Shown one piece after another: positions 1 through 64,000 of a stretch of 64,000 nt of DNA; position 1 is the stretch's first letter, and every line of letters starts with the position of its first letter. The DNA lies in IMG/VR virus record IMGVR_UViG_3300007734_000755, positions 1-64,000 of that record. One strand, written 5' to 3'. A model generated the notes under the pieces. The model did not search any database. It was not told where the DNA came from and worked only from the letters and a program-made list of their open reading frames with translations. Position numbers and translations under genes: made by a program. This stretch comes from a virus.

Positions 1-105
1 CTCTAGGAAGTTTCGATACCTATCATCCTGTAGGAGGGTGTCTTGAGACTCATTTAGGTAGTGTTTCCACTCCCGCAATATCTTTTTCATATGATTAACT
101 AGTTG

Positions 106-134
106 TTGACGCAGATCAGACTCCACGGTAGACT
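106..134 (+). promoter_or_regulatory. sigma70-type promoter for the peptidase gene
   Basis: TTGACG-17 nt-TAGACT, followed by AGGAG and ATG at 157. Confidence 0.7.
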
Positions 135-156
135 CTTGCTATAGGAGAAAAAAGCG

Positions 157-834
157 ATGAGTGTGAAGAAAATAGCAATATTAGTCTTGATTATGTTTGC
201 GTCCCTGTGTGGAACAAGGACTGCGACGGCAGAGGCAAAACAAAAAATATACTTGTTGCCGCTATCATATGTTGGTGACGGTGAAGTACTCTCTACCCTT
301 GCAAGAGAAATTCCAAAAGTTTATACAAACAGCGAAATCATTCTTCTCAATAAGAGAGATATAGATTGTCTCGAATCAAAAAATGACCACCCGCGCCAAA
401 ATACCTATAGCGGTACGTTGCTACTTTCTAAATGTTTAAAAAAATATGATAACGTAGAAAAAAGTGCTAAGTTATTAGCGATAACATCAGAACAGTTTAC
501 GACAGATAAGTGGTGTGGAAATCGATTTGTTAAGTTTAAGAATATAAACGGGATTGGCCTGATGGGTGGTAAATATGGGATAGTGACAGATTATAGAGTC
601 AAATACGTTTATAAATCTAGTCAAGAACTATCAAGATTATTTTTGCTGAGTGTTACATTACACGAAATAGGACATTTATTTGGGTTGGATCATTGTGATG
701 ATACCCCACTGTGGAAGAAGATAAATTGTTTTATGGTAGGGAAAACTGCTAATTGGAAAACATACTTTGCAGCAGTAAAGATGTTATGTCCTTCGTGTAT
801 AAGAAAGTTACGCTACAGCAGATTGTTGTCCTAG
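157..834 (+). CDS. secreted archaemetzincin-like zinc metallopeptidase (M54-like)
   Basis: N-terminal signal peptide; HEIGHLFGLDHC motif, then CFM and CxxC; the only convincing plus-strand gene. Confidence 0.8.
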   Translation: MSVKKIAILVLIMFASLCGTRTATAEAKQKIYLLPLSYVGDGEVLSTLAREIPKVYTNSEIILLNKRDIDCLESKNDHPRQNTYSGTLLLSKCLKKYDNVEKSAKLLAITSEQFTTDKWCGNRFVKFKNINGIGLMGGKYGIVTDYRVKYVYKSSQELSRLFLLSVTLHEIGHLFGLDHCDDTPLWKKINCFMVGKTANWKTYFAAVKMLCPSCIRKLRYSRLLS

Positions 835-1689
835 TTTATCATTGGCCATAGATGATGCAACACCAATGACATTATTAGATACGTCTGTTCTCTTAAAGAA
901 CTCCTGAGAGTTATCAACCAAGAACCCTTTGTCCCCGCTGCCAATCACAAACACAAAAGCCCCAATCGCGTATGGCCGAATTTCTTCTAGGAATGTGAGA
1001 GGAACGTTAACACACCCATGAGACATATTGCCTCCCGTAACTTTATTGTAGTTTTTCCGAACAAAATTTAAGTATTCCTTGGAAACGGCCTCTTGCGAAA
1101 CACCAGACTTAATCATCTTTTGGATTCTATCAAAATATTCCCGTCTAACAGGCTCCTGATAAAATCCGTGAATTGCTTGAGCAATGGTTTTATCCCCCAA
1201 CTTCAAATAAAAGACGTTGGCAAGGCTTTTCTTTCCGGCGTAATCTGGATTATAGGTATTTTGAGAAATTGAATAAACTCCCTTGGGTAGGAATCTGGTT
1301 TTGTTCTCGTCGAGATATTTCCAAAAGGTGTCCTCGTCTCTTACTGGGTTTTCATTATTATCATAATAACGACTAACCTTTCTGTGAAAACCAAGCTTTC
1401 TCATTATTTGGTCCGTAGACTGTAGGGCCTTTGCAATCATCTCCTCATTGTTAGATTGCGCGTCCTTTCCGTCTATCATTGGGGACTTGAAGACTTTACC
1501 GTCCTTTGCAAATAAATAAATGAGATTATCTCTAGAATCGAGAATAAAGAAGGATTTGCCGCTATAGGCTGGGCGAGCCTTTATAAAAGCTAATTCTTCT
1601 GCGATCCTGGGAGGGATGTTGTTTGATACCAGCGCTTTTTTTATAGTAGTAGTGGGCGGGAGTTGGAGCTGTGGCGGCTTGTGGTACAA
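808..1689 (-). CDS. L,D-transpeptidase (YkuD-like) domain; probably the C-terminal part of a frameshifted gene starting at 1975
   Basis: AIHG...SHGCVNV catalytic His/Cys motif; poor start (TTG inside upstream ORF). Confidence 0.7.
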   Translation of the reverse strand: MYHKPPQLQLPPTTTIKKALVSNNIPPRIAEELAFIKARPAYSGKSFFILDSRDNLIYLFAKDGKVFKSPMIDGKDAQSNNEEMIAKALQSTDQIMRKLGFHRKVSRYYDNNENPVRDEDTFWKYLDENKTRFLPKGVYSISQNTYNPDYAGKKSLANVFYLKLGDKTIAQAIHGFYQEPVRREYFDRIQKMIKSGVSQEAVSKEYLNFVRKNYNKVTGGNMSHGCVNVPLTFLEEIRPYAIGAFVFVIGSGDKGFLVDNSQEFFKRTDVSNNVIGVASSMANDKLGQQSAVA

Positions 1690-1975
1690 CAGGTGTCTTG
1701 GTGGGGACAGAGTTAATCACCTTCTGTGTAGTGTTGTCAATTATTCCGGTGGCCGTAAGCTTTGAGGCTCTCTGAAGATCCGCGATAGCCTTCTTTGTTA
1801 GTGGACCAAACCACCCAGTCGGAGCCCCTATTCTCAGGAACTTCTTGTCAATTAACGCCTTTTGAAGAGCCTTGACTGGCTCACCTCTGTCATTATATTT
1901 GGGAAAGGCGGCGGCCTGCTCGGTCAGGAGGTTCTGCAACTCCTCGAGGATTATTGATTTCAAATTAAGCTTCAT
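1562..1975 (-). CDS. peptidoglycan-binding domain protein (N-terminal part), frameshifted relative to 808..1689
   Basis: DRGEPVKALQKAL...TGWFGPLTKKAIADLQ...LTATGIID is PG_binding_1-like, followed by a Pro/Thr/Ala linker. Confidence 0.7.
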   Translation of the reverse strand: MKLNLKSIILEELQNLLTEQAAAFPKYNDRGEPVKALQKALIDKKFLRIGAPTGWFGPLTKKAIADLQRASKLTATGIIDNTTQKVINSVPTKTPVVPQAATAPTPAHYYYKKSAGIKQHPSQDRRRISFYKGSPSL

Positions 1976-1985
1976 GTTGGGTTTC

Positions 1986-3042
1986 CTATGCAATAGATTT
2001 GGCTTGCGGCCGGTTAGATTTCACTGTAGATATCATGTCTGGGTAAATAGACTTGTCCCGTAGAGCTTGCTTGAGAACGGACAAGACCCAACCATTTAGA
2101 ACTTTTCCTGATTTGTTGATCTGACTAAGATTATTAAACAAATCATCATAATCCTGTGAGGTGGCATGAGACAGGAGTTTCATAAGATAATCTACGTTTG
2201 AAAGATTGTTTTGCGCTGAGTTGGGAGACAGTCCAATAACATCGCCATATTTCTTTGCTAGAGAGGCATACCAAAATTTAATTGGACGATAATATCTTTG
2301 TTGAGCCTCCTCTCTGGCAAGACAGTAAGCGAAGACCTTGTTTCCTCCACTTCCATATGACAAATTCATTAATATATCATAATCCTTTGGCTCCATTTGT
2401 TTTTTTAGAAGTTTGGCCACAACAATGCCTAGGTCGGAGATCTCCTGATAAATATTCTTGGGGGTCCCAACGGCAAAACTGGGACCAATTTCTCGTCCTC
2501 TCCTCTTGGCAATAAGAGCTTCTGTCTCTGCATTAATTCTAGATTCATTTGGACCATCATTTATCCAATGACCCAATTCGTGGACAATTGTATTTATTGG
2601 GTTAGTTTTTTTTGCGCGGATAAGCCTAAAATCTATAGAGAGTTTATTTTGATAGAACAGCCCATAGTACTTCCCCCTAAGATCAGCACTAAAAATGTTC
2701 AATTTCGTTCCCCCCTTAAGAAGATGGGCCATGGGAGGAAGGACATCCCTTCTTACTAACTGGGCATCTCCGACAACCTTCTTCCACCCACCAGGGAAAT
2801 ATTCTTCTGGATATAATGCATTAAGATAGTCATCCACATCAACCGAGATGGATGAACCAAGAGGCATCAATTCAAGAGACTTAAGCTTGTCCAGTATAGT
2901 CTTGTCGAACGGTATATTAGCGAATAGGCCAAAACTATCCTGCTTTATGTTCTTATTGGGAGCCACAGTGGGAGTTGCATCACCAGGAAGATCAACTTGT
3001 TCTGTAAGGAACCTTTCTCCAACTATTAAGTATGGTATTCAT
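1986..3042 (-). CDS. HExxH zinc metallopeptidase-like protein; likely true start 3042 with one extra base at 3012
   Basis: TIVHELGH motif; ATG 3042 gives MNTILNSWRK, which continues FLTEQ into the 1986..2966 frame after a +1 shift. Confidence 0.6.
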
Positions 3043-3043
3043 C

Positions 3044-3178
3044 TCAATAAATAGTCTGTAGTTCTGTTATATCTGGACCTCTATCATCGTATTTAAGCTC
3101 TGTGGAGCCAGAATCATATTGTTCAGCGAGAACCGTTCGTAGTTCCTGGAGAATCATTTCTCTTAGTATATTGTTCAT
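3044..3178 (-). pseudogene. 44-codon truncated paralog of the PG-binding protein N-terminus
   Basis: MNNILREMILQELRTVLAEQ...LKYDDRGPDITELQTIY-stop parallels MKLNLKSIILEELQNLLTEQ...KYNDRGEPVKALQ; RBS AAGGA upstream. Confidence 0.55.
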
Positions 3179-3206
3179 TTATCTTTCCTTTTATATTGGT
3201 GAGTCT

Positions 3207-3605
3207 CTAATCTCGACCCTGAGCATAGGGATCAAATCCACTAGCCTTCAGGAGGGACGCTATATCTCCACCCCTTCCAACTATTGAAAGCATAATACGA
3301 GCATCACCAGCGGTTTCCTTTCCTCCGGCTACTGTCTGTGCTATTCTAGAAACATTATATCTGGTAATCGATGGTATTCTCGACTCGCGAGAATTTTGTA
3401 CATTCTGGAGTAGCTGACGATATAGAGAGGGATCACTCCTTAACTTATCTCCCCAGGCCTTTAGCTCAGCTAGATTTTGTGTATCATCCCTCTCTCGCTG
3501 TGTCGTATTATTTTTGACACCAGGATTATCTCCATCTTCTTGTTCGACTAGAATTTTTTGTAACTCTTCCAATACTAGTTTTCTTATTGCTCTATTATTG
3601 ATCAT
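3207..3605 (-). CDS. hypothetical protein with IRKLVLEELQKILVEQ N-terminal leader
   Basis: ORF with GGAGG upstream and CTATTTA motif at 3633-3639. Confidence 0.7.
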   Translation of the reverse strand: MINNRAIRKLVLEELQKILVEQEDGDNPGVKNNTTQRERDDTQNLAELKAWGDKLRSDPSLYRQLLQNVQNSRESRIPSITRYNVSRIAQTVAGGKETAGDARIMLSIVGRGGDIASLLKASGFDPYAQGRD

Positions 3606-4490
3606 GTTCCTATACCCTCCGTTGTGTACCAATAAATAGGTTATAACTATACAAAAAAACTCAAATCTGTAAAAAATAGCTATCCGTTGAATGAGGACTT
3701 AGTCCATTCCTTCATGCTCATATTATCATACTGTAACATAACTTCCGGGAATTATTACTCGAGGGAGGAGTAGGGGGAGGGGGTATGGTTTCAACGGGTT
3801 GCAAGCGATTGAAACTGTTAGAGAAAAAAGACCTTTGGTTTCGACAGGCATTACTTCGTGCGCCTATTGGTGTATTGTTGTATGGGATAATAACTAATGA
3901 ACCATCGGATTGAATTACTCGTTGTGTGAAGCGGCTGGTATCATTGGAGTATTGATAGTCGTAAACGGCTATACAACTAGCGTGTTGTATTGTGCCCGAC
4001 TATAACCCTATTAGCATAAAGTATCAATCCCTCGCTCTGTATGAGGAGAGAGATATACAATAGCCTATACGCCCAGCCAGGTTACGGGATAGCGTAGTGA
4101 GTACCCATGGTGTACCTGTTGGGGTATTGACCTATGGACATCCAGGTGTTATACTAACCAATCATATCCACTCACAGAGAATATACCTAGCCGTGTATGA
4201 TACTCAGCCCAGCATTGTCGTTGGGTATAGAGTAGTTGCATCAGTAAGTAATGGGGTAGGTATCCAGCGGGTACTGAGTCCACCGGGATGTATTCACTTT
4301 CTCTCTGGTGTCTGATAGAACATTCTTCTACGAATTCCGATAGGTATCATAAAACGCATTGTTCTTCACTATCGGATAGTTGACTCGTTTTCGTCTGGTG
4401 TTAGATAGAACTATACTTGACTGGCTCTATTGAATGACTATATCTATCTGCTAATACTGTGGCATGGTCTTCTTCTCCGCTTATGGTTCA

Positions 4491-4519
4491 ATGATATCAG
4501 GTAGTAGGTTTGTTGTCAA
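4491..4519 (-). promoter_or_regulatory. sigma70-type promoter
   Basis: TTGACA-17-TATCAT, AT-rich upstream. Confidence 0.6.
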
Positions 4520-4993
4520 CCATGCGTTTTATTGCATTTTTTAACGATTTTACAGGTAAAATAATATTGGACTAAGTTGGCTGTTTATCTACCTATTTCC
4601 TCTCCACTATTATGTCCGTTCTACACCGACAATAAAGCAGACAATCAAGGACTTCCCTATTACACCCATACCTCCTCTCGCTAACCTACCGACTGCATTG
4701 TCTTAAGTCGTTTATACCACTGGTATAATACACTCTATTATGACTATATTGGGGTTGGGATTATTCCTCTCCATCCAACCAGTTATACCAACCAATCATA
4801 AGGGAAAGGATTGTTAGGAGTATAAGACTAACCTGATGTTCCACCATAAGGATTGTTAGTGTCCATACCATGTAGATTACAATGGCTAAGCCCAGATGGT
4901 TATGATTCATTTACGAGTTATTACTTCTAGGAATCCCGTTGTTGCAATGAGGAGTAGATACATAACTCTATTGTCACTGAGATTACCCATACT

Positions 4994-5227
4994 CTATCTT
5001 CTCCCGCCAAATAATACTCCGTGAAACCACCCACCTATTCTATTAATTAGAAAGAATAGATATAGGGGGAATATCATGGGCCATAACATGGCGTCAATAG
5101 TGGCATTTATATTTGCCTGTTCTCTACCGAAGTTATCCCCTGCCGCACGGAGTCTTATCTCATAGGAGATAACATAGGTTATCATGGCCACTATTGGGTA
5201 TGATAGTGTGAGTAGGAAGGATAACAT
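4994..5227 (-). CDS. small membrane protein
   Basis: two hydrophobic segments; RBS GGAG. Confidence 0.6.
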   Translation of the reverse strand: MLSFLLTLSYPIVAMITYVISYEIRLRAAGDNFGREQANINATIDAMLWPMIFPLYLFFLINRIGGWFHGVLFGGRR

Positions 5228-5244
5228 GGAGTCTCTCCTAGTCT

Positions 5245-6511
5245 CTAACTGTCCAGAATGGATAATGCGTTAGAGATATAAATAGGTTCGAGTGCTCCTG
5301 TTTTCCTTAGCTTATTTGCGAATCTACAGGCTGCGACTTCACTGTAGAATATCCCATGGATACCGTCGTTGCCAGCGACATTGATGGGGCCGAATACAAT
5401 ATAGACTTCCCTAGGTTCGTCCTCACCATCAAACCATCTGATTAGATTGGTAAACTTCTCTACAAGGTAATTCCACATTATTATTCCTCTACTTCCCATG
5501 GGAAATAGTGAGGGTAATCATTGAACTGATCGCCCTCGGCAATACAAACAGAATCATAGATGTTTGTTCCCTGCATGTAGGTTGCGATATCCACGGCTGT
5601 TTGTCTATCCGTGCAACCACCTGCCCACGTTGTATGACCCTGAATGGTTGCAAGAACTGTCCAGTAATTCTGGACTGTTGTTGAAGACCGCGACATTATT
5701 CCACCATTCCTTCCTGTTCGCATTCCGCTCTATCTGCGTCACGAGAACAGCCGCAGGTTTCGCAAGTTCCACCACAGGTGCTAAACTGTTGAGATTCCCC
5801 AGACTCTTCAAATGCGGAGAATTCCGCTCTAATTTGTTCTAGGAGATATGCCTCTAGTTGAGGCTCAAGCCCAAATTCTTGAGCCACAAGCCATACAGCC
5901 TCGGTATCAACGAAGAATTGATCATCAATTCCAAGCTGTTCATCCACGGTAGCATCTACCGATTCATCCATATATCTTTTTGCCAAATCCTTCAAATCTC
6001 TAGCCAGTAATTCTACCCGTTCCTTCGTATCCCGAACTTCTTCCATGATTTTCCTCCGTTGTGATTGGTGAGCTAACTATAGCAGTTGCCAGGGTTTATG
6101 TCAAGATGGTTTAACAAGCCAATCTTCCAGTGGCTTTTCTGGGTGGAGAAATATATCAATAAATTCCTCCGCTTCCGATTTATCCCTAAAGGGCATAATC
6201 TCTTCATCATCATGTTCCACAAATCCGAAGTGTGCGTAATAGCCACAGAATTCTTCGCTAACCTGTGCGCTGACATAGCCGAACCTCGTTCTTTCCTTCA
6301 TCTATTCCTCCGAGGGAATGGTCGGATCCAATTCCGTCTCCGTTACCTCAATAAGGAATGGAGCATATCTGTCCGTATTCCAAGCCCTCTTAAGCATGGA
6401 GGCGAATCTTGTTGCCGTATCCCTATCAGAGAATACACCACGGATTTGCGTGGGATTCAACTCCTCCTGCTTCCATATAACTGTTGAAGTTACCACCCAA
6501 ACAATGTTCAT
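5245..6511 (-). CDS. run of small hypothetical proteins (5245..5499, 5481..5723, 5696..6046, 6101..6301, 6302..6511)
   Basis: abutting minus-strand ORFs with RBS-like purine tracts; no recognisable domains. Confidence 0.55.
6076..6104 (-). promoter_or_regulatory. sigma70-type promoter
   Basis: TTGACA-17-TATAGT with TG extension. Confidence 0.75.
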
Positions 6512-6690
6512 CTATTCCTCGTCCCGATTATGTTGTCTACAGAACTCCCTAGAATCCCTTTTCCTTTGGTCATCATGGCGGCCACCCTTACGGAACCGCA
6601 AACCAGTAACGTAAGGATTTCTTGGCCTTTTAAGTTTTACAATGAGTCTCACTGTACGCGCCATGATTTATTATCTCCACGAGTTATATA

Positions 6691-7137
6691 TTACTTGCGA
6701 GTAACAGTAATGGATTTAACTAGTTCAATCTTGACCTCAATCTCCTGGAAAACTCTAATGTCTTCCGGCTTAGTTCCATCCGCAACGAGACCCTCAACCT
6801 CAATAACGGCATCCTCAAAGGAATCATAGACTTCCGCTTCGACCATCCATCCCTCGGAAGAAACAATGAATCCGGGCTTAAATTCCCGATTGGGATTATT
6901 AACGCTACCAACTTGACGATGGATTTCCTCGTGTTGGTTTGCACCCTCAACCGTAAGAAACATTTCGTGATTTCTTTGGAGTTCCATTCTCCAATCAAGC
7001 AATTCCTTATCCGTAAAGCGGAATGTTTGATCAAGTGCCCGAACTTGAACGGCTTTTTCTACATAACCAACGACTGTACCAATAACGAAGTTTCCCAACT
7101 TCTGTAATCTAACTGCGACCTTATCTCCCAACTTCAT
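6691..7137 (-). CDS. hypothetical protein
   Basis: 148-aa ORF with AGGAG RBS. Confidence 0.65.
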   Translation of the reverse strand: MKLGDKVAVRLQKLGNFVIGTVVGYVEKAVQVRALDQTFRFTDKELLDWRMELQRNHEMFLTVEGANQHEEIHRQVGSVNNPNREFKPGFIVSSEGWMVEAEVYDSFEDAVIEVEGLVADGTKPEDIRVFQEIEVKIELVKSITVTRK

Positions 7138-7567
7138 TTGTGTCTCCTGTTATATGTTTGATGAGCCTAACTTAGCGAATCCAGCCCTGTTTTTCAAGTT
7201 CTAGAACCATTCTCTTGTATTCTCCCCGATTCCATTTGTCGATTTTCAATCGACATTTGCGCTTCTCCGGGGAAAAGCCAAACAAAGCCTCTGGTATTCT
7301 CTCCTGAGAAATATCAAATAGCTTCTGTTCCTGCGTTGTTTTGTTTCTGAATAGGAATTTCATTGTTGTTCCTCGTACTTGCTGAAAGGGCACCACAAAG
7401 CATGGCGCAAGTCATTGAACAGAATATTCTATTCTCAAAGTTATCATCTACCTCGATTTCTTGGTGATTTCGGTTGGTGTCCTGTTGAGTGAAATGTATT
7501 CTCCTTTCGGAACACCTTGGATTTGCACACAGAATTCGCTTCATAGATAGCTCCTTGTTATTCTTAG

Positions 7568-7640
7568 CGCCAAGAGGCGGAGTTGAACCGCCGACGCCGG
7601 GATTTTCAGTCCCGCGCTCTACCAACTGAGCTATCTTGGC
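7568..7640 (-). tRNA. tRNA-Phe(GAA)
   Basis: cloverleaf; anticodon loop CTGAAAA; T loop TTCAACT. Confidence 0.95.
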
Positions 7641-7789
7641 ATTATCATTGGAATTTCGCTACACTCGCATACAATACCTCTTCTCTTATCAGTATTTGAA
7701 GCCGCCTGTTTCAGTACCCAACCACAATGATAGCAGACGTAGGGTTTCCCGACAACTAGCCATTTCTTATGGTTTCTGCTCATTTATCT

Positions 7790-8092
7790 CTATCGCATGA
7801 TATACCATGCTTGGTTATACGGGCAATCTAGTGAATTACAATCGGTTTGGTCAAACCCGTGACTCTCAACGAGAATGCGACAGGCCATAACTGTTCGCAT
7901 ACCGTGATATGAAACTAGATCACTAGTCCAATAACAACCCTCTGGCAATTCCTCTCCAGAACTAACCTTGTCGAGCCATTCCTTTGTAGTTGGCAATCTA
8001 TAGCCGTCAGGAGCATTATCCCTCGCCGCAAACCAATCAGGCGAGCAATTATCGCTTGGCTTATGCACCCATCTATCGAACTTAACTGACAT
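7790..8092 (-). CDS. hypothetical protein with GYRLPTxxEW motif (FGE-sulfatase/DUF1566-like fragment)
   Basis: PDGYRLPTTKEW...YWTS. Confidence 0.55.
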   Translation of the reverse strand: MSVKFDRWVHKPSDNCSPDWFAARDNAPDGYRLPTTKEWLDKVSSGEELPEGCYWTSDLVSYHGMRTVMACRILVESHGFDQTDCNSLDCPYNQAWYIMR

Positions 8093-8120
8093 TTGTAACC
8101 TCTTGTAACTTATTGTTTAG

Positions 8121-8191
8121 CTCTCCCAAGTAGAATCGAACTACTATCATGCGGTTAACAGCCGCGCGCTCTACCATTGAGCTATAGGAGA
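8121..8191 (-). tRNA. tRNA-Asn(GTT)
   Basis: cloverleaf; anticodon loop CTGTTAA. Confidence 0.92.
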
Positions 8192-8291
8192 AAATACTTG
8201 TCAACAGCAGGACTTACACAGTTCCAGCTAACCATCCGAAACTAGCGCCTAATACCAGTGGGTTCGTGGTTGCTGTTGCTCAAGTTGGATA

Positions 8292-8320
8292 ACTATAGCA
8301 GAGACAAGGATTTATGTCAA
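8292..8320 (-). promoter_or_regulatory. sigma70-type promoter
   Basis: TTGACA-17-TATAGT. Confidence 0.75.
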
Positions 8321-8523
8321 TCATGCCATAGATTATGGATTTGTTAGGGTTTAGCTTCCGCAAGCATGGGTACAACTAATGACATTTCCTCAATGTCGAA
8401 GTGATCATAATCGTTAGAAGTGTACAAGTTACCAATTTCATTTTCGGCGTCTATCCGTGAAGTGAAAACCTTGCGACTTGCAAGGTGTCTCCCCCATCTA
8501 TCGACAATAATATAGCAAGTCAT

Positions 8524-8969
8524 TTATCTCTCCTCGTCGTTGTTATCGTTGATAATGTGGTAGATTTCGTTCTTAATCACAGTCTCCCAGAGAATATTAA
8601 GAATGAATAGGCAAACGTAGCCTGCGCCGAGATAGCGATAGAAGTCAGGGAACCGCTGATTCATCCATCCGTAGAGAAGAATATTAACAACGCAGCCAAC
8701 AAAGAGACAGCAAACGATATTCACAACTCTTAGAAACTTCATATCTAACCGCCCTCGGCCATACAGGCTCTAAGTCGGGCCATTGCCAAACTAATGGCCT
8801 GACCCTCAGTAAACGTGCTAAGCATTATGTTTCCAGTCGATTCAGTTGGCCCCTCGATAACATACTTGATTTGCCCGAGAAACTTGGTTTCTGTCACCGT
8901 AACCGCGCCCTTATAGGATAAACTCCTGAAAATCTCTCGCCTTTCGCAGGTGCAATCGCGCATACACAT
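8524..8969 (-). CDS. two small hypothetical proteins (8524..8742 membrane; 8745..8969)
   Basis: abutting ORFs; the first has two hydrophobic helices. Confidence 0.5.
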
Positions 8970-9097
8970 ATTTCACCTCAGTTATTGTCAATTGTATTGG
9001 GCACGCCAAGCACAACCACCTAGAATCTTTCGCTTCTTAGCAGTCAGAACCCACTGTTTCTTGTTCCGCTTAATCATATTTCACCTTATTTGTTGTT

Positions 9098-9418
9098 CTA
9101 TTTCCGCCAGATTTTTTTCCAATGTTCATGCCAAGTTTTACCACGGAAGCCCATTTCGTTTGAGCCATCCTGTTCAAGTGGTTCAACCCAAAGGTGTTTC
9201 CCGTCCTTGGGAAATGTCCAAACGTCGGATGCTTCTCGAAGCAGAGGCAATTCCGCTTGAAGTTCAAGAAGTTCCGATTCATCGCGGGTTTTTGCCATAG
9301 ATTTCAACTGGTTCTTGACCCGTTTTCGCAGAGAACGATTAGCCTTTGTCTTTCCGGGTTTATCCGACATGCTACAGGAATTTCCTGTGATTGGAATCTT
9401 CTTGCGACTTCTGCTCAT
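9098..9418 (-). CDS. basic hypothetical phage protein (MSRSRKK...DVWTFPKDGK)
   Basis: AGGAG RBS before ATG 9418. Confidence 0.65.
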   Translation of the reverse strand: MSRSRKKIPITGNSCSMSDKPGKTKANRSLRKRVKNQLKSMAKTRDESELLELQAELPLLREASDVWTFPKDGKHLWVEPLEQDGSNEMGFRGKTWHEHWKKIWRK

Positions 9419-9582
9419 TTCAACTTCTCCTATACAGTAACTATTACAACCATTTGTGAACCGCAACCGAAAGAGCTGCAATCAAAGGGAGTAAGCATAT
9501 CGAACCAAACATCATGTCGTTTGCAGACATAGGAACCTCTTAATTTTATTGTTGTGTGTTGTTGTGGAAATCTAACTGATTC

Positions 9583-10030
9583 CTATCGGGAAATTCTCAC
9601 CGAGCAAACAGCATCAATGTCAAAGCCAATGGGTTTGCGCGACTGAAGTCTTTTCAACTCCTCGCGTTCTTGTCTCTTTTCCTCAATGGAATTCTTCGCA
9701 TGTTGGCTAATAGCCTGTGACCATTCAGAAACTTCCTTCTTGATAAAACTCGTACCCTTACGGAGGGGATTAAAACCAATAGCCATTTGAAACCTCTCGT
9801 TAATTCAGTAAGTTAGCCGAGTAGAGAATTTCTCCACAGACACCCTCAGTTAGCTTAACACTACCCTGCGAGACAAGGCTAAGAATGCCAAAGCAAAATT
9901 GTAATTCCTGGGTAGTCTTGGCATTCAATGTTTCCTTGGTCAATCGTGCATACAGTACATCGTGAGCCGAGTACCATAACGTGGGGGACAATTCGTTCTC
10001 GAGCAATGTATCTTCGATTGTATTGGGCAT
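9583..10030 (-). CDS. two small hypothetical proteins (9583..9786, 9800..10030)
   Basis: ORFs with GAGG/AGGAG RBS. Confidence 0.55.
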
Positions 10031-10055
10031 GACATTCTCCTTTTGTTTCTATTAG

Positions 10056-10130
10056 TTGCGGAAGCAGGATTTGAACCTGCGACCTCTTGGTTATGAGCCA
10101 AGCGAGCTGACCTTACTGCTCTATCCCGCA
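10056..10130 (-). tRNA. tRNA-Met(CAT), initiator-like
   Basis: anticodon loop CTCATAA; A11:U24 pair and TTCAAAT T loop as in fMet tRNAs, but only two G-C pairs at the base of the anticodon stem. Confidence 0.9.
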
Positions 10131-10302
10131 ATCGTATCTCTGTGTAACTACTATCGTTAGTGCCTATTTTCCTTAAGTAAATACTTCCACCTACTAAATA
10201 AGCAAACTCGGCTGGCCCCTAGCCTTTCTATTCATTCAACGGACGAGAACCATGAGGATTAGGCTAACAACCCAATGGACGATAACTCGTTGAAACGATT
10301 AG

Positions 10303-10382
10303 TCGCGCCAATCGGATTTGCACCGACATCTTGAAGCTGGTATTGCTTCACGTTTTACTTTGTGTAGTTAAACTATGGCACA
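10303..10382 (-). ncRNA. non-canonical tRNA-like RNA
   Basis: acceptor TGTGCCA/TGGCGCG, D stem GTTT/AAAC with 14-nt loop, TGAAGC-AATACCA-GCTTCA arm, T arm GTCGG-TGCAAAT-CCGAT. Confidence 0.6.
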
Positions 10383-10452
10383 GGTGGAATTTACGGGAAT
10401 CGAACCCGTCCGGTCAGCTATATCAGCTGGAGCCTTTATCCATGAGAATCCC
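10383..10452 (-). ncRNA. tmRNA tRNA-like-domain (TLD)-like mini RNA
   Basis: GGGATTC/AAATTCC-A-CC acceptor with G3:U70; stemless D loop with GGAT; T arm ACGGG-TTCGATT-CCCGT. Confidence 0.55.
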
Positions 10453-10458
10453 ATAAGT

Positions 10459-10860
10459 TTATTGTTCTGTAAGTTCGTTAACTTCCTCGAAGGAAACTCC
10501 CTCGGAATAGTAACCGTTGCTTTCACCCTTCCAGCGAATATCAACATAGCCCTTTTGAGTCGCAAACTTGTAGAATGTCCACGTTTGGCTTCGATAATCG
10601 GTTTCGGATTTATTCGTGGAGACCTCTGCGAGACAGATTGGCGAATTCACTAGGAATTCCAATTCACCCTCGATTTCCGTAATGTTTACCGACTCGCAAC
10701 AGTCTTGAATATGACCCATGCGATACGTCTGGCCGGATTCCGTAATGAACTCAATGATATCGTCACCGTCGCTAACACCACGTTGGCAAAAGGCCAGGAC
10801 TTGACCAAGAAGTTCGCCAACATCGGCGTGACGATTAAGGCCATTGTAATTATACTTCAT
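10459..10860 (-). CDS. conserved-looking phage hypothetical protein (HxQDCCExV...NGYYSE)
   Basis: motif-rich 133-aa ORF with GGAG RBS. Confidence 0.7.
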   Translation of the reverse strand: MKYNYNGLNRHADVGELLGQVLAFCQRGVSDGDDIIEFITESGQTYRMGHIQDCCESVNITEIEGELEFLVNSPICLAEVSTNKSETDYRSQTWTFYKFATQKGYVDIRWKGESNGYYSEGVSFEEVNELTEQ

Positions 10861-11073
10861 TCTTAACTCCTTGTTTCTGTTTGGAAACTGGCGGAGTTAA
10901 CCGCATCAGTATTTTATATTGTTCTCGCTGACTTAGATAACATGGCCCCTTAATAGCTAGGGACGAAAGTGACGCACAAGCCGCGCACTTATATAAGCCA
11001 ATACGACCGTATTGCATCCAGAAGTGCTGTTGAATGTTCATCTTTTCCTCAAACGTTATTAATATTGATTTAG

Positions 11074-11158
11074 TGAGGGAAGTTAGATTCGAACTAACTC
11101 CGTTTCATTGTAACGGTTTTACAGACCGCTGCTATTCCACCATCATAGCCGTTCCCTC
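11074..11158 (-). tRNA. tRNA-Tyr(GTA)
   Basis: class II cloverleaf with long variable arm; loop CTGTAAA. Confidence 0.9.
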
Positions 11159-11159
11159 A

Positions 11160-11685
11160 GAATTATGTGTTACTTAGCCTTAAACAACCTACCACTTAGG
11201 TTGCAGATTTTTCACTGTCGCAGCATAATCTGCGGCCCATTCGGGAGCTTGCGCCGGAATTCACTACTATTCCCCGACCTTGTGCCAACATCACTCGGCT
11301 TCTCATCATGCCATTGGGAGCACTATCCGCTAATAACGGAACGTTCATTGATTCTGTGGTTCCGTTTATTCCCGGTCTGGGACATAACGGTTTCCGCAAA
11401 AGGAGCCTAACCATGGGCTACTTCGTGGCGGCTGTGGTATTGTGCTCAAACCCACGAAGCATAGTCGACAATATAATACTGTCGGGTGTGCGCCAATCAC
11501 CACATATTTACCGATGCAACACCACTTGCTAACGCCTCGGAAGTGCGGAGTATTCTAATAAATCCAGTCTACTCTTAGGATAGACCCTTTATCCAAGCAT
11601 CATGTTACACCCAACACGAAAAGCGCCCGCATACCACGGTCTTGGCTTATCGGCCCGATAAGCAAGGGGTTCTAAGCAGTTAAAT
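11160..11685 (-). ncRNA. large structured ncRNA candidate (~530 nt)
   Basis: no credible ORF, lies between tRNA genes, many perfect helices (see findings). Confidence 0.6.
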
Positions 11686-11689
11686 CTGC

Positions 11690-11765
11690 TGGTTCTACAA
11701 GGGAGAGTTGAACTCCCATTTCCCCGCTACAATGCGAGGGTTCTAACCCATTGAACTATTGTAGA
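11690..11765 (-). ncRNA. tRNA-like RNA with 6-nt anticodon loop and encoded CCA
   Basis: perfect acceptor TCTACAA/TTGTAGA, D and T arms intact, CTCGC-ATTGTA-GCGGG. Confidence 0.75.
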
Positions 11766-11906
11766 TTTAACCACTCGGTCTTGTTCACTGGCCGATAAGA
11801 GACTGCACTTACAATGGGTTTGCAACAGACCCGATTAACTCGATTATGCAAACAGCCCACAACCCTTGCAGATTGCAGGCTATTTCCATTCCATCCACGC
11901 TAGGGA

Positions 11907-12731
11907 TTACTCGGCGTCGTCACACACCGGGCAATCCTCAGGAACTTCAGCTGTTTCCGGCTCGGCCTCTTGCGCCTCAACGTCCAGACCATCGGCGGAA
12001 TCCTCAGGCTCATCATTGGCTTTCGCCACACCGACCGCCTCAACCGCAGCGGCAAACGCTTCTGCGAGTTCGGCATTCTCCGCCCGGAGCTTGCGAATCA
12101 AGTCCAGCAGTTCCGCCTTCGTGAGCTTATCCTCACTCTTACCACCGTTTTGGACGAACTCGGCATACGCCTGCTTATTCAGCAGGTTGCCCTCGGCATC
12201 GCATTCACACGCGAGCTTGAGCTTGCTTGGGCGACCAGCGCCGAATTCAGTAACCACACCGTCTTGTAGGAACGTGCGCTTGACCTTGATAACTTTCGCC
12301 TTAGTAACAGTAGCCATTTTATCACCCTTCACTTTGTTATTGTTGTTGTTTTTGATAGTAGCAGCAGAGACTTCCTTAGTCTTTTCAGCGGTCTCTGCCT
12401 TGCGCTGAAATTCATTGCTGACTTCTTGACCGATACCAATGATTTCATTGGCATCCGCCTCGTTCGTAATGCGGAACACGGTAGTTCCGTCAACCAGTTG
12501 CAGTTGACCCACAACCTTGCGGAATCGCAGGTTATGCAACATCGTATTGGCCTTGCCAATCGCCCTCGACATATCGCCATTAACCATCAGGACAATGGCC
12601 TTGCTCGCCGCGACCTTATCTGCCGTCATGCCGTTCTTGGCATCCTTGAGAGTTTCCAGCACCTTACCGTAAGCGACCATATCGCTCCGACCGTAGACCC
12701 ATTTGCCGATTTGCACGTTGTTGCTTGCCAT
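11907..12731 (-). CDS. early hypothetical protein with basic middle, coiled coil and acidic tail
   Basis: 274-aa ORF, GGAG RBS, noticeably GC-richer codons; first CDS downstream of the promoter array. Confidence 0.75.
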   Translation of the reverse strand: MASNNVQIGKWVYGRSDMVAYGKVLETLKDAKNGMTADKVAASKAIVLMVNGDMSRAIGKANTMLHNLRFRKVVGQLQLVDGTTVFRITNEADANEIIGIGQEVSNEFQRKAETAEKTKEVSAATIKNNNNNKVKGDKMATVTKAKVIKVKRTFLQDGVVTEFGAGRPSKLKLACECDAEGNLLNKQAYAEFVQNGGKSEDKLTKAELLDLIRKLRAENAELAEAFAAAVEAVGVAKANDEPEDSADGLDVEAQEAEPETAEVPEDCPVCDDAE

Positions 12732-12786
12732 GTTAGTCTCCGTAGTTCCGTTTGTTGTTTGTTGATACTTGAATTATTCTTTACTT

Positions 12787-12863
12787 TGGCCTGCTTGGCA
12801 GGACTTGAACCTGCAACCCTCGGCTTAGAAGGCCGATGCTCTATCCAGTTGAGCTACAAGCAG
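12787..12863 (-). tRNA. tRNA-Arg(TCT)
   Basis: cloverleaf; loop CTTCTAA; encoded CCA. Confidence 0.95.
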
Positions 12864-13034
12864 ATTTCCTTATTCACACTGTACTAATAGTCTCTCATTA
12901 TGCCACCTCGTTCGGTTTCCCGACTTCGACTTCACTTGAGGTATTAGTACCTTGATTGCATGATGGTTCGTTTCTAGCCCCTTGCGGCGGTAGGCAACCA
13001 TTCATTCTTGCAGAGAACGCAGTTCTCACAATCG

Positions 13035-13070
13035 TATTCAATTATCAAAGTTCTTGTGGCTCTCGACCAC
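13035..13070 (-). promoter_or_regulatory. boxB-like hairpin plus boxA-like antitermination element
   Basis: GTGG-TCGAGAG-CCAC followed by AAGAACTTTGATAATTGAATA. Confidence 0.5.
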
Positions 13071-13076
13071 TTCGGT

Positions 13077-13453
13077 AGCTTACCACCGTTTTTTCTGCTT
13101 GTCAACCCCTCATTTCATTCAGCTTCTTGAGAAGCCGTTTTCATTGAGAGATTTCAGGGACTTTGCAGAACCGCTTGAGTTCTGCTGACTGCCCCAGTGT
13201 ACCACCGTTTTTTACCCTTGTCAACCCCTCATTTCATTGAGTTTCTTGACTTTGTTGGTTTTTTCCGGGAGACCTTGCAGAACCGCTTGAGTTCTGCTGA
13301 CTGCCCCAGTGTAACCTACTTTGGGTCGAGTGTCAAGAGCTGTTTTTATTGGCTTCTTGATAATCATTCGGCTTCTTTTTTTTCTTGGACTTTGCAGAAC
13401 CGCTTAAGTTCTGCTGACTGCCCCAGTGTACCACCGTTTTTTACCCTTGTCAA
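13077..13453 (-). repeat. four tandem ~115-bp promoter units
   Basis: TTGACA-17-TACACT at 13425-13453, 13308-13336, 13196-13224 and TTGACA-17-TAAGCT at 13077-13105; three share the downstream GGGGCAGTCAGCAGAACTYAAGCGGTTCTGCAA. Confidence 0.9.
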
Positions 13454-13613
13454 CAGCTGATTTTATTGGCCTTTGACAAGTAGCAGGAACGGCTAAAGAA
13501 TTCTAAAAGCGGAATTAGACTGGCGCGAAGCCTGTCTCGATTTCCAAGAGCATCTTAGCACGTTCAGCAGAGAAGTCAAGTTGGTTGAAATCATTGAGGA
13601 AGGGTGAGAACTC

Positions 13614-13987
13614 CAACCTGTTGAATCTATTGGGAAAACTCTCAACTGGCTGATAGTTCGTTCCGAGGGCAAACTCCCAACGGATTCAGTCACTTCCAAA
13701 TGCGACTTTCATATCCACTATGAATGCAACTCTGGAGGCAAGTCGTGTAATTTATTGGGCTTCTCGATGAGAGTCGGCAGACCCTTGACAAGGAATCTAC
13801 CTGTGTGCTATAATCAAAGGTAAGTCGAAACGAGATTCGTCTAAGTCCATGATTTCATTGAGGATTGCAACTCTTGATTATTGAAGAGTTTCTTGCGGCC
13901 CGCTGATTTTGTGAGGTATTTCTAACTCGTTGAAAACACTGGTCTCTTCTAAGTCGCTGATTTTTCTATCATTCTAAATCATTGAGC
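13614..13987. promoter_or_regulatory. cluster of IHF-consensus-like sites
   Basis: YAA-N4-YTGATW matches at 13643 and 13950; near matches at 13614, 13842, 13923, 13975. Confidence 0.5.
13785..13814 (+). promoter_or_regulatory. consensus sigma70 promoter on the plus strand
   Basis: TTGACA-18-TATAAT with TG extension. Confidence 0.7.
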
Positions 13988-13989
13988 TT

Positions 13990-15040
13990 TTAGAAGTCCT
14001 TAATATAATAAGAACAAATATTCTTTAACTGTAAACTGAGATCTGTGGATTCCAGTTCGTATACGATTCTATCGTTAGATACGACCATATAAGTTCCTGT
14101 TTCGATATCATATTTCTGCGCAGGATATCTATAACTTGCTTGTGTACTTGTCTCTGCTTCCTTAGCTATAACAACGAATACCTTATCAGAGTAATCTCTT
14201 TCCATATCTATGTCACATAGATCATCTGCTCGAAAAATATATGGAAACAGCATCTTTCTCTTTGAGAAGAGTTTCTTCAGAACTACAACATCGTTTATGT
14301 TATATTCCTTAAGATCTCTGTATATAATACCATTCCCCGTCTTTTCAATCATACTCTCCCCTCTCCCCTACCGGGGGTATAGTAGTGGTGTGGGCACATA
14401 CCCTACCAGTTAGACATAGATTCTCTAAGTTCATTATAGTAACTTAGGTCTTCTGCTGCTTCCTCTCCGGATAATTCAATTATTTCCTCGTCGGGATCAT
14501 AAATTAGAGACTTCTTAACAGCCTTCCCATTCTTAGCCTTGCGTAGTTTCTTTACCTTAATCTCATAAGATTCATCCCTAACCGAGATATTTTTGGACAC
14601 CTTCATTTATCTTCCTTATCTTTTGCGATAATAGCTGCTCCAACACTGAGCAGAAATATTACTGACATTATAGCAACCAATTCCACAGTTTCCATTACTT
14701 TTGCTCCATTATAGTTAATACCCGAAATTCTTGCAATCCATGAATTACTTTATCCAGGTTGTTTCCCGCCTCTCCCAAGACTCTATCTCTCTTTTGATTT
14801 ACAGTCAAGGACGTACTCTTTAATGAAATAAGATTCTGCCTAACAATGTTTAGCTTACCAAGAAGCTCCTCAGACTGACATTTTAATCCCTTGGCTACTT
14901 GCCAATGACAACACCAATCATGAGATTTTACTTGTGGGAACTCGCTATTAAGTTGGTGTGTTATATCAGAAATTTCTCTTAATTGACTCGTCGTTCTGGT
15001 AGAAACATTTGTGGAGGTTCTTGCGTGAACAGTCGGAGGA
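13990..15040 (-). CDS. small hypothetical proteins (13990..14352, 14403..14606 and the Cys-containing ORF ending at 14695)
   Basis: ORF track; RBS-like tracts; start of the last ORF uncertain. Confidence 0.55.
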
Positions 15041-15094
15041 GAACTTCTACATTCTCCCGAATCCTCTAATATTTTATTATAGGCTATACAATCC

Positions 15095-15532
15095 TTACAC
15101 GTATTCATCATCCTCTTCCTCGTCCTCACTAACCTCATGTATAATTTTACATTCTTCACATAAAGTTTGCATCCAACCCTTTTTGTTAGACATTTTGCCA
15201 GGTGAACCACAAGACTCACAGGTCTTTAGTGACGTAAGGCAAGCAAAATCGATAAGTGCTCCGACATATTCGTCACAACCACAAGCATAAATTCTAAGCT
15301 CTCCAAATTTTTCCTTTATTTGAGCAAATTCAACTTGTTGGTAGTCGTGGTTCTCGATTTTTTTTCGATTAACTCTGTGCTGAATTAGGCTACAAAGAGT
15401 GTCCATAATCTCATACCAGCCATCACCACAAGCAATCCCCCAAAACATACACGACTGACTCTCTGGGAGAGATGCCTGTCTAAATAATTCAGGATACTTT
15501 TCATAAAGGGCCTTCTCTAGCTTCTCATTCAT
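15095..15532 (-). CDS. phage hypothetical protein with QIKEKFGELRIY and two CxxC
   Basis: recurrent phage motif GDGW...QIKEKFG...TCESCG...TLCEEC. Confidence 0.7.
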   Translation of the reverse strand: MNEKLEKALYEKYPELFRQASLPESQSCMFWGIACGDGWYEIMDTLCSLIQHRVNRKKIENHDYQQVEFAQIKEKFGELRIYACGCDEYVGALIDFACLTSLKTCESCGSPGKMSNKKGWMQTLCEECKIIHEVSEDEEEDDEYV

Positions 15533-16277
15533 ATACTTTGTTCTCCCCTAGGAACTTAAACTTGTAGGTCTTACAATTTTCCATACCATCAATCACTTCT
15601 CGGGGGTCTAACGAATCTTCTAGAAGATAGTCGTTCAATTGTTCTTCCTTTTCCTCAAAGGAAAGAACTCTATCGTCTTCATCCTTACTTTTGGTTAGAA
15701 TACTATTCAAAAATTCATTGTCGAATAGTTTTTCTTTTAGAATTTCTCTGACAAGATCGTATCCTGTTGATACTGTAATATTCTTACAAAAGAATATATC
15801 TCCGTTGTCAAAAATTTCTTTATACCACCCATCATGACTCTCTCTGTCATCTGTTTCGACGGAAACGTATACCTTAAATTCCTTTACAAAAGAATAACAT
15901 TCTCCATTGTCCCAAGTATAGTCACCAGTATAATCTTCATCCGAAAAACAACAGATAACATCTGTTCCCATATCATTAATGAACTTAAGAAACTTATCTG
16001 GATATGACCAGGCTGTTTGGCCAGAAATTCTAACTTCCTTTTCAGAAATAATTTCTCCTTCAAAATTATCAATGTCCCATTTGGTGCCCCAATTAGCGCA
16101 GAAACAGTCATACCAATTCTTTTCTTCTTCTGGAGGTATCGGCCTTATTAACCCCATAAAGCCTAAATTGGAGCTGCTCCTGTTGGCAGAAATAGTGGCA
16201 TTAAGAATTACTTCCCAAACATCATCAGGACACCTTCCTTTCTTTATATTAATATTTATTCGCGTCCAGTTTGGCAT
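15525..16277 (-). CDS. DUF1281/YubB ferredoxin-like domain protein
   Basis: MPNW start, NWGTKW and TAWS motifs. Confidence 0.7.
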   Translation of the reverse strand: MPNWTRININIKKGRCPDDVWEVILNATISANRSSSNLGFMGLIRPIPPEEEKNWYDCFCANWGTKWDIDNFEGEIISEKEVRISGQTAWSYPDKFLKFINDMGTDVICCFSDEDYTGDYTWDNGECYSFVKEFKVYVSVETDDRESHDGWYKEIFDNGDIFFCKNITVSTGYDLVREILKEKLFDNEFLNSILTKSKDEDDRVLSFEEKEEQLNDYLLEDSLDPREVIDGMENCKTYKFKFLGENKVYE

Positions 16278-16281
16278 GTTA

Positions 16282-16846
16282 TTATCCTAGAGTCCACCAC
16301 TTAGCTAATTCAACATAAAAACCGCAGAGGGTAAGGCACCATCCATCAATGAAGAACTCGTCTTCGTTTCTAACGAAAGACTCTAAAGTTGGCCAAGGAC
16401 GCAAAGGAGTTCCCTCTGTTACCTTCCAACCAAATCTTGCTAATTTTCCTAGTACCTTACTAGAGTTTACCCAAACAAATGCGACTCTATAATCTAGATC
16501 TCCATTATACCTGCGGCTATTATTCTGTAAGCTCATTTCCATTTGTTATCTCCCATCTATAGCTCAGTCTGCTGAACTTGGTGTCAATTATAAACCCATC
16601 CTCGGTTCCTGTCAACTCCGTTGACTTAGGCCAGTTCATATATGAAGTGTCATTCTCCTTTATGCCATCACCCTTAAATTGAATATAGGTAGTGGAAACA
16701 GAATGAACAACTCTGGCCTTGTCTACAGTAGAACCGCAGAACTCAAACATTCTTAGTCTTGTTCCTGGAGTTAGTCTTCGTTTAAGCTCTGCTACTGTTA
16801 GTTTCTTAACCGCTACTTTCTTTGTCTTCTTAACTGTCGCTTCCAT
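16282..16846 (-). CDS. two hypothetical proteins (16282..16542, 16520..16846)
   Basis: overlapping start/stop ORFs. Confidence 0.55.
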
Positions 16847-16849
16847 TTT

Positions 16850-17301
16850 TTATCTCCCTATTGCTGCAATATATTTTCCATGTTTCCAAATTTGAGTTGA
16901 ATGTGCAAAAATTGCTGCTGGACCTTTATCTCTGTGGACCTTGTTCATAAAGAAGTAAAAACACTCCTCTCCTCTTACTACTGCCGGAAGATCGTTATCT
17001 CTATGCGTAAGAGAATTAAGAAGCCATCTAGTTTCACCATCATCTATCACGAGATTAATAATTTTCACAGTGGCTTTCCTTTTTCCCAATACTCACAGTA
17101 TCCATCTGGGGCTGTATAAGCTGGCATTTTTTCTCCCCTATGGCGGAATCCTTCATCCCACCAACCCATTGAACCATCCTCGAGAATTTCTGCTGGCAAG
17201 TCATAATCTCTATGACGGTTTCCGTTCTTATACCACCATACATCTCTCTGAGCTAGAGAAATTAGTTCAACCACCTTACGAGATTTCTCAGAATCGGTCA
17301 T
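16850..17301 (-). CDS. two LHRDNDLPA-family small proteins (16850..17089, 17065..17301)
   Basis: THRDNDLPA/HRDKGPA and RHRDYDLPA motifs. Confidence 0.7.
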
Positions 17302-18446
17302 CCCAACTCCATATCTCTAATTCCAAGACATACCGGGAATCTTGGAATTCCGTCATCGGTAAGCTCCTGAAATTTAATCGTTGCAATTTTCCCAACAAAT
17401 TCTTCTTGATTATCCCAAATATGTTGTCTTTCTTCCTCGGTCATAGCCGGTCTTGCAGAAAAGGTTACCGAGGTATTACAACCAAGAGCTAATCTAATTG
17501 CTCCTGCTGTCTCCGCAAGTTCTTCCCTATCAATACCTACAATTGTATATTCCTCTTGAAGGAATTTCTTATATTTGACTAGCTGGTGTGTCCTCTTTGT
17601 CTCATACCCGCAATTATCTCTGCGGATCATCATTCCCTCGTATCCGTTTCCAGCATATGAATCATGTTGCAACTCTGCATCAACATCCTTAAAAGATTGG
17701 GGGCCGATTGTTGGAGATTTGATTAGAGAAGACTCTTTAAATTTCTGTTCTAGGTCAGAACTCCCAACAATTGAGCACAAATGATTCCATCTTTCACCAA
17801 ACGTCTTATCGGGATCGACAATATCATAGATTACGTATTGAATCTTTTTTGCGTTCTTTGCATCAAAATTAACAGACTTCGACACAATTGAAGATATTCC
17901 CTGAAATGTCATATCGTGTGAATATAGTTCTCCATCAAGAAACCTAAATTTTCTTGCTGAGTTCTTAAGCAAGCCGAGAATGTCCTTGTTAATATGCGGC
18001 AGGCAAGCTATCTTTTTTCCTTGTCTGGAAAAGAGTTCGCCTGTTTCGCAATCTGCGATGCATCTAATACCATCGAACTTCGGTTGATAAAAAACATTAA
18101 CCCTATCGAGGGATTTTGTATCCTCAAAGGCATATGCAAGCATTGGTTTAATAGATGTTCTTTCATCATTTAGCCCACTAGAGAACGACCCGGTAGACGA
18201 GATTAGTTTATATCCAGAATCAATCTTCTTATTCGCCTTAGTTCTTGCCTCACCATCAGCTTGTTCCGAGGGGGTTGTTTCATTTGCTCTACCGATATTC
18301 TTCCCGACTAGTATTGTTTGACATAGAATTTGTGAGTTTCCTCCAACCTGGCCCCATTCATACTCAATATCATTATTGTGAATTCTCGCTTCCCAAAAGC
18401 AAGTTTTCTTACCGGATAATTTCTCTAATCTTATTGATGATTCCAT
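17298..18446 (-). CDS. lig: ATP-dependent DNA ligase with N-terminal WGR-like domain
   Basis: QPKFDGIRC (motif I), LDGELY, YEGMMIR, KYKKF, PRFPV. Confidence 0.92.
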   Translation of the reverse strand: MESSIRLEKLSGKKTCFWEARIHNNDIEYEWGQVGGNSQILCQTILVGKNIGRANETTPSEQADGEARTKANKKIDSGYKLISSTGSFSSGLNDERTSIKPMLAYAFEDTKSLDRVNVFYQPKFDGIRCIADCETGELFSRQGKKIACLPHINKDILGLLKNSARKFRFLDGELYSHDMTFQGISSIVSKSVNFDAKNAKKIQYVIYDIVDPDKTFGERWNHLCSIVGSSDLEQKFKESSLIKSPTIGPQSFKDVDAELQHDSYAGNGYEGMMIRRDNCGYETKRTHQLVKYKKFLQEEYTIVGIDREELAETAGAIRLALGCNTSVTFSARPAMTEEERQHIWDNQEEFVGKIATIKFQELTDDGIPRFPVCLGIRDMELG

Positions 18447-18455
18447 TTTTTTTTC

Positions 18456-18692
18456 CTATTTTTTATAATTTTCCGAAATGCGTTCTCCATTAGTATACCA
18501 AAATTCCGCCACCGTAGTTATGATTGCTGGGCCATCATCTCTGTGGAGCTTACCATATTGATACCAATATTCTGCACCACCGCCTATATGGGCCGGTAGA
18601 TCATTATCTCTGTGAAGATCTCCGTTCTTATCCCAACTAACTATTTTTTTTCCAGTATTACTAAATGAGATAATAAGGATTATTTGCTTCAT
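18456..18692 (-). CDS. LHRDNDLPA-family small protein
   Basis: LHRDNDLPA and LHRDDGPA repeats. Confidence 0.7.
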   Translation of the reverse strand: MKQIILIISFSNTGKKIVSWDKNGDLHRDNDLPAHIGGGAEYWYQYGKLHRDDGPAIITTVAEFWYTNGERISENYKK

Positions 18693-19102
18693 AACTTCAT
18701 CATTTCAAATTGATTATGACCAGATGAATAAAAGACTCTCTTAACTCCCACAAATTTCATTGCTTCCTGGCACATGAGGCAGGGACGAGAATTACGAAAC
18801 TCACCAAAGATATTGGTTCTTACAACATAAACGTCGGAGTTAGCTGTATTTTCTCTGCCCATATTAAGAATAGCTCCCAACTCAGCGTGCAAGGTTGCCA
18901 ACCCAATGTTTCTTTCTCTGAATCTTTCACCGAACGAGCAGGACTTATTCTTGTTACAACTCGCATTTAATACGGAGCCATGTCTTACAAGAACAGCGCC
19001 GTGATTAAACTTCCCATAATCCGAAATTCTTGCCATTCTAGATGCGAACTCAAAAAACCGCATATTCCTTCCGACTGGTGCTATCTCAATGGCATTTCTC
19101 AT
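18689..19102 (-). CDS. cytidine/dCMP deaminase-family protein
   Basis: HGAVL, HAE and PCLMC zinc motif. Confidence 0.85.
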   Translation of the reverse strand: MRNAIEIAPVGRNMRFFEFASRMARISDYGKFNHGAVLVRHGSVLNASCNKNKSCSFGERFRERNIGLATLHAELGAILNMGRENTANSDVYVVRTNIFGEFRNSRPCLMCQEAMKFVGVKRVFYSSGHNQFEMMKL

Positions 19103-19556
19103 TAGTCCTCTATAGATTCAAAACGATCACTTTCAATAAGCTCAATAAGTTCCCCAATCTCCTTTACAACCTTAATCATTTTAAAGTAATGAGGAGGCAT
19201 TGAGACTGTATTTTCTGAAGACATTTCTATCTCCATTCTCTTGACTGCTAATTCTGTTTCCTGAAACAGGACTTCTGAGCAGGTTTCAAAAGCCTCTCTC
19301 ATTCTCCTAATAGAATCCTTCTTGTTTAGATAATAAACATATCTGGTGCTTTTGTTACTCATCTTCTACTCCGCTCTCGCTATAACATGAAATATCTGGT
19401 TGATAAATATCCTCGATATCCGTCTTGAATTCGCACCAAAGACAAACTTTATCATGGTTAACATCTTTTTCGTCGTGTTCAATTTTACATTTCTTACAAA
19501 GAACTAACATGGAGGATCCTTCTATACAGAGACTATATCAGGAGACATCATTTAGG

Positions 19557-19817
19557 TCAAGCAGCGAAATTAACAAATCTTCCATAAGTATAGAACATAC
19601 CTCTCCCATCTGGAGATATAATCGCAGGGCCGCCACTCCTATGTATATTTGAGTTATATCTCCAAATATACACTTCATCATAAAAAACTTGGGCTGGTAA
19701 ATCGTTATCCCTGTGTAATTGATAATTGTATCCTGCCTTTCTAAACCATGACCATTTACCATCTGCTCCATGATGGCTAACTGGATAAATGATTTTTTGT
19801 ATTAATTTTGTTTTCAT
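19557..19817 (-). CDS. LHRDNDLPA-family small protein
   Basis: LHRDNDLPA and IHRSGGPA. Confidence 0.7.
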   Translation of the reverse strand: MKTKLIQKIIYPVSHHGADGKWSWFRKAGYNYQLHRDNDLPAQVFYDEVYIWRYNSNIHRSGGPAIISPDGRGMFYTYGRFVNFAA

Positions 19818-19867
19818 CTGTCCTGTGTTATGAGCGGAAAAGTCACTTAATAAACCTCTCCTGCCAT

Positions 19868-19940
19868 CGAATATATTGGACTCGAACCAACATACAGGAA
19901 ATAACGTTCCTGCTCTTTATCCCTTTGAGCTAATACCTTT
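19868..19940 (-). pseudogene. degenerate tRNA-like sequence
   Basis: D stem GCTC/GAGC, T arm GTTGG-TTCGAGT-CCAAT, arm AGGAA-CGTTAT-TTCCT; weak acceptor stem. Confidence 0.5.
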
Positions 19941-20246
19941 GACTATTTCATAACACGGATTTTTTTCATTAGAATCAGAATAATAATTTAATATTAATCC
20001 ACGCTTTGCCGTAATATATAATTATTAATTTTGATCGGTCAAAACTCACCTAATAAAAAATGTGATATCTAGGATTTCGAAAGAATAAGGAAATTTCTTT
20101 ACTTACATTATGTTTCGAGACTATTATTCTTCTGGCTTTGATGGTAGGGATTTATACTACGCTCCGTGACTTCACAATATAACCATTTTAGTTATAATTC
20201 ATCCAACGAGCTTCATTTTGATACACCATTGCCTATTTCTAGATAT

Positions 20247-20321
20247 TGGAGGTCCGTCACGGAATTGAACCGTGTTCTCCGGGTTACAAATCCGGTGCAT
20301 CGCCAGCAATGCTTACAGACC
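20247..20321 (-). tRNA. tRNA-Thr(TGT)
   Basis: cloverleaf; loop TTTGTAA; encoded CCA. Confidence 0.88.
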
Positions 20322-21423
20322 AAATTCTTCTCTGTACATATTATACGACTGCGACATTATGCTGTCAAGGATCGTTCTGTCTCTAACAACATAGAAGTCT
20401 CCATGCGAGGTTCCGATATAAAAACCGTTTTCAAACCAATTCTTCGTATTGGAGCGCCCTATAGAAAGATTAATTATTCTCTTATTCTTCATTATAAATC
20501 TCATCGAGGTATTCTTTCCAGGATATTCCTGGAAAGAATTTATCAACCCATATGCAATAATATCTTCTATTATCATAAAATGAGATTTCTATTGTTTTCT
20601 TATTTTTCATTAGAGTGCCTATTAAAATATGTAGCCCACGAGAACCCCACGAAAACATTGTTCTCAAAGATTAAATAACGTTGGTAGTTCTTAAAAAAAC
20701 AAAGTTCTATTTTCTTAAGCTCTATTTTCTTAACATTCATTTAATTTTCCATAGAAGTAGTGTTTATATCCCCAATAAACGTACCGCTTATCCGATATTT
20801 CTACACAATAAGTCTCGGCCCTTAAAATAAATATATTAACATATAGTTTTTTCATTACCATCCCCAATCATCGCCAAAACTATAATGAATATAGGGTTCA
20901 TATTCAGGGAACCTTCTAATCTCGGAAGCAACAACTATCTTATTATTAAAGTCATAAAGAGATGGGCGATAGTCTGAATATGCCACTGTGTCTCCATCAC
21001 GCCGGATCGACCATATTCTACCAGAGTAATCAATAATTAACAATATTTGTTTAGTTTTCATTTTAGCCATTCCGAATAATCAATGTCACTTCCGTCAAGA
21101 TGCGTGTGTCGGTACGGGGTTCTAGGCAGTTGATAGGGGCAACCCTCCCTATACTTGGAGAGAGAATAGTCGTACCAATATCTTGCATAAATTATATCTC
21201 TAGGATAAACAACGTTATTTTTTTACTTATCATTGGTTTCTCCACGAATCAACCTTCCGTCGCTCTCTGTTATTTTATAAAGCAGCAGGCCCATATTAAC
21301 CCTCGGTACAGCTATACAATGATACCAGAACCTTCTGGGTGAAAAATTCCTTGGTAAGATAAGAACAACTTTTTTATTCATGTTTTTTGATAAATTTTTG
21401 AATCTATCGTCTCTGTTGTTGGG

Positions 21424-21636
21424 CTATAAATCCCTAACTGGCCTAAGATTAAAACCATCAAGCCATTCGTGCCTAACATATACGCCGTTTATGTAAAAAT
21501 AATTAGCAATAGTTTCCCTCATAGCTGGTAAATCGTTATCCCTGTGAAGGTATCCGTGTTTAGACCATCTATAAACACAATCTCCGCAGTTCTTGCTCAT
21601 TATAGTTAATCTTATTGTTTTACAATTACGAAGCAT
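21424..21636 (-). CDS. LHRDNDLPA-family small protein
   Basis: LHRDNDLPA. Confidence 0.65.
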   Translation of the reverse strand: MLRNCKTIRLTIMSKNCGDCVYRWSKHGYLHRDNDLPAMRETIANYFYINGVYVRHEWLDGFNLRPVRDL

Positions 21637-22258
21637 TCTCGTCCACCGCTGTCCTAATTGAGATAACTTCCATCATTCTGCGCTCCGAACCTAGAATAAA
21701 ATTCCTTGCTCTATTCTCTAGAATAGATAGAACTTCTGATGGGATATCATTGTCAAATTTAATAGTAATGCTTTGTTCAATTCCATGACGGACAGGCCCG
21801 TTGGACAAATCTTCTCTTAACCGATCCTCAACCAGAGAAATTTCATGTTCCAAAGAGGAAATAGATCTTGTAGAAAAAAACCCTTCTCTGATTTTACAAT
21901 TGATAGAATCAATTCTCTCTTCTGCTCTAGCTATGGCTGTTTTTTCATAAGTCTTTAATATTTCATTAGGATCATCATTTTCTTTCCAAACATTTCCAAG
22001 ACAATCATGGAAAAATCCAGGAGTTTCAGAAACAGAAAACGGACTATCATAGTCATTATAACTATCATCATTAGATAAAGCCAAATTCCATGCAAGATGC
22101 GTTCTTATCCATTCAAGAATTTCTGGCGGCATTTCTATTCTAGCTAGATACCCAACGTGCATTGAGTCCCCATATTCATCCCAATGGCCAGTCATATATG
22201 CCGATAATTTTCTGAGAGAACCCATATCACTGGTATTTGTATCTACGATAAAAATCAT
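21626..22258 (-). CDS. hypothetical protein
   Basis: 210-aa ORF. Confidence 0.7.
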   Translation of the reverse strand: MIFIVDTNTSDMGSLRKLSAYMTGHWDEYGDSMHVGYLARIEMPPEILEWIRTHLAWNLALSNDDSYNDYDSPFSVSETPGFFHDCLGNVWKENDDPNEILKTYEKTAIARAEERIDSINCKIREGFFSTRSISSLEHEISLVEDRLREDLSNGPVRHGIEQSITIKFDNDIPSEVLSILENRARNFILGSERRMMEVISIRTAVDENAS

Positions 22259-22289
22259 AATTTTCTCTAATAGATTGTTATTGTTATAG

Positions 22290-22363
22290 TGTGTTGGAAG
22301 GGATTCGAACCCTCAATTACGAGATCCACAATCTCGCGTTCTACCAATTGAACTACCAACACC
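22290..22363 (-). tRNA. tRNA-His(GTG)
   Basis: cloverleaf; loop TTGTGGA; encoded G-1 but A at position 73. Confidence 0.92.
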
Positions 22364-22381
22364 ATCGTGTTATCTAAACGC

Positions 22382-22441
22382 AAGCTCCCTGTTGACAACA
22401 CCATCCTATCAGGGATGTGGGTACTTGTCAACAGGGAGCTT
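22382..22441. promoter_or_regulatory. 17-bp inverted repeat enclosing a minus-strand sigma70 promoter
   Basis: AAGCTCCCTGTTGACAA...TTGTCAACAGGGAGCTT; TTGACA-17-TAGGAT at 22403-22431. Confidence 0.7.
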
Positions 22442-22446
22442 AATTG

Positions 22447-22515
22447 TGGACCGCCTGAGAGTCGAACTCAGCGCGGATTCCGTGCAAGGGATTCCTCCAC
22501 CCCGGTGGGCAGCCC
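22447..22515 (-). tRNA. tRNA-Ala(TGC) with shortened D arm
   Basis: G3:U70 acceptor GGGCTGC/GCGGTCC-A; loop CTTGCAC; D arm CCAC-CGGG-GTGG. Confidence 0.75.
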
Positions 22516-22528
22516 ATATTAAATTGCG

Positions 22529-22600
22529 TCTGCTAGACAGGGATTGAACCTGTGACTTTTCCGCCCCAAACGGAATGTGCTACCGCTGCACTACTAGCAG
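22529..22600 (-). tRNA. tRNA-Pro(TGG)
   Basis: cloverleaf; loop TTTGGGG. Confidence 0.92.
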
Positions 22601-22799
22601 ATATGACCAAGTTGCGTATTGGTCTCGCCTGTTTCTCTTACAAGAAGAAACATTTTGTGCCGTCTACTCAGCTGAAGGTAACTATACCCTTGTAAAATAT
22701 ATACCTTACCCCTTTCAACAGTTTACACGCCAGTTTATTGTGACCCAGTCCGGTGTACAACCGAAAGGCCATGCAACAACTTGGATAAATTCTTTGTTA

Positions 22800-23306
22800 T
22801 TAAACTTCCCAGGGTTTCGGCTCAAAGGAGCCGGAATCCATCATATGGATAATTTGCTCCAGTCGTTCTCTTTCCCGTACCAGAGATCTCATAACCAACT
22901 TCTTTTGTTTCGAAAGCTTCATCCACCACTCAGGTTGATGTTCCTCAACAAGAGTCTTAATTGCGTTCTGTTGGATATCCTCAATCACCTGACGATAAAC
23001 TCCCTTCTCTGCCGAGTTCCGCTCAACAGAGCGAAGAAACGTCCGCTTATTCATTCTACCCTCAGAAATAAGTCTGCCGGTCTTCTTAACAAACCGCTCC
23101 TGAGGAGCCGAGAATGCCCCGCCAAACTCATAGGAAATCTTATCCTCATCGCTCTTTACCACTCGAAACGCTACGGTGATATGGGCATTTGAGCCCGGCC
23201 AAAAGGCATCTCTAACATAATAAAACTTTGTACCTGAATCCCAACTCTTAGTCATCTTTACCATCCTTCTTATGTGCCGTAGCACGTTGTTTATTTTATC
23301 ATACAC
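22800..23306 (-). CDS. hypothetical protein (start uncertain)
   Basis: long ORF with GC-richer codons. Confidence 0.65.
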   Translation of the reverse strand: MYDKINNVLRHIRRMVKMTKSWDSGTKFYYVRDAFWPGSNAHITVAFRVVKSDEDKISYEFGGAFSAPQERFVKKTGRLISEGRMNKRTFLRSVERNSAEKGVYRQVIEDIQQNAIKTLVEEHQPEWWMKLSKQKKLVMRSLVRERERLEQIIHMMDSGSFEPKPWEV

Positions 23307-23380
23307 ACTAAGTCATTATACTTGATAATCTTCTCGCACATGAAAGATTTCCTAATTCTGTTAGGAATTTTTAATTCTTT

Positions 23381-23707
23381 TCACAACTCCACCCAAAAGC
23401 GTAAATCAGCAGCATGTTCTGTTAAGATTTGCTTGATTTCATCATCAGATTTATCAGCAAGTTCTATCGTATCCTCGTCGGTTAGCCAAAATTCTTTGAA
23501 TAACAGAAGCTCTTCTTTAGAAGAGACTTCTTCTTCTTCTGGCCAATAAACAAACACCACATTATAGTCAAGACAATTGTGTTTTCTAATAGCTTTCCAC
23601 AACCTATCTCTATTAAACTCCTGAGGATATTTCTCCTCAAGAAATTCAACACAGCTCCTATAATCATAGGTGTTATTTAACACAACAGTATATTCCGGCT
23701 TATTCAT
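23381..23707 (-). CDS. hypothetical protein
   Basis: ORF preceded by repeated AAGGAATAT. Confidence 0.65.
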   Translation of the reverse strand: MNKPEYTVVLNNTYDYRSCVEFLEEKYPQEFNRDRLWKAIRKHNCLDYNVVFVYWPEEEEVSSKEELLLFKEFWLTDEDTIELADKSDDEIKQILTEHAADLRFWVEL

Positions 23708-23761
23708 TTTATTCCTTATATTCCTTATATTCCTTATTTATTTTTCTTTTACTTCACGCAG

Positions 23762-23833
23762 AGCGGATAACAGGAATTGAACCTGCGTATAAGAGGTTGG
23801 AAACCTCCCGCGTTACCACTACGCTATATCCGC
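23762..23833 (-). tRNA. tRNA-Gly(TCC)
   Basis: cloverleaf; loop TTTCCAA. Confidence 0.92.
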
Positions 23834-23855
23834 CTATCTACTTGGCTACCTCTCT

Positions 23856-23884
23856 AGTATAGGTCACTAGGTCATTTGTGTCAA
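23856..23884 (-). promoter_or_regulatory. sigma70-type promoter for tRNA-Gly
   Basis: TTGACA-17-TATACT. Confidence 0.75.
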
Positions 23885-23893
23885 CTTCGATTG

Positions 23894-24391
23894 TTATCTT
23901 TTCCCACCCTGGATTACTCTAAAATTTCTTCGTCGAGCTTCCGGAGTCAAATTCTTCTTTGGCTGTTCGGTTTCTTTTAGCTCACCTTGATCTGTGACGA
24001 TTTGATTCTTGGCATCTCCAATTGCATAGACCGCACTCCAAGGGATAACACACCGGAAAGGCCTTCCTCTAAAGGAGAGGGTTGCGACTACCTGCTTATC
24101 ATCGAATTCGAAATCGGCTATATTGTATCGATAAGAGAAAGATAACACAAGAGATTGTTGATTCTTACAATCGTCGGGAACACAAACTCCGTCAACTCTA
24201 GCATCGAAATGCAGATGCGCTATTCCTTCTCTTAGGAAGAACTCAAAAAGCTTTCGCTTCTCAAGGTTGGTTGCATCTGTATCTTCCACTGAGTGGGTTT
24301 CCATCCCCGCTAAAATAGCGTTAAGCCTCGAGTAAGTAACAAGACCTAGAAAATTTGCTAATTTCTCAAATATTTCCTTAAGATTTCTCAT
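23894..24391 (-). CDS. sspB: SspB-like ClpXP adaptor
   Basis: HFDARVDGVCVP...LVLSFS...ATLSFRGRPFRCVIPWSAVYAI core and C-terminal FRVIQGGK tail. Confidence 0.8.
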   Translation of the reverse strand: MRNLKEIFEKLANFLGLVTYSRLNAILAGMETHSVEDTDATNLEKRKLFEFFLREGIAHLHFDARVDGVCVPDDCKNQQSLVLSFSYRYNIADFEFDDKQVVATLSFRGRPFRCVIPWSAVYAIGDAKNQIVTDQGELKETEQPKKNLTPEARRRNFRVIQGGKR

Positions 24392-24950
24392 TTTTCTCTC
24401 CGAGAGAAGCGATTAATTCCTCAAAAGTTCTTGGCCTAAAATCTCTTACATCAACTCCAACATTGATAAACCTTTTTCTAGCACAAAAGGCATCGTGTTT
24501 TTCCTTGTGGTCACTTCTATCGTCTGCCGGGATAACATCCCCGACATTCTTTTCCGCCCAGGCATCGTGAACGTGGCCACAAAACACAAAATCAGTTTCG
24601 CTATTAGCGTGTGATGGATTGTGGACAAGTTCAATACTTTTTCCACCAATCTCTAAAATCTTGTTGGGCAATACAGTTTCAAACGATTCAAGACACTTCT
24701 TGTGGTCGTGATTTCCTCTAATAAGGATTAGAGTCCCGTTAAGCCTAGATAGGATTCCCGAAATCTTTGTTCTATCTCCCATAGCAAAATCACCAAGGTG
24801 ATAAACTGTATCCTCTGGCGAGACAATTTCATTCCAATTCTTAATTAGAATCTCGTTCATGTGACTGATTGAGTCAAAGGGACGCTTACAATATACAATG
24901 ATATTGTCGTGGTTGAAGTGGGTATCGCTTGTGAAGAATGTCTTGCTCAT
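24378..24950 (-). CDS. calcineurin-like metallophosphoesterase
   Basis: SDTHFNH, LGDF, GNHD, GHVH, INVGVD. Confidence 0.9.
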   Translation of the reverse strand: MSKTFFTSDTHFNHDNIIVYCKRPFDSISHMNEILIKNWNEIVSPEDTVYHLGDFAMGDRTKISGILSRLNGTLILIRGNHDHKKCLESFETVLPNKILEIGGKSIELVHNPSHANSETDFVFCGHVHDAWAEKNVGDVIPADDRSDHKEKHDAFCARKRFINVGVDVRDFRPRTFEELIASLGEKNEKS

Positions 24951-25109
24951 CTATTGCAACTCGTTGAGTAAATTATTTGTTCCATCATTCTGTTCTGCCT
25001 CTCCAGAGACTTGATTCTACTAGTGTGATCGATTCCTGTCAAGAAGAGCGATGTCAGCAGAAACATTAAAGACAGGAACAAAAATACAATTAAGGCTCTG
25101 TCGCGTTTC

Positions 25110-25138
25110 ATAATAACACTATTTCCTGGCGCTGTCAA
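25110..25138 (-). promoter_or_regulatory. sigma70-type promoter
   Basis: TTGACA-17-TATTAT. Confidence 0.55.
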
Positions 25139-25475
25139 CCAGCACAATAAGTCTGTTTTTTAGATCCTGAAGCTCCTTCAACCCAAAGGTTCCTGGGTTT
25201 CCCTCGCTACCCTCTGCTCTGTCTAGAATTTCATTAAGAGCCTTTACTGTTGAAAGGACTCCGGCATCATTTCCTCTCCACCAAGCCGCATGAGCAAAAT
25301 CGGTTCCATCGTAAAAAGGATCGTCATCAAGACGGGCGCAACTGCGCTCCGCGCATAGCTTTTTGCTGCTCCACGAATCGCAATGATGACAGAAAAAATC
25401 ACTGCTTCTAAGTTCAGTATCACGAGTTTCCTTCCCACAGACATCACACACACAAATATTTATTGAATCTTTCAT
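25119..25475 (-). CDS. Cys-rich hypothetical protein
   Basis: two CxxC plus DGTDFAHAAWWRG motif. Confidence 0.65.
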   Translation of the reverse strand: MKDSINICVCDVCGKETRDTELRSSDFFCHHCDSWSSKKLCAERSCARLDDDPFYDGTDFAHAAWWRGNDAGVLSTVKALNEILDRAEGSEGNPGTFGLKELQDLKNRLIVLVDSARK

Positions 25476-25500
25476 TTTTTTTCCCGTTCATTATTAATAA

Positions 25501-25794
25501 GAGAGAAACATTGTGCTGTTACGCCAAAATGTCGGGTAGCCTTCGGTCACAAGTGACTTTCTCTGACACGGCAAGCCCTGGTTAATTCCCGGGTTCTTAC
25601 TGCCTCTCAGCGGATAATATCCGTCGTCTCGACCCGTCAAGTCTGTCCATTAACTAATGGAGTTAGCAAACAAATAAGGTCTTTCATACAGCCTCAAGAA
25701 ACACTTGTTATCCAACTGTATTACTATTCAAAACGGATTCTGGAACATACTCATTATAGGATGGCTGCCTCTAAGCCCACCTCTTGGTTCTCTC
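25501..25794 (-). ncRNA. structured RNA containing a split 23S rRNA L11-binding domain (H43/H44) mimic
   Basis: CCAAGAGGTGGGCTTAGAGGCAGCCATCCTATAATGAGT (25787-25749) and GCGTAACAGCAC (25524-25513); terminal stem GAGAGAAC/GTTTCTCTC. Confidence 0.8.
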
Positions 25795-25795
25795 G

Positions 25796-26253
25796 TTAAT
25801 TTAAAGAAACCACCAGTTGTTGCTGTCGTCTGGATTCTTCATGGTTAACCTTGTCCTGCTCCGCCGCCCACGCGGCGAGCACTGCTTGTTGCAGTTCGCG
25901 CAGAAGTGCCCTATCGCGTGGTGGGTACGGGATACGCCCGACATCAACACCCCAAAAGTCGTGCAACTCCATCATTTCGCGACTGTACCAATGCCACCGC
26001 AGACCAGCCGCTCTAGCCCTCTGCTCCAGTGACACCGTGCAGTCGCAGGGGTTGTGCCAGCAGACGCCGCAGACCGTGCCGCCGCCAGTCGATCCAGCAG
26101 GGCAAGCACCGTCGCGGGTGAGGCCACACCCAGATACCTACAGTCGGTGATGTGATCATCACCACCCTGAATTAAGCGGCGAAAGTCGCGCCACGGCAAA
26201 CGGTTGGCGTTCGCCGCCTGCGCCAAGCGGCGCAGTTCTTCAGTATTAACCAT
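25796..26253 (-). CDS. GC-rich pair of ORFs; 25972..26253 is Ead/Ea22-like
   Basis: EELRRLAQAA...ASPATVLALLDRL motif; abrupt rise in GC content. Confidence 0.6.
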
Positions 26254-26288
26254 GTTCTCCTCACATAAAAAATGTTAATCTATATTCT

Positions 26289-26376
26289 TGGTGCGCCCTG
26301 GAGGAATTGAACCTCAACGACACCACCAACCTAGTTTAGTCAAAGGCTTATAAGACCCCCGGTTGGAGCAAGGCGC
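26289..26376 (-). ncRNA. D-armless tRNA-Ile(TAT)-like RNA with encoded CCA
   Basis: acceptor GCGCCTT/AGGGCGC-ACCA; loop CTTATAA; T loop TTCAATT; CCAACC pairs with GGTTGG instead of a D arm. Confidence 0.75.
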
Positions 26377-26397
26377 ATTCTCTCTTTCAACAACTTC

Positions 26398-26426
26398 ATC
26401 ATAGCAGGCTCTGGGTTGGGAGTCAA
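26398..26426 (-). promoter_or_regulatory. sigma70-type promoter
   Basis: TTGACT-17-TATGAT directly upstream of the tRNA-Ile(TAT)-like gene. Confidence 0.7.
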
Positions 26427-26543
26427 CCAGTGGCTTAACATATATAAGACCTATACAATCCGTTCTCTCGTACAAAACTTCCATTAATAAACCAACAAAA
26501 TACTCGCTTTCCACGCCCAAGATATATTGGCTTTATATCTAGG

Positions 26544-27244
26544 CTAACCTTCTTTACCCTCTTGTACAGATTGTTTTCCTGCTTCATAGCCTTCCTCGTA
26601 GCCTCGATCAAATTCATCGGGGTCTTTATCCCGATACCCACTGTCGTATCCATTATCGTATCCACTTTCGGAACCTCTTTCGTATTGGTCATCGGCATGT
26701 TCGGATATTGCATCCGAAAGAGTCTTTATCGTGTACCTCTTATGCAACGATACAATCTCACCTACGATAGTTGGATATTCTCTGTCGTCCACTGTCTGGT
26801 TTGAATTTAGAATAACTATTTCATCTAAAGCATCTTCCTCTTCAAGAAATATCTTATCGAATCTTGGATGTGAATAAGAAAGTATAACCCATAGGTTTTC
26901 CGAATTAATCATTGAGTGCTCCTTTATTTTTCCTCGTCCCTTCCACTGTCATATCCATCACTATATCCACTGTCATAGGCCCGCTCTCTTGCGGTATCTT
27001 CACACCTTTCGATTTCGTAGTCTATTGCGAGTTTTAGTATCATTGGAACAAATTTATTTTGCTCCTTAAAGATATCTTCTCTTAGAGAGGATCTCCACTT
27101 ATTATTCAACTCTGTTGCTTCTTCAATGGCATCGTTTTCATCGAAAAAAACTTTATCATCCATTATTTCGCCACGATCCAATATCGTCCACAACTCATTA
27201 AGGTTTAGCATCGTATTCCTCAACCCATATTTCGTTATGACCAT
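26544..27244 (-). CDS. tandem paralogs with acidic YxxGY-repeat tails (26544..26912, 26924..27244)
   Basis: shared LW.IL...DK(I/V)F..E.DA..E...LN N-terminus and GYDxGY repeats. Confidence 0.7.
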
Positions 27245-27518
27245 CCCAAAGATAAGTCTGGTTCTTACATAAGATTTCGTCCCAAGAAGTGCGCTTATAA
27301 ATTTGATTAAATTTATAATACTCTGATTCCTTTCCTAGGAAAGAAATGTAGGCTGGCCCGATATCTCGGTGAAGATCACCGTTCCGATACCACGATAGGT
27401 CCCCGTCAAGATAAATAAAGGCCGGAAGATCGTTGTCTCTATGGAGACAGCCGTTTTTTTTCCAGAAACGAAGAGAATCAAAATTCTGAGTGAACTCTAT
27501 TTTCTTTAAGGTTCCCAT
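27198..27518 (-). CDS. LHRDNDLPA-family protein
   Basis: LHRDNDLPA and LHRDIGPA. Confidence 0.7.
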   Translation of the reverse strand: MGTLKKIEFTQNFDSLRFWKKNGCLHRDNDLPAFIYLDGDLSWYRNGDLHRDIGPAYISFLGKESEYYKFNQIYKRTSWDEILCKNQTYLWDGHNEIWVEEYDAKP

Positions 27519-27528
27519 CTGTCCCTAC

Positions 27529-28257
27529 CTAAATCTCGATAATTAAATTATCCTCAAATTCTTTATTCAAGATATAATTTTGATAACCATATGGATTACA
27601 GACAATTCTTGTATTTCCAAGAAGATAATCTCTGCTAGAGTGGGTATGTCCGTGACACCACAGAGAGGGTTTCTTTTCAAGAATTGTCTTCTCCATGTTA
27701 CAAACATAATAACAGTTTAACGCGCTCTTAATGAATTCTTGAGGCATATGTCTGTCTGATGGGAGATGGTGGGAGATAACAATATCTCCATCTTGAATAT
27801 CCTTCTTAAAGAAGGAAATGGCCATTCTGTTCCACCTGTAGACTTCATCCTTAAAGTTCCCCTCGATAACAGTGAAATCATTTAACAGCCTTCTTAAGAC
27901 TCTACTTTCTGCCGTATCTCTAAACCACATTGTGGAACCAAGGAATCTCTTACCGCCTATCTCGGCAATACTATTGTGAAGCCAGTGCAGGTTTGGAAGT
28001 TCTCTAGAAATATCGTCTCGAATCTTTGATAGAGATAAGAAATCTATACCGTACAGTTCATGATTCCCATGAACATAAACCACATCTCGAAATTTCTTAC
28101 ACAGAATTCTTAATACCGAGCTAAGATATGGCGAGGTTCCTAGGTCTCCTGGAATAACAAGAACATCAATCCCCGCGGGGTCTTGACTTTCAGCCCATTT
28201 TTTTCCATGGTCTTTGTGAAATTCAACATGAATATCACTAACAACTTTAATTTTCAT
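27529..28257 (-). CDS. calcineurin-like metallophosphoesterase
   Basis: SDIHVEF, PGDL, GNHELY, HHLP, HGHTH, CNPYGY. Confidence 0.9.
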   Translation of the reverse strand: MKIKVVSDIHVEFHKDHGKKWAESQDPAGIDVLVIPGDLGTSPYLSSVLRILCKKFRDVVYVHGNHELYGIDFLSLSKIRDDISRELPNLHWLHNSIAEIGGKRFLGSTMWFRDTAESRVLRRLLNDFTVIEGNFKDEVYRWNRMAISFFKKDIQDGDIVISHHLPSDRHMPQEFIKSALNCYYVCNMEKTILEKKPSLWCHGHTHSSRDYLLGNTRIVCNPYGYQNYILNKEFEDNLIIEI

Positions 28258-28322
28258 TTTCTTAACGACCTGCGCGCCTCTCTACTAGGGCATAGGTAGT
28301 GTACCTTGGTCGTGAGTAGTGG

Positions 28323-28927
28323 TCAAGTAGGGTTGTTTTCTTTCTTAACTGCTTCGCTTAATGCCTCAATAAACCAGGCATCAAACTTTTCCTTAGAAAA
28401 TTCAGTCAAGCCTTCTAATTCACAAAATAACTCAATAAATTCATCGCTCAGCTCCAAATTAACATTGGCTGAACCATCTTCATTATCTACAACATCAATA
28501 ACCTTAATCGTTGGCAATTCCATTTTCTCTCTCCTTAACAATATGTTGGGAATATAACCCAACCCGGATTATACTCTTCTAGACCAAACAACTTACAAAA
28601 ATCTAGCATTGCAGCTTCATATTTATTTTCTTTTTCTGCACACTCCTGGATGTTTACTCCATCCAGGATGGAGCAACACTGAGAAGATTCGAGAACCGCA
28701 ATAACATATGGGTCGTCGTCATCTCCGTATGCCGTATTCATACAAATCATTTCCATGATACAGTTGTCTCTTAATATTCCTTCCTGACTATTAAGCCAAT
28801 CATGGATTCCTAATTCTTCTTCCTCATCTTCAATAAGACAACTTTCCCAAGGAAAACGCTCTTCTCGTTTATGATAAGGATGCACCGTGATCCCGTATGC
28901 AATAGTGCAATCTAATGATCGACCCAT
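28323..28927 (-). CDS. two hypothetical proteins (28323..28562, 28535..28927)
   Basis: ORF track. Confidence 0.55.
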
Positions 28928-28936
28928 TTTTATTTC

Positions 28937-29116
28937 CTACTGAGCTAAGTTAATATTATACATTAGTGACCCATTCCACCACCATTCCTTGGCAGCTATA
29001 GAATCATAGGCTGGCAAATGATTATCTCTATGGAGGCGACCATTCAATCTCCATATTTTATATGAGTGTATCTGATTTATAACCAACTCTATTTTCTTTG
29101 GGCTACCGGGGTTCAT
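28937..29116 (-). CDS. LHRDNDLPA-family small protein (59 aa, below ORF-track cutoff)
   Basis: MNPGSPKKIELVI...RLHRDNHLPAY. Confidence 0.65.
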   Translation of the reverse strand: MNPGSPKKIELVINQIHSYKIWRLNGRLHRDNHLPAYDSIAAKEWWWNGSLMYNINLAQ

Positions 29117-29118
29117 TA

Positions 29119-30414
29119 TTAGTGAGACTCCTCTAAATCTACGTAATCCGCATTATCCTTGGCCATTCCTTCCATAACCTTAAAAGCAAAGCTCTTTGAT
29201 TTTAGAACATATGGACCAGGATATCCCTCTCCTCTAATACAAACACCCTCTCTGATGTGGCGTTGGTCAATGGTAGATGACCCGTCAGTTACAGATTCAA
29301 CAAGCTCTCTCAACTTATCTTCGTCACCATCATAAATGAATGAATCGTAAACCTCAGGAACATGCTTAATTCCAAGTTCCGAACAACGCTTCTTAACGCC
29401 TTCCCAAGAAAGGTCAACGCAGAATCCGTCCTCATTTAGGTGAGCAATTCTGTAGACAAAAACATCTGACTGTCCGTCGCTGCAACCATAGGAATAGTTC
29501 ATCTTATTCCCGTAGGCTCGCTGAAACTGCTTGTCCTTCATCGACTTTGGATCGCCGGGTGGCATAACAGGAGTTCCATCCTTAACCCAGCCAACTACCT
29601 CAAAGAACAGCATTTCATACTTATGAAGTTTCCCCTCTAAGTCTTTGACGGCCTTGAACCTAAACGTTTCATCTCCGTAATAACTTTGACGGCTATCCTC
29701 AATAGAGCGAAGAGTAATATTTCTGGTTCCTACAATATGTCCCCACTTCTTTTCTGGTCTTAGACCAATCTTCTGGCTAAACCATCCCCAACTCCACTTG
29801 GGGTAAGTGTATTTTTCCTCAACAAAGGCAAATCTTTGAGAAGTACCATGTAATTTCTCAGTAATAGAGACCAACGAACCCTTCTTCAGCTTCCAGACAC
29901 TATTTCTAAAGATGTCTGTATCAAAGTGCTTAGGAAATGCGAGAATTTCTCTCTTCATAAGTTCATTTTGCTTCTTCTTATTTTCTTTTCCTGCGGCTCT
30001 TTGGGTCGCCTGCGTTACATACTTATTACAAATTGCAATGCCGTTTAGAACCTCAAACTTATCGTGCTCCTTCAGCTTAGAAAGATCCGCTCCGGTAAAT
30101 TCAAGATTTGATAGTGGACACCAAAACCCATCAGATTTAACTCCTCGGAATTTCTGGGCACGGACTCTACGATTCTCCTCAAAGAAGCCGCCCTTAGTTT
30201 CCCCGGTTAGGGGATCCTTATATCGAACAAGATCGTTTGCTGTTGCAAACTCCACGCTTAGCTGACCATCAGTTTCAAAGAAAACTCCGAGGTCTCCCTC
30301 AAGGATTTTTCTCGAAACAACAACGGTGTTACCAACAACATTTCCCGAGGAAATATGATCCGACTTGGGAATAGCTTCAACGCTCTTGATTCTTGCTACG
30401 ATTGCACTATACAT
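29119..30414 (-). CDS. RNA ligase (Rnl2/DRB0094-like, N-terminal OB-like domain)
   Basis: TEKLHGTS motif I, FFEVVG, VFVYRI, REGVCI, LKSKS. Confidence 0.85.
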   Translation of the reverse strand: MYSAIVARIKSVEAIPKSDHISSGNVVGNTVVVSRKILEGDLGVFFETDGQLSVEFATANDLVRYKDPLTGETKGGFFEENRRVRAQKFRGVKSDGFWCPLSNLEFTGADLSKLKEHDKFEVLNGIAICNKYVTQATQRAAGKENKKKQNELMKREILAFPKHFDTDIFRNSVWKLKKGSLVSITEKLHGTSQRFAFVEEKYTYPKWSWGWFSQKIGLRPEKKWGHIVGTRNITLRSIEDSRQSYYGDETFRFKAVKDLEGKLHKYEMLFFEVVGWVKDGTPVMPPGDPKSMKDKQFQRAYGNKMNYSYGCSDGQSDVFVYRIAHLNEDGFCVDLSWEGVKKRCSELGIKHVPEVYDSFIYDGDEDKLRELVESVTDGSSTIDQRHIREGVCIRGEGYPGPYVLKSKSFAFKVMEGMAKDNADYVDLEESH

Positions 30415-30422
30415 TGTATCTC

Positions 30423-31190
30423 CTAATCTTCTTCTGGCGTTAGCCCATAATGGGTTAACAGTTCATTATTTTGAATTGCTCCAGCCTTCAGAAGAACATC
30501 CTTTGCTTCCTCAAGCCCAAAATCAAAACTGTCGTATTCGAACACGCTTTCCATAAGGCAAGTAAAACCAAGGGCTTCTGCTTCCTCATCTAAATCATGA
30601 GAATCGTCATAACACTTTTCCGCATCCCAAAGTTCTCTTTGTGTAATAGTAACACATGCGCCCTCATCAGGGTCGTTCGAGAAGGCGAAGTAACAATCTT
30701 TAATCAACATTCTATTTTCCTTTAAGTTTGTTTTTTTCTACACAAGAACCGTTATTATACCACAATCCAATTCTTTCAAAATTCCCAAACGGGAACTGTA
30801 TAACTTGAGCAGGGAGATCGTTATCTCGATGTAAATCGTTTGTTTGGTTGTACCACGAAACAACCAGTTGATTGAAACTAACTACTAGTTTAATCTTTTT
30901 CGTCTTCATTTTCATTAATCCAAAATCTTGCTAACTTGGAATTGCGCAACTTCCTCAATCTTAAGGCTGGTCGTGCTGCCAACATAAAACAGGGTAAAAT
31001 CCGGATATTTCTTAATCTCCACAACAATTCCCGTTCTGGCGCATTGAAAGTCATATTCAATAAACTGGTGGAGTTTTACCTGCTCTGGCGGGACTGGGTT
31101 AATTAGCTCCCCATTAAGCTTCACGCTGTAGATTTCGCTATTATCCTCAGCCATTTCAATTTCATAGTTGAGTTGGAGATTGTCTTCCAT
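30423..31190 (-). CDS. three small proteins (30423..30710, 30712..30915 LHRDNDLPA family, 30915..31190)
   Basis: abutting ORFs. Confidence 0.6.
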
Positions 31191-31238
31191 CTTGTTACCT
31201 GTCTTATTACTGTTTGAGTTGCTATTAATTATGACTTC

Positions 31239-31312
31239 GGTCGGCGGAGAAAGAATTGAACTTCCATCTTGCGCGTATCAGACGCAGGCCCGAACCGTTA
31301 GACGATCCGCCG
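31239..31312 (-). tRNA. tRNA-Ile(GAT)
   Basis: acceptor CGGCGGA/TCCGCCG; loop CTGATAC. Confidence 0.85.
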
Positions 31313-31330
31313 TTTCTTGTCTATGTCCAC

Positions 31331-31359
31331 ATTATAGCTGTCGGAAGGAATCTTGTCAA
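31331..31359 (-). promoter_or_regulatory. consensus sigma70 promoter
   Basis: TTGACA-17-TATAAT. Confidence 0.85.
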
Positions 31360-31476
31360 GCGGCCATTATTCAAAGACAACCCTTATAAGATTATTTTCT
31401 CTATCAATTTTATTGTTCTTAAACCAAACCTTCTTGTTTCTATCCATAGAACGATATATTATAAGCTTTATTTTCT

Positions 31477-32220
31477 TCATCTCTTACTCATTTCTTGGAT
31501 ATATGAGAAAATTCTTGTTCTAATCTTATTCAGAACTCTCGGATTGCTTACATTAATGAGCGGAGCGAACTGTGCCAATTCCGAGGATATGTCCTCATTG
31601 GACAATGATAGGCTCAATTGTTTCAATGCTCCACCATTCCCAAATAACTTTAACATCCTTTCAGCTATCTGATGTGCGAAGGCATCAACTTCAGTTGGTA
31701 ACGAGAAATACTTCTCTGCATCCTTACCGCCATATACCTGTCTCTTATCCTTCCGTCTGTCTCTCTCTGCTCGTCCCAATGATACCACCTTGTTGGTAGC
31801 CTGTCTATGGAGCTGATAAGAATGAATAAGTTCATGACGAATAACCTCTGCCAGTTGTTGGTTAGCAACCTTTGGATTATAATTCTCTATTTCAGAGATG
31901 TCGCCAGAGTAAAGGAATAGAAGGATCGTCTCCCTTCCAGCATAATCTCCATTGTGTTCCGCATACGCCAATATAATTTCGGTATCCTCTGGTATGGGAG
32001 AATCCTTGAGGACTCTAACTCTAATAGCAATATCCAGCCCAGATTGTTCAAGCGCCCCTCTTATGGCTCCCTCTAGGGAGCTAGATAGTGGGGTCTTCCC
32101 CCTATTCAGAGAGTAATCGTCATTCTGTAACTTCCAGAATTCAGAATCGTCTAAGCTGTGTTCTAGGGTTTTATATATTGATTTTGGTAGATGCGAGAGT
32201 TCTTTTAGGAGAGTGTTCAT
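31477..32220 (-). CDS. HExxH metallopeptidase-like protein
   Basis: IRHELIHSYQ...EVDAFA. Confidence 0.7.
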   Translation of the reverse strand: MNTLLKELSHLPKSIYKTLEHSLDDSEFWKLQNDDYSLNRGKTPLSSSLEGAIRGALEQSGLDIAIRVRVLKDSPIPEDTEIILAYAEHNGDYAGRETILLFLYSGDISEIENYNPKVANQQLAEVIRHELIHSYQLHRQATNKVVSLGRAERDRRKDKRQVYGGKDAEKYFSLPTEVDAFAHQIAERMLKLFGNGGALKQLSLSLSNEDISSELAQFAPLINVSNPRVLNKIRTRIFSYIQEMSKR

Positions 32221-32228
32221 ATAAATAA

Positions 32229-32717
32229 TTAGTTTTGAATAATCAAAGGCGCGTCCCAGTCTGAATCGAATTCATAATCTTCTGAGGAAGATTTCACCTT
32301 TGGAGCAGGTATCCTGTGCCCTTCTCTATACCAGGCTTCATAACCTGAATTATTGACTCTCGCTGGGCCGTTGATTCTATGAATTTTTCCTTCCTTATAC
32401 CACAAACCTTCACCATCTGAATGCATGACAGCGGGAAGATCATTATCTCTGTGTAGAGTATCATCCTTATACCAAATAGTCACGCTTTTAAGGAGCTTTT
32501 TTCCTATTTTCTTAATCATTCGATTTACTCAGTAAAAGTTTTTTTTACGATATTGCGCCCCATCCTTATAATATAATTGGACACCAACAAAATCTATATA
32601 GGCAGGAAGGTCGTTATCTCTGTGTAGGCAATTGTTTTTAAACCAAAAGTTGCTAATAGTACCGTCATAGTAAACGTTTATTTCTTTCGATATTATTTTT
32701 TTATTCTTCATTACCAA
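32229..32717 (-). CDS. two LHRDNDLPA-family proteins (32229..32519, 32529..32717)
   Basis: LHRDNDLPA in both. Confidence 0.7.
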
Positions 32718-32863
32718 AGTCTTACCGCCCTTAATCCGTTTGCCTTATAAAAACAATAATCACAATTTTCCTGATCTAGAACCCACCAAATTACTTGGCA
32801 TGTTGTTTCATCTTGATTTCTAAAGATTTGAACTTCTATTTTCTTAATCTTCATCTTATTCCT

Positions 32864-32952
32864 TGGCGGAAACTAAGGGATTCGAACCCTTGGAGGCTAT
32901 AAACCCCGCTAGTTTTCTAGACTAGTGCCGTAAACCACTTGGCTAAATTTCC
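32864..32952 (-). tRNA. tRNA-Ser(AGA)
   Basis: class II cloverleaf, G73, CCA; CTAGT-CTAGAAA-ACTAG. Confidence 0.88.
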
Positions 32953-33036
32953 CAATGGGACTTCCACCCGATGTTTGGCATACTCGTTAAATGAGTACAA
33001 TGCCAATCTGCAACACTTTTGGCTGTTACTACCTAG

Positions 33037-33109
33037 CGGGCTGGGCGGGACTCGAACCCACGTCTCAAGGTTTTGGAGGCCCGTATCTTAGCCGCTGGAA
33101 CACCAACCC
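33037..33109 (-). tRNA. tRNA-Trp(CCA)
   Basis: loop CTCCAAA; good acceptor and T arm, weak anticodon stem. Confidence 0.8.
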
Positions 33110-33128
33110 ATCTATATTTAGTCCTCTG

Positions 33129-33217
33129 TGGCGGAAACGGCGGGTAACGATCCCACTCGAGCTATTAACCCCTAGAAGTTTAGCAAACTTCCCTCTTATC
33201 CTATTGAGTACGTTCCC
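33129..33217 (-). tRNA. tRNA-Ser(GCT)
   Basis: class II cloverleaf; loop TTGCTAA; atypical T loop ATCGTTA; CCA. Confidence 0.85.
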
Positions 33218-33232
33218 GACGCTTCAAGTTAT

Positions 33233-34970
33233 CTAGTATGGAGGAATATCCTCGGCATCCCAGGTGTGAGAATAAACGCCTCTCTCGAGTATGTGGCATA
33301 AAAAAGCTGGTAGGTCGATTTCTCTTTCTCCGTTGACTTCAGAGAAACTCTTGATTTCTCCGTCCTCGTTCGAGGGAAAGACAAGAACTTCTACCGGAGC
33401 TATTCTTTCTACACTTTGACTCACAATAAAATATTGTTCGTTTTCCTTTACAAGAACCTGTCTTTCGTTTATAGCTCTAATCAGTTCAGTCATTGTATCT
33501 CCTAACTACAGGGATAAAACCCTGGACCAGTAAAGGTATCTACTTCCCAACTCTTGGGGTCAGTAAAATACTCCAAAGTCCCCATCTCGTGAGGAGTGCC
33601 AACTCCGCTATTGGCAAGAACCATAGCTTCCCATTCATTCTCTGCCTCTACAACCGTAGGAGTAATTCTCATCTTCTCTACATTAACAATATATTTCTTC
33701 ATTGTAATTCCTTTTTAATTATCATATTGTTCAAGCTGTTCGCCTGAGAAATTAAACATCTTAGTATCCAGGTCGTTCTCTGTTAGAACCTCATAAAGGT
33801 ATTCGTTGCTTTTCTTGAGAAAGATAATCTCCGAAACAATAAGGCATTCGTCACCCACTAGAATAACCTCGTCGATATCAAGATTTTCTCTTTCCTGATT
33901 TGGCTTGATATTAATCCCCATAGTCGGAGAAGCCACTCGTACCAAATCTCCAACCTTAAAAATCGCTTCCTTCTGTTTCATTCTCCCCTCGTTTCAAGAT
34001 AATGCTTGTGAACCGAAAATTCCCTTCCAAAGGATTGATCACCAAACGGTGAGATAACATTTGTATCTGGATATTTTCCAGAGTTAATAACCAGGAACGG
34101 CAGATCTATAAACTCTTCCATTCTCCAGTTGACATCTAGGATTTCTTTCCTTAGAAAGACAACATCTCCAATCTTCAACTCAACATCTTTCTTCAACATC
34201 TTCTTAATCTTTGCCAGCAAAGAAATTCTTGCTGGTCTGTCCATATATGTTGTTGCAAATTCTTCGTTCACTGCACAAACAGCCTTTACAAAATCATTTG
34301 TGTCAAATGGCATGTTAAATTCCTAGCGATTATACTTCTTGCTTTTTTTTGGAAGCAGTGCTGAAGAACGAATCTCGAAAGTTTTTTGGTCTTCCATTAA
34401 GTTTGGGTTGATTAGTTCATAGTGAAGAACAAAATCCTTCTCTGGCAGAGAGGAAACATTGAGAACCAAATAGGCTGTTTCCTTTTCAAACCAATTTTTA
34501 CTTCTATTTTGTGTAGTATCTCTGGCGTAAACAAGGTCACCGCAAGAATGTTCTGGTTGTTCATTGAAATTACTAATAATCTTTTGTGCCCACGCAGACT
34601 CTACGCTCTTTTCATAAATGTTTTGTGGACAGACCCATTCCGGATTTGTATAATTCTTAGCGAGGATAGAAGAGTTATAATGAGCCGCATAATACCGGCC
34701 CATAATATTCACGTTGCGTTTGCGCTCATCATCCATAGATGATTCCCACAGTTTTTCCTGTTCTAGAACTTCCTGTGGAGGAAAACATTCCGCCCAAAAC
34801 TTATCTACCCAAACAACCTGTTTTTCACTAAGTTCTTTCTTCTCTGCTTGAGCTTTAATTGATTCAACAAATGAGCGGCTAGACACCCTCAACCGAGGGT
34901 TGATTAGAATTTTCTCTAGCTTTTCAATATTAGTTAGGTCTGACATATATACCAACATTCTTGTATTCAA
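33233..34970 (-). CDS. five hypothetical proteins (33233..33493, 33502..33702, 33715..33981, 33978..34313, 34323..34970)
   Basis: abutting ORFs; several contain KOW/SH3-like GDxV motifs. Confidence 0.6.
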
Positions 34971-35013
34971 TAGGTTTGTTCTGGTGGCTGCGTCGAGCTA
35001 ACCACTCCCCACA

Positions 35014-35042
35014 AGTATAGTGTAGGAGTGGTTAGTCGTCAA
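35014..35042 (-). promoter_or_regulatory. sigma70-type promoter overlapped by an inverted repeat
   Basis: TTGACG-17-TATACT; CTAACCACTCC/GGAGTGGTTAG. Confidence 0.7.
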
Positions 35043-35050
35043 GCCCGGTA

Positions 35051-36286
35051 TTAAGCAGCCTTCTTTCTTTCAATGACAATCATCATCTCATTTGGCCGAG
35101 GGTCGAAATATGGGCGACCAGCACAATCCTTAGTCGTCATCCACATTCTTTGGCACTTAGAGGCCACCGGCTTTTCTGCACACATATCAGTTAGAATGAT
35201 ATGTCCGTCGAACTTCTTGCTATTCACATAGATGGTCGGAGAAGAAAAGTTGGTGCCGCCACAGAGAACTCGTTCGCGCTTACGATGTTCGCCCTTTTTC
35301 CAGGTATAGATTTTATCCTCAAACACCCTATCATCAAAGGGGACAACCACGAATGTTGCCAGCTTAGAAAGAGAGTTAAGCTCCTCAAAGAACATGGAAA
35401 GCATTTCATCACTTACAGAACCAGATTGGTCGATCGAAATTGCAATGTTGGCAACTCTGTTGACTTTTCTGCCGGGGTTGACCGACATGACCCCAATATT
35501 GGATGAATACTCGTGAGTTCTCTTATCAATTTTTCTGCGAGAGTTGGACTTGTCTGCTCGCTGCGCTCTACCAATAAAGAGCTTGAGAACTCGCTTCCAG
35601 TCGATATACGACTCCAGCATTCTCTTAATCTCTTCTCTAACCTTATTGGACATCGTACCCCAGCCCTTAGCGTTAGCTTTTTCGGCTGCGTCCTTTACAT
35701 ATTCCTTGATTCTTTCATTTGCAGTTTCAGCTTCAATGCCGTCGCCAGAACCATTTGCCCAACCATCGTGGTTATCAAATTGCCCCTCACCCATGCCTTC
35801 GCCCTCACCGCCGCCACCCTCTCCATTCTTGTCAAGCTTTACCTTGTCCAGAATCTTGCGGAAATAGAATTCGGCACCTTCCATACTCGGAAAGTCCTCA
35901 AAGCCCTTTCCACCAGGAATACAGCAATTCTCCGGAAGATTTTGCGCACCAATCAAGCAGTTAATTGAAAGGTCAGTGGCAATGTTCCAGAACTTAAAGA
36001 AACGCTCTGGGTCCTGAATAACAAGAGCAGGTCTGCGATTTGAAACATGGCGAAAGACAAGGTGATAGAATTCGTGAACAATAACACCTCGACGTTGACA
36101 ATCACTAAGATTGTCAAAGAAGGATGGATTATAGAGAAACTCGTATTGCATAGCTTCTCGGTTAAGACCAACAGCAGCTGTTGGAATGGCGTTTGTCGCA
36201 ATCTTCTCAACTCTGCGAGAGAGTGCAGCAAAAAACGGCTCTTCCTTGAGAAGGCGCGCAATATCAATATTCAAATCGTAAGCCAT
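35051..36286 (-). CDS. DUF2201-type metallopeptidase plus VWA domain protein (MoxR partner)
   Basis: HEFYH, WNIATDLSIN, DQSGS MIDAS, GGTNF, ILTD; start moved to ATG 36286 behind promoter 36323-36351 (TTGACG-17-TACACT). Confidence 0.88.
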   Translation of the reverse strand: MAYDLNIDIARLLKEEPFFAALSRRVEKIATNAIPTAAVGLNREAMQYEFLYNPSFFDNLSDCQRRGVIVHEFYHLVFRHVSNRRPALVIQDPERFFKFWNIATDLSINCLIGAQNLPENCCIPGGKGFEDFPSMEGAEFYFRKILDKVKLDKNGEGGGGEGEGMGEGQFDNHDGWANGSGDGIEAETANERIKEYVKDAAEKANAKGWGTMSNKVREEIKRMLESYIDWKRVLKLFIGRAQRADKSNSRRKIDKRTHEYSSNIGVMSVNPGRKVNRVANIAISIDQSGSVSDEMLSMFFEELNSLSKLATFVVVPFDDRVFEDKIYTWKKGEHRKRERVLCGGTNFSSPTIYVNSKKFDGHIILTDMCAEKPVASKCQRMWMTTKDCAGRPYFDPRPNEMMIVIERKKAA

Positions 36287-36390
36287 GATGTGTACCTGTC
36301 GGTCTTGATTGACCATGAGTAGAGTGTAGCCCACCTGACCATTTGCGTCAAACCGGGCCATATAGAGCTAATTCTCCACCGGGAGAATCG

Positions 36391-38573
36391 TTATAGATAT
36401 TTATTCTTAAAATCGTGCCAATAAGAAGTCATCTTCTTAATTGAGGTTAGAAATTCGTCTAGACTTACATCGTCAGGGTGTGGAATACCCGAGTGGGTTC
36501 CCCAAAAATGATCTTGGGCCTCTACTCTTACTACTCCAGCCTGGTCCAATAATTGTTCCCGCGCACCATTTATCCAAAGATCTACCAGGGTTTTATATTC
36601 TGGAATATTTGAATACATACACTTATATTGATCCAGACACCCAAAATAGCCCTTCTTATCTTCTTCAACTTCCGCCGGAGTTGGGTTTCTACTTCCGGCT
36701 ATCAACTGGTAGCGTTGCTTCTTAACATCCAACCACCATTGAATTTCCTCGTCGCTATAGCGTCTTTCTTTGACTGGGATTCCGCATCCGCAAAAGAAAC
36801 AAGCATCATCCTTTGTGATACTTACTTGGGACACTACCCGATACTTTCCAAACTGTCGCCAACGAACATCCATTTTACAAATTCTGTGAGCAAAACCGCC
36901 GCAGGGATCATACCAGATTTCTCCTAATTTATGAGGTTGTAACTCCCAGCCTTCAAAATTGCCAGCTCCATCCCAGCCGCCAGACCATTTCTTGTATTGT
37001 CGCTTCTTAAGTCTGCCTCGATATGGTCTGTTTGGCGTAGATGTAAGCTCCGCTACCCAAGTGGCATAGGGCTTATTATAATTAAGATCCTTGTATGGTT
37101 TGTGACCGGGAGGCTCATATCCATCTGGTCGAAGGATGTGTTTTTTAGACATCGGAAAGCTTTTCCTCTAATTCCTTTAGTTCTGCACCAATTTCTAAGA
37201 TCTCGGATTCAAGGAAATTAGATCTGACAAGGCAATTTTCATGCTCTACTTGAGTGGATGCAAGATCTCGTTTTAGAGAGGAGATTTTATATCGGAGATG
37301 TTCCTTAGTATCTTGTTTGTTGTACAACTCTACACAGGTTTCGGGATCGAGTTCAACAATCTCAATCTTGTAAACTTTTTCGATTTTTGCTTCATCTTCT
37401 AGAAGATGACGAACGTCCTCACCAGACGTTAGGGCATCCTTAACCGAGGTTGAAACTTCTTCTATTGTATCAAATATTTGACTAGTTTCGATTTCCAGCG
37501 ATGGAAACGTTGTTCTTTTAACTACCCACATTTTGGCCTCTCAATTTTTCTTTTAACTCAGCGACCCGAGCCTCTCTCTCTGCAATCCTTGTTTTTAGGA
37601 TAGACAAGCAACAACGATGATATCGCTCTTCTTCTCTACTTTCGTCCAAGTAACTTTCCGCGTCATCCAAGGCTTCTTTAATCTCTTCTCTTTCGTCGTC
37701 AGTCATTTTACAATTTCATCCTTATAATTTTTTCCATTTTAGAAACTCTCCAGATGAATCTTAAGAATATGAACACGGTGTTCATATTCTTCTATTTGTC
37801 GTTCATCATATTTAATGATTGCAATTGATCTGTTGTTATATTGATCATCAAGCAGGGTTTTTTTCCATTGTTCAAGAATCTTTTCCGCTTCATCGAGCTG
37901 TTCTTGATATTTCTTCTTTAAGAGAGCTTCTTCGAACTTATACTTCTTTGGAATTTTAACTTTACTCACCATACCCTCGTCCATAAATTAGTTGACTTGT
38001 AGTGTAGGGCGAAACCATCCCAACCATCCACTGCGAAGTAAACCTCATATTGAGACAAACCCCATCTATCATCTAACTCCCAATCAACTATAATTCCCTG
38101 GTCTGGTCTATCAATATTCCAATTTGGATTATTTGACCATTGTTCCATGGGATGTAGCACTCGACGACCAACCCAGGTCTGTTGTGGAAGGGAATTCAAC
38201 TGTACCAACCCGCAGGTTATATGAGCATAAACCTTTCTTGTAAAGTTCTTATCGTGTTTTTCGTATCGAGCAATTGTCCCGCCGCAGAAAATACATCCAC
38301 GGCGAATCTGGCTTCCAGATACCTGCCTACGCCATTTATTTCCAATCAGTCTGCTGTCCGTTGTCGTTATCATAGAGATAATCCCAGTTCAAATGCTGCG
38401 AATAGACAGCCCACAAGCATAGTGAGAGCAGAAAGGATTAGTTCGTTCCGCTGCGAGGAAAGCCATTCAATTTCTGAATCAATTTGAACTAATCTGATAT
38501 CGCGAGATAAATCTTCCAGCAACTGATTAATTTCTTCTTCTAACTCTAGCGAATCCATTTTTTTGTTCTCCAA
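36391..38573 (-). CDS. six hypothetical proteins (36391..37152, 37145..37531, 37518..37706, 37739..37984, 37966..38373, 38370..38573)
   Basis: overlapping stop/start chain; coiled-coil and CxxC features. Confidence 0.6.
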
Positions 38574-38577
38574 GCAG

Positions 38578-38619
38578 GCAAGGGTTATCGTGGAGAACCT
38601 ACTCCACGATAACCCTTGC
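38578..38619 (-). terminator. 18-bp perfect hairpin downstream of moxR
   Basis: GCAAGGGTTATCGTGGAG-aaccta-CTCCACGATAACCCTTGC. Confidence 0.7.
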
Positions 38620-38633
38620 TGATTCCCTATCTC

Positions 38634-39704
38634 TTAGACAACCTTGCCAGTAAGAATCCGGACAGCGTGAAGGCTGGCCTTGCCCTTGCTGGTTTCCTGC
38701 TTCATGATAAGCTGGTTGTTCAGCTTACCAAAGACGCCCGCAATCTTGGTCGCGGCTTCCGAGGGAAGGTTGACGTAGTATTCTGCCACGTTCTTTGCCT
38801 CTTCTTCCTTAAGCTGGCGGTCAAACACCTTGCTCGCGCCCATCTTTTCGATTAGGGCCAGATGCTCATTAAGCGAGAACTTCTTGGTCATCTTTTGAGC
38901 CTTGCCATTCAGAACATCCTCAACCTTAACCTGACGGTCATAGTTACGGATAAAGTCCGCGAAGCTGGTTGCAGCCTCAAACCCAACGAAACCCTGAACC
39001 AGAGCCTGCATTTCAGGAGTGCAACCCTTTTCTAGGAGCTTAGAACGGGTCAGGGTGTCACTAACTCTGGCCCACGAACGGCGCGAGGGATAAACCTTAT
39101 TCGGTTCGAACGTATCCGAGTGCTCAAGATGATTGCGATTGTTATTGATAAAGTCCCAGACTTCAACGGCAATCTTCTCCTTGCCCCAAGTTAGCCAATC
39201 CTCAACAGTCGGCTCCAAGTCGAAGCAGGTATAACGATCCAACTCTGCAATATCCATGTCAGAAACCTGATAGTTGCTGCCGTGGATGCCACCGTTGACC
39301 GCCGAGAAAATCAGAGTATCGGGGTGAAGAGTATTGCCAGCCAGCTTACGGCTATCGGTCAACTCAAATAGGCCCTGACGAACTTCCTGCGTACCACGAT
39401 CTACTTCGTCGAAGAACAGAACAACCGCTTCGCGGCAGGCGCGAGCCAACCAGTCGGGCGATGCCCAGCGAGTAAAGATCTTGCCCGTTTCGTCCTTATC
39501 CATGACCGGGAGACCAATCAGGTCGCCCTCAGTCATTTGAGACGCTCTACGTTCAACTACCGGAAGGTGGACGACATCATTTGCAAACTGGTATACCAGT
39601 TGCGATTTGCCAATGCCGTGACGGCCACGCATAAGGACTGGAAAACGAGCATCAGTGACCGACTTGACGATAGACATGAAGGTCGAAAAAGAAATTGTAG
39701 CCAT
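38634..39704 (-). CDS. MoxR-family AAA+ ATPase
   Basis: GRHGIGKS Walker A, LFFDEVDR Walker B, AVN sensor, PSRRSW; start at ATG 39704. Confidence 0.9.
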   Translation of the reverse strand: MATISFSTFMSIVKSVTDARFPVLMRGRHGIGKSQLVYQFANDVVHLPVVERRASQMTEGDLIGLPVMDKDETGKIFTRWASPDWLARACREAVVLFFDEVDRGTQEVRQGLFELTDSRKLAGNTLHPDTLIFSAVNGGIHGSNYQVSDMDIAELDRYTCFDLEPTVEDWLTWGKEKIAVEVWDFINNNRNHLEHSDTFEPNKVYPSRRSWARVSDTLTRSKLLEKGCTPEMQALVQGFVGFEAATSFADFIRNYDRQVKVEDVLNGKAQKMTKKFSLNEHLALIEKMGASKVFDRQLKEEEAKNVAEYYVNLPSEAATKIAGVFGKLNNQLIMKQETSKGKASLHAVRILTGKVV

Positions 39705-39770
39705 TATAAAACCTCTAATTAATAAAAGAAACCAAGGAACTGTGGGACTTGAACCGCTCAAGACACCCTC

Positions 39771-39887
39771 ATCTTATAGCACCCTGTCATTCTCGTCAAG
39801 GACGCTTGTGAAAGCCCGTTTCCGGGCATCGACTAGCATCTCTGCTCATCGTGTCCCCATCTTAGCAAGGTGACACATTTCTGTCAA
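39771..39887 (-). promoter_or_regulatory. two tandem sigma70 promoters
   Basis: TTGACG-17-TAAGAT (39771-39799) and TTGACA-17-TAAGAT (39859-39887). Confidence 0.75.
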
Positions 39888-39895
39888 GGATGACA

Positions 39896-41340
39896 CTAAT
39901 TCATCCTGTGTCCCGCCTTTAGGTAGGACTCTAATGTCCCGTGCGAAAGAATAGGATCTGTATAGGCATCAACAAAACCCTTTAGCTTTTCAAGCTCTTC
40001 TGGTTTTGCCTTATGAACAACTTCAACCTTCTTTGATGTTGGGGTTGGAGCGTAATACTTGTGATAAGGAAGATAAATTCTGCTCACAGTTTCGTTTGTT
40101 GTATCTACGGCCTTAACCATATACCAATTCTTGGGGCCAGTTCCAATCATTTCGTCCAGAAACTTGTTGAAGACTCCACTCGAGAAGTCTTCAATTACGA
40201 CCATTTTTTCTCCCTTTGGAGTACTTGCCCATCTCCAATCCTTTGCCATACCATTTAGCATACACCCTGGGCCAAATCCAATTTCATGGAGCCAGATAAA
40301 AGCAGCGTCCAAATTAGCTCGCTTTTCCAAGATATATTTTCGCTTAGCAGCAAATTTTACCGGACACTGGGTGGAGAAATGTCCTGCGTCTCCACACCCC
40401 CCACAAATCTTCTTAAGACCCTTGGCCTTATTAAGGACCTTCTTGGCATAAATATCCCCTGCTGAGGCACACTCCAAGAGTCTTTTACATTCAAGGGGGG
40501 TATGCGGTGGAGTAGTACCGCAGTAGGCGCATCTTGTGTTGTTGCGTGTCGTATACATTGGTCTCATTAAACCTCTACTTTTGTTTTTAATTCTTTCTTG
40601 GCAGCCCGATTGGCCTTCCAGTAAGATTCAGCGTCTGAATACTTAAGGATTAGTGGCTTAAGATCCATAAACTTAGAAACGGTGTTATGGACTTCTTCCT
40701 CGGTCGCCTCTGAAATTACGTCGTACCCCGATACGGACAAATCTCTCATTTCCTTATCTGTAGGATGTTCTCTGCCACCATCAATTTTTCTTATCCAAGT
40801 TTTAGCTCCTTCTTGGAGAGGCCCTGTTGCTGTAAGAGACAATTCTAGTACCTTGCGGTATAGACCGGGAATTGACATTTCTGTTGTGAATCTCTGATTC
40901 ACTTTTTCTGGCTCGGCCAAAGTATCAATCTTAAGATAACCAGTACTTTCTGTTCTAACGCCCTGAACATTGACTCTGGAAATTATAAAATTTGCGTACT
41001 CATAACTATGAGTACCATCTCTATTGGTTTGTGGAGTTGAATAATACCGGTATGGTAATGGCCCGTAAAGGAATGCTCCTGTCGCGATTTTCTTCTCCTT
41101 AATAATGGAGATCGCCGCACAGGTTCCTGCCCAGTCGGATTTTGCTTCTAGCAAATCTTGGTTATATCTTTCTAGACATCTAGCGAGATTATGATCTTCA
41201 CTCTTGCAGAAGGAGCATTTTCTAGCCTTTACTCTTTCTAGTTGTCCCTTAGCCCAATCATCTCCATTTGCGGCGGAGGCAATCATTGTTGGACACTTTA
41301 GTCTATTGTGCCCCATCGTATAGCAATAACTACATCTCAT
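39896..41340 (-). CDS. two paralogous double CCHC zinc-knuckle proteins (39896..40567, 40567..41340)
   Basis: CxxCxxxxHxxxxC twice in each N-terminus, linked by a shared A.GD..AK segment. Confidence 0.75.
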
Positions 41341-41683
41341 CTTTTGTTTCTCCTTCAGAATCTTCGTAAAACATATCTTCGATAACGCTGCTTATTTCAT
41401 CTGCCCCCATCGCAGATAGCTCCTCTAGAGTTTTTCCTCTTAGAATGGAGACAACATCATAAACATATGGGGCGAACTCGCTTCTTAGTATAAGGACTGT
41501 GTCTTTTTCTGTCAACTCTAGGAGAAAGTATCCATCCTCATAAATCCATCTCGATTTAGTGAGATTAGAAATGCCGGCGTTCAACGCCTCTAGCATTGTT
41601 TCTCTTACTTCGTTTCTGAATTGATTTCTTCTATTATAAAAGCTCTCAAGCACCATGCTCAACCTCGTCTTTGGTGAGAACAC
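41330..41683 (-). CDS. hypothetical protein, preceded by promoter 41684-41712
   Basis: ORF; TTGACG-17-TACACT. Confidence 0.6.
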   Translation of the reverse strand: MFSPKTRLSMVLESFYNRRNQFRNEVRETMLEALNAGISNLTKSRWIYEDGYFLLELTEKDTVLILRSEFAPYVYDVVSILRGKTLEELSAMGADEISSVIEDMFYEDSEGETKDEM

Positions 41684-41722
41684 AGTGTAGCAGGAGGGGA
41701 CTTTGCCGTCAATCTCGAGCTA

Positions 41723-42760
41723 TTAATCTATATCTGAGGGCTTCTTATCTGGTTCGTTCTTATTTCTTGGTTTGGGATCTGGCGAGGGCGGAAGAGAACT
41801 TATATCTTCTCTTCCGCTAATAAAGTCAATAACCGCTCCCATCACATCCAACAACATTGTAACATCAGCTAGGGCATCATGCCAACCCTTGTTTTCTACA
41901 TCGAAAGCCTTTATGAGCTTTCCCAGAGATACTGTTAACTTTCCCTTGTCACTGGTTAGGGCTCTTAGAAGCCGACTATCCTCTGGAGATAGTTCTACCC
42001 CTGCCGCAGAATCCTGTTGAAACTTCTTTAGACCAGGGACCAAAAACTTTCTGAATAGATTAACCGTATCAAATACGATATCATGAGGAGGTTGCATACC
42101 AGCTCTCGTATAGAAGTTATTAACATAGCCGACATCGAACGGAGCATTTTGTGCAACCAATACTCTTCTTGGATATTTATCCAGAAATTCAATAAATTGA
42201 CGAGCAGCATCCACTGGGGAAACAAACTTAACGCTGGCGGGAACATCGCCAAGTTTTGTACCCTCTGGCGCATTAAGGAAGGCAGATCTCTTAGCCTTTT
42301 CTTTATTGGGAGAAACTCCATATCCTGTCATTCTAAATATATCTGGAATGGTTTTGAATGGTAATTTTCCCTGTCTAACTCTCTTAACTCCCGGAGCGGC
42401 ATCAACTGCGGCAGCTCTTGCGTCCCTTACTCTTTCCTGACCCTTCTCTTTTTCCCACCCCATGAATCCCTTGGTTCTATCAGCAAGCTTTACCTTGATA
42501 TTAAACTTTTCTAGAATCTCCGGCTTATCCTTAAACCCATTTACGTTAACTGCTATGGCAGCAATCTGCGTTATTTGGTTATAATCTTTTTCTGAGGCTA
42601 ATCCGGTTGTTTCCGTATCAAAGAATATCCACGTCTTATTGGAGGATTTTTCAATCTTTTCAAGGAACTCTGCAAAACTACTCCCATAATCTTCGGACCT
42701 TAAGACATCTTCTTTCAACGTCTTAAATTTTCTCCAACTTTCAAATAGTTTTATCATCAT
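41723..42760 (-). CDS. DEDDh 3'-5' exonuclease (DnaQ-like) with LFESWRKF leader
   Basis: FFDTETTG, AQNAPFD, WHDALAD. Confidence 0.88.
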   Translation of the reverse strand: MMIKLFESWRKFKTLKEDVLRSEDYGSSFAEFLEKIEKSSNKTWIFFDTETTGLASEKDYNQITQIAAIAVNVNGFKDKPEILEKFNIKVKLADRTKGFMGWEKEKGQERVRDARAAAVDAAPGVKRVRQGKLPFKTIPDIFRMTGYGVSPNKEKAKRSAFLNAPEGTKLGDVPASVKFVSPVDAARQFIEFLDKYPRRVLVAQNAPFDVGYVNNFYTRAGMQPPHDIVFDTVNLFRKFLVPGLKKFQQDSAAGVELSPEDSRLLRALTSDKGKLTVSLGKLIKAFDVENKGWHDALADVTMLLDVMGAVIDFISGREDISSLPPSPDPKPRNKNEPDKKPSDID

Positions 42761-42762
42761 TC

Positions 42763-43161
42763 TTAATCTTCCTTCTTATGCCTGTACTGTTGTTTCTTAA
42801 CCTTCTTTTCTTTCTTTGGTTCTTGTTTGGGCTTTTCCTTGGCCACAAATGGCTTGATAGCTCCATCTAATTCCTTGACCGAAATCCAGTCATGACCCTT
42901 AACATAATCCTTGCTGTCATTTTCATATATTTTTACCAAGGCATATTTTTCTTCTGTTTCCTCATCCGTTTGAAACTTAGTAATCTCAAACGGAGAATTA
43001 CCTCCAACTGTTATAGCAAGAGTTCTTCTGCAATATGGAATCTTATCTAACAAATCTGCTTTGGTACAAAAAGAATAAAGAGGACCTGTTTCTATTTCTA
43101 GGTTCTTTTCGAGGTCTTCTTCCTCTGTAAATCTCCTAAAATTTTCTAATAGTTCCCTCAT
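42763..43161 (-). CDS. hypothetical protein with MRELLENFRRFTEE leader
   Basis: CTATTTA motif at 43201-43207 upstream. Confidence 0.7.
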   Translation of the reverse strand: MRELLENFRRFTEEEDLEKNLEIETGPLYSFCTKADLLDKIPYCRRTLAITVGGNSPFEITKFQTDEETEEKYALVKIYENDSKDYVKGHDWISVKELDGAIKPFVAKEKPKQEPKKEKKVKKQQYRHKKED

Positions 43162-43238
43162 ATGTATGCCCCAGGGGTATAGTAGTGGTCTAGTACCCTA
43201 TAAATAGTATAGAAAAACATAAGACACAAATACTCGTG

Positions 43239-43764
43239 TCAAAGTATCTCCCAACAAACTTCTTCCTTCGAAAGCCAAACGGATTGCGTGTTTTCCGACA
43301 AATCAATATAACATATTTCGAATGCATTATCGAAAAGTTGATCAGAAACGATTCCCTCTAGCTCCCAAGGGTGATCTCTGTTAAACGGAGGAAGAAACCT
43401 TACTTTTACTAGGTCTCCTGTTTGTGGAAGCGGTTTTTGATAGATCATTTTTTCCTTCTTTATCCTCAACAAGAACCTTTATTGTATTCCTAGCGTTTGA
43501 ATAAACTGCGGAGAACGGAACATGGGTCTTAACCCAAGTAATCATTTCGTCATCTGACCCAAACGGTCTAGAGTATACTGTTAGTTCTGTTTTGTTTTTG
43601 TAATTAAATCCTGACGCCACTTCTTTCCAATCCTTAAAGGTTGGATCAAGGATCTTGGTATATGCGCCTTTCTTGATACCGTCTATTTGAATACGGTAAT
43701 CGGTTTTATCCTTCATTTTTATATAGGCCCAAACTGTTGCTTTCATTGTTTTTTGTGAGAACAA
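43239..43764 (-). CDS. two hypothetical proteins (43239..43472, 43381..43764)
   Basis: ORF track. Confidence 0.55.
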
Positions 43765-43806
43765 AATCGTTCTCTCCCTTGTTAATTATTGTTGATGTTT
43801 TCTATC

Positions 43807-44226
43807 TTACTGAACTTCAAAATCTTTTTGGAGCGGTACTTTTTTTGGTACTGATGGAATCGTTATTGTTAATACTCCATTTTCCAGAGTTGATGTCAGT
43901 TTCTCCCAATTTAATTGGGAAACATTATGCGACACCTTAAACGATGGAATAAATCTACTATTTGTGCAGGTAAGGGTCAATTCCTTGCCGTCTGTAACTC
44001 TTATCTTAATATCATCTTTCTTTGCTCCAGGTAGTGGGATAAAAATTTTCTGTCCTTCTACGCTAGTTTCGTACGCTGCCTCTTTGTAGCAGAAGCTACT
44101 AGTCATCAATAAGTCTCGTTTAGTAGTTTTGCCACCTGTCTGGACTGGTGTAGGACCAAACATTTCTTCGAGAACAGAGTTTACGTCCGTTAAAACAGTA
44201 GACCAATCATTTACGTTGCTATTCAT
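43807..44226 (-). CDS. small heat-shock protein (Hsp20)
   Basis: LPGAKKDDIKIRV...LENGVLTITIP; AGGAG before ATG 44226. Confidence 0.85.
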   Translation of the reverse strand: MNSNVNDWSTVLTDVNSVLEEMFGPTPVQTGGKTTKRDLLMTSSFCYKEAAYETSVEGQKIFIPLPGAKKDDIKIRVTDGKELTLTCTNSRFIPSFKVSHNVSQLNWEKLTSTLENGVLTITIPSVPKKVPLQKDFEVQ

Positions 44227-44284
44227 TATTTTTTTCTCCTTGTTAATGGTTGTTGCCAACCGGCTCATTATAATCTGAGTGTTG

Positions 44285-45034
44285 TTATCTGTCAAGCTCG
44301 TCCGGAAATTTAGATGAATACCCAATTGATCGATACATCATCTTCAAAAGGTTTATCTTTAACAAGATCTTAGGATATCTGTTTCCCAGCTTAGAAAGGG
44401 AGTGTACGTCTGTAAACATCTTCTCTGCATAAACGTTAAAATCGTTTTCGTCGTTTGTTAAAGAATAATTCTTTAAGAACCCATCAGATAACAAATCTTC
44501 TGTAACACCCTCAGAGAAACTCTGGCTTCTTAAACATTTATTTAGATAATCCTTGGTGTAATAATATCTATTCTTCACCATCTTCCATTCTAAGATCTGA
44601 ATATAGCTTAATTTCTTATAAATGTTGCTAGAGAACTCATGATTCAATGTATTAATATAAATTTTGTTTTCAAGATCGCGATTGCCGTAATCATCTAGAC
44701 ATACAAAAATAGTTTTTCCATTACTTAGCCCACCAACATCGACCCCATTAAGTTTGAGATCTCTCAGGAGGTCTATCTCTTCAATGTTCTTCTGGAGAAA
44801 TTTGTAATCGTATGTGTTTAAAAAGATAGAAAGTGGTCTATAAACACTAACAAGTTGTTGATCTGTCCCAGCGACTCCAGAAATAGAGGATGACGGGAAT
44901 GTCATGGACGCCACCCTGCAATTTATCTTAATATTGTATGCCTTAGATAGAGCATCTATCTGCTGGTTACATTCAAGACCATGAGCGTTTGTTGCAAGAA
45001 ATAAACAAAGAAACAAGAGGTATCTTAGATACAC
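44285..45034 (-). CDS. secreted zincin-like protein with degenerate HExxH
   Basis: signal peptide; LNHEFSS and YSLTNDENDFNVYAE. Confidence 0.6.
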   Translation of the reverse strand: MYLRYLLFLCLFLATNAHGLECNQQIDALSKAYNIKINCRVASMTFPSSSISGVAGTDQQLVSVYRPLSIFLNTYDYKFLQKNIEEIDLLRDLKLNGVDVGGLSNGKTIFVCLDDYGNRDLENKIYINTLNHEFSSNIYKKLSYIQILEWKMVKNRYYYTKDYLNKCLRSQSFSEGVTEDLLSDGFLKNYSLTNDENDFNVYAEKMFTDVHSLSKLGNRYPKILLKINLLKMMYRSIGYSSKFPDELDR

Positions 45035-45046
45035 GACTTAGCCTGG

Positions 45047-45753
45047 CTAATGAACTCTAATACTGTACCCTGTTATTCTGGCAAACGATGTTTCAATTTC
45101 CTCAAGAATTTTTTTGTTCTGAGAAAAAGTTTCTATGGTGTTCTTAGCAACTAGAAATTCTTTTCCGCTTTGTTCTAAAAGTTCTTTTGCTTCCGCCGAA
45201 AATTTATCAATTGTATTGATATACAAATTAGCGAGCCTAAAACTTCGATCATCAGATGGGCAGTTGTTCAACAGCTCTGTAAGGACTAGCTTACCTCTCA
45301 TTCGCATAGAGGTCAACAGCTTGTCTACTTCTTCGAGTTTGTTTCTCTCAATCTTAAATTTTTGAGTCTTCATTTACCAGCTGATCCAAGTTCCTTAAGA
45401 GTCTTGATCGCATCAACCAATTCAGATAAACCTTTTGGGTCCGCTGATTTTTCGACTTCCGGCTGTGGAGGAATTGGGGCTGGAGGCTGTTCTTTTTTTG
45501 GAGCTAAATGTTCTGCATATGCCCCAATGTTGTTCTTGAGGCTTTCTAACATAATACTAACAACCCCAATGTTTTCTTGAGCTTGAGTTATGGCTTCAAT
45601 AGACCCCTCTAGATCTCTCTCTAAACAGTGAGCTGCAAAAGACTTAAGGTTGCAAACCATTTCATTCGCAGACTCTGCGGCATCTTCGGCATCATTTGCC
45701 ATTTTTCGTAGCCACTCTTCCTTCTTAGTAACTGATGTATAATATACTAACAC
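45047..45753 (-). CDS. two helical hypothetical proteins (45047..45373, 45370..45753)
   Basis: ORF track. Confidence 0.6.
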
Positions 45754-45754
45754 T

Positions 45755-47323
45755 CTATACCTCCACTATTGCATTACTCGTCGTAATGAGGGTTGATACT
45801 ACCGATATTGAATTTCTGACGGCAGCCGTGGTTACTCTAACAGGATCCACGATTCCTGCTTTATATAAGTCTATAATAACTTTCTTCTTAACGTCTAGCC
45901 CAAACCCATATTTTGACTTAAGCACTTTTGACGCAAGTACCTGAGATTCTAGGTCAAGATTGTCGCAAATCTTCTCGAATGGGGCAACTAGGGATCTCTT
46001 AACTATGTCGTATCCTATGGCCTGTTCCTCGGCTAGGGAAGGGGTTTTAAGGGCCTTAGCTGCCTTCAGGAGCGTTGTTCCGCCACCAGGGTGAATACCG
46101 CCTAGCTGTGCTGACTTAACCGCTTCTAGGGCATCCTCAATACGGTGTTTCTTTTCTATAATTTCTACCTCACTCGACCCACCAACTCGTATGGTAACAA
46201 CCCCGCTGGAGAGTCTCGTTATTCGCTCCTGGATTCTCTTACATTCCTCGAGATCATCTGTCTCCTTAATAAGATCTCTAAGCGATTCAGTACGCTTTTC
46301 AACCTCTACCATTGATCCCTTTCCGCCTATAATTGCAGACTGTTGCTTGCCAATTTCTACAGACTTACATCTGCCAAAATCAGAGAGAGTAAACTGGGAA
46401 AAATCCTCCCCCGACTCGCGAGTAAAGAACTTTCCGCCGGTTGCTATTGCAAGATCAGATAAGACGTTTCTTCTTTCCTCTCCATAATATGGGGCCTTGA
46501 CAGCAACAACCTTCATGGAATTTTTTATCGTATTCATGATAAGAGAAGCAAGCAACTGTCCCTCAATATCATCCGTCACGATTATCAACGGCTTCTTTTC
46601 TCTTGCTGCTAATTCCAATACTGGGAGTATTGGTTCGACATATTCAAGTTTCCAATCAGTAATGAAAAGGAGACAATCATTGTGTTTCGCAACCTTTCTC
46701 ATCTCATCAGTTATAAACCTTGACGATAAAAATCCAGATTCAAAGATGAATCCTTCTGTTAGGTCTAATTCTGTTTCATATGACTTAGAATCGTCGATTG
46801 TTATTGCTCCATTCTTACCGGCAAGATCAACTGCCTTAGTTATTAACTTCCCAATAACAGCGTCATTATTAGATGATATGGTGGCAATATTTTCTATATC
46901 AGCAAGGCTGGTTATATCCTTGGAGTTTTCCACAATAAACTTAATAGCATCTTCGCAGGCTAAATCCATACCGCGCTTCATTTCTGTTGGAGAAACTCCG
47001 GATGATAAATATTTCTGAGCCTCACATAACATGCGGTACGCCAGTAGGGTACTAGTAGTGGTCCCATCTCCGGCTTCGTTTGCGGTCTGTAGAGCAGCTT
47101 GCTTTAGAATTTGTGCTCCAACATTCTCAAATGGGTCATCAAAATCAACAAACCGAGCTACAGTTACTCCGTCTTTTGTTATTATTGGTCTTCTTTCTTT
47201 CTGTTGTAGTATTACGTTTCTCCCTCCAGGCCCAAGAGTAGAAGAAACGATATTAGATAGCTTTTCTACTCCGGATAGTATCTTTTCTTGAAGGAGTTTG
47301 TTCCCCTCGTACACCTTTGACAT
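45755..47323 (-). CDS. groEL: chaperonin GroEL (Cpn60)
   Basis: TLGPGGRNV, ITKDGVTVA, GDGTTT, KHRIEDAL, GIVDP. Confidence 0.95.
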   Translation of the reverse strand: MSKVYEGNKLLQEKILSGVEKLSNIVSSTLGPGGRNVILQQKERRPIITKDGVTVARFVDFDDPFENVGAQILKQAALQTANEAGDGTTTSTLLAYRMLCEAQKYLSSGVSPTEMKRGMDLACEDAIKFIVENSKDITSLADIENIATISSNNDAVIGKLITKAVDLAGKNGAITIDDSKSYETELDLTEGFIFESGFLSSRFITDEMRKVAKHNDCLLFITDWKLEYVEPILPVLELAAREKKPLIIVTDDIEGQLLASLIMNTIKNSMKVVAVKAPYYGEERRNVLSDLAIATGGKFFTRESGEDFSQFTLSDFGRCKSVEIGKQQSAIIGGKGSMVEVEKRTESLRDLIKETDDLEECKRIQERITRLSSGVVTIRVGGSSEVEIIEKKHRIEDALEAVKSAQLGGIHPGGGTTLLKAAKALKTPSLAEEQAIGYDIVKRSLVAPFEKICDNLDLESQVLASKVLKSKYGFGLDVKKKVIIDLYKAGIVDPVRVTTAAVRNSISVVSTLITTSNAIVEV

Positions 47324-47783
47324 TAACAGCCTCTTTTAAATATTGTATTAGCGATTCAGTTATATTTCTCTTATCCCTATAAGTGATAGCCTCTTCGAGT
47401 GTATCAAAGAACTTACTTCTTATTAAGGAGCCCTCCTTGATATTCCCGGCCAAATCGTTTCCGGGAACTTCAAGGACAAACTTGCACTTAGCCTTTGGAC
47501 TATATGGCCCGTCTGTTAGAGGTTGTACATTAGGAATGTAATCAACAATGTTGCCATATTTCCCTATAAAAACCATATCCAGCGGAATATAAGTTTCCTT
47601 CATTTGGAAGGTGTGTACTTCTTCATTTGGCATATCAAAGAACATGCCAAAACCATCCTCTAGTTTTGTTTTTCTTGATAAACCGCTTTTTCTCTTCTCG
47701 TCGTCACTCGCAATCTCGACTGCATAATGCTTGTTGCCTAGTTTAATATATCCAAATGGTTTTGTCAAGATTTTCTTTTTCAT
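47253..47783 (-). CDS. DUF192-family protein
   Basis: GMFF...FQMKETYIPLDMVFI...FVLEVP. Confidence 0.8.
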   Translation of the reverse strand: MKKKILTKPFGYIKLGNKHYAVEIASDDEKRKSGLSRKTKLEDGFGMFFDMPNEEVHTFQMKETYIPLDMVFIGKYGNIVDYIPNVQPLTDGPYSPKAKCKFVLEVPGNDLAGNIKEGSLIRSKFFDTLEEAITYRDKRNITESLIQYLKEAVNVKGVRGEQTPSRKDTIRSRKAI

Positions 47784-48718
47784 TGTTTCTTTTTCTCTGT
47801 TAAATGAGATGGGATAGCGCCAGTGGTCGTTCCTATTTCATAATCATATTCCATGGCTGGATTTATTGTCATTCTTACTGATGTGATAGGGGTGTTTGTA
47901 AAGGACAATCTTACAAACTTACGAAATACCAGCCTTGATGATTTCGTTGCAGTGTGAACATGGTAAGCATTCATTAGATATACTTTATTAGCTTGCAGAT
48001 AATAACATAGATTTTCATCGACTTGTTTTCCTACCCATTTAAAAATATTATGTTTTGCTTCATTAGCTCCTTCCATATTAAAGGTCATTGTACAAAATTT
48101 TGTTGGGGTTTGATCCGCCCATATAAATTGAAAATCTACATTCTTTTTATATGGGACTTCTGTTCCTTGCATACCGTCAATGTGCCACCCAGTTTCTCTT
48201 TGGGATTTATCGGCTTTTACTTCCATTTGGTCTATTGTTATATAACCATATCTATTATTTGTATCTAACCCCATGTCGTTTGCATAATCATAACATTCGC
48301 TTATGAATTTTTTTATTTCTGGATATTTTTCTAATCCTCCTAGAATAAATTCGCTAGAGTTAGCCGTTTTTACCATAAAATGGTTAACTCTTGTATCACC
48401 TAGATCTCCAAAATTAAAAGATCTCAGCTCTATTGGCTCTCTTGTAAATCTTAAATGTTTGAGATCAAATGGAGTTTGTGTTTCTTTAACGAAGGTAAAC
48501 TTATTTAAATCATCTGTTAGTTGTTCGTTTTGATAATCCCAAATTAGATGATTTTCATCATTCATATAATCTTTATCTTTCTGATACTTCTGAAGCATGT
48601 TTATGATTCCAGGATAAAATCCAGTTTCTAAATATCCAAGAGTGTGAACTTCTTTGAGAAACTTACTCTCATTTATGACTTCAACATACCTTCTCCACGA
48701 TTCAAAAAGTTGCTTCAT
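47780..48718 (-). CDS. 2OG-Fe(II) dioxygenase-like protein with LFESWRRY leader
   Basis: GWHIDG (HxD), distal HVH and RxFxRL. Confidence 0.65.
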   Translation of the reverse strand: MKQLFESWRRYVEVINESKFLKEVHTLGYLETGFYPGIINMLQKYQKDKDYMNDENHLIWDYQNEQLTDDLNKFTFVKETQTPFDLKHLRFTREPIELRSFNFGDLGDTRVNHFMVKTANSSEFILGGLEKYPEIKKFISECYDYANDMGLDTNNRYGYITIDQMEVKADKSQRETGWHIDGMQGTEVPYKKNVDFQFIWADQTPTKFCTMTFNMEGANEAKHNIFKWVGKQVDENLCYYLQANKVYLMNAYHVHTATKSSRLVFRKFVRLSFTNTPITSVRMTINPAMEYDYEIGTTTGAIPSHLTEKKKQ

Positions 48719-48778
48719 TCTGCCGTTTCCTTATTCTTTAAAAAACAATCATTAAACTTTCTCGATGTCGTATTTAAA

Positions 48779-49867
48779 TTATTGTGTTATTTCTTTAAAG
48801 CTGTCTTCGATGTTATCAATGGTGCCTATTATGCTCATTTTGTTCTCAGAACTGCTATTCACGGCGAAGAAGTTTAACATTTGTTTGTTTAGAGCGTTTA
48901 CTTCTTCTAACAGCTTTCCTATTCTTCCTAGTTCATGGTCTCTATACTTTAGCTTAGCTTCATATATAATTTTAGCACTAATGCTTATATCTCCCTCATA
49001 GCTGCACTTGGTATTAGAAAAGTTAGCAAGTGTGGCATTAAGCTGAGTTAGATTGTAGACCTCGCTCAGAAAATTCTGATCAAAAAGTTCTGTTGTTGTT
49101 TCGGCTCTGGCTGGTCCAAACTTTTTCTTCATGTGTTCCAACATAAGGGCTGCAAGTTCCTGCCCTCCAATTTGTTCGGGACGCTGAAAGTCAGAAAAAT
49201 ATCTGCCATACATTTCTGTTGATTTCTTTATTATTGAGTAGAAGTTTTCTGGTTCTACAAGGAATGAATAGAATTTAAAATTCGGTGGGCTCTTTAGGCA
49301 AATAAAATAAACGACATCCTTACCCTCAGCCATCATTCTCAGCAGATTATGCATAGACCCATCAAGTCTATATCTTCTTTGAGCAGAATAGAACTTATAA
49401 CTAAACCTAGCAAGAACTCTTGGTTCTACTATCTCAGCATCAGTAATGTCTGACCCGTTAAGTTGAACTCCTCTAAATAATACAGTAAAGAGAGTTTCAA
49501 ACTTGAAGCCCGCCTGTCTCGGATCTTCATTCTCGTATTCTCTTAGGATTTTATCAAACTCCTGTAGGAAAATAAAGGTTGCAACAAACTCATCCGTTCT
49601 TAGATCAGTGTGTCCTCTTGGATCCAAATATTTCTTTATCGTTTCTAGTCTATTAAAGAAATATTTATCGCTGATTATTGAATGATATATTGGAGTTGTG
49701 AGAAGTTCGTCAAATTCTCTTCGGAATTCCGATCTCCCCGACCCTACGCCGAGGGTTAACTCATCAACACCGAAAGACTCGCTTAATCTTGCCTCAATTA
49801 ATCTGACAAGGAGTTCGTTTCCCTTCTTGGGAGCATAATACTCATCTACCAACTTCTCTAATTCCAT
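48779..49867 (-). CDS. hypothetical protein, possible PD-(D/E)xK fold
   Basis: AGFKFETLF...ITDAEI...FSYKFY. Confidence 0.55.
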   Translation of the reverse strand: MELEKLVDEYYAPKKGNELLVRLIEARLSESFGVDELTLGVGSGRSEFRREFDELLTTPIYHSIISDKYFFNRLETIKKYLDPRGHTDLRTDEFVATFIFLQEFDKILREYENEDPRQAGFKFETLFTVLFRGVQLNGSDITDAEIVEPRVLARFSYKFYSAQRRYRLDGSMHNLLRMMAEGKDVVYFICLKSPPNFKFYSFLVEPENFYSIIKKSTEMYGRYFSDFQRPEQIGGQELAALMLEHMKKKFGPARAETTTELFDQNFLSEVYNLTQLNATLANFSNTKCSYEGDISISAKIIYEAKLKYRDHELGRIGKLLEEVNALNKQMLNFFAVNSSSENKMSIIGTIDNIEDSFKEITQ

Positions 49868-49900
49868 ATTTTGCCTCGTAGTAATTAGGCTTCAACAAAC

Positions 49901-49930
49901 AAAGAAGCCTGGAATTACCCAGGCTTCTTT
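49901..49930. terminator. intrinsic terminator
   Basis: AAAGAAGCCTGG-aattac-CCAGGCTTCTTT with T tracts on both strands. Confidence 0.8.
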
Positions 49931-49950
49931 TGATTCTTAGGAATGAATCG

Positions 49951-50865
49951 TTACTTCTTCTTTGCAGGGAAACCTTTCTTCTTTTCTGTCTCTTTCTTGT
50001 CGGCTTCCTTCTTCTTCATTTCCAATTTCTTCTTCTTGTCAGCTTCTTTCTTCTTGTCTGTTGCCTGCTTTTCCTTGATCATTGAGGTCTTTCCGGCTGG
50101 AGCTTTCTTCTTTGCTTCAATCAATCTACGCTTTACTCTTGATGTAATCTTGTTGACCAATCTATTAATTGCCTCTTCCATTGGTGAGGGGGCCGGAGGC
50201 ATTTCTTCTTCATCTTCTGTTGGAGGCATTTCTTCTTCGGTCTCTGGGGCTTTCTCGCCATCTTCTACTGTAACCTCAACGCCAAGTGTTTCCTGAACCA
50301 ACTCTCCCAGCTTCTTTACAAAGTCCTTGATCTTAGTCTCGGTCTCGTCGCCATCTGGCTCTTCGTGCATTTCCGGAGCTGGTTCAACTTCTTCCTCGTC
50401 ACCCTTTGGGTCTAATTCGGCCTGTTCAAGAAGTTTCTTGAGCTTCTTCATTGATCTGCGCAGATTTTCTTGAAAAGACATTTGTGGAACTGCTTCGTCT
50501 AGTTCCTCCTCGTCTTCCATTTCCTCATCCTCGTGGCCCTCGTCCACATCACACTCACAATCCTTAAACGGAGCACCACATTCTGGGCATTCTTCGTTTC
50601 CTAGATCAAATTCGCTATCTAGATTTTCACCCTCATCGCCAAATTCTCCACCCGATTCATCGGAAGGGAACTCATCATCGGTATATGTAGAGTGGAATCC
50701 TTCATCTCCCAACGAAGCATCAAAGGCGTTCCCTTTTGGATCATCTGGGTTAAAATTCTTATGTCCTTCTCTTAGGAATGGATTTGTTAATGCTCCAATC
50801 CCAGCCAATCCCATCATTCGTCTTGTGACTGACTCATTTAGCAGTAAATCTTTTCTCTTTGACAT
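49951..50865 (-). CDS. acidic low-complexity protein, possible prohead core/scaffold
   Basis: LLNESVTRRMMGLAGI start, Glu-rich body, Lys-rich tail, CTATTTA motif upstream. Confidence 0.6.
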   Translation of the reverse strand: MSKRKDLLLNESVTRRMMGLAGIGALTNPFLREGHKNFNPDDPKGNAFDASLGDEGFHSTYTDDEFPSDESGGEFGDEGENLDSEFDLGNEECPECGAPFKDCECDVDEGHEDEEMEDEEELDEAVPQMSFQENLRRSMKKLKKLLEQAELDPKGDEEEVEPAPEMHEEPDGDETETKIKDFVKKLGELVQETLGVEVTVEDGEKAPETEEEMPPTEDEEEMPPAPSPMEEAINRLVNKITSRVKRRLIEAKKKAPAGKTSMIKEKQATDKKKEADKKKKLEMKKKEADKKETEKKKGFPAKKK

Positions 50866-50910
50866 GTTCTATTTCTCCTAAGAAATCACAAATAAATAGT
50901 AGTGAGAATT

Positions 50911-51162
50911 CTAAAAAGCCCAATCTTCGTTCTTTGCGGCCTGTTTAATTTTCTCGATTGCCTTATCTTCGATCTGTTTAATTCTAACGTAGGAAACCCC
51001 CATTCTTTTTGAAGCCTCTTCCAGAGTTAGAGATCCGTGTTTTCTTGTGCAGATTAACACACAATTTAAATCATCTGGATATTCTATATAGTTTCTACAT
51101 TCTGTTTTTAGACAGGGCGTATTTGTCTTCTGGCAAATTTCATCACAATACATTATGATCAT
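50911..51162 (-). CDS. stand-alone sigma70 region-4 HTH protein with Cys-rich N-terminus
   Basis: LTLEEASKRMGVSYVRIKQIEDKAIEKI. Confidence 0.8.
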   Translation of the reverse strand: MIIMYCDEICQKTNTPCLKTECRNYIEYPDDLNCVLICTRKHGSLTLEEASKRMGVSYVRIKQIEDKAIEKIKQAAKNEDWAF

Positions 51163-51485
51163 CCTGGGAGAGTTTCGTCGAGGATATCATAGATATCTTC
51201 TATCTCCTCGTGGTTTAGATCATACAGTACCTTTGATTTCTTGGCAAGAACCTCTTGCTTTTCAATGTAGGGCTTCTTTAATCTTCCGGAAATCTTATTC
51301 CTTTGCTTATAATTTTCCACAATAGTTCTCGCATTCTCATCCCCAGCTAGATAACTTTCAATAAAGAACTTTATAATTCTAGATGGGTGAGGAAGGTTTT
51401 CGAACTTAAGTGAGGAAAGAAACTCTCCATATTCATATTCACCTAGATTGCATATAATTCTCTTTTGGTAGACTGCCGATTTCAT
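51159..51485 (-). CDS. hypothetical protein
   Basis: ORF coupled to neighbours. Confidence 0.65.
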   Translation of the reverse strand: MKSAVYQKRIICNLGEYEYGEFLSSLKFENLPHPSRIIKFFIESYLAGDENARTIVENYKQRNKISGRLKKPYIEKQEVLAKKSKVLYDLNHEEIEDIYDILDETLPG

Positions 51486-52543
51486 TATTTATTCCTTAGA
51501 AGGATGTGGGTTTCGCTTTCAATGATAGAAGAGTTAGACTGAAGGGTTATTTTTGCCTTCTTGTGCATATCCTTTATGTTTGACACTCCTGAATATGACA
51601 GCCCACTTCTGATTCCTTTTTCAAGATCACTCAAAATATCTATAACTGTTCCCTTGTACGGGACTGTTGTCGAAATACCCTCTAGTGACCCTATAGAGCC
51701 TCTCCATTTTTGTTGTGCTTCTGGGGATGCCATGCCCTGGTAGATTTTATACTTTCGACCATCTCTTTCCAGAACAACACCGGGGGATTCGTCTGTACCA
51801 GCTAAGAGCGAGCCAAGCATAACAAGGTCAGCTCCAGCAGCGATTGCCTTAACAATATCTCCAGAGTTTCTTATGCCACCATCAGCAATTAATAAGGTCT
51901 TAGTTCCCTTCTTTGCCTTTGCGCAGTCCATTATGGCAGTTATGCTAGGAACTCCGTGTCCAGTCTTTATTCTAGTTTCACAAATGCTCCCATTCCCAAT
52001 CCCAACCTTAATTGAATCTGCACCCCAATTACTTAGGTCTCGGAAGCCTTCTCCTGTGGCAACATTTCCAACCATAAGATGGCAATCGTAGAGATATTTC
52101 TTCAACACCCTCATTGCGTCCTTAACGAGTATGTGGTGACCATGTGCAACATCTATGCAAAAGATACGACAACCATTTCTTACTAGCTCCTGGGCTCTCT
52201 CCAAATAGTCTCCGGTGATTCCAATTGCACATCCGGCGTATGGAGCCTTATTAAATAACTCTACTTGTTGAGCAACAGAATTATATCTGTGTATAATTCC
52301 TAATCCACCGCACCCAATTATAGCGTTAGCCATCTGGTCCTCTGTTACTGTATCCATCGGACTAGAAATTATGGGAAGTTCAAGTACTCTGCAATCTTCT
52401 GTTAGAAACGGATCATCGTAATCCGTGTTCTTCTCCTTCTTTCTGATTGGAAATTTTGTTGTTAGGATAATATCCTTCCTCGTCTTTACTTCACTAAACT
52501 GTGGCACTAAAAGACAATCATCAAACGTATATGTTTTTTTCAT
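51485..52543 (-). CDS. guaB: IMP dehydrogenase/GMP reductase family protein lacking CBS domains
   Basis: SSPMDTVTE, IDVAHGH, GIGNGSICETR, ADGGIR, GMAS. Confidence 0.88.
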   Translation of the reverse strand: MKKTYTFDDCLLVPQFSEVKTRKDIILTTKFPIRKKEKNTDYDDPFLTEDCRVLELPIISSPMDTVTEDQMANAIIGCGGLGIIHRYNSVAQQVELFNKAPYAGCAIGITGDYLERAQELVRNGCRIFCIDVAHGHHILVKDAMRVLKKYLYDCHLMVGNVATGEGFRDLSNWGADSIKVGIGNGSICETRIKTGHGVPSITAIMDCAKAKKGTKTLLIADGGIRNSGDIVKAIAAGADLVMLGSLLAGTDESPGVVLERDGRKYKIYQGMASPEAQQKWRGSIGSLEGISTTVPYKGTVIDILSDLEKGIRSGLSYSGVSNIKDMHKKAKITLQSNSSIIESETHILLRNK

Positions 52544-52870
52544 TTATTTACCTTGAATCCTTTTTATTTCTTCTGTTAGAGATGCTTCATCAAACCCAGA
52601 TTCTGGGTAAACTAACTCATGGAACTTTTGTCCCTTAATATAGTATATTGTTGGGACTCCCTCTTCAACAAACAATTCTGCCAACTCTTCCTCTTCATCA
52701 ATATCAACCTCACAAAAGTCTAGCTCCTTGAATTTAAGGGATACGTCTTCGTATAGTTGCTCTATATCCGTACACACTGGGCAGTCGTCACTCTTAAACT
52801 TTACCAGGAAGGGTTTCCCCGCGTCAACCATCTTTTTAAATTTAAACAAATCAAGATCTTTCGGCTTCAT
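52544..52870 (-). CDS. thioredoxin-family protein
   Basis: CPVC and GVPT. Confidence 0.85.
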   Translation of the reverse strand: MKPKDLDLFKFKKMVDAGKPFLVKFKSDDCPVCTDIEQLYEDVSLKFKELDFCEVDIDEEEELAELFVEEGVPTIYYIKGQKFHELVYPESGFDEASLTEEIKRIQGK

Positions 52871-53120
52871 TTGGTACGGCCTCCTTTGCTTTGTCTATAC
52901 ATTGTGGGCAAAAAAGTCTCACGACGGACTCCTCATACTTAACCACTACCACCCAGGTATTGGCCATTTCCCTAGATTTCTTGTCAAATTGGGCAGAACA
53001 CACGTCACACTTGTCAGGAAGTCTACTAAACATTCCAACCTTTTCGGATAGGTCCTTTTCGACTTCCTTTCTTTTCTCCAGTGTTTGGCTTCTTTCTATT
53101 TTTTTTAGAAGATTTGACAT
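52851..53120 (-). CDS. small zinc-ribbon protein
   Basis: CDVC...CPQC. Confidence 0.65.
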   Translation of the reverse strand: MSNLLKKIERSQTLEKRKEVEKDLSEKVGMFSRLPDKCDVCSAQFDKKSREMANTWVVVVKYEESVVRLFCPQCIDKAKEAVPNEAERS

Positions 53121-53584
53121 TATACTCCAGTAGAACCAAAGCCGCCATCCTGTCTATTGGATAGGGTAAGAGTCCTAAAATAGAGATCTTCGTTTTCTGG
53201 AACCTCAACAAACTCTGGTAGCTTGATTGGGTAGACTATAATCTGCGCAATCTTCTCTCCCGGATTTATTTGTTGAGATCCAGAACCAACATTGTGTATG
53301 TTAACCATTACTTCTCCAGTGTATCCCGAATCAATAATACAGGCTCCGACCAACAATTGTTTTTTGCTTGCTATACCTGACTTATTCTTAACTTCACATA
53401 CGTGTCCAGACGGGACAGCAATTTTGATTCCTGTTGATAACAGTCGTGATTCCCCGGCCCAAATAAGCACGGGCTCTGTCCCGTGATAGAATACGTCAGC
53501 TCCCGCATCCGATTTATTTGCCCGATTGGGCAGCTTTGAATCCTCATAAATTTTCTTAACGTCTATAAACAAATTAACCTCCAT
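53120..53584 (-). CDS. dut: trimeric dUTPase
   Basis: AGAD, KSG, IDSGYTGE, IAQ, RQDGGFGSTG. Confidence 0.95.
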   Translation of the reverse strand: MEVNLFIDVKKIYEDSKLPNRANKSDAGADVFYHGTEPVLIWAGESRLLSTGIKIAVPSGHVCEVKNKSGIASKKQLLVGACIIDSGYTGEVMVNIHNVGSGSQQINPGEKIAQIIVYPIKLPEFVEVPENEDLYFRTLTLSNRQDGGFGSTGV

Positions 53585-53632
53585 TGGTGTTGTCCAAGGA
53601 GGTTAACATGGTCTTACTTGTCTGTCAATCGC

Positions 53633-54448
53633 TTAGACGTAAGATCCTGAGGATAGAACGACAAATACCCCAGCGACCGGAGTATGTGATTCCTTGGCAG
53701 ACGATGAAAATTCGACAATTATTCCACCAGCAGTGTTTATTGTTCCCGTGGCAATCAAGAAGGCTTTTCTGTATAAGGCCGAAGATAGATCCGTTGCTGA
53801 CGCAGTAGCCACGCTCCCTGTTGGACCGAACGAGGTGTTAGACCCGGTCGCAACCTTGGAAGCAAATACCGAAGCGTCTGACGGCTTTATTAATCTGATC
53901 TGATCTCCAGAGGTCATTTGACCCGCAACATAGACCACTAGGTGTGATGGGGTTCCAGCTCCAGTGATTGCTGCGCCAAACTTGATTGAGGCAGTAGCTG
54001 TGGTTCCGCCCAAATAGTAGGGGACGTATGCTGATTGTGGGCCATCGTTACTGTAGATGATGACCGGAGAAACAGGGGCATTAGACTTAGAACAATCCGT
54101 TTGAACTGCGCCGACAAGTGGGAAATAGTAATGCTTTGCTGCCGAACTTAGACCAACCGCGCCGCTTAGTGAGGATGAAAGAAACGCACCAACATTGGTA
54201 ACTTCTCCAGAGAGTCCGGCATAAGTCCACGCACCATCGGCATTTGACACGGCATCACTCAATTGCGTAGCTGATGCCGCAGTAAAGGTTGGAGAGGTTC
54301 CTGCCTTACCATATAGAGCAGTGTTTACAAGGGCCGCTTGGTTGGCAGCAACGCCTCTATCCACTTCTGAAACGTTGGTATACCCAGCCGGGTGCAATAC
54401 GTTATTATATACTGCCGCAGCCTTTCTTTTTCTGTGTCCACTTGCCAT
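53633..54448 (-). CDS. Ala/Ser/Thr/Gly-rich probable virion structural protein
   Basis: composition, AGGAG RBS, CTATTTA motif at 54473-54479. Confidence 0.6.
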   Translation of the reverse strand: MASGHRKRKAAAVYNNVLHPAGYTNVSEVDRGVAANQAALVNTALYGKAGTSPTFTAASATQLSDAVSNADGAWTYAGLSGEVTNVGAFLSSSLSGAVGLSSAAKHYYFPLVGAVQTDCSKSNAPVSPVIIYSNDGPQSAYVPYYLGGTTATASIKFGAAITGAGTPSHLVVYVAGQMTSGDQIRLIKPSDASVFASKVATGSNTSFGPTGSVATASATDLSSALYRKAFLIATGTINTAGGIIVEFSSSAKESHTPVAGVFVVLSSGSYV

Positions 54449-54498
54449 TCTTCGATCTCCTAAGTTCAGTAGTAAATAGTATTATAAAACGCGAAATA

Positions 54499-57400
54499 CT
54501 ATCCGACCATCTTCCAATTCTTAGAAATGCCCATACAAGAATAGCTCTTATAGTTCTCATCATAATCTAGTTTGGCAACATATGGTCTGTTTAAATAGAT
54601 TAAATCCTTTTCAAGATCTACTCCCCAGCACTTTATTTCAAACGTCTTTGAGGAATCATCCGCTACCTGCACTGCATAATAGTTCTTGCTATTTTTTGAC
54701 TTCTTTACCTCAAAGGACATTGGGATAAACCAACAAACTCCAAGTTCTGCATCAAACTTGGAGATCGGATAAATCATCTTATCGTCCAATCTCTTATAAA
54801 GTTTAGGATCCATAACCAACTCTATGGGGAAGAATCCCAACAACTCCTTACAATTCTGTATTACCTCGGCCTTTGAGAAGTCTCCCTCTGACTTATAGAG
54901 CTCAATATATTCATCAAACTTCTTCTTTGTCTTTGGTCTTTCTGCGCTAAACGACATCCAAAAATGCTTTGTTCCTGTAAATCGATTGTCTATCAAACAA
55001 TCCAGCGCTCCGCATCTGGCAAGAGCATCAAACCCTCTCTTGTTGAGCTTGGAATAAACAATGTCCTCGTTGAAAAGCATTTCATCAATCGTCTTGAATG
55101 GCCGATTATTTAGGACTTGTTCGACAGCCTTATCTCCCAATCCCTTGATTGAGTTTAAAGGTTGATAATAAGTCTTACCATCGGTTGAAACACGCCATTT
55201 ATCTCCAGAATTATTGATATTTGGGGACTCAATTTTATAACCCAGAGACTTAATAGTAGAAATGGCCTTAGCCTTTCCATCATCATCCTTGGTTTCTTCA
55301 TCTAGGTACGACGCAATCCATTCAGATGGATGATAAGTAAGAAGGTATGCACACTGATAGGAAAGGATGCTATAACAAACGGCATGAGATTTATTAAAGC
55401 CGTAACCAGAGAAGAACTCAAAGGTTTGCCATAGCCTCTCCGCATCATCAACTTGAATATTCTTTTCAGCACATCCTTCCATAAACTTAACATAAATCCC
55501 GTCCTTTACTTCATGACCCTTTCCGGTGCCCTTCTTGGTAAGTAGTTTTCTAAGTAGATTGCCCTCGTCAAGAGACAAGTCCTTTCCTAGCTTGTGGGCA
55601 ATCAACGCAATCTGTTCCTGAAAGATGAGAAATCCAAAGGTCTCCCTTGTTATTTCTTCTACAATTGGATGCAGGTATGAAATACTTTCCGGAGATTCCT
55701 TGGCCTTAACATAGTTCTCGTCAACCTTAGCCGATAACGGGCCTGGTCTAAAGATCGAGGTTACTGCCGATAGGTCAATGATACTCGTTGGCTTTGCCTT
55801 CTTACAAAACTCCTGCGCGCCTCTTTCTGCAAATTGAAAGACTCCAACCCAGCTTCCGTCATGAAATACGTTTTTATAAACTTTTTGGTCATCAAAGTTT
55901 ATGACTGACGGGTGTAGTTTTTTATCATAGAAATCTCTTATCTCCTTAAATGTTGGAGATGGATTTCCGTTCTTGACGAGGATCCTAGAAATAGTATTTT
56001 CTATTAGTCGAAGGGTTGTTAATCCAAGAATGTCGAACTTGATAAACCCTAGAGGCTCCAAGTGTCTTACATTCTGGCCCTCACTCCATGGGGTTTGTGT
56101 AACACCGCCAGAATTTATCAGCGGCATATATCTTGAGATATTTTCAGATACAATTACGCCACCAGCGTGCCTACTCGCACTTCTCACTTGTCCCTGTAAG
56201 ACACCAATGCTCGTCTTTATATCTGGATATTTCGTAAGAAAGCCTTGCAGGCTTTCTGAATATTCCATCAACTCCTCAAAGGTTGGCACGTACTTACCAG
56301 CAGTTAGCCCGTGTTTTTCCTTTGCGGCAACCATCGCTTCCTTTTCCATCACTGATGTTACATCATTTACTTCCTGATATGGAACGCTATAAAGTTTTGA
56401 GAGATCCTTGATAAGAGAACGAAGTTGTAGAGTGTTCCAGTTTGAAATTGGAACAACGCTGTCATTTCCCCATTCATCAATAAGCATCTGTTTCAATGCC
56501 ATTGGATCAGAGGTATCAAAGTCGATATCTGGATAATCCTTTGCGTTTTTTTGTAGGAACCGGCTAAACAACAGACCGTATTTAATTGGATCTAGTTGAG
56601 TGATATTCAGCAAATATGATACCAAGGAACCTGCTGCCGATCCTCTACCTGCTCCGACTAGCTGATTCTCCACTGCCTTATCGGCAATAGCCTTCATTGT
56701 CAGAAAGTACTTAGAGAATCCGCGATCCTTAATAATCGATAATTCTTCTCTTATTCTTTCAATATATTGCTTATTGGTTCCAAAGCCAAATTTCTTCATT
56801 GATTCAGAACACATTTCAACAAGGGCCTGAAAGTCAGTCTTGCCCTCTGGCACAACAAAGCTTGGAAGTCTCACCGATGAGTCTGGCAGAAAGGATTCAA
56901 TATGAGCGTGAGCAATTTCATAGGAGTTTTCGATTGATTCAAGTACTACTTGATCGTCATAATCACAACCTACCTGTTCCGAATACTTCTTGTATGCATC
57001 CCACATTTGTTGCCCGTTCTTGGGGTACAGCTCACACTTAAGATCTTCACGGCTCTTGGGAAGAGTTTCTAGAGAGAGATTCTTTGATCCAAGCCAACCA
57101 AGCATCTTATAAATTTCTCTTTCCTTCCACAACTCTGGTCTTGGATAATGGCTATCGCAGGTTGATACGAGCTTAACCCCGTTCTCTTTTGCAACGGAGA
57201 TGATAAGGTTGTTGATGCTGTGTTGTTCTGAGTAGGCATTCCATTGTAATTCGCAATAGAATCTGTCTGAAAAGATTTCCTTAAAACTCTTAACAGTTTT
57301 ATTCATCTCCTCGAATACTTTTTCTTCTCCCTGCTCCTTGTAGGCCCAAAACGATTTGGATAAAATCCCACCCATGCAGGCAGAAAGAACTATTACCCCC

Positions 57401-57912
57401 TCGTTATGTTCCTTCAACATTTCGTAGTCGATTCTTGGAAATCTGTAAAAATTTCCTGGTCTGTAAGATTTTGATACTAGTTGATAGATATTAGACAGAC
57501 CTACTGGGTTTTGTGCCAGCAGTACAAGATGCGCTCTGAAATTTAGAGAATTCTTTTCCAGTTGCTTGGATTCCTCTTCGTCTTCTACTACTACACCGCT
57601 CTCCTCATTGTCATCCTTCTTTGTCTTCTTATCTGCCTTGCTTTTATCATAGGCGACTTTCCAATCTGATATAGATGGGACAAAATAAGCCTCAACTCCG
57701 AAGATTGGCTTGAAGGTCTTTCCCTCGGCCGCTAATTTCTTTGAGTGCAAAACTTGATATGACAGGCCGTTCATGTTACCGTGATCTGTTAGTGCTAGGG
57801 CATCTGCTCCATTCTCCATGGCATAATCAATATGCTGGGAGGGGTAGCCTAGGCCATCAAAAACACTGAAGGTTGAGTGTCCGTGCAGGTTGGTGAATTT
57901 AATATTTGGCAT
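54499..57912 (-). CDS. dnaE: DNA polymerase III alpha subunit (family C)
   Basis: PHP domain HGHS/TDHG, GRGSAAGS, PDIDFD, HAGG, KFDILGL, GYGFNKSHA. Confidence 0.97.
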   Translation of the reverse strand: MPNIKFTNLHGHSTFSVFDGLGYPSQHIDYAMENGADALALTDHGNMNGLSYQVLHSKKLAAEGKTFKPIFGVEAYFVPSISDWKVAYDKSKADKKTKKDDNEESGVVVEDEEESKQLEKNSLNFRAHLVLLAQNPVGLSNIYQLVSKSYRPGNFYRFPRIDYEMLKEHNEGVIVLSACMGGILSKSFWAYKEQGEEKVFEEMNKTVKSFKEIFSDRFYCELQWNAYSEQHSINNLIISVAKENGVKLVSTCDSHYPRPELWKEREIYKMLGWLGSKNLSLETLPKSREDLKCELYPKNGQQMWDAYKKYSEQVGCDYDDQVVLESIENSYEIAHAHIESFLPDSSVRLPSFVVPEGKTDFQALVEMCSESMKKFGFGTNKQYIERIREELSIIKDRGFSKYFLTMKAIADKAVENQLVGAGRGSAAGSLVSYLLNITQLDPIKYGLLFSRFLQKNAKDYPDIDFDTSDPMALKQMLIDEWGNDSVVPISNWNTLQLRSLIKDLSKLYSVPYQEVNDVTSVMEKEAMVAAKEKHGLTAGKYVPTFEELMEYSESLQGFLTKYPDIKTSIGVLQGQVRSASRHAGGVIVSENISRYMPLINSGGVTQTPWSEGQNVRHLEPLGFIKFDILGLTTLRLIENTISRILVKNGNPSPTFKEIRDFYDKKLHPSVINFDDQKVYKNVFHDGSWVGVFQFAERGAQEFCKKAKPTSIIDLSAVTSIFRPGPLSAKVDENYVKAKESPESISYLHPIVEEITRETFGFLIFQEQIALIAHKLGKDLSLDEGNLLRKLLTKKGTGKGHEVKDGIYVKFMEGCAEKNIQVDDAERLWQTFEFFSGYGFNKSHAVCYSILSYQCAYLLTYHPSEWIASYLDEETKDDDGKAKAISTIKSLGYKIESPNINNSGDKWRVSTDGKTYYQPLNSIKGLGDKAVEQVLNNRPFKTIDEMLFNEDIVYSKLNKRGFDALARCGALDCLIDNRFTGTKHFWMSFSAERPKTKKKFDEYIELYKSEGDFSKAEVIQNCKELLGFFPIELVMDPKLYKRLDDKMIYPISKFDAELGVCWFIPMSFEVKKSKNSKNYYAVQVADDSSKTFEIKCWGVDLEKDLIYLNRPYVAKLDYDENYKSYSCMGISKNWKMVG

Positions 57913-58231
57913 TTTGTCCTGTGTTGCTTGGGTTGTCTAATTGTTCGCTAAGAGCGAAAATTTGATTCGATAAAATCTTCTCTTTATTTCTTAACTCACA
58001 CTCCATCATATAAAATCTTTGGGCTTGTTGCACATGTCTCTTTTTTTCTTCTTGAAGTTCTTCGTAAAGCTTTCCATAGAGAGTATTTTCTGGTTCTACC
58101 AGACAAAGGACCGAATTTATGTTGTTCATCAACTCATAAGCTTCTTCAAATGTCATAGTAACGGGACGCCCGTTTATTGGAACTGTGAGACGTTTGTATT
58201 CTTCATGCTGAGAAAGCCCGTTATACATCAA
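57899..58231 (-). CDS. coiled-coil hypothetical protein
   Basis: ORF coupled to neighbours. Confidence 0.6.
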   Translation of the reverse strand: MMYNGLSQHEEYKRLTVPINGRPVTMTFEEAYELMNNINSVLCLVEPENTLYGKLYEELQEEKKRHVQQAQRFYMMECELRNKEKILSNQIFALSEQLDNPSNTGQNAKY

Positions 58232-59402
58232 CCGCTCCTCTTACTTCTGAATTATAGGCAAAAATTTCTGCTATCGTTGCCGACTCTCTTTCTCCTAATT
58301 CCTTTGGAAGCTCTTTTCCGCCCGATAGGCGATTCCAGGCCAATCTTAACTCATCTCTATTAAGAGAGCCAACGTGGCATATAGAGGATAATCTACCTGG
58401 TCTTTTCATAGCATCATCTATCTGAACTATCGGCTGATTTGTCGTGATTAACAATCTTATGTTGCAAACGTCTCCGAGGATGCCATCTCCCATGTTTAGA
58501 GCTGCTGAAATGGCATCGATGGAATCCTTCATTCTCTCCTTTACCAAGATATCTGCGTCCTCAAGAATAAGAACCATTGGACGATTTTCCTTCTTGTGTG
58601 ATAGCAACGCAGGTAACATATCCGGCTCTCCAAGTTTCGCAACGAGAGAGGGAGGAACGATAACAAACGAACAATGCTTCCCAAGCTCGGCAATTATAGA
58701 ACGAATCAGATAGGTCTTCCCTGTTCCCGGAGGGCCACTGAGAATACTAATCTTCCCCGTTGGGAATTCTTTCTTTAATTCATCAGATAAAAAGATTTTT
58801 TGTTTTTGAAGCTCAGCTGAATAATACTCTGGCGTAAATGCACACCCTACCTTGCCAGTTTTTTGGATCGAAATCCCCTCTATAGAGGACAACATCATAC
58901 CGACTGAACTCTTATTCTTGTCCTCTGCCGGCGGCTTCTTAAACGGGAGAAAAACTCTCTTGAGAGAGTCGAACATATCTTTGTTTGTTGTACGAAGTGA
59001 TATGTATTGATACTTCCCGGAATAATTCGATCCCTTTTGATAGACAACGTTTGTATCCCCACTCTCGTTCACGAAGATGGCACACTCTACAGGATCCTCA
59101 TCAGAATCCACAATTTCATCGTATTCAGATACTAGGTCTTGCTCTTCCGAGGAATACAACTCAGCCATATTGAATTTGTATTCTGCCAGTGCTTCCTCGA
59201 CCTTAGAGTGGGAAAGAGTGGTCGATACCATAAACGTTCTTAGAGTCTTTTTTTCATTAACTGCCTTTTGCAGGAAGGCATCATCAAATATCCCAGCACC
59301 GCGCTCGGTTCTCCCGGCAAATCCATATTGAAACCACGGAAGGTTTGTAACCTTTTTTGAAGAAAGTTTATTAAACTGATTCTCTGTCGTATTCATATTC
59401 AC
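58221..59402 (-). CDS. AAA+ ATPase
   Basis: GPPGTGKT, LILEDAD, TTN, DDAMKRPGR. Confidence 0.9.
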   Translation of the reverse strand: MNMNTTENQFNKLSSKKVTNLPWFQYGFAGRTERGAGIFDDAFLQKAVNEKKTLRTFMVSTTLSHSKVEEALAEYKFNMAELYSSEEQDLVSEYDEIVDSDEDPVECAIFVNESGDTNVVYQKGSNYSGKYQYISLRTTNKDMFDSLKRVFLPFKKPPAEDKNKSSVGMMLSSIEGISIQKTGKVGCAFTPEYYSAELQKQKIFLSDELKKEFPTGKISILSGPPGTGKTYLIRSIIAELGKHCSFVIVPPSLVAKLGEPDMLPALLSHKKENRPMVLILEDADILVKERMKDSIDAISAALNMGDGILGDVCNIRLLITTNQPIVQIDDAMKRPGRLSSICHVGSLNRDELRLAWNRLSGGKELPKELGERESATIAEIFAYNSEVRGAVDV

Positions 59403-59631
59403 ATTCCTTAAGCTCTTCGTAGTAATTGTTTAATTCGTTTTCAAATGAGAGTGAACATTCCTCGATTATGGCAGACACTAGATCTCTATACTCAAATGGA
59501 AGAGAATAAAAATCCTTCTTGAGTGCATCTGGCACCTGGTTTTTTAACATTATTGAACTCCAAATCCATTCTGGTCTAATCTTCGGGTTGGAGATCCCCG
59601 GTAATTCTGTCATAATCATCAAATACTCCAC
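59371..59631 (-). CDS. hypothetical protein
   Basis: ORF. Confidence 0.5.
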   Translation of the reverse strand: MEYLMIMTELPGISNPKIRPEWIWSSIMLKNQVPDALKKDFYSLPFEYRDLVSAIIEECSLSFENELNNYYEELKECEYEYDRESV

Positions 59632-60541
59632 AGTCTATTAATCTTTCTTCAAGATCTTTTATTTTGTTATAGCGAAAGTATTTAATCTTCCTTTGCATCT
59701 TATAGTGATAATTGGAAGAAATATACTTGACATACCCATCCCAAGTCGAAATATCATGTATTCTATACCCAGGAAGGATGGTCGCTCCCTCTAGTGTAGC
59801 ACAGCTGAACACCTCGTCAAGCCGGATATCTTTGTTAGAAACTCTCTCGCTCGGATTCCTTCTCTTTAAAAGCTTCAAATCTATTTGTTCACTGGAAATT
59901 CCAGTGTATTTCCATTCCCCAATAACCAGAGAATCAAGATTCTTCTTAAACTGAGGCAACTCTTCTCTAAAAAACGTAAACCCAATAGGAACCCCGTCTC
60001 TGATAGACTTGCCTTCTAGGGTAAAATAGAAATTATTTTTTGAACTTTTAATTCTTTTTCTAAATCTCTGCAATTTCCAGGGTGAATAAACTGTGTGTGG
60101 GAATGAAACATAAAACTTATCTGGCTTTATGAAACCAGATAGTTTCCCAGAGATTTTTAGAGCATAGTCCGCTCCAATTAGAATAGATGATGCGTAGCAA
60201 TCCTTCTTACCCACATCTCTTACTGGTACTGAGGCATACCAGATTGGTATCCTCATCTTGAAATTGTTCTTAAATTCTACTGGAAGCTGAGCAAGTATGG
60301 GATCTTCTACCCATTCGCCCACGACTGTTTTCATGAGAGGAACATACCTCTTGTCCACTATTACCCAAATAGAGTTACATCCTGCTATGGCACACTCCAA
60401 GACACTTCTGTGGAGGGCCGTATAATTCTTATTCAGAGGAGAGAGAGAACTCGGCCACGGGAGTCCATCATTTGATGGACCATTCTGTATTGGAATGATC
60501 CCAACCAAGTGGTTTGCGTAAATTCCCGGCAATCTTTCCAT
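59576..60541 (-). CDS. sugar-phosphate nucleotidyltransferase-fold protein (divergent)
   Basis: VGIIP...LSPL...SVLECAIAGCNSIWVIV and DISTWDGY. Confidence 0.55.
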   Translation of the reverse strand: MERLPGIYANHLVGIIPIQNGPSNDGLPWPSSLSPLNKNYTALHRSVLECAIAGCNSIWVIVDKRYVPLMKTVVGEWVEDPILAQLPVEFKNNFKMRIPIWYASVPVRDVGKKDCYASSILIGADYALKISGKLSGFIKPDKFYVSFPHTVYSPWKLQRFRKRIKSSKNNFYFTLEGKSIRDGVPIGFTFFREELPQFKKNLDSLVIGEWKYTGISSEQIDLKLLKRRNPSERVSNKDIRLDEVFSCATLEGATILPGYRIHDISTWDGYVKYISSNYHYKMQRKIKYFRYNKIKDLEERLIDCGVFDDYDRITGDLQPED

Positions 60542-61314
60542 ACTTCGTCCTCTGTTCTTTTATCAATTATTATTGATGACGAGGTTTCATACTCGTTCAG
60601 ATCTTTATCTTGTATGTGTCTCTTAACCCACTCTAGTTTTATTCTTAGTTTATTTTCTAGCAGAATCTTATTAACCTGCTTTCCTATATAAAACGAAGAA
60701 TATTCTGGATTTCTCAATTCTTCCATTGTCAATTCTGAGTGGGACATCAGTCTTTTCTTATCAGTTGATAGATAAATGTTCCTAGGAAATAACCCTTCAG
60801 CTGGAATTATATGATAAAATTTATTATCAATAAACTTAGTATTGAATTCATCCAAAACATATAGGTGTTCTTTTCTTTCTCCTGTTGGAGTTAGAAATTT
60901 TATCTCTCTAGTATCAAAGATTCTTAGTTTATTAAACTTAAATTTATAAATTCTTTGATTCTTAGATACAACCTTCAATATTTGACTTTCTTCATCTAAG
61001 TAAAACTCTGTTACATTCTCAGCCAAAGGAATCTTTCCACTTAGAGATTGAATATAATATAGATGATTATATACACTCTTTTTTGAATAGGGCTTTACAA
61101 ATTTTCCCTTTGGGAAATTAAGTTGTTTGTTTTCCTTATCCATACCAATTCTACTCAGGTTCATAGAATAGTCTATGAACTCAAAAAACCGAGGTTTTGA
61201 GTTAATCTTGTAGAGAATTGGATTTCCAGTAAAATATGAATGTATTAATGAAGAGATATTAAGGCCTATGTTAATCTCATCGTATTCATATATATGAGTT
61301 TTTAAATCATTCAT
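60433..61314 (-). CDS. hypothetical protein
   Basis: 293-aa ORF. Confidence 0.65.
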   Translation of the reverse strand: MNDLKTHIYEYDEINIGLNISSLIHSYFTGNPILYKINSKPRFFEFIDYSMNLSRIGMDKENKQLNFPKGKFVKPYSKKSVYNHLYYIQSLSGKIPLAENVTEFYLDEESQILKVVSKNQRIYKFKFNKLRIFDTREIKFLTPTGERKEHLYVLDEFNTKFIDNKFYHIIPAEGLFPRNIYLSTDKKRLMSHSELTMEELRNPEYSSFYIGKQVNKILLENKLRIKLEWVKRHIQDKDLNEYETSSSIIIDKRTEDEVWKDCREFTQTTWLGSFQYRMVHQMMDSRGRVLSLL

Positions 61315-61497
61315 TTATCCTTGTTGTCTCGTATGCTATAAATCTATAGCCTACTATATCAGATATGCCATATTCTGGGGTCACCATAAATACGGGAATC
61401 AGTGATACCTCGGACCATTCTACATCCTCTGGCATATCATTTAAGACTTCCATTAATTTTATGGGTTTTGAAAAAACCCTACTTTCATATTTTCTCT

Positions 61498-62559
61498 TCA
61501 TTTTAATCCTGCCTCCGGATAATAAAACACCAACAATTTCTCGGCAAGTGTGTTTTGACTCATATCTCGATCGTTACCCATGTTCATCATCCGACCCATA
61601 TGGAACCAATAAAAGGTTCCATATTCTTCTACAGCCGGTAGGTCGTTGTCTCGGTGCTCACGCCACAGGTCGAGATCGTCCTTTCTTTTCCAGCAAAATG
61701 TTCGATATATTACTTCAGGGCTGTTATATCTTGATGTAATCGTGAGTCTAATTTTTTTCATATACATCCTTTAATCAGGGGTAGGTCTTTAAGAGTCTTG
61801 TCATAGAAATGAGGGTAGTCTTCTCCTGTTCTCCAGGTGGCAAATAATCTATCCTTGTAATAATAGTCACAATGAGTAGACAGACAAACAGCTGGAAGGT
61901 TGTTTTCTCTATAATAATATGTGCTGTACTCATAAATATCAAAAAATACTCGGCACCACTCTTTATATGAGTCGTGCTTGTCCCTACCTTGACTTGTACG
62001 TAACAATATTTTCTTACGTCTCATATTTTAATATCTTCAAATTGAATTTCTGGAGTGAAGGTACATTCTTCTTCTGTTTCGTGTCTGCTCTTTATTATCA
62101 AAGCATTTTCGTACCAATAAAGATATCCAAATTCATATGCAGCTGGTAAATCATTTTCTCTATATGAATAGAAAACGTTATCAGATTCACCTCGGAACCA
62201 CTCCACGGAAAAATACCCTCTATCCCACGAGTGGTTAGTTTGGTGGTATGATAAATTTCTTTTAATTGAACTGGAGTTCAATACCAACCTAATTTTTTTC
62301 ATCATAGATATTTCTCTCGAAAGTATGGACGAACCAATTGTAGTGGTCCTGGGCCTCTGACGTATCGTGGGCCAGGACTGTCACGATTCCAAGTGGCATA
62401 AAAACGCCCTTTTTCGTCATAATATACTCCCACTATAGAATCGTACTGGGCGGGTAGAGAGTGGTCTCTGTGTATTCCGTCGTAAACTTCACCTCCCTCC
62501 CAAAAATCCTTAGACCATGTGATGTAATCTCTTCTTATTGTTAGCCTCACAGTCTTCAT
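61498..62559 (-). CDS. four tandem LHRDNDLPA-family proteins (61498..61767, 61758..62024, 62021..62305, 62302..62559)
   Basis: MKK(I/V)RL N-termini and HRDNDLPA / YRENNLPA / YRENDLPA / HRDHSLPA. Confidence 0.75.
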
Positions 62560-62567
62560 TTCTAATC

Positions 62568-63221
62568 CTAGGACAGTTGAAATATTTTTGATAAAGCCTC
62601 AGCGATAGCGTTCGCAACTTCTCTGTGTTCCTTCTGTGTTGCCACATCCTGCCGAACTTCAAGATAGTGGATCCACGATCTAATTGATCCCTTCATATAC
62701 ATTCTAGTCTTGGTTAAGCCCTCTGGGAGAACCTTACGAGCAACTTCCTTTGCAATCCCCTTATCTATGGCCCACTCATAGGCTTCCTTGGATGACTTCA
62801 ACACGCTCTCTTGATAGATCTTCCATTGAAGTTTTAGAGAATCATCCTCAATTTCTATTGAATTTTGACGATTTTTATCGTCTTGCAGTCTCGCATCTGA
62901 AAGCTCAAAAGTATCATCGAGATCTCTAATGTCTGAATATCGTTGCGAAAATTCTTGGAACGAAAAGCTCCGGTGTCGTAGGATTTGTCTCGCTATATCT
63001 CTCGTTGTTTCTATTTCGAATGTTGCATCAACCATTTCTAGTGGTGACCAGTGGTGATTCTTTATAAGATATTTGATAAGGCGATCTGACGTTTGTGTGT
63101 TCATCTGGTTAGATGGATTTGATACTCTTGCGCAATAGGAAACGAGATCCTTGATATCTTCTATATCTGTTTCCTCTAACTTTCCCGCTGGCTTTGTATG
63201 TGATATTAAGCTAACCTTCAT
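62568..63221 (-). CDS. thyX: flavin-dependent thymidylate synthase
   Basis: HWSPLE, RHRSFSFQEFSQRY, KEVARKVLP. Confidence 0.96.
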   Translation of the reverse strand: MKVSLISHTKPAGKLEETDIEDIKDLVSYCARVSNPSNQMNTQTSDRLIKYLIKNHHWSPLEMVDATFEIETTRDIARQILRHRSFSFQEFSQRYSDIRDLDDTFELSDARLQDDKNRQNSIEIEDDSLKLQWKIYQESVLKSSKEAYEWAIDKGIAKEVARKVLPEGLTKTRMYMKGSIRSWIHYLEVRQDVATQKEHREVANAIAEALSKIFQLS

Positions 63222-63267
63222 TTCTTCTCCTAGTAGGAGGTTAGTGTCTCATCTAGGGAGTTAGTTG

Positions 63268-64000
63268 TCAACTGTCTTTTTCTATTCTAGATAGAAGTTG
63301 GTTTCTCTTCCAATGAAGTCCGATTGGATTTTCAACTTCTTTATTGACAAAATTATTTACTAACGAAGTTGCTTTTTTTATCGAGACAAAATTAATCCCG
63401 GCATCGGGAAGCTCCTTGGCATCATTGTTGATAACAATGAAATTATCTTCTCCAAAATCACTCTTATATTTGTCCATGTTAGCGACACACATATGCCACA
63501 GATTTGAGGTGAGATCCGCAGGAAGAACACGATCTCTTTTTTCGTTCCTGTCAAGAGCCGTCTCCAGACTCGTATAGACAAAGATCATTGAGCAGTCATA
63601 TCCTTGTCTTACTAGCTCCTTTCTTATTCCGTTGGTAATTTTATAATCACCGCCCGTTCCATCAATAACAATTCCAATTCTTTCCTTGGAATATGAGTTA
63701 AGCAATCTATTCGTCTTATCCTTTGCTACAATTCTAGGTGAATTTGGCCCACGATTAAGCTTATGAAATTCATCTGGTGGGAGATCCGCAAGCTTAGAAG
63801 GGTCTACTCCGGCTTGTTTTAATAACATTGTATAAACAGTATCGGAATTGGACATCTTTAATCCAAACCCGGTTAGGGTGTTCATGTTTCCCGACTTGTA
63901 TCCAAATATTTTATTTGTAACATAGGACTTTCCAGATCCAGGTCCCCCGGCCAAGAAAACAGCCTTGAGAGCCCCCTTATCATAAAGCCCCTCGGAAAGA
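63268..64000 (-). CDS. P-loop kinase (zeta-toxin/AAA_33-like), 5' end outside window
   Basis: KAVFLAGGPGSGKS, IVIDGTG, ALDRNEKRDR; frame is open to the window edge. Confidence 0.8.
   Translation of the reverse strand, partial: LSEGLYDKGALKAVFLAGGPGSGKSYVTNKIFGYKSGNMNTLTGFGLKMSNSDTVYTMLLKQAGVDPSKLADLPPDEFHKLNRGPNSPRIVAKDKTNRLLNSYSKERIGIVIDGTGGDYKITNGIRKELVRQGYDCSMIFVYTSLETALDRNEKRDRVLPADLTSNLWHMCVANMDKYKSDFGEDNFIVINNDAKELPDAGINFVSIKKATSLVNNFVNKEVENPIGLHWKRNQLLSRIEKDS

Follow-up and report, generated by a model that had tools for sequence, protein, structure and literature searches.

A 70-nt anticodon-less, tRNA-shaped element with alanine identity marks in a phage tRNA array

Among the known tRNA-like processing signals are the t-elements of plant mitochondria, mascRNA and tRNA punctuation. 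In these systems, as at the locus described here, a non-decoding tRNA shape stands directly after a coding region, and by analogy RNase P or RNase Z could use such shapes to define the ends of RNAs. Alanine identity marks, which the element of this study carries, are not needed for a role of that kind. A phage tmRNA consisting of only the tRNA-like domain (TLD) is already known from mycobacteriophage DS6A, whose tmRNA has been described as 'little more than the TLD' (PMC4131195, PMC11915505), and CDS-less tmRNA forms of about 65 bp occur in plastids (PMC11915505). According to PMC4131195, and also to PMC11915505, a DS6A-like molecule strongly inhibits tmRNA, perhaps by SmpB titration.

The TLD-only gene of DS6A is located at JN698994 28478-28560. 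Other TLD-only minis, 72-83 nt long, are found in IMG/VR contigs (L105:806-887, L057:6686-6766, L059:626-708, L094:9048-9119 and L053:160-241, the last listed with nine near-identical contigs). Those of L105 and L059 sit in dense phage tRNA arrays, and ARAGORN called none of these five types. DS6A and the minis of L105, L057, L059 and L094 share with our element a length of about 70-83 nt, G3:U70, A73 and a stemless D loop with GG; a seven-pair acceptor, a T arm, a helix in place of the anticodon arm and the lack of a tag frame are likewise common to the DS6A-type minis and the element. The element is 12 nt shorter than DS6A, with a two-base connector before the T arm. DS6A-type minis keep the tmRNA junction motifs, and most of them an A-rich loop motif, whereas the element is without the junction motifs.

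The window analysed in this study covers the initial 64 kb of a freshwater phage record in IMG/VR that is 114.8 kb long and has an estimated completeness of 62%. The phage encodes the DNA polymerase III alpha subunit and a GroEL-like chaperonin. ARAGORN finds 15 tRNA genes in the window, all 15 on the minus strand, and the 70-nt element sits within this tRNA gene cluster. The evidence assembled below suggests that the element is a real tRNA-derived, non-decoding module with alanine marks, for which a role as a tmRNA mimic is possible.

Anatomy of the element and its place in the array

A letter-for-letter rereading of the minus strand returned the sequence given in the preliminary description, together with each of the features reported there: the alanine identity marks G3:U70 and A73, a stemless D region with GG, a very short link to the T arm, and a plain CAGCU/AGCUG hairpin replacing the anticodon arm (Table 1). 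The C-A mismatch at 7:66, raised there as a caveat, is also present. Six of the seven acceptor pairs are formed (1-6), pair 3:70 being G:U. A73 is followed by CC and then by U at base 76, so that CCA is only partly encoded. Four bases separate the GG from the acceptor stem, the same spacing as in the tmRNAs of related phages and in DS6A. The hairpin has a perfect stem, a loop of three to five bases and no anticodon, and five bases separate its 3' strand from the T arm, a tRNA-like distance; the T arm itself is a perfect five-pair stem with the loop UUCGAUU. Since the hairpin sequence is unique within the window, we dropped the idea that it belongs to a repeated palindrome family.

Table 1. Parts of the 70-nt element and features of the surrounding locus
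Feature	Coordinates in the window	Strand	Basis or remark
DUF7448 gene	10459..10860	-	Pfam PF24240, 88.5 bits; stop codon 6 bases before the element
70-nt anticodon-less tRNA-shaped element	10383..10452	-	sequence reading
Acceptor 5' strand	10452-10446	-	sequence reading
Stemless D-like loop, 11 bases	10445-10435	-	sequence reading
Hairpin, GG/CC plus 5-6 bp stem	10434-10412	-	sequence reading
Two-base connector	10411-10410	-	sequence reading
T arm	10409-10393	-	sequence reading
Acceptor 3' strand	10392-10386	-	sequence reading
A73	10385	-	sequence reading
CC	10384-10383	-	sequence reading
Second non-canonical tRNA-like gene	10303..10382	-	full-cloverleaf lowest-energy fold
Conserved non-coding block	10157..10299	-	~88% identity to L114:1181-1325
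tRNA-Met(CAU), next canonical array member	10055..10130	-	ARAGORN; Rfam tRNA 68.4 bits
Tandem sigma-70-like promoters	13196..13579	-	three TTGACA-17-TACACT sites plus a fourth, weaker one
Empty junction, the tmRNA site of related phages	19095..19110	-	ORFs 19102-19362 and 18689-19102 abut
SspB-like gene	23894..24391	-	Pfam PF04386, 32.5-32.6 bits (cut-off 27)

The shape of the element is more than chance. When the 3' half was held fixed and a 5' partner was sought in random 75-mers of the same strand, at least six of seven acceptor pairs arose in 26% of the trials, a correctly placed GG in addition in 5.6%, and intact pairs 1 and 2 with G3:U70 as well in 1.1%. Rfam places the element in the tRNA clan, with an E value of 8e-5 in a 601-base search and of 3.7e-6 in the 114.8-kb record. 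Thermodynamics alone gives the structure no support: the z-score is -0.02 to -0.25, that is, the element is no stabler than shuffled sequence, and the addition of 18 upstream bases changes its lowest-energy fold.

A lake-water run from a different study contains a 263-base contig that spans 10271-10533 with 0 differences; the sequence is therefore real, is no assembly artefact and is in circulation in fresh water. In river and lake runs there is also a strain of about 90% identity, seen only in short DNA contigs covering neighbouring genes. Among the sequencing runs that contain the region there is no RNA run. Among the DNA contigs no variant copy of the element was found, the sole further copy being the identical one.

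Regarding transcription, no minus-strand promoter was found adjoining the element. Upstream of it, where the tRNA array begins, stand strong tandem promoters, and the stretch from there to the element showed no convincing terminator on the minus strand. The tandem promoters are therefore the likely source of a transcript, in which the element would be co-transcribed with the array. These promoters belong to an 88-base repeat, present three times at 13152-13579 (minus strand), each copy with one TTGACA-17-TACACT promoter; the fourth, weaker promoter lies upstream.

Several other genes of the cluster have odd features. The minus-strand tRNA-like genes at 11690-11765, 19867-19939, 22446-22515 and 26292-26376 include one with a non-standard anticodon loop (ARAGORN 'tRNA-???') and two that stay below threshold as tRNAs, at 23.7 and 17.3 bits. 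A 70-nt tRNA-Ala(UGC) among the odd genes of the window has a shortened D arm and is missed by Rfam at the gathering score. Elsewhere, on the minus strand of a 135-kb viral contig (L286:3092-3160), an uncalled mini tRNA-like sequence with a GGCC palindrome hairpin lies inside an array of 18 tRNAs.

Two further readings of the sequence around the element were set aside. A coding one, in which a 28-aa ATG frame or a 65-aa TTG frame (10368-10565) would cross the element, lacks a ribosome-binding site and overlaps DUF7448 in another frame. The tie of a 30-base repeat (9528-9557) to the 5' end of the element was judged to be chance.

Comparison with the tRNA and tmRNA families

The Rfam tRNA model RF00005 matches the element over its T arm only (10393-10409), with 12.5 bits against a membership score of 29 bits; with this model 13 tRNAs of the record score 38-72 bits. 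ARAGORN makes no call on the element at default settings, and, as judged by the two programs, canonical tRNA identity is lacking. At a threshold of 90%, with a seven-base loop, ARAGORN proposes a tRNA-Tyr(AUA) at 10386-10460. We rejected this call, which has a shifted acceptor made up entirely of A and U, two mismatches and G33.

The D-loop motif of the element, with the AAG behind it, is what phage tRNA-Arg(UCU) and tRNA-Lys commonly have as D loop and 3' strand of the D stem. It was seen as such in 60 of 70 pattern matches, which points to a tRNA origin of the element. With canonical tRNAs, in particular phage tRNA-Arg and tRNA-Lys and also tRNA-Ala, the element shares its T arm and acceptor stem, the sequence of the D loop, the five bases between hairpin and T arm and its setting in a tRNA array. 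In contrast to them, the element has no D stem and no seven-base anticodon loop with U33, and its match to the tRNA model is local only. The simplest derivation would be from a tRNA that lost the 5' D-stem strand and part of the anticodon loop; no similar tRNA that might have been the source was found in the phage record.

The preliminary description had taken the element for a tmRNA TLD, a proposal that fits the shape but is not supported by the sequence. The Rfam tmRNA model RF00023 gives it 17 bits (10382-10452), under the gathering score of 47, and ARAGORN calls no tmRNA at the element even at lowered thresholds. In related phages, ordinary tRNAs (for Leu, Thr, Ser, Lys, Pro and Tyr) receive 13-24 bits from the same model, and the match of the element has the form of sub-threshold tRNA matches, in which both ends of the model are aligned and its middle is skipped. 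Four TLD-only minis from other phage contigs, obtained by a pattern scan of IMG/VR, score 70.8, 64.4, 64.4 and 42.3 bits. As the conserved L053-type family of minis reaches only 22 bits, a low RF00023 score is no proof against TLD-like behaviour.

We also used a covariance model, R1, built from six DS6A-like minis that show compensatory changes in all three helices, with DS6A itself held out. R1 scores DS6A at 57.1, L094 at 47.9, the element at 31.0 and the best ordinary tRNA at 30.2 bits. DS6A-type minis thus receive 42-71 bits from RF00023 and 48-57 from R1, as against 17 and 31 for the element. Two motifs unite the tmRNAs of related phages and the DS6A-like minis, GGAUUCGAC or a close variant of it behind the GG of the D loop and GGAC ahead of the T stem; neither motif is present in the sequence of the element. 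Nor is there in it an mRNA-like domain with a resume codon, a tag frame and pseudoknots, only 27 bases lying between the TLD halves, and Rfam finds no other tmRNA match in the whole 114.8-kb record. By one calibrated sequence test, then, the element has the outline of a tmRNA TLD but falls outside the tmRNA family, and these scores favour a cut-down tRNA over a true mini-tmRNA.

Neighbouring units, related phages and searches for homologues

A second tRNA-like unit begins directly behind the CC of the element. Its lowest-energy fold is a full cloverleaf with all four stems (z -3.06). There is a G at position 55 of its T loop and no GG in its D loop, and the anticodon loop reads AAUACCA (A33); at default settings the unit receives no ARAGORN call. 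The sole close relative of the flanks of the element is a 1.4-kb JGI contig, L114, whose DUF7448 protein is 76% identical in amino acids. In L114 the DUF7448 stop is followed by two bases, a canonical tRNA-Lys(UUU) and then a 145-base block of about 88% identity. The tRNA-Lys(UUU) aligns with the second unit of the window as its positional counterpart, and the alignment contains no counterpart of the 70-nt element. The keeping of stems while decoding features are lost is a recurring pattern in the lineage of the element, and for this reason we rank a structural or processing role first.

The block downstream of the second unit is more conserved than the neighbouring protein (about 88% against 76%). 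It includes a helix with one double compensatory change (CCAU/AUGG versus CCGC/GCGG) and matches no Rfam family; we regard it as a candidate structured RNA. One gene upstream of DUF7448, L114 also carries a mini tRNA-like sequence of its own (444-499 within 431-502; z -3.25), composed of a seven-pair acceptor, a T arm and a hairpin whose six pairs close a loop of eight bases. It is without alanine marks and has no G3:U70, and its first six bases and its T loop are the same as in the window element.

No homologue of the element was found in phage records, IMG/VR, JGI metagenomes or GTDB genomes. A blastn search with 10130-10560 against 50,697 phage records gave no match, no exact 20-mer occurs in IMG/VR, and a DNA search of five related records matched only the T arm of a tRNA-Glu. 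Three further pattern scans brought up nothing but ordinary tRNAs, unrelated minis and the 3' ends of full tmRNAs, and the three matches from a scan of GTDB genomes were all unrelated. The flanking DUF7448 gene led to 11 viral and 80 metagenome loci, L114 alone being close; relatives of the neighbouring 274-aa protein were not found, and the dCMP-deaminase neighbour gave distant loci only. Gene content shared with mini-carrying phages was limited to two weak matches to L059. Two candidates were discarded: L087, the nearest-looking one, is the acceptor piece of a permuted tmRNA according to ARAGORN, and L065 was called as a tRNA-Ile.

Relatives of the phage itself were found through DNA polymerase III alpha, at 40-78% identity. 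A full one-piece tmRNA of 359-363 nt (RF00023, 111-126 bits) is present in all five related records that reach the site. These tmRNA-bearing relatives, L194-L198 (the records of L014, L043, L018, L017 and L019), are freshwater phages. The tags of their tmRNAs end in YAVAA or YALAA and are alphaproteobacteria-like. The L194-L198 tmRNAs resemble the element in belonging to the same phage group, in their alanine-type acceptor and in the four bases from acceptor to GG; unlike the element, they have pseudoknots, a tag frame (ending, for example, in YAVAA) and a different place in the genome. In the window their site is empty: the flanking genes abut at 19102, and homologues of these genes flank the tmRNA in L050. 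Decay in situ of the tmRNA of the relatives was therefore rejected as the origin of the element, as the tmRNA site lies elsewhere (about 19102) and is cleanly empty.

The claim that the phage encodes SspB was borne out by a Pfam match above the cut-off (Table 1). None of the five related records contains a gene for the SspB-like protein, which has 165 aa. When 5.8 billion proteins were searched by words for near relatives, only the self match came back, and no SmpB gene was found in the phage record. The complementary pattern of a full tmRNA in the relatives versus a mini RNA plus SspB here comes from one genome.

Possible roles of the element

We tentatively favour, with a probability of roughly 0.4, the reading that the element is a tRNA-derived module unable to decode, kept for its excision by tRNA-processing enzymes, and that the released RNA is probably chargeable with alanine. 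Its primary role would most likely be transcript punctuation. The element appears to have lost the 5' D-stem strand and a usable anticodon loop. What AlaRS and the enzymes of tRNA processing would read is still there, namely the acceptor with G3:U70 and A73, the T arm, and the GG of the D loop, which forms the elbow. On this proposal the element would be transcribed within a long minus-strand RNA of the tRNA array, starting from the tandem promoters. RNase P would cut at G1, six bases past the DUF7448 stop, where the DUF7448 message would end as well. A further RNase P cut, at the abutting unit, would give the element its 3' end ACC, which the CCA-adding enzyme would complete, and the released 70-nt RNA would then probably be a substrate of AlaRS. 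We infer transcription, processing, charging and any action in trans. By the model scores and the junction motifs, the element is best described as a shape analogue of the tRNA-like domain of tmRNA that would have arisen by loss from a tRNA, and not as a sequence member of the tmRNA family.

The placement is that of a processing signal: the element starts six bases after a stop codon, has no promoter of its own and abuts the next tRNA-like unit. In L114 the tRNA-Lys stands in the same slot after DUF7448 and would do the same punctuation job. Several points count against a processing role. A mere processing signal would not be expected to combine G3:U70 and A73 with intact pairs 1-3, which chance would give in about 1% of cases, and this combination fits an alanine-dependent role. 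The tRNA-Met and tRNA-Tyr nearby could punctuate the transcript without the element, the fold is no stabler than shuffled sequence, and an alternative fold competes when upstream bases are included. The failure to find a homologue weighs on that side too.

G3:U70, A73, a stemless D loop with a tmRNA-spaced GG and the lack of an anticodon are also what would be expected of a TLD-only mini-tmRNA analogue, which would be alanylated, bind host SmpB and EF-Tu and serve as a decoy or in tag-less rescue, perhaps together with SspB. It might titrate SmpB or enter stalled ribosomes without a tag, and trans-translation would be blocked or re-routed; the inhibition of tmRNA by a TLD-only-like molecule is said to go back to Mao et al. 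2009. We think this reading somewhat unlikely. In its favour are the precedent of DS6A and the occurrence of DS6A-like minis, with covariation shown, in phage tRNA arrays (L105, L059). It also gains from the contrast between a full tmRNA in five of five related records and none at the site or elsewhere in the 114.8-kb record here, from the SspB present in this phage only as against the five relatives, and from the likewise low RF00023 score (22 bits) of the L053-type family. However, the junction motifs are absent, RF00023 scores the element like ordinary tRNAs, R1 fails to separate it from tRNAs, and the element is an orphan. A decoy that keeps proteins from being tagged sits awkwardly beside an SspB, which would hasten the degradation of proteins once they carry the tag, and in a record that is 62% complete a full tmRNA may lie in the remainder. 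The stronger form of this idea is quite improbable in our judgement. It holds that the element is a convergent analogue of the tmRNA TLD made from a phage tRNA, charged with alanine and carried by SmpB, which replaces the full tmRNA of the relatives and works with SspB. To the same degree we doubt its corollary, that the element and SspB re-route the trans-translation and ClpXP proteolysis of the host.

Turnover of the array might instead have left an inert, decaying tRNA pseudogene without any role, whose alanine marks were inherited from a tRNA-Ala or gained by a C70-to-U change. The array is indeed rich in odd or sub-threshold tRNA-like genes (11690-11765, 19867-19939, 26292-26376, 10303-10382 and the 70-nt tRNA-Ala), the element is missing from L114, the only close relative of the flanks, its fold is not unusually stable, and a tRNA could have given rise to it by two short deletions and one mismatch. 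A pseudogene is nevertheless unlikely, given a T arm (17/17) and a hairpin without flaw, an intact top of the acceptor and the lack in the phage of a similar source tRNA. Moreover, the flanks have diverged so far from L114 (76% aa) that old neutral DNA would be unrecognisable, and any decay would have to be recent. Very improbable, by comparison with all of these, are two other readings: that the element is a decoding tRNA of an unusual kind, or that it forms one part of a tmRNA that is split or permuted and has its coding part elsewhere. The tRNA-Tyr(AUA) call of ARAGORN at 90% would speak for the former, but it requires the all-A/U acceptor with two mismatches and has G33, and the real hairpin loop has three to five bases. 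Permuted phage tmRNAs do exist (L087), but the order of the parts in the element is standard. As for a split tmRNA, no tag frame follows the element, the downstream block is shared with L114, where it stands after an ordinary tRNA-Lys, and neither ARAGORN nor Rfam finds a tmRNA piece in the record.

The comparisons made here provide a means of sorting other candidates, as RF00023 gives about 13-24 bits to any tRNA and 42-71 bits to most real TLD-only minis. If the element is no more than a cut-down tRNA retained for processing, it would be one more case in which a phage re-uses the tRNA shape without decoding. If it is charged and bound by SmpB, this would show that an RNA for tmRNA blocking or tag-less rescue can be made by phages out of an ordinary tRNA, without drawing on tmRNA itself. 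Both strategies could then be compared within one clade, the relatives having a full tmRNA and the phage described here a mini RNA with SspB.

Follow-up and report, generated by a model that had tools for sequence, protein, structure and literature searches.

A phage-borne RNA family resembling the uL11-binding GTPase-associated centre of 23S rRNA

In bacterial 23S rRNA, the GTPase-associated centre is made up of the tip of H42 together with H43 and H44 (Escherichia coli nt 1051-1108), the 58-nt fragment bound by uL11 and thiostrepton. A1067 and A1095, the adenines at the tips of its two loops, are characteristic of contact with thiostrepton and factors. Imitation of rRNA outside the ribosome is familiar from mRNA leaders, where it allows ribosomal proteins to regulate operons, and the L10, L1 and S8 operators are of this type. 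These autoregulatory leaders are cis-acting, cellular, located upstream of ribosomal-protein genes and only loose mimics of the rRNA site, and we know of none that imitates the uL11 site. A second comparison is with the long-known small, stable RNAs encoded in phage tRNA clusters, T4 rnaC and rnaD, and with tRNA-like decoys, the bacterial Y RNAs.

Here, we describe an RNA element from an uncultured freshwater phage that likewise reproduces an rRNA protein-binding site outside the ribosome. In contrast to the autoregulatory leaders, this viral element is found among tRNA genes and small ORFs, and it copies an entire folded domain almost exactly. With the RNAs of the second comparison it shares the phage-tRNA setting, the imitation of a translation component and a presumed release by tRNA-processing enzymes, but there is no relation in sequence or structure; T4 rnaC and rnaD were tried as relatives and rejected (at best 4.9 bits, E 1.5, against the family model). 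Among the closest systems is the 23S centre itself, with which the element has in common the secondary structure and the tertiary core (U1060-A1088, G1071, C1072, A1073, A1084/85 and G1093/A1098). Unlike the 23S centre, the element is phage-encoded and free-standing, a closing helix of variable sequence replaces H42, and an arm is inserted between nt 1090 and 1091 (E. coli 23S numbering is used throughout) and followed by a UUUG linker.

The window, by which we mean the whole 64,000-nt stretch analysed, makes up the first 64 kb of an IMG/VR virus record of 114.8 kb with an estimated completeness of 62 %, and its DNA is present in viral, riverine and lake-water metagenomes, with no RNA data set among the public runs listed for it. 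The element occupies 294 bases at 25501-25794 on the minus strand. This region had been singled out in a sequence-only reading as a phage non-coding RNA carrying a split mimic of the L11-binding domain, and the minus-strand sequence given there agrees letter for letter with ours. The parts of the element are as follows, in the 5' to 3' direction of the RNA.

25784-25794, minus strand: closing helix substituting for H42, 5' strand (counterpart of 23S nt 1045-1055), pairing with 25501-25511
25794-25749, minus strand: 5' block, comprising the 5' closing strand, H43, the 1082-1086 hairpin and GAGU (direct reading)
25758-25782, minus strand: copy of H43 (nt 1057-1081) with the A1067 loop (Rfam LSU local match and alignment to model R1, below)
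25753-25757, minus strand: 1082-1086 mini-hairpin, A-UAA-U (a covarying pair in the family, A-U in the window)
25749-25752, minus strand: GAGU (nt 1087-1090), in which G1087 pairs with C1102 and U1090 with A1101
25529-25748, minus strand: 220-nt variable arm between nt 1090 and 1091, closed by AUGUU/GACAU
25570-25606, minus strand: conserved arm module, GAGGCAG-UAAGAA-hairpin (AAUUAA loop)-CUUGCC, near-identical in L102 and L253
25525-25528, minus strand: UUUG linker from the arm to G1091, not found in rRNA and missed in the sequence-only reading
25512-25524, minus strand: top hairpin of H44, GC-GUAACA-GC (nt 1091-1100, which include A1095), followed by A1101, C1102 and A1103 (R1 alignment)
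25524-25501, minus strand: GCGUAACAGCACA and the remaining 3' closing strand (direct reading)
25501-25511, minus strand: closing helix, 3' strand (counterpart of nt 1104-1114), pairing with 25784-25794

The 11-nt 5' closing strand is followed directly by a block matching 23S rRNA nt 1056-1090. Within GAGU, A1088 is the tertiary partner of U1060, and the terminal nucleotides of the arm, A25748 and U25529, are paired. In the closing helix, 9 of 11 pairs form in the window; the mismatches are A.A at 1055-1104, seen in the window copy alone among 148 members, and C.U at 1052-1107. Both flanks are A/U-rich single strands. The window has a single occurrence of an 18-nt H43 core; shuffles, searched with up to three mismatches allowed, give an expectation of 0.08. 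A contig from a second study covers 25200-25829 with zero differences from the window; the junctions of the element are real because this independent contig is identical across them, and a chimera with host rDNA, which would have undermined the original proposal, is ruled out.

For comparison with rRNA, nt 1051-1108 of E. coli rrlH were fetched and found to be identical to the sequence given in the sequence-only reading. A recount confirmed 30 identities in the 40 positions of the first block, the second block has 11 of 13, and the three compensatory pairs proposed previously (G1058-C1080, A1082-U1086 and U1090-A1101) are all present. Position 1101 is A in the element, where it pairs with U1090, and U in both 23S sequences examined and in the Rfam consensus. 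Two local matches to the Rfam LSU_rRNA_bacteria model had been predicted; one was found, on the 5' block (25732-25785, model positions 1095-1146; 20.8 bits, E 2.6e-4 in 601 nt searched), and none on the 13-nt 3' block. Of the first 37 aligned positions here, we count 32 that agree with the bacterial consensus. The element is not a bacterial 23S rRNA in the sense of Rfam RF02541, as 20.8 bits compares with a gathering threshold of 50 bits and only 52 of 2925 model positions are covered. At gathering thresholds, Rfam found only tRNAs in the whole window. The reported absence of rRNA from the flanks was borne out, and holds for the whole window and the whole 114.8-kb record.

Further members were gathered by pattern scans of viral contigs, anchored first on the 5' H43 core and then on the 3' block. 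The 18-nt H43 core was found in more than 118 viral contigs. Among the matches listed, only one is contiguous rRNA (L055) and only one lacks an insert (L012), and in nearly all of the others the 5' block leads into a variable insert, which is followed by a conserved 3' block, UUUG-GCGUAAYAGCACAC. The 3' pattern was found in only 44 stretches in 185,579 species-representative genomes, and 27 of these 44 cellular-genome loci hold complete elements (28 in total, with two at one locus), often adjoining tRNA genes. In all, at least 178 distinct complete members were identified, at least 149 in viral contigs, 28 in contigs of cellular-genome assemblies and one in the window, with a median length of approximately 180 nt excluding flanks. 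Homologues that conserve both halves around a variable insert, on which the earlier proposal depended, are thus numerous. As more than 118 viral contigs stand against 44 stretches in 185,579 species genomes, this large RNA family is phage-borne, and the window element belongs to it.

Carriers among cultured phages include Pseudomonas phages pf16, Astolliot, Milchi and UNO-G1W1, Serratia phage BF, Erwinia phage pEa_SNUABM_12 and its relatives, Xanthomonas phages XacN1, XbC2 and XaC1, Cronobacter phage GAP32, Pectobacterium phage CBB, Yersinia phage fHe-Yen9-04, Aeromonas phage 4_4572 and a Vibrio phage. In these genomes, the stretch is either unannotated or lies beneath a 'hypothetical protein' call. 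A blastn search of isolate phages with the whole element gave no match at E 1e-5, and these relatives were retrieved only when the short conserved halves were used as query. No such family is present in Rfam 15 or described in the literature searched by full text. The sequence-only reading likewise knew of no described family of this kind, and we consider the family to be hitherto undescribed.

Some loci depart from the usual arrangement. The insert-less member, L012:3707-3779, is approximately 70 nt long, scores 35.6 bits against R1 and solves 1087-1090/1101-1102 differently (CAAC ... GAUC). Two copies are found in tandem in L053:5122-5711, and two copies each are present in L203 (1117-1236 and 2172-2365) and L224 (3993-4347 and 5201-5389). 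The cellular-genome contigs with an element are labelled as Clostridia, Bacteroidota and other groups. They include complete elements in L232, L234 and L249, from bins assigned to Saccharibacteria, a Thermoplasmatales archaeon and Parcubacteria, respectively; in these three cases, phage contigs were probably binned into MAGs by mistake.

A covariance model built from homologues, suggested earlier as a check, was made from 30 short phage members with the window sequence excluded. The secondary structure of the GTPase-associated centre, the closing helix and the base of the insert were written onto the alignment to give model R1. The window matches R1 over the full model length (25500-25794; 73.7 bits, E 3.5e-18), and this element is the only match in the window and in the 114.8-kb record. 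The corresponding scores are 91.8 bits for pf16 and 81.3 bits for Serratia BF. In the window, 25749-25782 aligns to the 5' half of R1 with high posterior probability, the 3' half at 25512-25528 includes UUUG, the GC-GUAAYA-GC hairpin, A1101 and C1102, the insertion is exactly at 1090|1091 with its end nucleotides paired, and the closing helix is represented by the 9 of 11 pairs described above.

In the 30-member alignment, 84.9 % of cells are paired compared with 62.1 % in shuffles, and the covariation score is 0.583 compared with 0.167 (0 of 500 shuffles as high). The covariation signal collapses when partners are slid by 1-3 columns. For 94 model-aligned matches, mainly 3'-anchored loci, the equivalent values are 87.9 % versus 62.7 % for pairing and 0.512 versus 0.132 for covariation, again with 0 of 500 shuffles as high. 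An independent, anchor-based analysis of pairs in 148 members, performed without the covariance model, gave the highest mutual information for 1058-1080, the first and last nucleotides of the insert, the closing-helix pairs, 1082-1086 and 1057-1081; the top pairs are exactly those predicted. The pair types in these 148 members were UA (67), GC (46), AU (22) and CG (8) at 1058-1080, and UA (67), CG (51) and AU (19) at 1082-1086. At 1057-1081, AU and CG are found in the family. G1087-C1102 is present in 147 and U1090-A1101 in 143 of the 148, the first and last nucleotides of the insert pair in all 148 (GC, AU, UA or CG), and the closing-helix columns covary with many pair types across the family. 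The compensatory differences had been taken as a sign of selection on structure rather than of a decaying rRNA scrap, and covariation on every variable pair, together with a covarying closing helix, supports that interpretation.

From these alignments, we conclude that the ends of the element fold as a self-closed copy of the uL11-binding domain, consisting of H43, the 1082-1086 hairpin and H44. Where the arm departs there is a three-strand junction, with two strands joined without linker and the third with four nucleotides, and we infer that this geometry lets the two parts of H44 stay stacked while the arm branches off.

Conservation was assessed by reading each half in the set found via the other half, which limits ascertainment bias. 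Invariant or near-invariant positions are G1059, U1060, G1063, U1066, G1071, C1072, A1073, A1077, A1084, A1085, G1087 and A1088 in the 5' half, and G1093, U1094 and A1098 in the 3' half. GAGU was found in 69/69 of the 3'-anchored members passing the spacing filter, a filter that itself fixes G1087 and admits only A/G, A/G and U/C at 1088-1090. In the 5'-anchored set, the UUUG linker is conserved at 83, 87, 82 and 81 of 89 for U, U, U and G, respectively, and A1101 is present in 87/89. The window copy carries every family-invariant nucleotide. It also has both A1067 and A1095, so the loops were correctly described as retained in this copy, and both are variable across the family: position 1067 is A in 68/87 (78 %), G in 16, C in 2 and U in 1, and position 1095 is A in 79/89 (89 %), with 1096 and 1097 varying freely. 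This differs from rRNA, where the Rfam consensus has both adenines in upper case.

The interface for the C-terminal domain of uL11 comprises nt 1058-1060, 1062-1065, 1075-1083 and 1088 (PMC1802607), and in the phage family these nucleotides are either conserved or covary as pairs. The relaxed state of A1067 and A1095 fits a putative binding of the folded core by the uL11 C-terminal domain. Because neither adenine is invariant, readings that need thiostrepton-like or factor-like contacts at these positions are weakened. We note that the conserved core alone cannot separate uL11 binding from the need of another ligand for the same fold.

The genomic setting of the family is dominated by tRNA genes. 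A tRNA gene lies within 200 nt of 86 of the 178 members and within 1 kb of 107 (60 %); in every one of these 107, the element and that tRNA gene share a strand. The pf16 copy fills the interval that separates tRNA-Asn from tRNA-Pro. A conserved neighbouring protein was not found, the largest cluster of neighbours accounting for 8 of the 178 loci. In the window, a possible ORF of 79 aa stops 2 nt before the element begins, and 25 nt beyond the end of the element is the ATG of an ORF of 118 aa (25119-25475); Pfam gave no match for either. The element adjoins neither a sigma-70-like promoter nor an intrinsic terminator, and it is part of a minus-strand stretch of 26 kb that includes 15 tRNA genes. 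The following genes are also located there.

29119-30414, minus strand: RNA ligase (domain match, PF09414 and PHA02142 OB domain)
27529-28257 and 24378-24950, minus strand: two calcineurin-like phosphoesterases, among the tRNA genes
23894-24391, minus strand: SspB-like ORF (PF04386, E 1e-7), 1.1 kb downstream of the element

The RNA ligase and the two phosphoesterases among the tRNA genes resemble an RNA-repair set. SspB is an adaptor that hands ssrA-tagged proteins to ClpXP. With its tRNA genes, ligase, phosphoesterases and SspB-like protein, the minus-strand region looks like one devoted to upkeep of translation, a reading given as context rather than as evidence. No uL11 gene was found in the phage record, and no viral contigs were found to be syntenic via the neighbouring RNA ligase.

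The reading that we favour, to which we give slightly better than even chances on the sequence evidence above, is that the element is a trans-acting, off-ribosome mimic of the GTPase-associated centre, released from a longer transcript and with host uL11 as its putative ligand. The lack of a promoter or terminator flanking the window copy counts against this reading, and the discrete RNA that it predicts would probably be cut at the A/U-rich flanks from a long minus-strand transcript that includes the 15 tRNA genes. Once released, the RNA would act in trans, away from ribosomes, imitating the rRNA site. Action in trans, without an adjacent phage-encoded partner, is suggested by the co-orientation with tRNA genes, the absence of a constant neighbouring protein and the absence of a uL11 gene. 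The likeliest direct ligand would be host uL11, whose C-terminal domain would recognize the folded core, since the core and the surface for this domain are kept while the tips that face factors and antibiotics drift. The two closing-helix mismatches in the window copy count against this reading.

Two consequences of uL11 binding can be envisaged. RelA activation needs uL11, and uL11 is among the more exchangeable ribosomal proteins. In the first option, uL11 would be withdrawn from ribosomes, and uL11-dependent processes such as the activation of RelA would be blunted. In the second, a uL11-RNA particle would be displayed and would lure agents that target the site where factors bind the ribosome. 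This second option is plausible because a toxin, Tre23, that ADP-ribosylates H44 at nt 1095-1098 exists (PMC8661411) and because some members of the family add a sarcin-ricin hairpin. More specifically, the element may be a portable, uL11-loaded mimic of the factor-docking site that baits ribosome-directed immune effectors or stringent-response sensors off ribosomes, a suggestion that we make tentatively and regard as possible rather than probable. If it were true, this would be RNA-based counter-defence without a described precedent.

If the favoured reading is correct, hundreds of phages with very different hosts (the isolates named above come from hosts that include Pseudomonas, Serratia, Erwinia, Xanthomonas, Aeromonas, Yersinia, Cronobacter and Vibrio) carry a copy of one of the ribosome's functional centres in the form of an independent molecule. 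This would represent a new class of viral takeover or counter-defence of translation, beside phage tRNAs and RNA-repair enzymes, and would supply a natural tool for finding cell factors that recognize the isolated uL11 domain. The family would also provide natural variants of a classic model of RNA folding, in which substitutions of A1067 and A1095 are tolerated and 1090|1091 permits insertions, and the cultured carriers make it directly testable.

In a related explanation, the RNA, alone or together with uL11, would act as a decoy that diverts enzymes or sensors directed at the factor-binding site; these would be effectors of the host or of a competitor that modify or cut H43/H44, or sensors such as RelA or a translational GTPase, and uL11 binding would be incidental. 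The existence of an H44-modifying toxin, Tre23, and the neighbourhood of the window element, where the RNA ligase, two metallophosphoesterases, SspB-like protein and 15 tRNA genes resemble upkeep of the translation apparatus, are in its favour. So are the arms of five members (L140, L196, L040, L081 and L091), which contain a hairpin of the type found in the sarcin-ricin loop (H95 of 23S rRNA; AGUACGAGAGGA-type), that is, the other half of the factor site. These hairpins (AGUAC-GNRA-type-GGA) have covarying flanking stems and are located approximately 200-250 nt into long arms. With one mismatch allowed, the pattern was observed twice against approximately 0.07 expected. Some members thus copy both rRNA elements of the factor-binding site, the GTPase-associated centre and the sarcin-ricin hairpin, and the five members point to the whole factor-binding site rather than to uL11 alone. 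However, the hairpin is absent from approximately 97 % of members, including the window member, where the best match has 3/12 mismatches and lacks the AGUA/GA bulged-G motif; ten arms reach exactly this level, which is near background. The bases that effectors and factors touch, A1067 and A1095-1097, are moreover the least conserved part of the copy, and we know of no anti-phage system that targets H43/H44. We therefore consider the decoy explanation rather unlikely, without dismissing it.

The inserted arms bear on a further alternative, that the rRNA copy is only a scaffold or handle that stabilizes the RNA or recruits uL11 as a chaperone, with the activity residing in the variable arm. Recurrent arm modules favour it. 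A 3'-proximal module, CACC-CCN[GNRA]NGG-UAAGG, is found in approximately 20-40 members (e.g. L011, L028, L100 and L120), UGAUGU/GCGAAA defines another recurrent type, and the sarcin-ricin hairpins are a third example. The arm module of the window is itself conserved in two other phages: this rare arm type has three members, the window, L102 (the same as L254) and L253, among which the stem of the module hairpin changes between C-G, G-C and U.G. Compared with the other family loci, a 23-nt stretch of the arm is common to L102 only, and a stricter arm pattern found L102 only in viral contigs, a metagenome scan adding L253. Against this alternative, arms range from approximately 50 to 360 nt and are of several unrelated types, always at 1090|1091 and rejoined to H44 by the conserved UUUG; at least one member, L012, has no arm at all, and the copy of the GTPase-associated centre alone is universal. 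The window arm, which had been described as hairpin-rich, in fact folds no better than shuffled sequence (z=-0.01). The same is true of the minimum-free-energy fold of the whole element (z -0.43), and such folds are uninformative on the structure of the arm because they are no better than shuffles. A role as scaffold is thus improbable in our view, and trans-acting mimicry of the uL11 site remains the reading that we prefer.

The arm module of the window has no Rfam or rRNA match, the whole arm has no Rfam match, and comparison with the E. coli rRNA operon yielded only chance matches of 8-9 nt. One of these is GCUAACUCC of the 16S 530 region (E 3.3), a stretch that L102 and L253 do not conserve. 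A group I intron in an rRNA exon (RF00028) was rejected, with no match at E <= 10, arms of unrelated types and lengths, and no rRNA gene. In approximately 20-40 members (e.g. L011, L028, L100 and L120), CGAAG is frequent directly after the first helix of the arm.

A cis-acting role could take the form of processing or stability punctuation in tRNA or mRNA precursors, or of a uL11-responsive operator for the ORF at 25119-25475. The tight fit of the element between two co-oriented ORFs, with no promoter or terminator of its own, would suit such a role, as would the many members that abut tRNA genes and the known control of ribosomal-protein operons through rRNA mimicry in leaders. Downstream neighbours, however, vary among members and in many cases are tRNAs and not ORFs; an exact rRNA tertiary core would be superfluous in a plain processing signal; and there is no ribosomal-protein gene downstream in the window. 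We judge a cis-acting role to be very improbable. An autoregulatory leader of a ribosomal-protein operon was considered separately and rejected: the nearby ORFs (two upstream candidates and three downstream) have no Pfam match or are phosphoesterase-like or SspB-like, and across the family the neighbours are mostly tRNAs and not ribosomal-protein genes.

Finally, the local similarity to 23S rRNA and an insert within H44 that recalls rRNA introns might suggest that the element is what remains of host rDNA taken up by the phage, perhaps with an intron, or that it is a chimera of the assembly. Both are refuted here by the lack of other rRNA in the window or record, the identical independent contig from another study, the covariation and private closing helix, the family-specific A1101 and UUUG, the lack of a group I intron match and the pairing of the insert ends in 148/148.

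Two minor observations were made in passing. One of the cellular-genome matches, L207 (NZ_AP027616.1), a 2.9-kb 'plasmid' in an E. coli assembly, is 23S rRNA whose H43-H44 differs from rrlH at several positions, and it is probably a contaminant or a misassembled circle from another organism. In the window, 11690-11765 on the minus strand was reported by ARAGORN as 'tRNA-???', with an irregular anticodon loop and the anticodon 'tg', and scores 49.2 bits against the Rfam tRNA model.
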